Of a stretch of 18,895 bases of DNA, positions 1 through 18,895 are shown in pieces. The notes under the pieces are model-generated. The model had not been told where the DNA came from, made no database searches, and saw only the letters and a program-made list of their open reading frames with translations. The translations under genes and the position numbers were made by a program. Numbering within the stretch: the first letter of the stretch is position 1; each line of letters begins with the position of its first letter. This stretch comes from Armatimonadota bacterium (GTDB lineage Bacteria > Armatimonadota > SYMT01), in assembly GCA_046292385.1 (NCBI GenBank), contig JBKBRF010000076.1:1-18895 (forward strand), written 5' to 3'.

Positions 1-51
1 GAGCCGCTTCCAGCGTGCGGACCTCCGGCCCTGATTCCGGCTGTAAAGCGA

Positions 52-76
52 GTACCCGCCCTGCAGCCGGCAAAAC
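52..76 (-). promoter_or_regulatory. Putative SigB/SigF-type promoter (GTTTTG-N13-GGGTAC) firing off the left edge
   Basis: Minus-strand motif resembles the general-stress sigma consensus GTTT-N~15-17-GGGTA. Two similar motifs lie at 4713-4738 and 10905-10930. Confidence 0.4.
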
Positions 77-127
77 ATACTCTGCGCCCCGGGGCGCACC
101 AACTTTACAGCGTGTGACACTCGCCAC

Positions 128-204
128 CGCACTCCACAGGCTGCACCGGGGCCGTCTCCCCTTCGAACCGAGGGACTCCCTCCCGGTCCAGCTTGTGGAG
201 TGCG
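128..204. repeat. REP-like inverted repeat / long hairpin
   Basis: CGCACTCCACAGGCTG (128-143) pairs with CAGCTTGTGGAGTGCG (189-204), 15/16. Inner ACCGGG/CCCGGT also pairs. The TGGAGTGCG core recurs at 13466-13474. Confidence 0.55.
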
Positions 205-389
205 AATGCTTGCCCCAGTACCGGGGGGGGGACCGTTCCGGGTGGGGAGGGCGCGGAGTGGACCCTCGGCACGCTGCGGATCGCGACTAACCAGGCATTC
301 TCCCGCCGCCCTGGGTTTGGCTGCGGCGATAGCCGCGCTGTGTTCCCTCTGTTGGTTCTTCTGTGTCTGTCTGCGTCGAAAAACGCGGC

Positions 390-3233
390 TCAGGAGAGGC
401 TGCCGGTGCCGAGGAGGCGCTGGAGCTCGGCGGGGTCGACCGGCTTGGTGAGGTGGAGGTCGAAGCCGGCCTCGGCGGAGCGGTGGCGGTCTTCCGCCTG
501 CCCGTAGCCGGTGAGCGCCACCAGGAGCATCTCTCCATTCTTTGCGGAGGTCTTCTTCTTCCCCCCGTTCTGATGAAGCTGGCGCAGCCGGCGGGCCACC
601 TCGTACCCGTCCATCCCCGGCAGACCGATGTCGAGCAGCACGACCTGCGGGCGATAGCGCGCCGCCATCTCGATCCCCGTCACGCCGTTGTGCGCCACTT
701 CCACCTCGTGGCCCCACAGCTCCAGCATCTCGACCAGCGTCTCGGCCGCGTCGGTGTTGTCTTCCACCAGGAGGACGCGGCGCCCGCCTTCCCCGCCGGC
801 GATGGTGACCCGCGGCGCGCAGTCTTCGCCAGACTGGGGATTACTCACGATGACCGGCAGGCGGACCACGAACTCACTGCCGGTGCCGGGGCCCTGGCTG
901 GTGGCGTGGATCGTCCCGCCGTGAAGCTGGATCAGGTTTCGCACCAGGGCCAGGCCGATGCCGAGGCCCCCCTCGGAGCGGTCCAACGAGCGCTCGGACT
1001 GGGTGAACAGCTCGAAGATCCGGGGAAGCAGCTCCGGGTGCATGCCGATGCCGGTATCCCGGACCCGGACCTCCGCCCACTCCTGGTCGCCCTCCGGAAT
1101 GGTGCGGACGGCAAGCCAGATGGTGCCGCCCGGCTCCGTGTACTTGGCGGCGTTGTTCAGCAGGTTCGCCAGGATCTGCTCCAGCCGCGTCGGGTCCGCT
1201 TCCAGGCAGATCGGGCTCTCCGGCAGCTCTACGTGCAGCTCGTGCTGGCGGCCGTCGATCAGCGGCCCGGTCGTCTCCACCGCGCGCTGCACCACCGCCA
1301 CGAGGTCGAGCGGCTCCTTCCGCAGCTCGATCTTGCCGCGGGTGATGCGGGAGATGTCGAGTAGGTCGTCCACCAGCCGCGCGAGGTGCTTGGTCTGGCG
1401 GCTGATGATCTCGCGGAGACGGGAGACCCGGTCGTTGCCGGAGCTCACCTCATCCAGCACGTAATCGGCGTTGGAGATCGCGGCGAGCGGATTGCGCAGC
1501 TCGTGGGCCAGCATCGCCAGGAACTCGTCTTTGCGGCGGGCAGAATCCTCCAGCTCGCTGAAGAGGCGCGCGTTGTCGAGCGCTGCCGCGGCGCGCCGCG
1601 CCAGGTCTTCCGCCAGCCGCAGCTCCAGGTGGCCGTACTTCCGCCGCGACTCCGCGGTGCCGATGCTGATGACGCCGACCGGGTTCCCCCGCGCGATGAG
1701 CGGCACCACCATGTAGGAGCAGGGGGCGAGCTCCGTCATCAGGCGCAGGTGCTCCGCATCGCGAGAGGAGTGGGCCAGCCACTCTTCGTCCACTTCTTCG
1801 ATCAACTCGGACTGCCCGCTAAGCAGCACGCGCGAGGCCGGCTGGGAGCCCTCCAGCGTGGGGCTGTAGTGCTCAAGCTGCTGCATCAGGCCGTCGCGCG
1901 CGGGGTCGGCGTGCACCGCGGCGACGCGCCGGATCTCGCCGTCGTCCGCGGCGATGTCGATGATGCAGAAGTCGCCCAGCGACGGCACCACCAGCCGCGC
2001 GACCCGCTCCATCGTGGTGCGGTAGTCGAGCGAGCCGGCCAGGATCGCGCTTGCCTCGCCCAGGAAGGCGAGGCGCTGCTGCGCCGCCTCCGCTTCGGCG
2101 CGGGCGGCCTGCTCCCGCTCCAGCACGCGCGCCCGCTCGTCTTCGATGCGCCGCCGCTCGGCAATCTCGGACTGCAGCTCCCGGTTCGCGCGCGCGAGCT
2201 CCGCGGTCCGCTCGGCGACCCGGCGCTCCAGATCATCGTTCAGCTTCCGGACCTGCCCCTCCGCTTCCAGGCGCCGGCGGTCGTTCCGGTGTGCTTCGAT
2301 GATGGTGGCACAGGTGCTCTGCAGCGGCTCCAGTCGCTCCACCAGCTCCGGGTGGAAGCCGTCCGGGTGATTCCCGAAGCCGATCATGCCGACCAGCTGC
2401 TCCCCGCGCATCAGCGGCAGCGCCAGGAGGTTCTGAAGCTCGCCCCCGGCGGGCGCGCGGCGGGCGCCGGGCACCTTTCGGGCCTCGTTCACCACCAGCG
2501 GCGCCCGAGAGCCGGCAAGCTTCCGGAAGATGGCGTTGAAGTCGCAGCGCGGCGCGCCGGCTGGCTCGCCGCCGCGCTCCTCGCCCTCTTCCAGTCCCAG
2601 CTCCGCGTGCTGGATCAGCACGGTCCGGCGCCCCCGCTGCTGCGCCGTCTCGACGACGAAGCCGTACTCGCTGCCGGTGAGCGACTGCACGTTGGCCAGC
2701 AGCTGCTGGAAGGCGTGCGACGGATCGGCGCCGGCGATGTAGCCGACCAGTGCCCCGCTGATCGCCTCCAGCAGCGCGTTGGAGCGGTCCAGCTTCGTCT
2801 CGGCGGCTCGGCGCTGCTCGATCTCGAGCTGGAGCTCTTTCGTCTTCTTGGCGAGGTCGACGAAGGCGGTCACCTTCGCCCGCAGCACCTCCGGGACGAA
2901 CGGCTTGAAGACGTAGTCGACCGCGCCTACCTCGTAGCCCCTGGCTACGTGACTCTCGCTCTTGTTGATGGCGGTGAGAAAGACGATCGGCGTGTGCTGC
3001 GACCGTTCCCGCTCGCGGATCAGACGCGCCGTCTCGAACCCATCCATGCCGGGCATCTGCACGTCGAGCAGGATCACCGCGAAGTCGTCTTCCAGCAGAC
3101 GACGGAGCGCCTCCGTCCCGGAGCTCGCCTTGACGAGGTTCTGCCCGAGGTCACTCAGCACCGACTCGAGAGCCACCAGGTTCTCGGGCCGGTCATCCAC
3201 CATCAGGATGTTGACCGGCTGATCAGACTGCAT
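390..3233 (-). CDS. Cytoplasmic hybrid sensor histidine kinase/response regulator (REC-coiled coil-GAF-coiled coil-GAF-HisKA-HATPase-REC), 947 aa
   Basis: N-terminal receiver (ILMVDD, ILLDVQMP, FLTA, KPF). H-box EFLAMLAHELRNPL, N-box NLLNNAAKYT, G1 DTGIG, G2 GGLGIGL. C-terminal receiver (LVEDN, LLDIGLP, ALTG, KPV). No obvious TM helix. Confidence 0.95.
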   Translation of the reverse strand: MQSDQPVNILMVDDRPENLVALESVLSDLGQNLVKASSGTEALRRLLEDDFAVILLDVQMPGMDGFETARLIRERERSQHTPIVFLTAINKSESHVARGYEVGAVDYVFKPFVPEVLRAKVTAFVDLAKKTKELQLEIEQRRAAETKLDRSNALLEAISGALVGYIAGADPSHAFQQLLANVQSLTGSEYGFVVETAQQRGRRTVLIQHAELGLEEGEERGGEPAGAPRCDFNAIFRKLAGSRAPLVVNEARKVPGARRAPAGGELQNLLALPLMRGEQLVGMIGFGNHPDGFHPELVERLEPLQSTCATIIEAHRNDRRRLEAEGQVRKLNDDLERRVAERTAELARANRELQSEIAERRRIEDERARVLEREQAARAEAEAAQQRLAFLGEASAILAGSLDYRTTMERVARLVVPSLGDFCIIDIAADDGEIRRVAAVHADPARDGLMQQLEHYSPTLEGSQPASRVLLSGQSELIEEVDEEWLAHSSRDAEHLRLMTELAPCSYMVVPLIARGNPVGVISIGTAESRRKYGHLELRLAEDLARRAAAALDNARLFSELEDSARRKDEFLAMLAHELRNPLAAISNADYVLDEVSSGNDRVSRLREIISRQTKHLARLVDDLLDISRITRGKIELRKEPLDLVAVVQRAVETTGPLIDGRQHELHVELPESPICLEADPTRLEQILANLLNNAAKYTEPGGTIWLAVRTIPEGDQEWAEVRVRDTGIGMHPELLPRIFELFTQSERSLDRSEGGLGIGLALVRNLIQLHGGTIHATSQGPGTGSEFVVRLPVIVSNPQSGEDCAPRVTIAGGEGGRRVLLVEDNTDAAETLVEMLELWGHEVEVAHNGVTGIEMAARYRPQVVLLDIGLPGMDGYEVARRLRQLHQNGGKKKTSAKNGEMLLVALTGYGQAEDRHRSAEAGFDLHLTKPVDPAELQRLLGTGSLS

Positions 3234-3810
3234 CGTTATCGTTTCGCTCGGCGGAGCAGAGTTGTACCAGGGCGGGCGCGATCTCGCAGAGGGCCAGCAC
3301 CCGATCCGGTTGGGTCAACTTCAGGGCGGAGGCGGGCATCACGCCGCACTCCGCATCCGCGGGGTCCTGTACCAGCAGCGTGCCGCCTCGGCGCTTGATG
3401 CGGGCGGCGCCGCGGGCACCGTCCTCGTTCGCGCCGGTAAGGAGCACGCCCAGCACGCGGCTCCCGTACGCGTCCGACGCGGTTTCAAAGAGCACGTCGA
3501 TCGCCGGGCGCGCGTGGTTCACGCGGCCCTCCGTTGAAAGCGCAAAGCTCCCGGGTTCCACAAGTAGATGATAGTCGGGCGGCGCGAGATATACCCGTCC
3601 CGGCTGGATCTCGTCTTTGTCATCCGGCTCCACCACCCGCAGGCGGGTCCGCCGCTGCAGGAGCTGGCGCAGCAGCACTCCGGCGTTCGTAGCCCGATGC
3701 TGCACGATTGCCAGGGGCACCTGGAAGTCGTCCGGCAGGCCGTCGACGATCGTCTCCAGCGCCCGAAGCCCGCCCAGAGAGGTTCCGATTACGATGAGAT
3801 CGAAGGCCAT
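3223..3810 (-). CDS. cheB: CheB-type protein-glutamate methylesterase, catalytic domain only (no receiver), 195 aa
   Basis: Ser-His-Asp triad motifs GTSLGG, VQHR and LTGANEDG, plus RPAIDVLF. Overlaps the downstream kinase start by 11 bp. Confidence 0.93.
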   Translation of the reverse strand: MAFDLIVIGTSLGGLRALETIVDGLPDDFQVPLAIVQHRATNAGVLLRQLLQRRTRLRVVEPDDKDEIQPGRVYLAPPDYHLLVEPGSFALSTEGRVNHARPAIDVLFETASDAYGSRVLGVLLTGANEDGARGAARIKRRGGTLLVQDPADAECGVMPASALKLTQPDRVLALCEIAPALVQLCSAERNDNDAV

Positions 3811-4647
3811 CTACCGAATCCGGCGGTACAGCCTCGACCCGCTCTCGATTTGCTGGAAATCTTGCTCGTGCGGTGTGAACTGCAGTGTTTCTTTGCTCCC
3901 CAGCCCCAGGATGCCCCACATCGCCAGGCTATCGTAGAGCAGGTTGTGGACCCTAAGTTGCAGCGACTTCTTGAAATAGATCAGCACGTTCCGGCAGAGG
4001 ATCATGTTGAACTCGTTGAAGGAGCGATCCGTCGCGAGGTTGTGCTGGGAAAAGACGACGTTACTCCGCAGCGAGGACCGGAAGATCGCGTTGCCGTATC
4101 CCGCGGTGTAGTAGCTCGAGAAGCTCTCCTTGCCGCCCGCCTGCCGGTAGTTCGTCGCGTACTCCTGCATGCACTCCAGCGGGAAGATCCCCTCTCGCGC
4201 CCGCTGCAGCACTGCCTCGTTCATGTCGGTTGCGTAGATCCGGCACCGGTCGTAAAGGCCTTCCTCCTGCAAGAGGATCGCCATGGAGTAGACCTCTTCG
4301 CCGGTGGAGCAGCCCGCGTGCCAGATCCGCAGAAACGGGTAGGTCCGCAGGGTCGGCACGATCGTCTCCCGGATGAGCCGGAAGAACTCCGGGTCCCGGA
4401 ACATCGAAGTGACGCTCACCGACACCTTGATCAGGAACCGCTCCATGCAGGCCCGGTCGTGCAGCAGGCACTCCTGCAGCCGCGAGACGGTCGAAATCCG
4501 CTCCACGGTCATGAACGCGGCGATCCGGCGCTTCAGGGATGCCGAGGCATACTCTCGAAAATCATAGCCGTAGTGCTGGTAAACCGACTCCAGGAGCAAC
4601 TGGATCTCCAGGTTCTCCAGCTCACTATGGAGCATCGGCGCACTCAT
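3811..4647 (-). CDS. cheR: CheR-type protein-glutamate O-methyltransferase, 278 aa
   Basis: Motifs VTSMFRDP, IWHAGCSTGEEVYS, IYATD and ILCRNVLIYF. Its stop codon directly abuts the cheB ATG. Confidence 0.95.
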   Translation of the reverse strand: MSAPMLHSELENLEIQLLLESVYQHYGYDFREYASASLKRRIAAFMTVERISTVSRLQECLLHDRACMERFLIKVSVSVTSMFRDPEFFRLIRETIVPTLRTYPFLRIWHAGCSTGEEVYSMAILLQEEGLYDRCRIYATDMNEAVLQRAREGIFPLECMQEYATNYRQAGGKESFSSYYTAGYGNAIFRSSLRSNVVFSQHNLATDRSFNEFNMILCRNVLIYFKKSLQLRVHNLLYDSLAMWGILGLGSKETLQFTPHEQDFQQIESGSRLYRRIR

Positions 4648-4712
4648 CCGTCGCTCCAGGTTGCCTCACCGCCACAGGGGTCACTCCAGTCCGAAGGTCG
4701 TCAGTCACAGTT

Positions 4713-4738
4713 CTACCCCGGGCGGACGCGCCTGAAAT
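4713..4738 (-). promoter_or_regulatory. Putative internal SigB/SigF-type promoter for cheR-cheB-kinase (ATTTCA-N14-GGGTAG)
   Basis: Shares TTTC-N15-GGGTAGA with the motif at 10905-10930. Lies about 65 bp upstream of cheR, just after a strong hairpin. Confidence 0.4.
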
Positions 4739-4754
4739 CCTCCTTGTAAGCGCC

Positions 4755-4785
4755 CCCCGGCCTCCGAGGCGATCGAAGGCCGGGG
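4755..4785 (-). terminator. GC-rich hairpin after the poly-HAMP kinase (terminator or mRNA-stabilising element)
   Basis: Minus-strand RNA CCCCGGCCUUCGA-UCGCC-UCGGAGGCCGGGG forms a 13-bp stem with one G-U. There is no clear U-tract. Confidence 0.5.
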
Positions 4786-4825
4786 CGGTTGCTTTACGCA
4801 GGGGCGGGTGGGGCCGGCAGCCTGG

Positions 4826-7800
4826 CTACCGATAGAGCCACACCCGCATGAGAGAGAGCAGCTGCTCCGTATCGACCGGCTTGGCGATGTAGTCGGAGGC
4901 GCCCGCTTCGATGCACTTCTCGCGGTCGCCCCGCATCGCCTTGGCGGTCAGCGCGATGATCGGCAGGTTCCGGAACTTCGAGTCCTCGCGGATCGCCCGC
5001 ATCGTCTCGAAGCCGTCCATCTCCGGCATCATCACGTCCATCAGCACGAGATCGATGTCCGGGTTCTCCTGCAGCATCCGGATGCCGTCCTTCCCCGTCT
5101 CCGCGAAGAGCGTCTGCATCTGGTGCCGCTCCAGCAGGCTGGTCAGCGCGAAGATGTTCCGGATGTCGTCGTCGACGATCAGCACCTTCTTATCGGTCAG
5201 CACCGGGTCGGTGAGCCGCACCTGCTCCAGGATCTGCCGCTGCGGTGCCGGCAGGTTCGCCTGCACCCGGTGCAGGAATAGCGTCGTCTCGTCCAGCAGC
5301 CGCTCCGGGGAGCGGACGTCCTTCACGATGATCGTGTCGGCGAGCCGCCGGAGCTCGGTCTCTTGCTTCCGGGTCAGCTCCTTCCCGGTGTAGATGATGA
5401 TCGGCAGCTCCTGGTGGTCCGACTCCTTGCGGATCTTCTCCACGAGCTGGCCGCCCGTCATGTCCGGCAGCCCCAGATCGAGCACCATGCAGTCGAACCG
5501 CTCCGACTTGAGGGCTTCCAGCGCTTCCTCACCGCTCGCAACCGCCACGGTAGAGACGTCGCCGTTGCCGATCAGCTCCACGATGCTCTTCCGCTGCGCC
5601 TCGTCGTCTTCCACCACCAGCAGGCGCTTCTGCTTCCGGTCCACGAAGCCGCGGATGTTGGCGAGCGCCGCCTCCAGGGCTTCCGGGGTCACCGGCTTGG
5701 AGAGACAGGCGATCGCCCCCTGCTTGAGACCGCGCCGCAGCTCGTCCTGTCCGGAGATGATGTGGACCGGGATGTGGCGCGTCTCCGGATCGTGCTTGAG
5801 CCGGTCGAGCACGGCCCAGCCGTCCATGTCCGGCAGGCCGATGTCGAGCGTGATCGCGTCCGGCCGGAACCGCCGCGCCAGGGTCATCACCGCCTCACCA
5901 GAGGGGGAGACGACTCCCTTGAAGCCGCGCTCCCGCGCCAGGTCGAGCAGGATCTTGGCGAAGGCGGGATCGTCCTCCACGATCAGCAGCACCTGGTCGC
6001 CGGTGCGGATCTCGCCCCGGTCGTCGGTGAACTCGCTCGCGGTGGGAAGCAGCTCCGACTCTTCCGGCCGCATCGGCGTCCGGACCGGCGCGCCTCCCAG
6101 GTTGAACGAGCTGCCGCCGTCCCCTTCGAACCCGCTTTCCGTGCCCGGGCCGCGCTCCGGAGTCTCCTGCGGCTCCATAGGGACCGTGAAGTTCTCCGGG
6201 AGGTAGAAGGTGAAGGTGCTTCCCTGGCCCGGCACGCTCTGGAGCCGGATCTCGCCGCCGAGCAGCTTGGCGATCTCGCGGCTGATCGAGAGGCCGAGGC
6301 CGGTACCGCCGTACTTGCGGCTGGTGGTGCCGTCCGCCTGCTGGAACGCCTCGAAGATCATCCGCTGGCGGTGCGGCGGGATCCCGATCCCGGTGTCGAT
6401 CACGGAGAACGCGATCACCCGCTCCGCCTGGTTCAGGATGCTGTGGTCCCGGCTCCAGCCGCTCTCCGCGGTCTCGACCGAGAGCTTGACCGCCCCCTTC
6501 TCCGTGAACTTGAAGGCGTTGGAGAGGAGGTTCCGGAGCACCTGCTGCAGGCGCTGGGCGTCGGTGCGGATCGAGTCCGGCACGCCCTCCTTCAGCTCGA
6601 TGTCGAAGTCGAGCCCCTTGTCCTGCGCCACCTCGCGGAAGTTGCGCTCCACGTAGTCCCGCAGCTCCCCGAGGCGGACGTGCGACACGTGGAGCTGCAT
6701 GGTGCCCGACTCGATCTTCGCCAGGTCGAGGATCTCGTTGATCAGCGCCAGCAGGTCGTTGCCGGAGGAGTGGATGGTGCTCGCATACTCCTGCTGCTTG
6801 CCGGTCAGGTTGCCGTCCTTGTTCTCCGCCAGCAGGCGGGAGAGGATCAGCATGGAGTTGAGCGGGGTCCGGAGCTCGTGCGACATGTTGGCGAGGAACT
6901 CGGACTTGTACTTGGAGGTGAGGGCGAGCTGCTCCGCCTTCTCCTCCAGCTCCTGCCGCGCCAGCTCGATCTGCCGGTTCTTCCGCTCGACTTCCCGGTT
7001 CTGCTCCGCCAGGAGCTGCGCCTTTTCTTCCAGCTCCTCGTTGGTCTGCTGCAGCTCTTCCTGCTGCTGCTTCAGCAGCTCCTCCGAGGCCTGCAGCGTG
7101 CGGGCCTGCTGCTCGAGCTGGCGGTTGGTCTCCTGCAGCTCGTCCTGCTGCTTCTGCAGCTCCGTCGCCAGCGACTGCGACTGCTTGAGCAGCTCTTCCG
7201 TCCGCATGTTCGCCTGGATCGTGTTGAGCACGATCCCGGTGCTTTCGGTGAGCTGCTCCAGGAAGCTCAGGTGGATCGGGCTGAACTGCTGGAACGAGGC
7301 CAGCTCGATCACCGCCAGCACCTCCCCTTCGGAGATGACCGGCAGCACCACGATGCTCCGCGGCGTCGCCTCGCCGAGGCCGGAGCTGATCTTCACGTAG
7401 TCCTCGGGGACGTCGGTGACCAGGATCGCCTGCTGCTCCAGCACCGCCTGTCCCACCAGCCCCTCACCCGGCTCGAAGGTGTTGGAGAGCCGCTTCCGCT
7501 CCCGGTAGCCGTAGCTCGCCAGGAGCCGCATCACCGGCTGGTCGGCCGCCTGGTCCCGCAGGAAGAAGACGCCGTGCTGCGCGGAGACCAGCGGCGCCAG
7601 CTCCGACAGGATGAGCCGGGACACCGTGAGGAGGTCGCGCTGGCCCTGCAGCATGCGGGTGAAGCGCGCCACGTTCGTCTTGAGCCAGTCCTGCTCCGTG
7701 TTGATCCGCGTGGTATCCCGGAGGTTGCGGATCATCTCGTTGATGTTGTCTTTGAGCGCGGCCATCTCGCCCGCCGCTTCCAGCGTAATGGAGCGGGAGA

Positions 7801-10657
7801 GGTCGCCCGCGGTCACCGCCGTCGCCACCTCGGCGATCGCGCGGACCTGGGTAGTCAGGTTGGCCGCCAGCCGGTTCACGTTCTCGGTCAGGTCCCGCCA
7901 CGTTCCGGAGGCGCCGGGCACCGAGGCCTGGCCGCCCAGCTTCCCTTCGATCCCCACCTCGCGGGCCACCGTGGTGACCTGGTCGGCGAAGGCCTGCAGG
8001 GTGTCGATCATGTCGTTGATCGTCTCGGCCAGCTCCGCGATCTCACCCTTCGCCTCGAAGACCAGCTTCTGCTTCAGGTTTCCGTTTGCGACCGCGGTCA
8101 CCACCCGGGCGATGCCGCGCACCTGGTTGGTCAGGTTCTCCGCCATCTGGTTCACGGAGTCGGTCAGGTCCTTCCAGGTCCCGGAGACCCCCTTCACCTC
8201 GGCCTGCCCACCGAGCTGCCCTTCCGTGCCTACTTCTCGCGCCACGCGGGTCACTTCGGAAGCGAAGGCGTTGAGCTGATCGACCATCCGGTTGATCGTC
8301 TCTTTCAGCTCCAGGATCTCGCCCCGCACTTCCACCGTGATCTTCTTCGAGAGATCTCCGTTCGCCACCGCGGTGGTCACCGCCGCGATGTTTCGCACCT
8401 GGGCGGTCAGGTTACTCGCCATCGAGTTCACCGAGTCGGTGAGGTCTTTCCAGGTGCCCGAAACCCCGCGGACGTCCGCCTGGCCGCCGAGCTGGCCCTC
8501 CGTTCCCACTTCCCGCGCCACGCGGGTGACTTCCGAGGCGAAGGCGTTGAGCTGATCGACCATCCGGTTGATCGTCTCTTTCAGTTCCAGGATCTCGCCC
8601 CGCACCTCCACCGTGATCTTCTTCGAGAGATCTCCGTTCGCCACCGCGGTGGTCACCGCCGCGATGTTTCGCACCTGGGCCGTCAGGTTCCCCGCCATCG
8701 AGTTCACGGAGTCGGTGAGGTCTTTCCAGGTGCCGGAAACCCCCTTCACCTGCGCCTGGCCGCCGAGCTGTCCTTCGGAGCCGACTTCTCGCGCCACGCG
8801 GGTCACTTCCGAGGCGAAGGCATTGAGCTGGTCAACCATCGTATTGATGGTGTTCTTCAACTCCAGGATCTCGCCGCGGACGTCGACCGTGATCTTCTTG
8901 GAGAGGTCGCCGTTCGCGATGGCGGTGGAGACGTCGGCGATGTTTCGCACCTGGGCCGTCAGGTTACTCGCCATCGAGTTCACCGAGTCGGTGAGATCTT
9001 TCCAGGTGCCCGAAACCCCGCGGACGTCCGCCTGGCCGCCGAGCTTCCCTTCGGTTCCTACCTCTCGGGCCACGCGGGTGACTTCGGAGGCGAAGCCGTT
9101 GAGCTGGTCGACCATTGTGTTGATGGTCTGCTTCAACTCCAGGATCTCGCCGCGGACGTCGACCGTGATCTTCTTGGAGAGGTCGCCGTTCGCGATGGCG
9201 GTGGAGACATCGGCGATGTTTCGCACCTGGGCCGTCAGGTTACTCGCCATCGAGTTCACGGAGTCGGTCAGGTCCTTCCAGGTCCCGGCTACCCCTTCCA
9301 CCTCCGCCTGGCCGCCCAGCTTTCCTTCCGTTCCCACTTCCCTCGCCACGCGGGTGACTTCGGAGGCGAAGCCGTTGAGCTGATCGACCATCGTGTTGAT
9401 GGTGTTCTTCAGCTCGAGAATCTCGCCGCGGACATCGACGGTGATCTTCTTGGAGAGGTCGCCCTTCGCGATGGCGGTCGAGACCTCCGCAATGTTTCGC
9501 ACCTGGGCGGTGAGGTTGCTCGCCATCGAGTTCACGGAGTCGGTCAGGTCTTTCCAGGTGCCGGAGACCCCCTTCACGTCCGCCTGGCCGCCGAGCTTTC
9601 CTTCCGTTCCCACTTCCCTCGCCACGCGGGTGACTTCGGAGGCGAAGGCGTTGAGCTGATCGACCATCCGGTTGATCGTCTGCTTCAGCTCCAGGATCTC
9701 TCCCTGCACTTCGACGGTGATCTTCTTGGAGAGGTCGCCGTTCGCCACCGCGGTGGTCACGTCGGCGATGTTCCGCACCTGGCTGGTCAGGTTGCTCGCC
9801 ATGAAGTTCACGTTGTCGGTCAGGTCTTTCCAGACGCCGGAGACGTCCCGCACCACCGCCTGGCCGCCTAGCTTTCCTTCCGTGCCTACTTCGCGGGCGA
9901 CGCGGGTCACTTCCGAGGCAAACGCGTTGAGCTGATCGACCATCCGGTTGATCGTCACCTTCAGCTCCAGGATCTCGCCGCGCACTTCCACCGTGATCTT
10001 GCGGGAGAGGTCGCCGTTCGCCACCGCGGTGGTCACTTCGGCGATGTTCCGGACCTGGCTGGTCAGGTTGCTCGCCATGAAGTTCACGGAGTCGGTCAGG
10101 TCCTTCCAGGTGCCGGCCACGCCCTGCACCTCGGCCTGGCCGCCCAGCTTTCCTTCGGTGCCGACTTCGCGGGCCACCCGGGTCACTTCCGCGGAGAAGG
10201 AGCCGAGCTGGTCGACCATCGTGTTCACCGTCTTGGCGGTGCGGAGGAACTCCCCGGTGAGCGGACGACCGTCGATGTCGAGCGCCATCTTCTGCGTCAG
10301 GTCGCCCTTCGCCACCGCATCGATCACGCGGGCCACCTCGGTGGTCGGCTGAACCAGGTCGACGATGAGCGTGTTGACCGCATTGGCGCACCGCTCCCAG
10401 CCGCCGAAGGCGCTGCCGCCCATCGTGACGCGCTCGGAGGTGCGGCCTTCCTTGCCGACCACGCTGCTCATCCGCTCCAGCTCGTTGCAGAGCGTCTCGT
10501 TCGCTTCGATGATGTCGTTCAGCGTGTCGCAGACCTTGCCCGCCAGGCCAGTGCGGTCGACCGGCAGTCGCGCGCCGAAATCGCCCTTTTTGATGGCGGT
10601 GAGTACGGTAAGCAGTTCCTTCAGGTCAAGGCTATCTTGCGCCTGCTGGGTGGGCAT
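4826..10657 (-). CDS. Poly-HAMP hybrid histidine kinase (HAMP repeats-GAF-coiled coil-HisKA-HATPase-3xREC), OsaA / fungal group III (Nik1/Os-1)-like, 1943 aa
   Basis: Nine 92-aa units containing AREVGxEGxLGGQA...W(K/R)DLT plus a degenerate N-terminal unit, then a GAF domain. H-box [38 protein letters not shown], three receiver domains. AGGAG RBS upstream; no TM segments seen. Confidence 0.96.
7850..10300 (-). repeat. Intragenic tandem repeat, 276-bp period (92-aa HAMP-linker units), about 9 copies
   Basis: Near-identical blocks recur every 276 bp (e.g. equivalent positions 8292/8568 and 9672/9948). Boundaries are approximate. Confidence 0.9.
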
Positions 10658-10904
10658 CCGGATTCTCCTAACTACCTCAACCGAATCAATGCCGTGTGGC
10701 TGAAGACCGACACAGCCACGCCCGGCACGGGCCGCGCGCCTCCAGGGCGCGTGCCACCGCGGGCAGTTACTGCGGGAACGGGCGAGAAACAGAAATCCGC
10801 GGGGGTCGCGGTGGGGACCGGAGGTGCTTCCGGCCGGCAGACTGGGGCATCCGCCGCCTGCTGATCTTCGAGCGGGAGCCCGGAGTCAGTCCGATCTGTT
10901 GACT

Positions 10905-10930
10905 CTACCCAGGAAGGAAGAGCGCGAAAC
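10905..10930 (-). promoter_or_regulatory. Putative SigB/SigF-type promoter of the kinase cluster (GTTTCG-N14-GGGTAG)
   Basis: Good match to the GTTT...GGGTA general-stress sigma consensus, in the nadA-kinase intergenic region and in the correct orientation. Confidence 0.5.
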
Positions 10931-10982
10931 GGACTTTTTTTCCGGGCCGGTCGCTCGAGCTGCAAGCGGCGGCCAGTCCGAA

Positions 10983-12116
10983 TTATGCGAGAGCAAGCAT
11001 CCTGTCCAGCGCCAGCTTGGCCCCGTGCTTGACCTCTTCCGGTACGACGATCTCGTTCTTCACGCGGCCGTCGAGCAGGTTGTCCAGCACCCAGCGCAGG
11101 TAGGCCGGGTGGATGCGGTACATCGTGCTGCAGGGGCAGACCACCGGGTCGAGGCAGAAGATCGTCTTGTCCGGGTGCTGGTGCGCCAGGCGGTTCACCA
11201 GGTTGATTTCCGTGCCGATGCCGATCACGCTCCCGGCCGGCGCCTCGTTGACCACCTTGACGATCTTCTCCGTGGAGCCGAAGTCGTCCGCGGCGTCGAC
11301 GGTAGCGCGCGGGCACTCCGGGTGGACGATAATCTTGATGCCGGGATACTGCTGCCGGGCCTGCTCGATCTGCTCCACCGTGAAGCGGGCGTGGACGGAG
11401 CAGTGTCCCTTCCACAGGATCACCTTCGCGTTCCGAAGCTGCGGGGTGGTGGTGCCGCCGGCGAGCTGCCACGGGTCCCAGACCACCATCTCTTCCGCCG
11501 GGATGCCCATGCGGAGCGCCGTGTTCCGCCCAAGGTGCTGGTCCGGGAAGAAGAGCACCTTCTGCCCCTGCTGGAACGCCCACTCCAGCACCGTGCGGGC
11601 ATTGGACGAGGTGCAGACCGAGCCGTCCCGCTCGCCGACGAACGCCTTGAGGTTGGCGGCGGAGTTCATGTAGGTGATCGGGATGATCTTCTCGCTGACC
11701 ACCTGCGTCAGGTAGCTCCAGCAGTCTTCCACCTGGTGGATGTCCGCCATGTCCGCCATGGAGCAGCCGGCGGTCATGTTCGGCAGGATGACGTGCTGGT
11801 GGTCGGCCGCCAGGATGTCGGCGCTCTCCGCCATGAAGTGGACGCCGCAGAAGACGATGTAGTCCGCGTCCCGGCGCTGCGACCCGTACTGCGCGAGCTT
11901 GAACGAGTCGCCGATGTAGTCCGCCCAGCGGATGATCTCGTCCCGCTGATAGTGATGTCCCAGGATGACCAGCCGTGAGCCGAGCGCCGCCTTCGCGTCC
12001 GCGATCTTCCGGCTCGTCTCTTCGTCCGACGCCTCGAAGTAGAAATCGGGCAGCGGCTCCTGCACCGGCGACTGCGTCGCCTGCCGCGTCAGCCCGCCCA
12101 GCGTCATCAACGACAT
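10983..12116 (-). CDS. nadA: Quinolinate synthase A (4Fe-4S), 377 aa
   Basis: Motifs GHHYQ, GDSFKL, FCGVHFMAES, AGCSMAD, YMNS, PDQHLG, GHCSVH, VHPEC and CSTM. Start moved to ATG 12116 because AGGAGG lies 5 nt upstream. Confidence 0.97.
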   Translation of the reverse strand: MSLMTLGGLTRQATQSPVQEPLPDFYFEASDEETSRKIADAKAALGSRLVILGHHYQRDEIIRWADYIGDSFKLAQYGSQRRDADYIVFCGVHFMAESADILAADHQHVILPNMTAGCSMADMADIHQVEDCWSYLTQVVSEKIIPITYMNSAANLKAFVGERDGSVCTSSNARTVLEWAFQQGQKVLFFPDQHLGRNTALRMGIPAEEMVVWDPWQLAGGTTTPQLRNAKVILWKGHCSVHARFTVEQIEQARQQYPGIKIIVHPECPRATVDAADDFGSTEKIVKVVNEAPAGSVIGIGTEINLVNRLAHQHPDKTIFCLDPVVCPCSTMYRIHPAYLRWVLDNLLDGRVKNEIVVPEEVKHGAKLALDRMLALA

Positions 12117-12228
12117 CTCTGCCTCCTGAGTCCTTTTCCCCAACCCCCGTTCCGGGCCGGCCCGGACCGTTCCACGTCCCGGGTTATCCCCGGCGGGTCG
12201 GAATTCGACCCCTGCCGCCGGCCCGGCG

Positions 12229-12246
12229 TTGTGAAAAAGTGCACGA
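12229..12246. promoter_or_regulatory. Candidate Rex (NADH/NAD+ sensor) operator upstream of nadA
   Basis: TTGTGAA-AAAG-TGCACGA matches the Rex consensus TTGTGAA-N4-TTCACAA at 12/14 and sits just downstream of the predicted -10. Confidence 0.6.
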
Positions 12247-12260
12247 AACGGGTTGGCCTA

Positions 12261-12290
12261 ATTCTATGCCGATTCGCCGGGAAAAGTTAA
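12261..12290 (-). promoter_or_regulatory. Putative sigma70-type promoter of nadA (TTAACT-N18-TAGAAT)
   Basis: AT-rich hexamers in a GC-rich context, directly after the metF terminator hairpin. Confidence 0.55.
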
Positions 12291-12316
12291 GAGCCGATCC
12301 GGCTGCGGATCGGCTC
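12282..12316 (-). terminator. Intrinsic terminator of metF
   Basis: Perfect 11-bp stem GAGCCGATCCG/CGGATCGGCTC (12291-12316) with a 4-nt loop, followed on the minus strand by TTAACTTTT. Lies about 35 bp after the metF stop. Confidence 0.75.
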
Positions 12317-12350
12317 GAAGTTTCCTGGTCGCGTGCTCGCCGGTTCGGCG

Positions 12351-13217
12351 CTAAGCCGCTCGCAGGTTGAGGTAGACCATCCGGCTCGAGAGGGAGCGGT
12401 TGAGGGTGTAGAAATGGATCCCCGGCGCGCCGCCCTCCAGGAGCGCGCGGCACTGGTCGGTCGCCCACTCGATCCCGGCGGAGATCACCGCCTGCTCGTC
12501 GTCCCGCACGCGATCCAGCTTCTGCCGGAGCGCCTCCGGAATGCTCGCGCCGCACATGGAGGTGAAGCGCTCGAGCTGCGAGACGTTCGTCACCGGCATG
12601 ATCCCGGGCACGATCGGCACCCGGATCCCCGCCGCGCGCGCCCGCTCCACGTAGCGGAAGTAGCAGTCCGGGTCGAAGAAGAGCTGGGTGATCAGGAACT
12701 CGACCCCGGCATCGACCTTCTGCCGGGCGTGGCGGAGATCGCTCTCGGCGTCCGGCGACTCCACGTGGCACTCGGGATAGCAGGCCCCGGCGATGCAGAA
12801 CCCGTCCCGGGAGCGGATGAACGCCGCCAGCTCGCTGGCATAGCCGAATCCGCCGTCGGTCCGGACGAAAGCGCTCTCCCCTCGCGGCGGGTCGCCGCGC
12901 AGCGCCAGGACATTCTCGATCCCGCCGTCGCGCAGCCGGTCCAGCACGCCCCCCAGCTCGTCCGCGGTGTGCCCCACGCAGGTGAGGTGCGCCATCGCCT
13001 CCAGGTCGAGCTCCCGCTTGATGCGAGAGACGAGATCGATCGTCAGGTCGCGCGTGCTGCCTCCCGCGCCGTAGGTCACGGAGACGAACGACGGCTTCAG
13101 CTCCGCGAGCTCCGCCGCCGTGCGGAACAGGCTGCGGACTCCCTCCTCCGTCTTCGGGGGAAAGAACTCGAACGAGAAGACCGGCTCGCCGCGGCCGAAA
13201 CAATCGATGATGCGCAT
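12351..13217 (-). CDS. metF: 5,10-methylenetetrahydrofolate reductase, 288 aa
   Basis: Motifs FSFEFFPPK, SVTYGAGGST, AHLTC, LALRGDPP, YPECH, ITQLFFD, PGIMP and GIHFYTLN. Confidence 0.98.
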   Translation of the reverse strand: MRIIDCFGRGEPVFSFEFFPPKTEEGVRSLFRTAAELAELKPSFVSVTYGAGGSTRDLTIDLVSRIKRELDLEAMAHLTCVGHTADELGGVLDRLRDGGIENVLALRGDPPRGESAFVRTDGGFGYASELAAFIRSRDGFCIAGACYPECHVESPDAESDLRHARQKVDAGVEFLITQLFFDPDCYFRYVERARAAGIRVPIVPGIMPVTNVSQLERFTSMCGASIPEALRQKLDRVRDDEQAVISAGIEWATDQCRALLEGGAPGIHFYTLNRSLSSRMVYLNLRAA

Positions 13218-13352
13218 CGTGGACCTCTTTGTACCGCGTATTCCGTATTGCGTAGCGATAGGCTGCGACCGCTTCGCCAGACGTCGTGCCAGGCGGAAGG
13301 CTTATGCACTCACCGCTGCGGACTACTCGATACGCACTACTCCTACCGCTTC

Positions 13353-13401
13353 CATCCGTCTATCCGGATGAAGTGTTCCATATCCCGGCCGCGAGTGTCA
13401 A
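13353..13401 (-). promoter_or_regulatory. metF promoter (TTGACA-N18-AACACT, extended -10 TG) with the operator-like palindrome CATCCG-N6-CGGATG over the predicted start site
   Basis: Perfect -35 at 13396-13401, -10 at 13372-13377, palindrome at 13353-13370. Confidence 0.55.
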
Positions 13402-13465
13402 GCGCTTGCCTCCCACCGGGCGCGATGCAGGATCCGGAGCGTTCGCATCCGCGGGCCGAAGGCGT

Positions 13466-13492
13466 TGGAGTGCGGGAGCTTGCTCCCGCTCC
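13466..13492. repeat. REP-like palindrome TGGAGT-GCGGGAGC-TT-GCTCCCGC
   Basis: Perfect 8-bp arms at 13472-13489, preceded by the TGGAGTGCG core also seen at 196-204. Confidence 0.5.
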
Positions 13493-13695
13493 ACCACTCA
13501 GCGCGACCCCGGCCCGTAGCTCCGTACCCGCGGCTTTCGGTGCCGCTGCCTAGGTACTTTGCCCCGTTCGCCCGTCCCGTGCACTGCCCTGCGCTGAAAT
13601 GCCCCGGTGGGCACTGGAGATCGGCCTGTGGAGTTGCCCTGCGGGTGGCCGACTGGTAATCTGGCGAACCGTCGAGAGGACGCAGGGAGTGGTAG

Positions 13696-14331
13696 ATGTG
13701 GCGTTGGGTGGGATGGAACCTGTTGCTGGCGGTGACGCCGGTGGTGCTGGGCTACGGGCTGGCGTGGCTGCTCGGCGCTCGCTTCAAGTACCCGGCGCTG
13801 AAGTGGCTCCTCTGCCTCCCGCTGGCGCTCGCCTGGCTCGCTTTGCTCCCGAACACCTGCTACCTGCTGACCGAGTGGCGACACCTGCTGTTCGACCGCC
13901 GCTGGGCGCCGCTTCTCGAAGTCGGTAACCGGGACCGCGAGGCGATGCTGGAGACGGCGAAGTGGTCGCTCCTCTTCCTCGCCTACAGCGGCGCCGGGGT
14001 GCTGCTGCTCGTGCTGGCGGTCCGACCGCTGGAGCAGCGCCTGCGCGCCTGGAAGGTGAAGCCGTACGCGGTGGCGCCGTTCCTCTTTTTCCTCGTCTCC
14101 CTCGGCGTCTTCCTGGGACTGGTGGTCCGGCTGAGCTCCTGGGACCTGGCACGGCGGCCCGGGCCGGCGTGGGAGGCGGTCCAGGCGGCGCTCACGCATC
14201 AGCCCGCCCTGCTCTCCATCGTCGTCTTCGCGGCGCTGCTCTGGGGGGTCTACGAAGCGGCGGATATCTGGGTCGACGGGGTAGCGGCCCGGCTCCGCCC
14301 GGCGGCGACCGCCGCGAAAAAGGGCCGGTGA
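13696..14331 (+). CDS. DUF1361-family integral membrane protein, 211 aa
   Basis: WNLLLA..P, W..LLPNTCYLLTEWRH and GVFLG...RLSSWD motifs typical of DUF1361; several hydrophobic helices; GGGAG RBS. Confidence 0.8.
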   Translation: MWRWVGWNLLLAVTPVVLGYGLAWLLGARFKYPALKWLLCLPLALAWLALLPNTCYLLTEWRHLLFDRRWAPLLEVGNRDREAMLETAKWSLLFLAYSGAGVLLLVLAVRPLEQRLRAWKVKPYAVAPFLFFLVSLGVFLGLVVRLSSWDLARRPGPAWEAVQAALTHQPALLSIVVFAALLWGVYEAADIWVDGVAARLRPAATAAKKGR

Positions 14332-14334
14332 ATC

Positions 14335-14373
14335 ACGGAACGGGAGCGGAGGCAAGCTCCGCTCCCGTTCCGT
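14335..14373 (+). terminator. Perfect 17-bp hairpin directly after the DUF1361 gene (terminator or REP-like)
   Basis: ACGGAACGGGAGCGGAG-GCAAG-CTCCGCTCCCGTTCCGT begins 3 nt after the stop. No U-tract. Confidence 0.6.
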
Positions 14374-14549
14374 CTCCGAGCCTGCGCGAGCGGCCTCCGC
14401 CTGCCCTCGCCGAGTAGCTGTGGAGCCAGGAGCCGACCGGCGATCGGCTCTCCCTGTCGTTCCGGCGTCTTGTTCTGGCGGGTTCCGCGCGGGCGGCGAG
14501 TCGGTGCTCCCGCGCCTGGTTCACTCCCGGCTGCAGCGGTCCGGCGGAG

Positions 14550-14710
14550 TATAATCGGTAGGGACTTCAGAGCGGATTTCGCTCCCCCACACCGCTGCAG
14601 TTGCCATGGCCCACTGTTGTGGTCCGTGCCATTGTACCCTGCAGCGAAGAACTCAAACACCGGGTTGGCTCGAGGCCTTTCAGCGGGCCGTGCCACGAGA
14701 GCTTGCGGGG
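14550..14710 (+). ncRNA. Candidate structured RNA / folD 5' leader downstream of a perfect TATAAT
   Basis: TATAAT at 14550-14555, then an imperfect closing stem, an A/C-rich bubble and a CGCTGCAG/CTGCAGCG apical stem. Folded by eye only. Confidence 0.35.
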
Positions 14711-14723
14711 TAAGGGGGCGTAG

Positions 14724-15581
14724 ATGGCGACGCGGATCGACGGCAAGGCGCTGGCGGCGGAGATGCAGGCGGAGTTGGCGGAGGAGGCGAAGGCGCTTCG
14801 GAGCGCCGGCGTGGAGCCGACCCTGGCGGTGGTACTGGTAGGAGAAGATCCTGCCTCGCAGATCTACGTGGGGAACAAGCTCCGGACGGCGGAGCGGCTG
14901 GGGATCTCGTCCCGCGACCACATCCTGCCCACCTCCACTTCGCAGGAAGAGCTGATGGCGCTCATCCGCTCCCTGAACGAAGATCCGAAGGTCCACGGAA
15001 TCCTGGTTCAGTCTCCGCTGCCGCCGCACCTGGACGAGCGCGCCGTGCTGAGCGCGCTGGATCCGGCGAAGGACGTCGACGGCCTGACCCCGTACAGCAT
15101 GGGCGCCCTGATGATCGGGGAGGCGCCGCTCGCGCCCTGCACGCCGTCCGGCATCATGGAGATGCTGCGCCGCACCGGAGTCGACCTCACCGGGAAGGAA
15201 GCGGTGGTGGTGGGCCGGAGCGACCTGGTCGGAAAGCCGATTGCGATGCTCCTGCTCCACCAGAACGCCACCGTGACGCTCTGCCACAGCCGCACGCGCG
15301 ACCTGCCCGCCGTCTGCCGCCGCGCCGACGTGCTGGTGGTGGCGGTGGGCCGCGCCCGGATGGTGAACGCGGAATACGTCAAGCCGGGCGCCGTGGTGAT
15401 CGACGTCGGCATCAACCGCGTCGACGGCAAAGTCGTAGGCGACGTCGACTTCGACTCCGTCGAGCCGGTCGCCGCCGCCATCACCCCCGTCCCCGGCGGC
15501 GTCGGACCGATGACGGTCACCATGCTAATGAAGAACACCCTCACCGCAGCTCGCCTCTCCCGAACGCAGAATCAAGTGTAA
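14724..15581 (+). CDS. folD: Bifunctional methylenetetrahydrofolate dehydrogenase/cyclohydrolase, 285 aa
   Basis: Motifs IDGKALA, YVGNK (YxxxK), [33 protein letters not shown] and [11 protein letters not shown]. Confidence 0.98.
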
Positions 15582-15775
15582 GAAAAGGAGATAAGGGGAT
15601 GTGTTGGGGATAGGGGGATGTTTTGAGCAGGTCAACTCTGCGGCGCCGCAATTCTACCCGCGATCAGATATGAGGGCGAATCTGCCATGTGGCCGCTGAC
15701 GCTTCACGACAAGTGAGCCAAAGGCAATTCCATCCCCTTATCCCCAGCTCATCCCCCTATCCCCTTTACTTACAC
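15576..15775. repeat. 200-bp element with 45-bp imperfect terminal inverted repeats built from GGGGAT(A) units (MITE-like)
   Basis: 15576-15620 matches the reverse complement of 15731-15775 at 39/45. It fills the gap between convergent genes. Confidence 0.7.
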
Positions 15776-15782
15776 GTTCGGG

Positions 15783-16274
15783 CTATCCATGTGCGAACTC
15801 GCCGTCTTCTACGATGACGGTGCGGTTCTGCGCGCGGCTGCGGGAGACGTGCTCGCGGAGCTGGCGGTAGAGCTCGTCCGGGGCGTCGATGCCCCGGATC
15901 ACGATCTGCGGGGTGCTGGCGTCCGTGCTGTGGACGATAACGTCCCCGTACCCGGCGAAGCGGCCGTAGAGCGTCTGGCGCATGCTGACGTCGCGGATCC
16001 GGAACAGCTCCAGGTTGTCGATCGACCGGGAGAAGATGCCGCTCTCTACCTCCAGACGCTCCTCGTACAGGCGGTAGCAGTGGCTGGCCCGGGCAAGCTG
16101 CGCGTAGAGCCAGACCCCCGCGATCGGCACGAGGCCGAGCGGCGCGAGCATGCCGAGGCCGGGGATCAGCATCAGCACCACGGCGAGCACCAACCCCACC
16201 ACCGCTGCCGCCAGGTAGTGTCCCAGAAACGCGCGCGGCGAAATCCTGCGCTCCAGCACTGTCTCCGACATCAT
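15783..16274 (-). CDS. Bacterial PH-domain (bPH_2/DUF304-like) membrane protein, about 163 aa
   Basis: Two N-terminal TM helices, then YRLYEERLEVESGIFSRSIDNLELFRIRDVSMRQTLYGR..GYGDV. AGGAG RBS before ATGATG at 16274/16271, so the ORF-track start at 16466 is overextended. Confidence 0.85.
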   Translation of the reverse strand: MMSETVLERRISPRAFLGHYLAAAVVGLVLAVVLMLIPGLGMLAPLGLVPIAGVWLYAQLARASHCYRLYEERLEVESGIFSRSIDNLELFRIRDVSMRQTLYGRFAGYGDVIVHSTDASTPQIVIRGIDAPDELYRQLREHVSRSRAQNRTVIVEDGEFAHG

Positions 16275-16387
16275 CTGCGCTCCTGACCGGATAACCAGGC
16301 GAAAATCCGCTCCGTCTCTATAACGGAATAGTCGGACGGTTGGCTTCGCGGAAAGTTGTGGGCGGCGTGGGCCGCGGAGGGACACGG

Positions 16388-17821
16388 ATGAACCGGATCG
16401 GGAACCTGCTTGTCGTTGTCGGTTTGGCGGCCGGTCTGGTGCCCTGCTCCGTGGTGGCGGCGGCACCGCGCCCCGCCGCGGAGCCGCGCGCGGAAACCCC
16501 CGCCAGGGTCACGGAGCGCGTCGAGGCCTTGCTGCAGAACGTCCTCAAGACGCGGCGGATTCCGGGGGTAGCCGCAGCGGTGATCCAGGGCGGCCGCCCG
16601 GTCTTCGTGAAGGGCTACGGCTACGCCGACGTGGAGCACAAGGTGCCGGTCAGCGAGCTCACGGTGTTCCAGCTCGCGTCGGTCACCAAGCAGTTCACCG
16701 CCGCCGGGGTGATGCTGCTGGTGCAGGACGGCAAGCTCGGGCTCGACGACCCGATCACCCGCCATCTGCCGGACCTCCCGGAGGCGTGGAAAGAGGTCAC
16801 CGTCCGCCACCTCCTCACCCATACCTCCGGCATCACCAGCTACACCAGCCTGCCGCTCGACTTCCGTAAAGATTACTCCCGCACCGAGCTGCTCGGGCTG
16901 GTCCGCGACCTCCCGCTGCAGTGGAAGGCGGGCGAGAGGTGGGCCTACAACAACAGCGGCTATTACCTGCTCGGGATGCTGATCGAGAAGCTCTCCGGCG
17001 TCTCCTACGGCGAGTTCCTGGAGCAGCGGATCTTCGGAAAGCTCGGGTTGAGCACGACGCGGGTGAACGACCTCCGCGCCGTGATCCCGAACCGGGCCGA
17101 GGGCTACACCCTCTCCGGGCGTGAGCTGCGTCGCGGCGAGTACGTCAGCCCCACCCAACCGTACGCCGCCGGTGCGCTCGTCTCCAGCATCCACGACATG
17201 GTCAGGTGGGCCACGACGGTCCGGGCGCGCGAGATCCTGCGCAAGGAGTCGTGGGCCGAGATCTTCCGTCCTTACCGGCTCAACGACGGCAAGCCGACCA
17301 CCTACGGCTTCGGTTGGAGCGTAGACCAGCACCAGGGCCACCCGCGCTACCACCACGGCGGCGGCATCCCGGGGTTCAGCACCAACATTGCCTACTACCC
17401 GGATGACGACCTCGCCGTCATCGTCCTCTGCAACCTCGACGGCGGGCACGCGGGATTCCTGACGAACCAGATCGCGGCCGAGTACGTGACCGACCTCGTT
17501 CCGAAGCCGATCGAAGACCCCGACCCGGCCACCACCGCCCGGCTGCGGAAGATCGTCGAGGGCATCGCCGCCGGTACCGCCGACGAAGCCGAGTTCGCGC
17601 CCGAAACGCGCAAGGCGCTCTTTCCGGACCGCATCCGTGAAGGACAGCGGCACCTGGGCGAGCTGGGCAAGCTGGGAGAATTCCGCCTGGTGGCCCATCA
17701 GAAGACGGACGACCACCGGCAACTCACCTACCGCGCGCTCTTCGGAGACACCCCGATGCGGGTGAGCCTCGCACTCGACGCAGACGGCAAGATCGCTGGG
17801 ATCGGCTTTTCTCCCGAGTAA
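16388..17821 (+). CDS. Secreted serine hydrolase, beta-lactamase/PBP (class C-like) family, 477 aa
   Basis: SxxK (ASVTK), LLTHTSG, YxN (YNN) and HGG motifs; signal-peptide-like N-terminus; GGAGG RBS before ATG 16388. Confidence 0.92.
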   Translation: MNRIGNLLVVVGLAAGLVPCSVVAAAPRPAAEPRAETPARVTERVEALLQNVLKTRRIPGVAAAVIQGGRPVFVKGYGYADVEHKVPVSELTVFQLASVTKQFTAAGVMLLVQDGKLGLDDPITRHLPDLPEAWKEVTVRHLLTHTSGITSYTSLPLDFRKDYSRTELLGLVRDLPLQWKAGERWAYNNSGYYLLGMLIEKLSGVSYGEFLEQRIFGKLGLSTTRVNDLRAVIPNRAEGYTLSGRELRRGEYVSPTQPYAAGALVSSIHDMVRWATTVRAREILRKESWAEIFRPYRLNDGKPTTYGFGWSVDQHQGHPRYHHGGGIPGFSTNIAYYPDDDLAVIVLCNLDGGHAGFLTNQIAAEYVTDLVPKPIEDPDPATTARLRKIVEGIAAGTADEAEFAPETRKALFPDRIREGQRHLGELGKLGEFRLVAHQKTDDHRQLTYRALFGDTPMRVSLALDADGKIAGIGFSPE

Positions 17822-17848
17822 GCCCGAAGCGCCTCGAGGGCTGGGCTG

Positions 17849-18136
17849 CTACGAGCGAGCTACCAGGTCGGGTAGCTCCACCTCCATCTCGTCCTCGTAG
17901 CACCAGCCCCACTCCTCGCCGGGCTCGAACGACTGAATGATCGGGTGTCCCGTCGCGTGGAAGTGTTTCGTCGCGTGCCGGTTGGGTGAGGAATCGCAGC
18001 ACCCGACGTGTCCACACGTGCGGCAGAGGCGGAGATGCACCCATCGCCCGCCGATCCGAAGGCAGTCCTCGCAGCCGCTGCTACTGGGTGTCACGTCCTG
18101 AACCTGGTCCAGATGCGTGCAGGTCTCGCTATCCAT
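17849..18136 (-). CDS. Stand-alone UBP-type zinc finger protein (zf-UBP), 95 aa
   Basis: CTH...CEDC...WVHLRLCRTCGHVGCCDSSPNRHATKHF...HP...WGWCY pattern; AGGAGG RBS. Confidence 0.92.
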   Translation of the reverse strand: MDSETCTHLDQVQDVTPSSSGCEDCLRIGGRWVHLRLCRTCGHVGCCDSSPNRHATKHFHATGHPIIQSFEPGEEWGWCYEDEMEVELPDLVARS

Positions 18137-18776
18137 CCTGGGTCCTCCTGTCAGCCTGGAGCGGTACTACAGGGTACCGCGCGCGCCAGGCGTCTAACCC
18201 ACCGGATAGGGCGCTGGCGGTGAAGCCCAGCTTCTGAAGCTGACGTGCCGCACGGGCACTGCTGCCTTCGCGCGGTCACGTACAGTAAGCGACTACCTCC
18301 CGCTCCCGCGGCTGTGCGGCCGCCCACCGCGTGAGCTCGTCCGGGTAGACGTGGATACTGCCGGGGATCCGGTCTCCGTAGTATCCCGACCGGCTCCGGA
18401 CGTCGAGCACCACCGGCGGCGGAGTTGGTCCTGCCATCCGCGCGTACAGCTCCTCGGCGCTGATCCGCCGAGCTCCACCAGAGTCCGGTTGGAACAGGCC
18501 CGCCGGCGTGCTCTCCCGCTCTTCCGGGAGCGTCGCGCGGCTGGCACGTTCCGCATACCAGCTCGAGAGCGGCGTGGCGCTTACGCCGTGCAGCACGATA
18601 GAGACGATCACGACCCCGCCGGTAATCGCCATCAGTCGCTCGGCGTCTGCGACGTGCGCGTGGACCGCGAGCAGCACCAGAAGGAGCGAGTTCAATCCGC
18701 GAGGCCCGAACCACCCGATGAAGACCCGGGCGTCGCGGCTTAGTGCGGCCCGCCGAAGCACCAGTGAGATCACCAG
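18129..18776 (-). pseudogene. 3' part of a CPA1/NhaP-type cation:proton antiporter fused to a rhodanese domain with in-frame TGA (probable selenocysteine, YCTUPRE); 5' part missing, probably interrupted by an IS
   Basis: FIGWFGPRGLNSLLL and VSIVLHGVSA are CPA1 C-terminal helices. The rhodanese (VVLDVRS...IPGSIHV...VVAYCT) continues past the TGA at 18276-18278 as PREGSSARAARQLQKLGFTASALSGGLDAW..YPV to TAG at 18129-18131. Confidence 0.8.
18230..18275 (-). promoter_or_regulatory. Candidate bacterial SECIS element
   Basis: Hairpin GUGCC-CGUGC-GGCAC (18245-18259). The apical loop begins 21 nt after the UGA with G at loop position 2; a lower GAAG/CUUC pairing is possible. Confidence 0.6.
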
Positions 18777-18895
18777 CCCAAGTTCCGCAGTTGGTGGTGG
18801 CAGATTACTGCCACCACCTTTTTTCGTGCCTGACTGGCGGTTGCGCTACGAGGTCTCCACCGAGTTACAGGCATGGCTGCCGCCGCATTGCCCGT
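18777..18895. mobile_element. Probable end of an insertion sequence (terminus CCCAAGTTCCGCAG, recalled as IS1634-family-like), truncated by the window edge
   Basis: Antiporter-like sequence stops abruptly here and a strong terminator lies immediately inside. An open frame from ATG 18873 runs off the edge. No transposase or second IR is visible. Confidence 0.45.
18793..18824 (+). terminator. Intrinsic terminator
   Basis: Perfect 11-bp stem GGTGGTGGCAG/CTGCCACCACC with loop ATTA, followed by TTTTTT. Confidence 0.8.

Follow-up and report, generated by a model that had tools for sequence, protein, structure and literature searches.

A predicted selenocysteine-containing rhodanese domain at the C-terminus of an NhaP-type cation/proton antiporter

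The window, that is, the whole 18,895-nt stretch of DNA analysed here, contains close to one end a minus-strand open reading frame (18773..18276, translation table 11) whose last residues, EVVAYCT, are followed by a TGA codon (18278..18276) in the middle of a rhodanese domain. The question raised by this locus is whether the TGA terminates a damaged or truncated gene or encodes selenocysteine (Sec). The initial annotation favoured Sec at the active site of a rhodanese domain fused to an antiporter, and this reading is now supported by the Sec machinery of the host, the codon found at the same column in homologues, a hairpin downstream of the UGA and selection on the downstream segment. In the explanation that we regard, taken as a whole, as very probable, the 3′ two-fifths of a CPA1 (NhaP-type) cation/proton antiporter gene would lie in the window. 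Its product would end in a C-terminal, presumably cytoplasmic rhodanese domain with Sec in place of the catalytic Cys, in the motif Y-C-T-U-P-x-E. The SelA/SelB/SelC/SelD system of the host would decode the UGA, directed by a short hairpin with a G+C stem 17 nt 3′ of it, the present copy is split by a mobile element, and the Cys-x-Sec pair would act as a switch. The gene belongs to a large family represented in Chloroflexota, Actinomycetota, Acidobacteriota and soil metagenomes.

Read-through frame and domain architecture

As the initial annotation described, reading through the TGA adds Sec and 48 further residues (PREGSSARAARQLQKLGFTASALSGGLDAWRARYPVVPLQADRRTQDG) before a TAG codon (18131..18129), and the minus-strand frame 18776..18129 reads ...VVAYCT-TGA-PREGSSARAA... 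around the recoded position. The TAG overlaps the start codon of the neighbouring zf-UBP gene (ATG 18136..18134), as ATGGATAG. Because the read-through extends from the TGA to this TAG, the apparent gap between the two genes, earlier put at about 140 bp and measuring 139 bp, would be coding. Feature coordinates are collected in Table 1.

Table 1. Features of the split antiporter-rhodanese gene and its surroundings (window coordinates unless contig C9 of the same genome assembly, G000, is named)
Feature	Coordinates	Strand	Basis
zf-UBP gene, ATG overlapping the antiporter stop	17849..18136	-	PF02148, 1e-14
Antiporter-rhodanese gene, 3′ part (about codons 320-532, stop included)	18129..18776	-	
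Rhodanese homology domain	18180..18461	-	PF00581 48.3 bits, residues 108-201; NF041203 67.4 bits
SECIS-like hairpin GUGCC-CGUGC-GGCAC, loop 18254..18250	18245..18259	-	Consensus fold, specificity for TGA forms
UGA, predicted Sec, at the catalytic-Cys position of the rhodanese loop	18276..18278	-	Same-column TGA and structural alignment
Cys codon TGT, two residues before Sec; C of the CxU motif	18282..18284	-	
Last antiporter transmembrane helices including the conserved FGPRG motif	18561..18770	-	PF00999 profile positions 305-374/375
CCAG target-site duplication	18773..18776; second copy G000:C9:121-124	.	Empty site in run X2
End of multi-copy mobile element	18777..18895	.	Repeat at other contig ends
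Antiporter-rhodanese gene, 5′ part	G000:C9:1075..121	-	

In the read-through product, residues 108-201 match the Pfam Rhodanese family (PF00581; 1.5e-12, 48.3 bits, cut-off 22.2), and the match thus spans the TGA at residue 169. The active-site motif in the window is AYCTU (Y-C-x-U), and in alignments with the solved rhodaneses 6mxv and GlpE (1gmx) the U falls on their catalytic Cys. In NCBIfam, the best match of the domain is NF041203, rhodanese_LYCAU, at 67.4 bits (75.4 bits for the orthologue from the related genome G005), in both cases below the 115-bit cut-off, followed by the rhodanese-type chromate-resistance protein ChrE at 43 bits, also below cut-off. Proteins of NF041203 (CxU 'form 3') and their UxU variant share with the window domain the rhodanese fold, the Y-C-x-U motif and Sec at the catalytic position. 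However, the NF041203 protein stands alone and has about 126 aa, whereas here the domain is the C-terminal tail of a membrane antiporter of about 530 aa. The initial annotation was right that Sec-containing rhodanese-like proteins have been described: CxU/UxU proteins are catalogued as predicted selenoproteins (PMC13188914, PMC9312934) and the UxU form is reported (PMC1976440).

The antiporter assignment is borne out by profile, motif and fold matches. In the window alone the match to PF00999 (Na_H_Exchanger) covers only the last 70 profile positions, at 23.7 bits, below the cut-off of 26.2; the domain is complete once the 5′ part on contig C9 and the orthologue are taken in, and PF00999 is annotated on P0001, the truncated ORF (482 aa) from the G005 orthologue. 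Profile searches with the orthologue retrieved MjNhaP1 as well as PaNhaP (5e-13), and the TD, E..ND and GPRG motifs line up; the AF2 model (mean pLDDT 82.7) gave Foldseek TM-scores of 0.74-0.76 to the same two proteins. Thus, PaNhaP (4cz8/4cza) and MjNhaP1 (4czb) have the transmembrane fold and ion-binding motifs in common with the fusion, but the solved archaeal NhaPs stop after the membrane domain (~420 aa) and have neither rhodanese nor Sec. The best NCBIfam models for the membrane domain are those of the K+/H+ antiporter PRK05326 (NF003714-NF003716), with scores of 148.9 (over residues 7-392), 140.2 and 94.8 bits; since these lie far under the cut-offs of 309-471 bits, the domain is not a member of PRK05326.

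Codons at the active-site column, selenocysteine machinery and a conserved hairpin

Among 80 readable homologous DNA loci from Chloroflexota, Actinomycetota, Acidobacteriota and soil metagenomes, the codon at the Sec column is TGA in 72, TGC/TGT (Cys) in seven and TGG (Trp) in one (locus L080). The tabulation thus returned mostly TGA, not Cys alone. Cultured bacteria with the gene include Thermalbibacter longus CFH 74404 (locus L066), and it also occurs in Rubrobacter. In species-representative genomes, 46 fusion loci comprise 35 with TGA, four with TGC, one with TGG and six that could not be assessed, and seven rhodanese loci in relatives carry TGA at the same column, including the full-length G005 orthologue (65% identity). 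When the best 120 protein clusters were considered, 25 ended exactly at ...YC[TS] and 94 read YCxC, while among distant homologues in the window's own phylum Cys forms are commoner than Sec forms (seven Cys-form against four TGA-form genomes, 401 sampled). Homologues were sampled in order of their similarity to the queries, and the TGA:Cys ratio should therefore not be taken as an unbiased measure of how common each form is. The Cys at position -2 from the column is present in all 40 Sec forms and all 94 Cys forms examined.

Protein-level conservation continues past the UGA. Over 35 codons downstream of it, pS is 0.62 and pN 0.25 between the window and G005, which indicates purifying selection and agrees with the earlier reading; because most pairs approach saturation at synonymous sites, this downstream comparison was the only one used. 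For the 40 codons preceding the UGA, the corresponding dN/dS estimate was discarded, as the ungapped register does not hold there. Conservation of the protein past the UGA was also observed in 43 read-through sequences. Judging from the dozens of homologues with TGA at this codon and a conserved protein downstream, the read-through frame is more than a product of chance.

The genome encodes the complete Sec system: tRNA-Sec (66.6 bits, anticodon TCA), selA (577.9 bits), selB (367.5 bits) and selD (362.3 bits), and selA, selB, selC and selD are thus all present. The selD gene has one in-frame TGA of its own. Across the homologues, selA scores above cut-off in 36 of 39 TGA-form genomes versus three of 11 Cys-form genomes; the three TGA-form MAGs in which it was not found measure 2.1-2.6 Mb, with no completeness given. 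Within one genus, selA occurs in the TGA-form genome and is missing from three Cys-form genomes. On the tree, Sec and Cys forms are interleaved and track selA, a pattern that illustrates repeated interconversion of the two forms as the Sec trait is gained or lost. The combination that the initial annotation associated with a nonsense mutation, namely a genome devoid of Sec machinery and a TGA unique to this copy, does not describe this locus. Taken together, the sequence comparisons support the TGA as a Sec codon, not a private nonsense mutation.

A candidate SECIS-like hairpin lies where it would be expected. Its stem begins 17 nt past the UGA and the distance from the UGA to the apical loop is 21 nt. 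The consensus structure consists of a 5-bp stem and the loop C-G-K-G-Y, with compensatory changes in three of the five pairs. Of 69 distinct TGA-form sequences, 66 form all five pairs, versus only one of 15 non-TGA forms, and the same hairpin follows the UGA in stand-alone CxU and UxU rhodaneses. It is embedded in the codons for S-A-R-V/A-A, residues that are fixed in Sec forms and drift in Cys forms; Ala at +7, for instance, is found in 38 of 40 Sec forms versus 24 of 94 Cys forms. The bSECIS model, as given in PMC13188914, specifies a stem of 4-16 bp, a UGA-to-loop distance of 16-37 nt, a loop of 3-9 nt with G in its first two positions, and MFE ≤ -7.5 kcal/mol. Stem, loop and spacing of the hairpin fall within the published dimensions. 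Its energy is -7.6 and -7.9 kcal/mol in two orthologues, and in the window it reaches the published threshold only with context (-6.4 kcal/mol for the 15 nt, -10.1 for 29 nt). Single-sequence folds do not outperform shuffled sequences (z -1.5 to -1.8), the 60-nt segment that follows the UGA adopts a different, non-significant structure when folded singly (z -1.51), and an Rfam scan of 17800-18895 at E ≤ 10 gave no match. The case for the hairpin rests on comparison: across homologues it is preserved, with compensatory base changes in the stem, and it is specific to the TGA forms.

Mobile-element insertion and genomic neighbourhood

The disruption by an insertion sequence suspected from the window alone proved real. 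Gene-derived sequence ends at 18776, and one end of a repeat occupies bases 18777-18895. A terminal inverted repeat of 16 nt, CCCAAGTTCCGCAGTT, lies at 18777-18792, and 115-120 nt of the repeat are identical at 11 other contig ends. The other end of the element was found at C9:1-120 and likewise at 11 other contig ends. Sequencing depth of the element is 700-2200 against 60, and in run X1 a 1499-nt contig starts at 18777. The element, of about 1.5 kb, is inserted at codon ~319 and flanked by a 4-bp target duplication; its interior is absent from the assembly. In 20 relatives the repeat was not found, save for a 22-nt match in G003 with no transposase around it. The two parts of the gene sum to 1596 nt (955 + 641, with the duplication counted once), or 532 codons in frame, and contain no lesions besides the TGA and the insertion. 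Contigs from two other studies carry identical sequence with an unchanged TGA, one of them without the element, and the empty site in run X2 represents an uninterrupted allele in an independent soil metagenome. The gene has been split recently by a multi-copy insertion element and is otherwise intact. Because of the interruption, this genome probably does not produce the fusion as a single protein.

No conserved neighbourhood was detected when the longest flanking ORF on each side was taken at 47 loci: the 87 ORFs fell into many unrelated Pfam families, of which only a second Na_H_Exchanger (three loci) and cupredoxin (two loci) recurred. The zf-UBP protein was considered as a functional partner and rejected, as a homologue adjoins the fusion gene in only two of 97 other loci (L060 and L128, upstream in both; flanks of 600-1500 nt). 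A contig of RNA run X18 covers 17900-18148 only, that is, the zf-UBP region, with 10 differences.

Competing explanations, possible function and significance

KefC, SLC9C1 and SOS1, which are among the fold matches, also carry a cytoplasmic domain after the last helix of the transporter fold. KefC is gated by glutathione and its adducts, SLC9C1 is gated by cyclic nucleotides and SOS1 is auto-inhibited. Their regulatory domains are of the KTN/RCK, CNBD or other folds, unlike the rhodanese fold here, and none of them is known to include a rhodanese or Sec. The rhodanese domain sits where these related antiporters carry regulatory domains and would therefore tune antiport, presumably to the thiol, sulfide or selenium state of the cell, and for a switch based on a thiol or selenol KefC offers the closest parallel in function. 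The most likely function that we infer is that of a redox or persulfide switch gating the antiporter, in which the Cys-x-Sec pair would turn on and off through a selenenylsulfide. A fuller version, in which the pair senses oxidants, sulfide/persulfide or selenide and the selenenylsulfide opens or closes the NhaP-type transporter, is offered as a tentative proposal. Since the sensor itself contains the Sec codon, the supply of selenium would then decide between a full-length, regulated transporter and a tail-less one.

It is also possible, albeit doubtful, that the Sec rhodanese is catalytic and not regulatory, acting as a membrane-tethered S/Se transferase or as a reductase of oxyanions such as arsenate, selenite or chromate. 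Such a role would suit Sec at the catalytic position of a sulfurtransferase and the sub-threshold similarity to ChrE, and the stand-alone CxU/UxU rhodaneses with the same hairpin imply that the domain can work without a transporter. However, the cation-binding motifs of Na+/H+ antiporters are kept, which leaves no obvious S/Se substrate to be transported, the invariant Cys at -2 would be unneeded for persulfide carriage, and no sulfur, selenium or arsenic genes recur among the flanking ORFs. The remaining alternatives concern the UGA itself. That it is a true stop, yielding an antiporter of ~482 aa with a rhodanese stub and a separate peptide or RNA element as the cause of the downstream conservation, is highly improbable. 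Gene callers do predict such products, as in the 25 truncated clusters among the best 120, and some termination at UGA would be expected when selenium is scarce. Yet, according to the model, the product would be missing half of the rhodanese fold (the post-active-site helix and the last strands and helices), the rhodanese pattern persists past the UGA under protein-level constraint, and the column is that of the catalytic Cys, with TGA forms tracking selA. Hardly any credence is due to a nonsense mutation in a decaying, IS-disrupted pseudogene with the rest of the rhodanese as an uneroded relic: the gene is indeed split in this genome, TGA is one base away from TGC/TGT and Cys forms exist, but this explanation is already contradicted by the comparative data, namely TGA at the identical column across three phyla, the identical TGA sequence in two other studies (once without the element), two halves free of other lesions with pN below pS downstream, and a hairpin specific to TGA forms that co-occur with selA. 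Near-cognate read-through inserting Cys, Trp or Gly is equally negligible, as the lone TGG homologue is set against a full Sec system, a SECIS-type hairpin at the expected distance in selA-associated TGA forms, and a catalytic-Cys column forming a classic Sec/Cys pair.

Rhodanese selenoproteins of the CxU type are already catalogued; no account of one fused to an NhaP-type antiporter turned up in the papers searched. Full-text searches retrieved no paper on an antiporter-rhodanese selenoprotein; supplementary tables of the large selenoproteome surveys may list it under 'rhodanese'. The term 'antiporter' is absent from PMC13188914, PMC9312934, PMC5029168 and PMC1976440, and 'exchanger', 'NhaP' and 'PF00999' are absent from PMC13188914. 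Other predicted transporter selenoproteins named in the latter review are the cation-transporting ATPase E1-E2, YeeE/YedE, the SO_0444 efflux transporter and parts of the Sao ABC system; these share with the fusion membrane transport and a predicted Sec, but differ in folds and motifs. In dozens of species from at least three phyla the family is called as a ~482-aa 'cation:proton antiporter' ending mid-rhodanese. No dedicated model of the fusion was found when the orthologue was scanned against NCBIfam release 20.0, and automatic pipelines will therefore go on truncating the gene.

With this family, a secondary ion transporter joins the predicted selenoproteins, and a testable link emerges between selenium/thiol redox state and Na+(K+)/H+ homeostasis. 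The family also offers a clean natural experiment on SECIS constraints, and its Sec and Cys forms, which track selA, an example of repeated Sec/Cys exchange. If the proposed switch is true, this would be the first ion transporter under the control of selenium chemistry, and one that is widespread in soil and hot-spring bacteria.

Reading frame and active-site codon

The window comprises the entire contig C76 of the source genome (G000). Read-through of the TGA that ends the table-11 ORF adds 48 residues (PREGSSARAARQLQKLGFTASALSGGLDAWRARYPVVPLQADRRTQDG), and the following TAG overlaps the ATG of the zf-UBP gene, so that the 139-bp 'gap' is coding. In the read-through product, the Pfam Rhodanese match (48.3 bits; cut-off 22.2) occupies residues 108-201, across the TGA at residue 169, and Na_H_Exchanger is represented in the window by its final 70 profile positions only. 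Re-deriving the ORF, TGA, read-through and TAG overlap reproduced every coordinate and string of the initial annotation, including its observation of a stop in mid-rhodanese with a coding continuation. Of 97 loci, only two, Rubrobacteraceae locus L060 and metagenome contig L128, have a homologue of the zf-UBP gene next to the fusion gene, in both cases directly upstream; no conserved neighbours were found in the flanks of the loci scanned. A 269-nt contig of RNA library X18 covers the zf-UBP gene with 10 differences.

Features of the fusion gene, the mobile element and selenocysteine-related loci in G000
Feature	Contig	Position	Strand	Remark
Table-11 ORF, end ...REVVAYCT	C76	18773..18276	minus	stop TGA 18278..18276
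Stop after read-through	C76	18131..18129		TAG
zf-UBP gene	C76	17849-18136	minus	95-aa product; ATG overlapped by antiporter TAG (ATGGATAG)
Missing N-terminal part	C9	1075..119		319 residues, stop-free
Mobile-element end	C76	18777-18895		identical at 11 other contig ends
Opposite end of same repeat	C9	1-120		common to 11 other contig ends
Direct repeat CCAG	C76	18773-18776		target duplication
Direct repeat CCAG	C9	121-124		target duplication
Terminator-like hairpin	C76	~18794-18825	plus	GGTGGTGGCAG-ATTA-CTGCCACCACC, then T run
tRNA-Sec, selD, selA	C11	87438-90122		adjoin one another
Stand-alone Sec-rhodanese	C37	22824-23108	plus	VVVYUGFGIKSAQA

A read-through search of 40 relatives identified seven rhodanese loci with TGA in the same column, among them a full-length, 65% identical orthologue in genome G005 (YCTUPHETTSARVA). 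The protein collection contains 1873 matches at E <= 0.001; among the best 120 clusters of these, 25 terminate exactly after ...YC[TS] (~482-487 aa), 94 read YCxC (~524-545 aa) and one is a fragment. At the DNA level, 46 fusion loci of species-representative genomes include 35 with TGA (one, L046, from a genome flagged as unpublished), four with TGC, one with TGG and six not assessable (rhodanese part missing, frameshift or contig end). Addition of a metagenome scan seeded by Cys forms brings the tabulation to 72 TGA, seven TGC/TGT and one TGG; the samples were ranked by similarity to the queries, and the ratio is not a frequency. Thermalbibacter longus CFH 74404, a cultured strain, is among the named carriers, as are Thermomicrobiales, Ktedonobacterales, Dehalococcoidia, Caldilineaceae, Rubrobacteraceae, Thermoleophilaceae, Acidimicrobiia and Thermoanaerobaculia. 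When 401 genomes were sampled evenly from the window's phylum, 15 gave a match at E <= 1e-40: the TGA form is present in four (G000, G005, G223 and G360) and a Cys form in seven. G223 holds two TGA-form copies (L204 and L205), the second ending at a contig edge directly after YCSUR.

Evidence for selenocysteine

G000 encodes tRNA-Sec (66.6 bits; ARAGORN anticodon TCA), SelA (578 bits), SelB (368 bits) and SelD (362 bits), the last with one in-frame TGA and thus itself a selenoprotein. Presence of selA above the cut-off follows the codon: 32 of 35 TGA-form against two of four Cys-form genomes among species representatives, and 3/3 against 1/7 in the phylum sample (all >=95% complete), giving 36/39 and 3/11 with G000 included. 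One genus contains both forms: its TGA carrier possesses selA, which is missing from three Cys carriers.

The U column aligns (phmmer) with the catalytic Cys of rhodaneses 6mxv and GlpE (1gmx), the preceding C-T being a two-residue insertion relative to GlpE, and U falls between strand 477-480 and helix 484-498 when the orthologue is modelled with AF2 (mean pLDDT 82.7). The Cys two residues before U is invariant (40/40 Sec and 94/94 Cys forms). Over 35 post-UGA codons compared between the window and G005, pN (0.25) is below pS (0.62).

Alignment of 40 TGA forms revealed a consensus hairpin, GCGCC-CGUGY-GGCGC, with its stem starting 17 nt past UGA and compensatory changes in three of five pairs. 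Of 69 distinct TGA-form sequences, 66 form the complete stem of five pairs and the remaining three form four pairs, whereas the 15 non-TGA forms have five (1), four (3), three (5), two (3), one (2) or no pairs (1). With a stem of 5 bp, a loop of 5 nt that has G and next U/G at positions 2-3, and 21 nt separating UGA and loop, the hairpin fits the bacterial SECIS model in the Fig. 2 legend of PMC13188914. Two orthologues give -7.6 and -7.9 kcal/mol for it; the window hairpin, GUGCC-CGUGC-GGCAC, has -6.4 kcal/mol alone and -10.1 in 29-nt context. The hairpin lies within the codons for S-A-R-V/A-A, and therefore Ala at +7 is nearly fixed in Sec forms (38/40) but not in Cys forms (24/94, Gly being commonest with 48 of 94). 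Taken together, machinery, homologues, position, constraint, SECIS and selA co-occurrence make it very unlikely that the TGA is a nonsense mutation, a genuine stop or a codon recoded in some other way, and support the selenocysteine proposed initially.

A quick maximum-likelihood tree was built from 88 C-terminal regions (73 Sec, 14 Cys and 1 Trp; Sec/Cys column masked). It implies at least 11 state changes, at least seven of them forced by well-supported branches, with Cys forms dispersed within Sec clades; from this unrooted tree of a biased sample the changes carry no direction. The Trp form, L080 (~2940-2960; YCTWHRE) of a Dehalococcoidia MAG, has a degraded hairpin (3/5 pairs) and a long branch, yet selA is present in the genome; its domain may have lost its activity or taken on another role.

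A mobile element splitting the G000 copy

The initial annotation had considered that the TGA might be unique to a decaying, IS-disrupted copy. The disruption is real. The N-terminal part lies on contig C9 and is 82% identical to the G005 orthologue; with the duplication counted once, the two halves sum to 1596 nt (532 codons), in frame. The element is multi-copy, each of its ends being located at 12 contig ends. The two ends share, without mismatch, a 16-nt terminal inverted repeat, CCCAAGTTCCGCAGTT, flanked by the 4-bp CCAG duplication. The element interior is absent from the G000 assembly. In run X1, possibly the source sample, depth is 60 over the unique part and 700-2200 over the repeat, and a 1499-nt contig of depth 700 begins exactly at 18777, which puts the element at ~1.5 kb. 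A 196-nt contig from X2, a soil metagenome of a different study, spans 18671-18777 without mismatches and continues as C9:126-155; it is an uninterrupted allele. Contigs from X2 and X3 (two studies, neither that of X1) span the TGA without any difference. The insertion is therefore recent and specific to this population, whereas the TGA is no error and is not confined to this copy.

Antiporter fusion and possible function

In its membrane part the protein is a CPA1 antiporter of NhaP type. The family profile matches PaNhaP (5e-13) and MjNhaP1 (3e-9), archaeal antiporters of solved structure, with TD, E..ND and GPRG motifs aligned; the same two are the top fold matches of the model (TM 0.74-0.76), followed by SLC9C1, SOS1, NHE1, NapA and KefC. 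The top NCBIfam models, PRK05326 K+/H+ antiporters, score far under their cut-offs. The last helix leads into the rhodanese domain through a low-confidence linker (residues 405-417 of the orthologue model). A second Na_H_Exchanger gene directly adjoins the fusion gene in L057, L070 and L078.

NF041203 ('rhodanese-related (seleno)protein', LYCAU type) heads the NCBIfam matches of the rhodanese part, with 67.4 bits in the window and 75.4 in the orthologue. Both scores lie below its cut-off of 115, so the domain is related to this stand-alone family without being a member. PMC13188914 lists CxU rhodanese-related sulfurtransferases as predicted selenoproteins ('form 3', NF041203) and attributes them to Zhang and Gladyshev 2005; PMC9312934 lists them too, and a UxU form is reported in PMC1976440. 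The stand-alone rhodanese on C37 has TGA at the canonical catalytic position and belongs to the catalogued UxxG type. Stand-alone rhodaneses L023, L024 and L032 (genomes G008, G036 and G009, all with selA) each contain a pair of in-frame TGAs separated by a single codon (Y-U-x-U); the first two share the hairpin GCGCC-CGUGC-GGCGC, and that of L032 is GCUGCC-GGUCA-GGCAGC.

KefC is a CPA antiporter gated by glutathione. By analogy, and given a selenoprotein, the Cys-x-Sec (or Cys-x-Cys) pair could act as a redox or persulfide switch tuning antiport, a reading we favour tentatively because the tail occupies the position of regulatory domains in other CPA antiporters and because simple persulfide carriage would not need a second invariant Cys. 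The main rival, somewhat less likely, is a catalytic role of the tethered domain, as a sulfur/selenium transferase or an oxyanion reductase. Speculatively, selenium shortage might add a second layer of control, with termination at UGA yielding a tail-less transporter.

A full-text literature search found no description of an antiporter-rhodanese selenoprotein fusion, and the word 'antiporter' is absent from the main texts of PMC13188914, PMC9312934, PMC5029168 and PMC1976440. We rate the fusion as a known Sec-rhodanese type within a new, widespread transporter architecture, whose Sec forms are truncated by current annotation.
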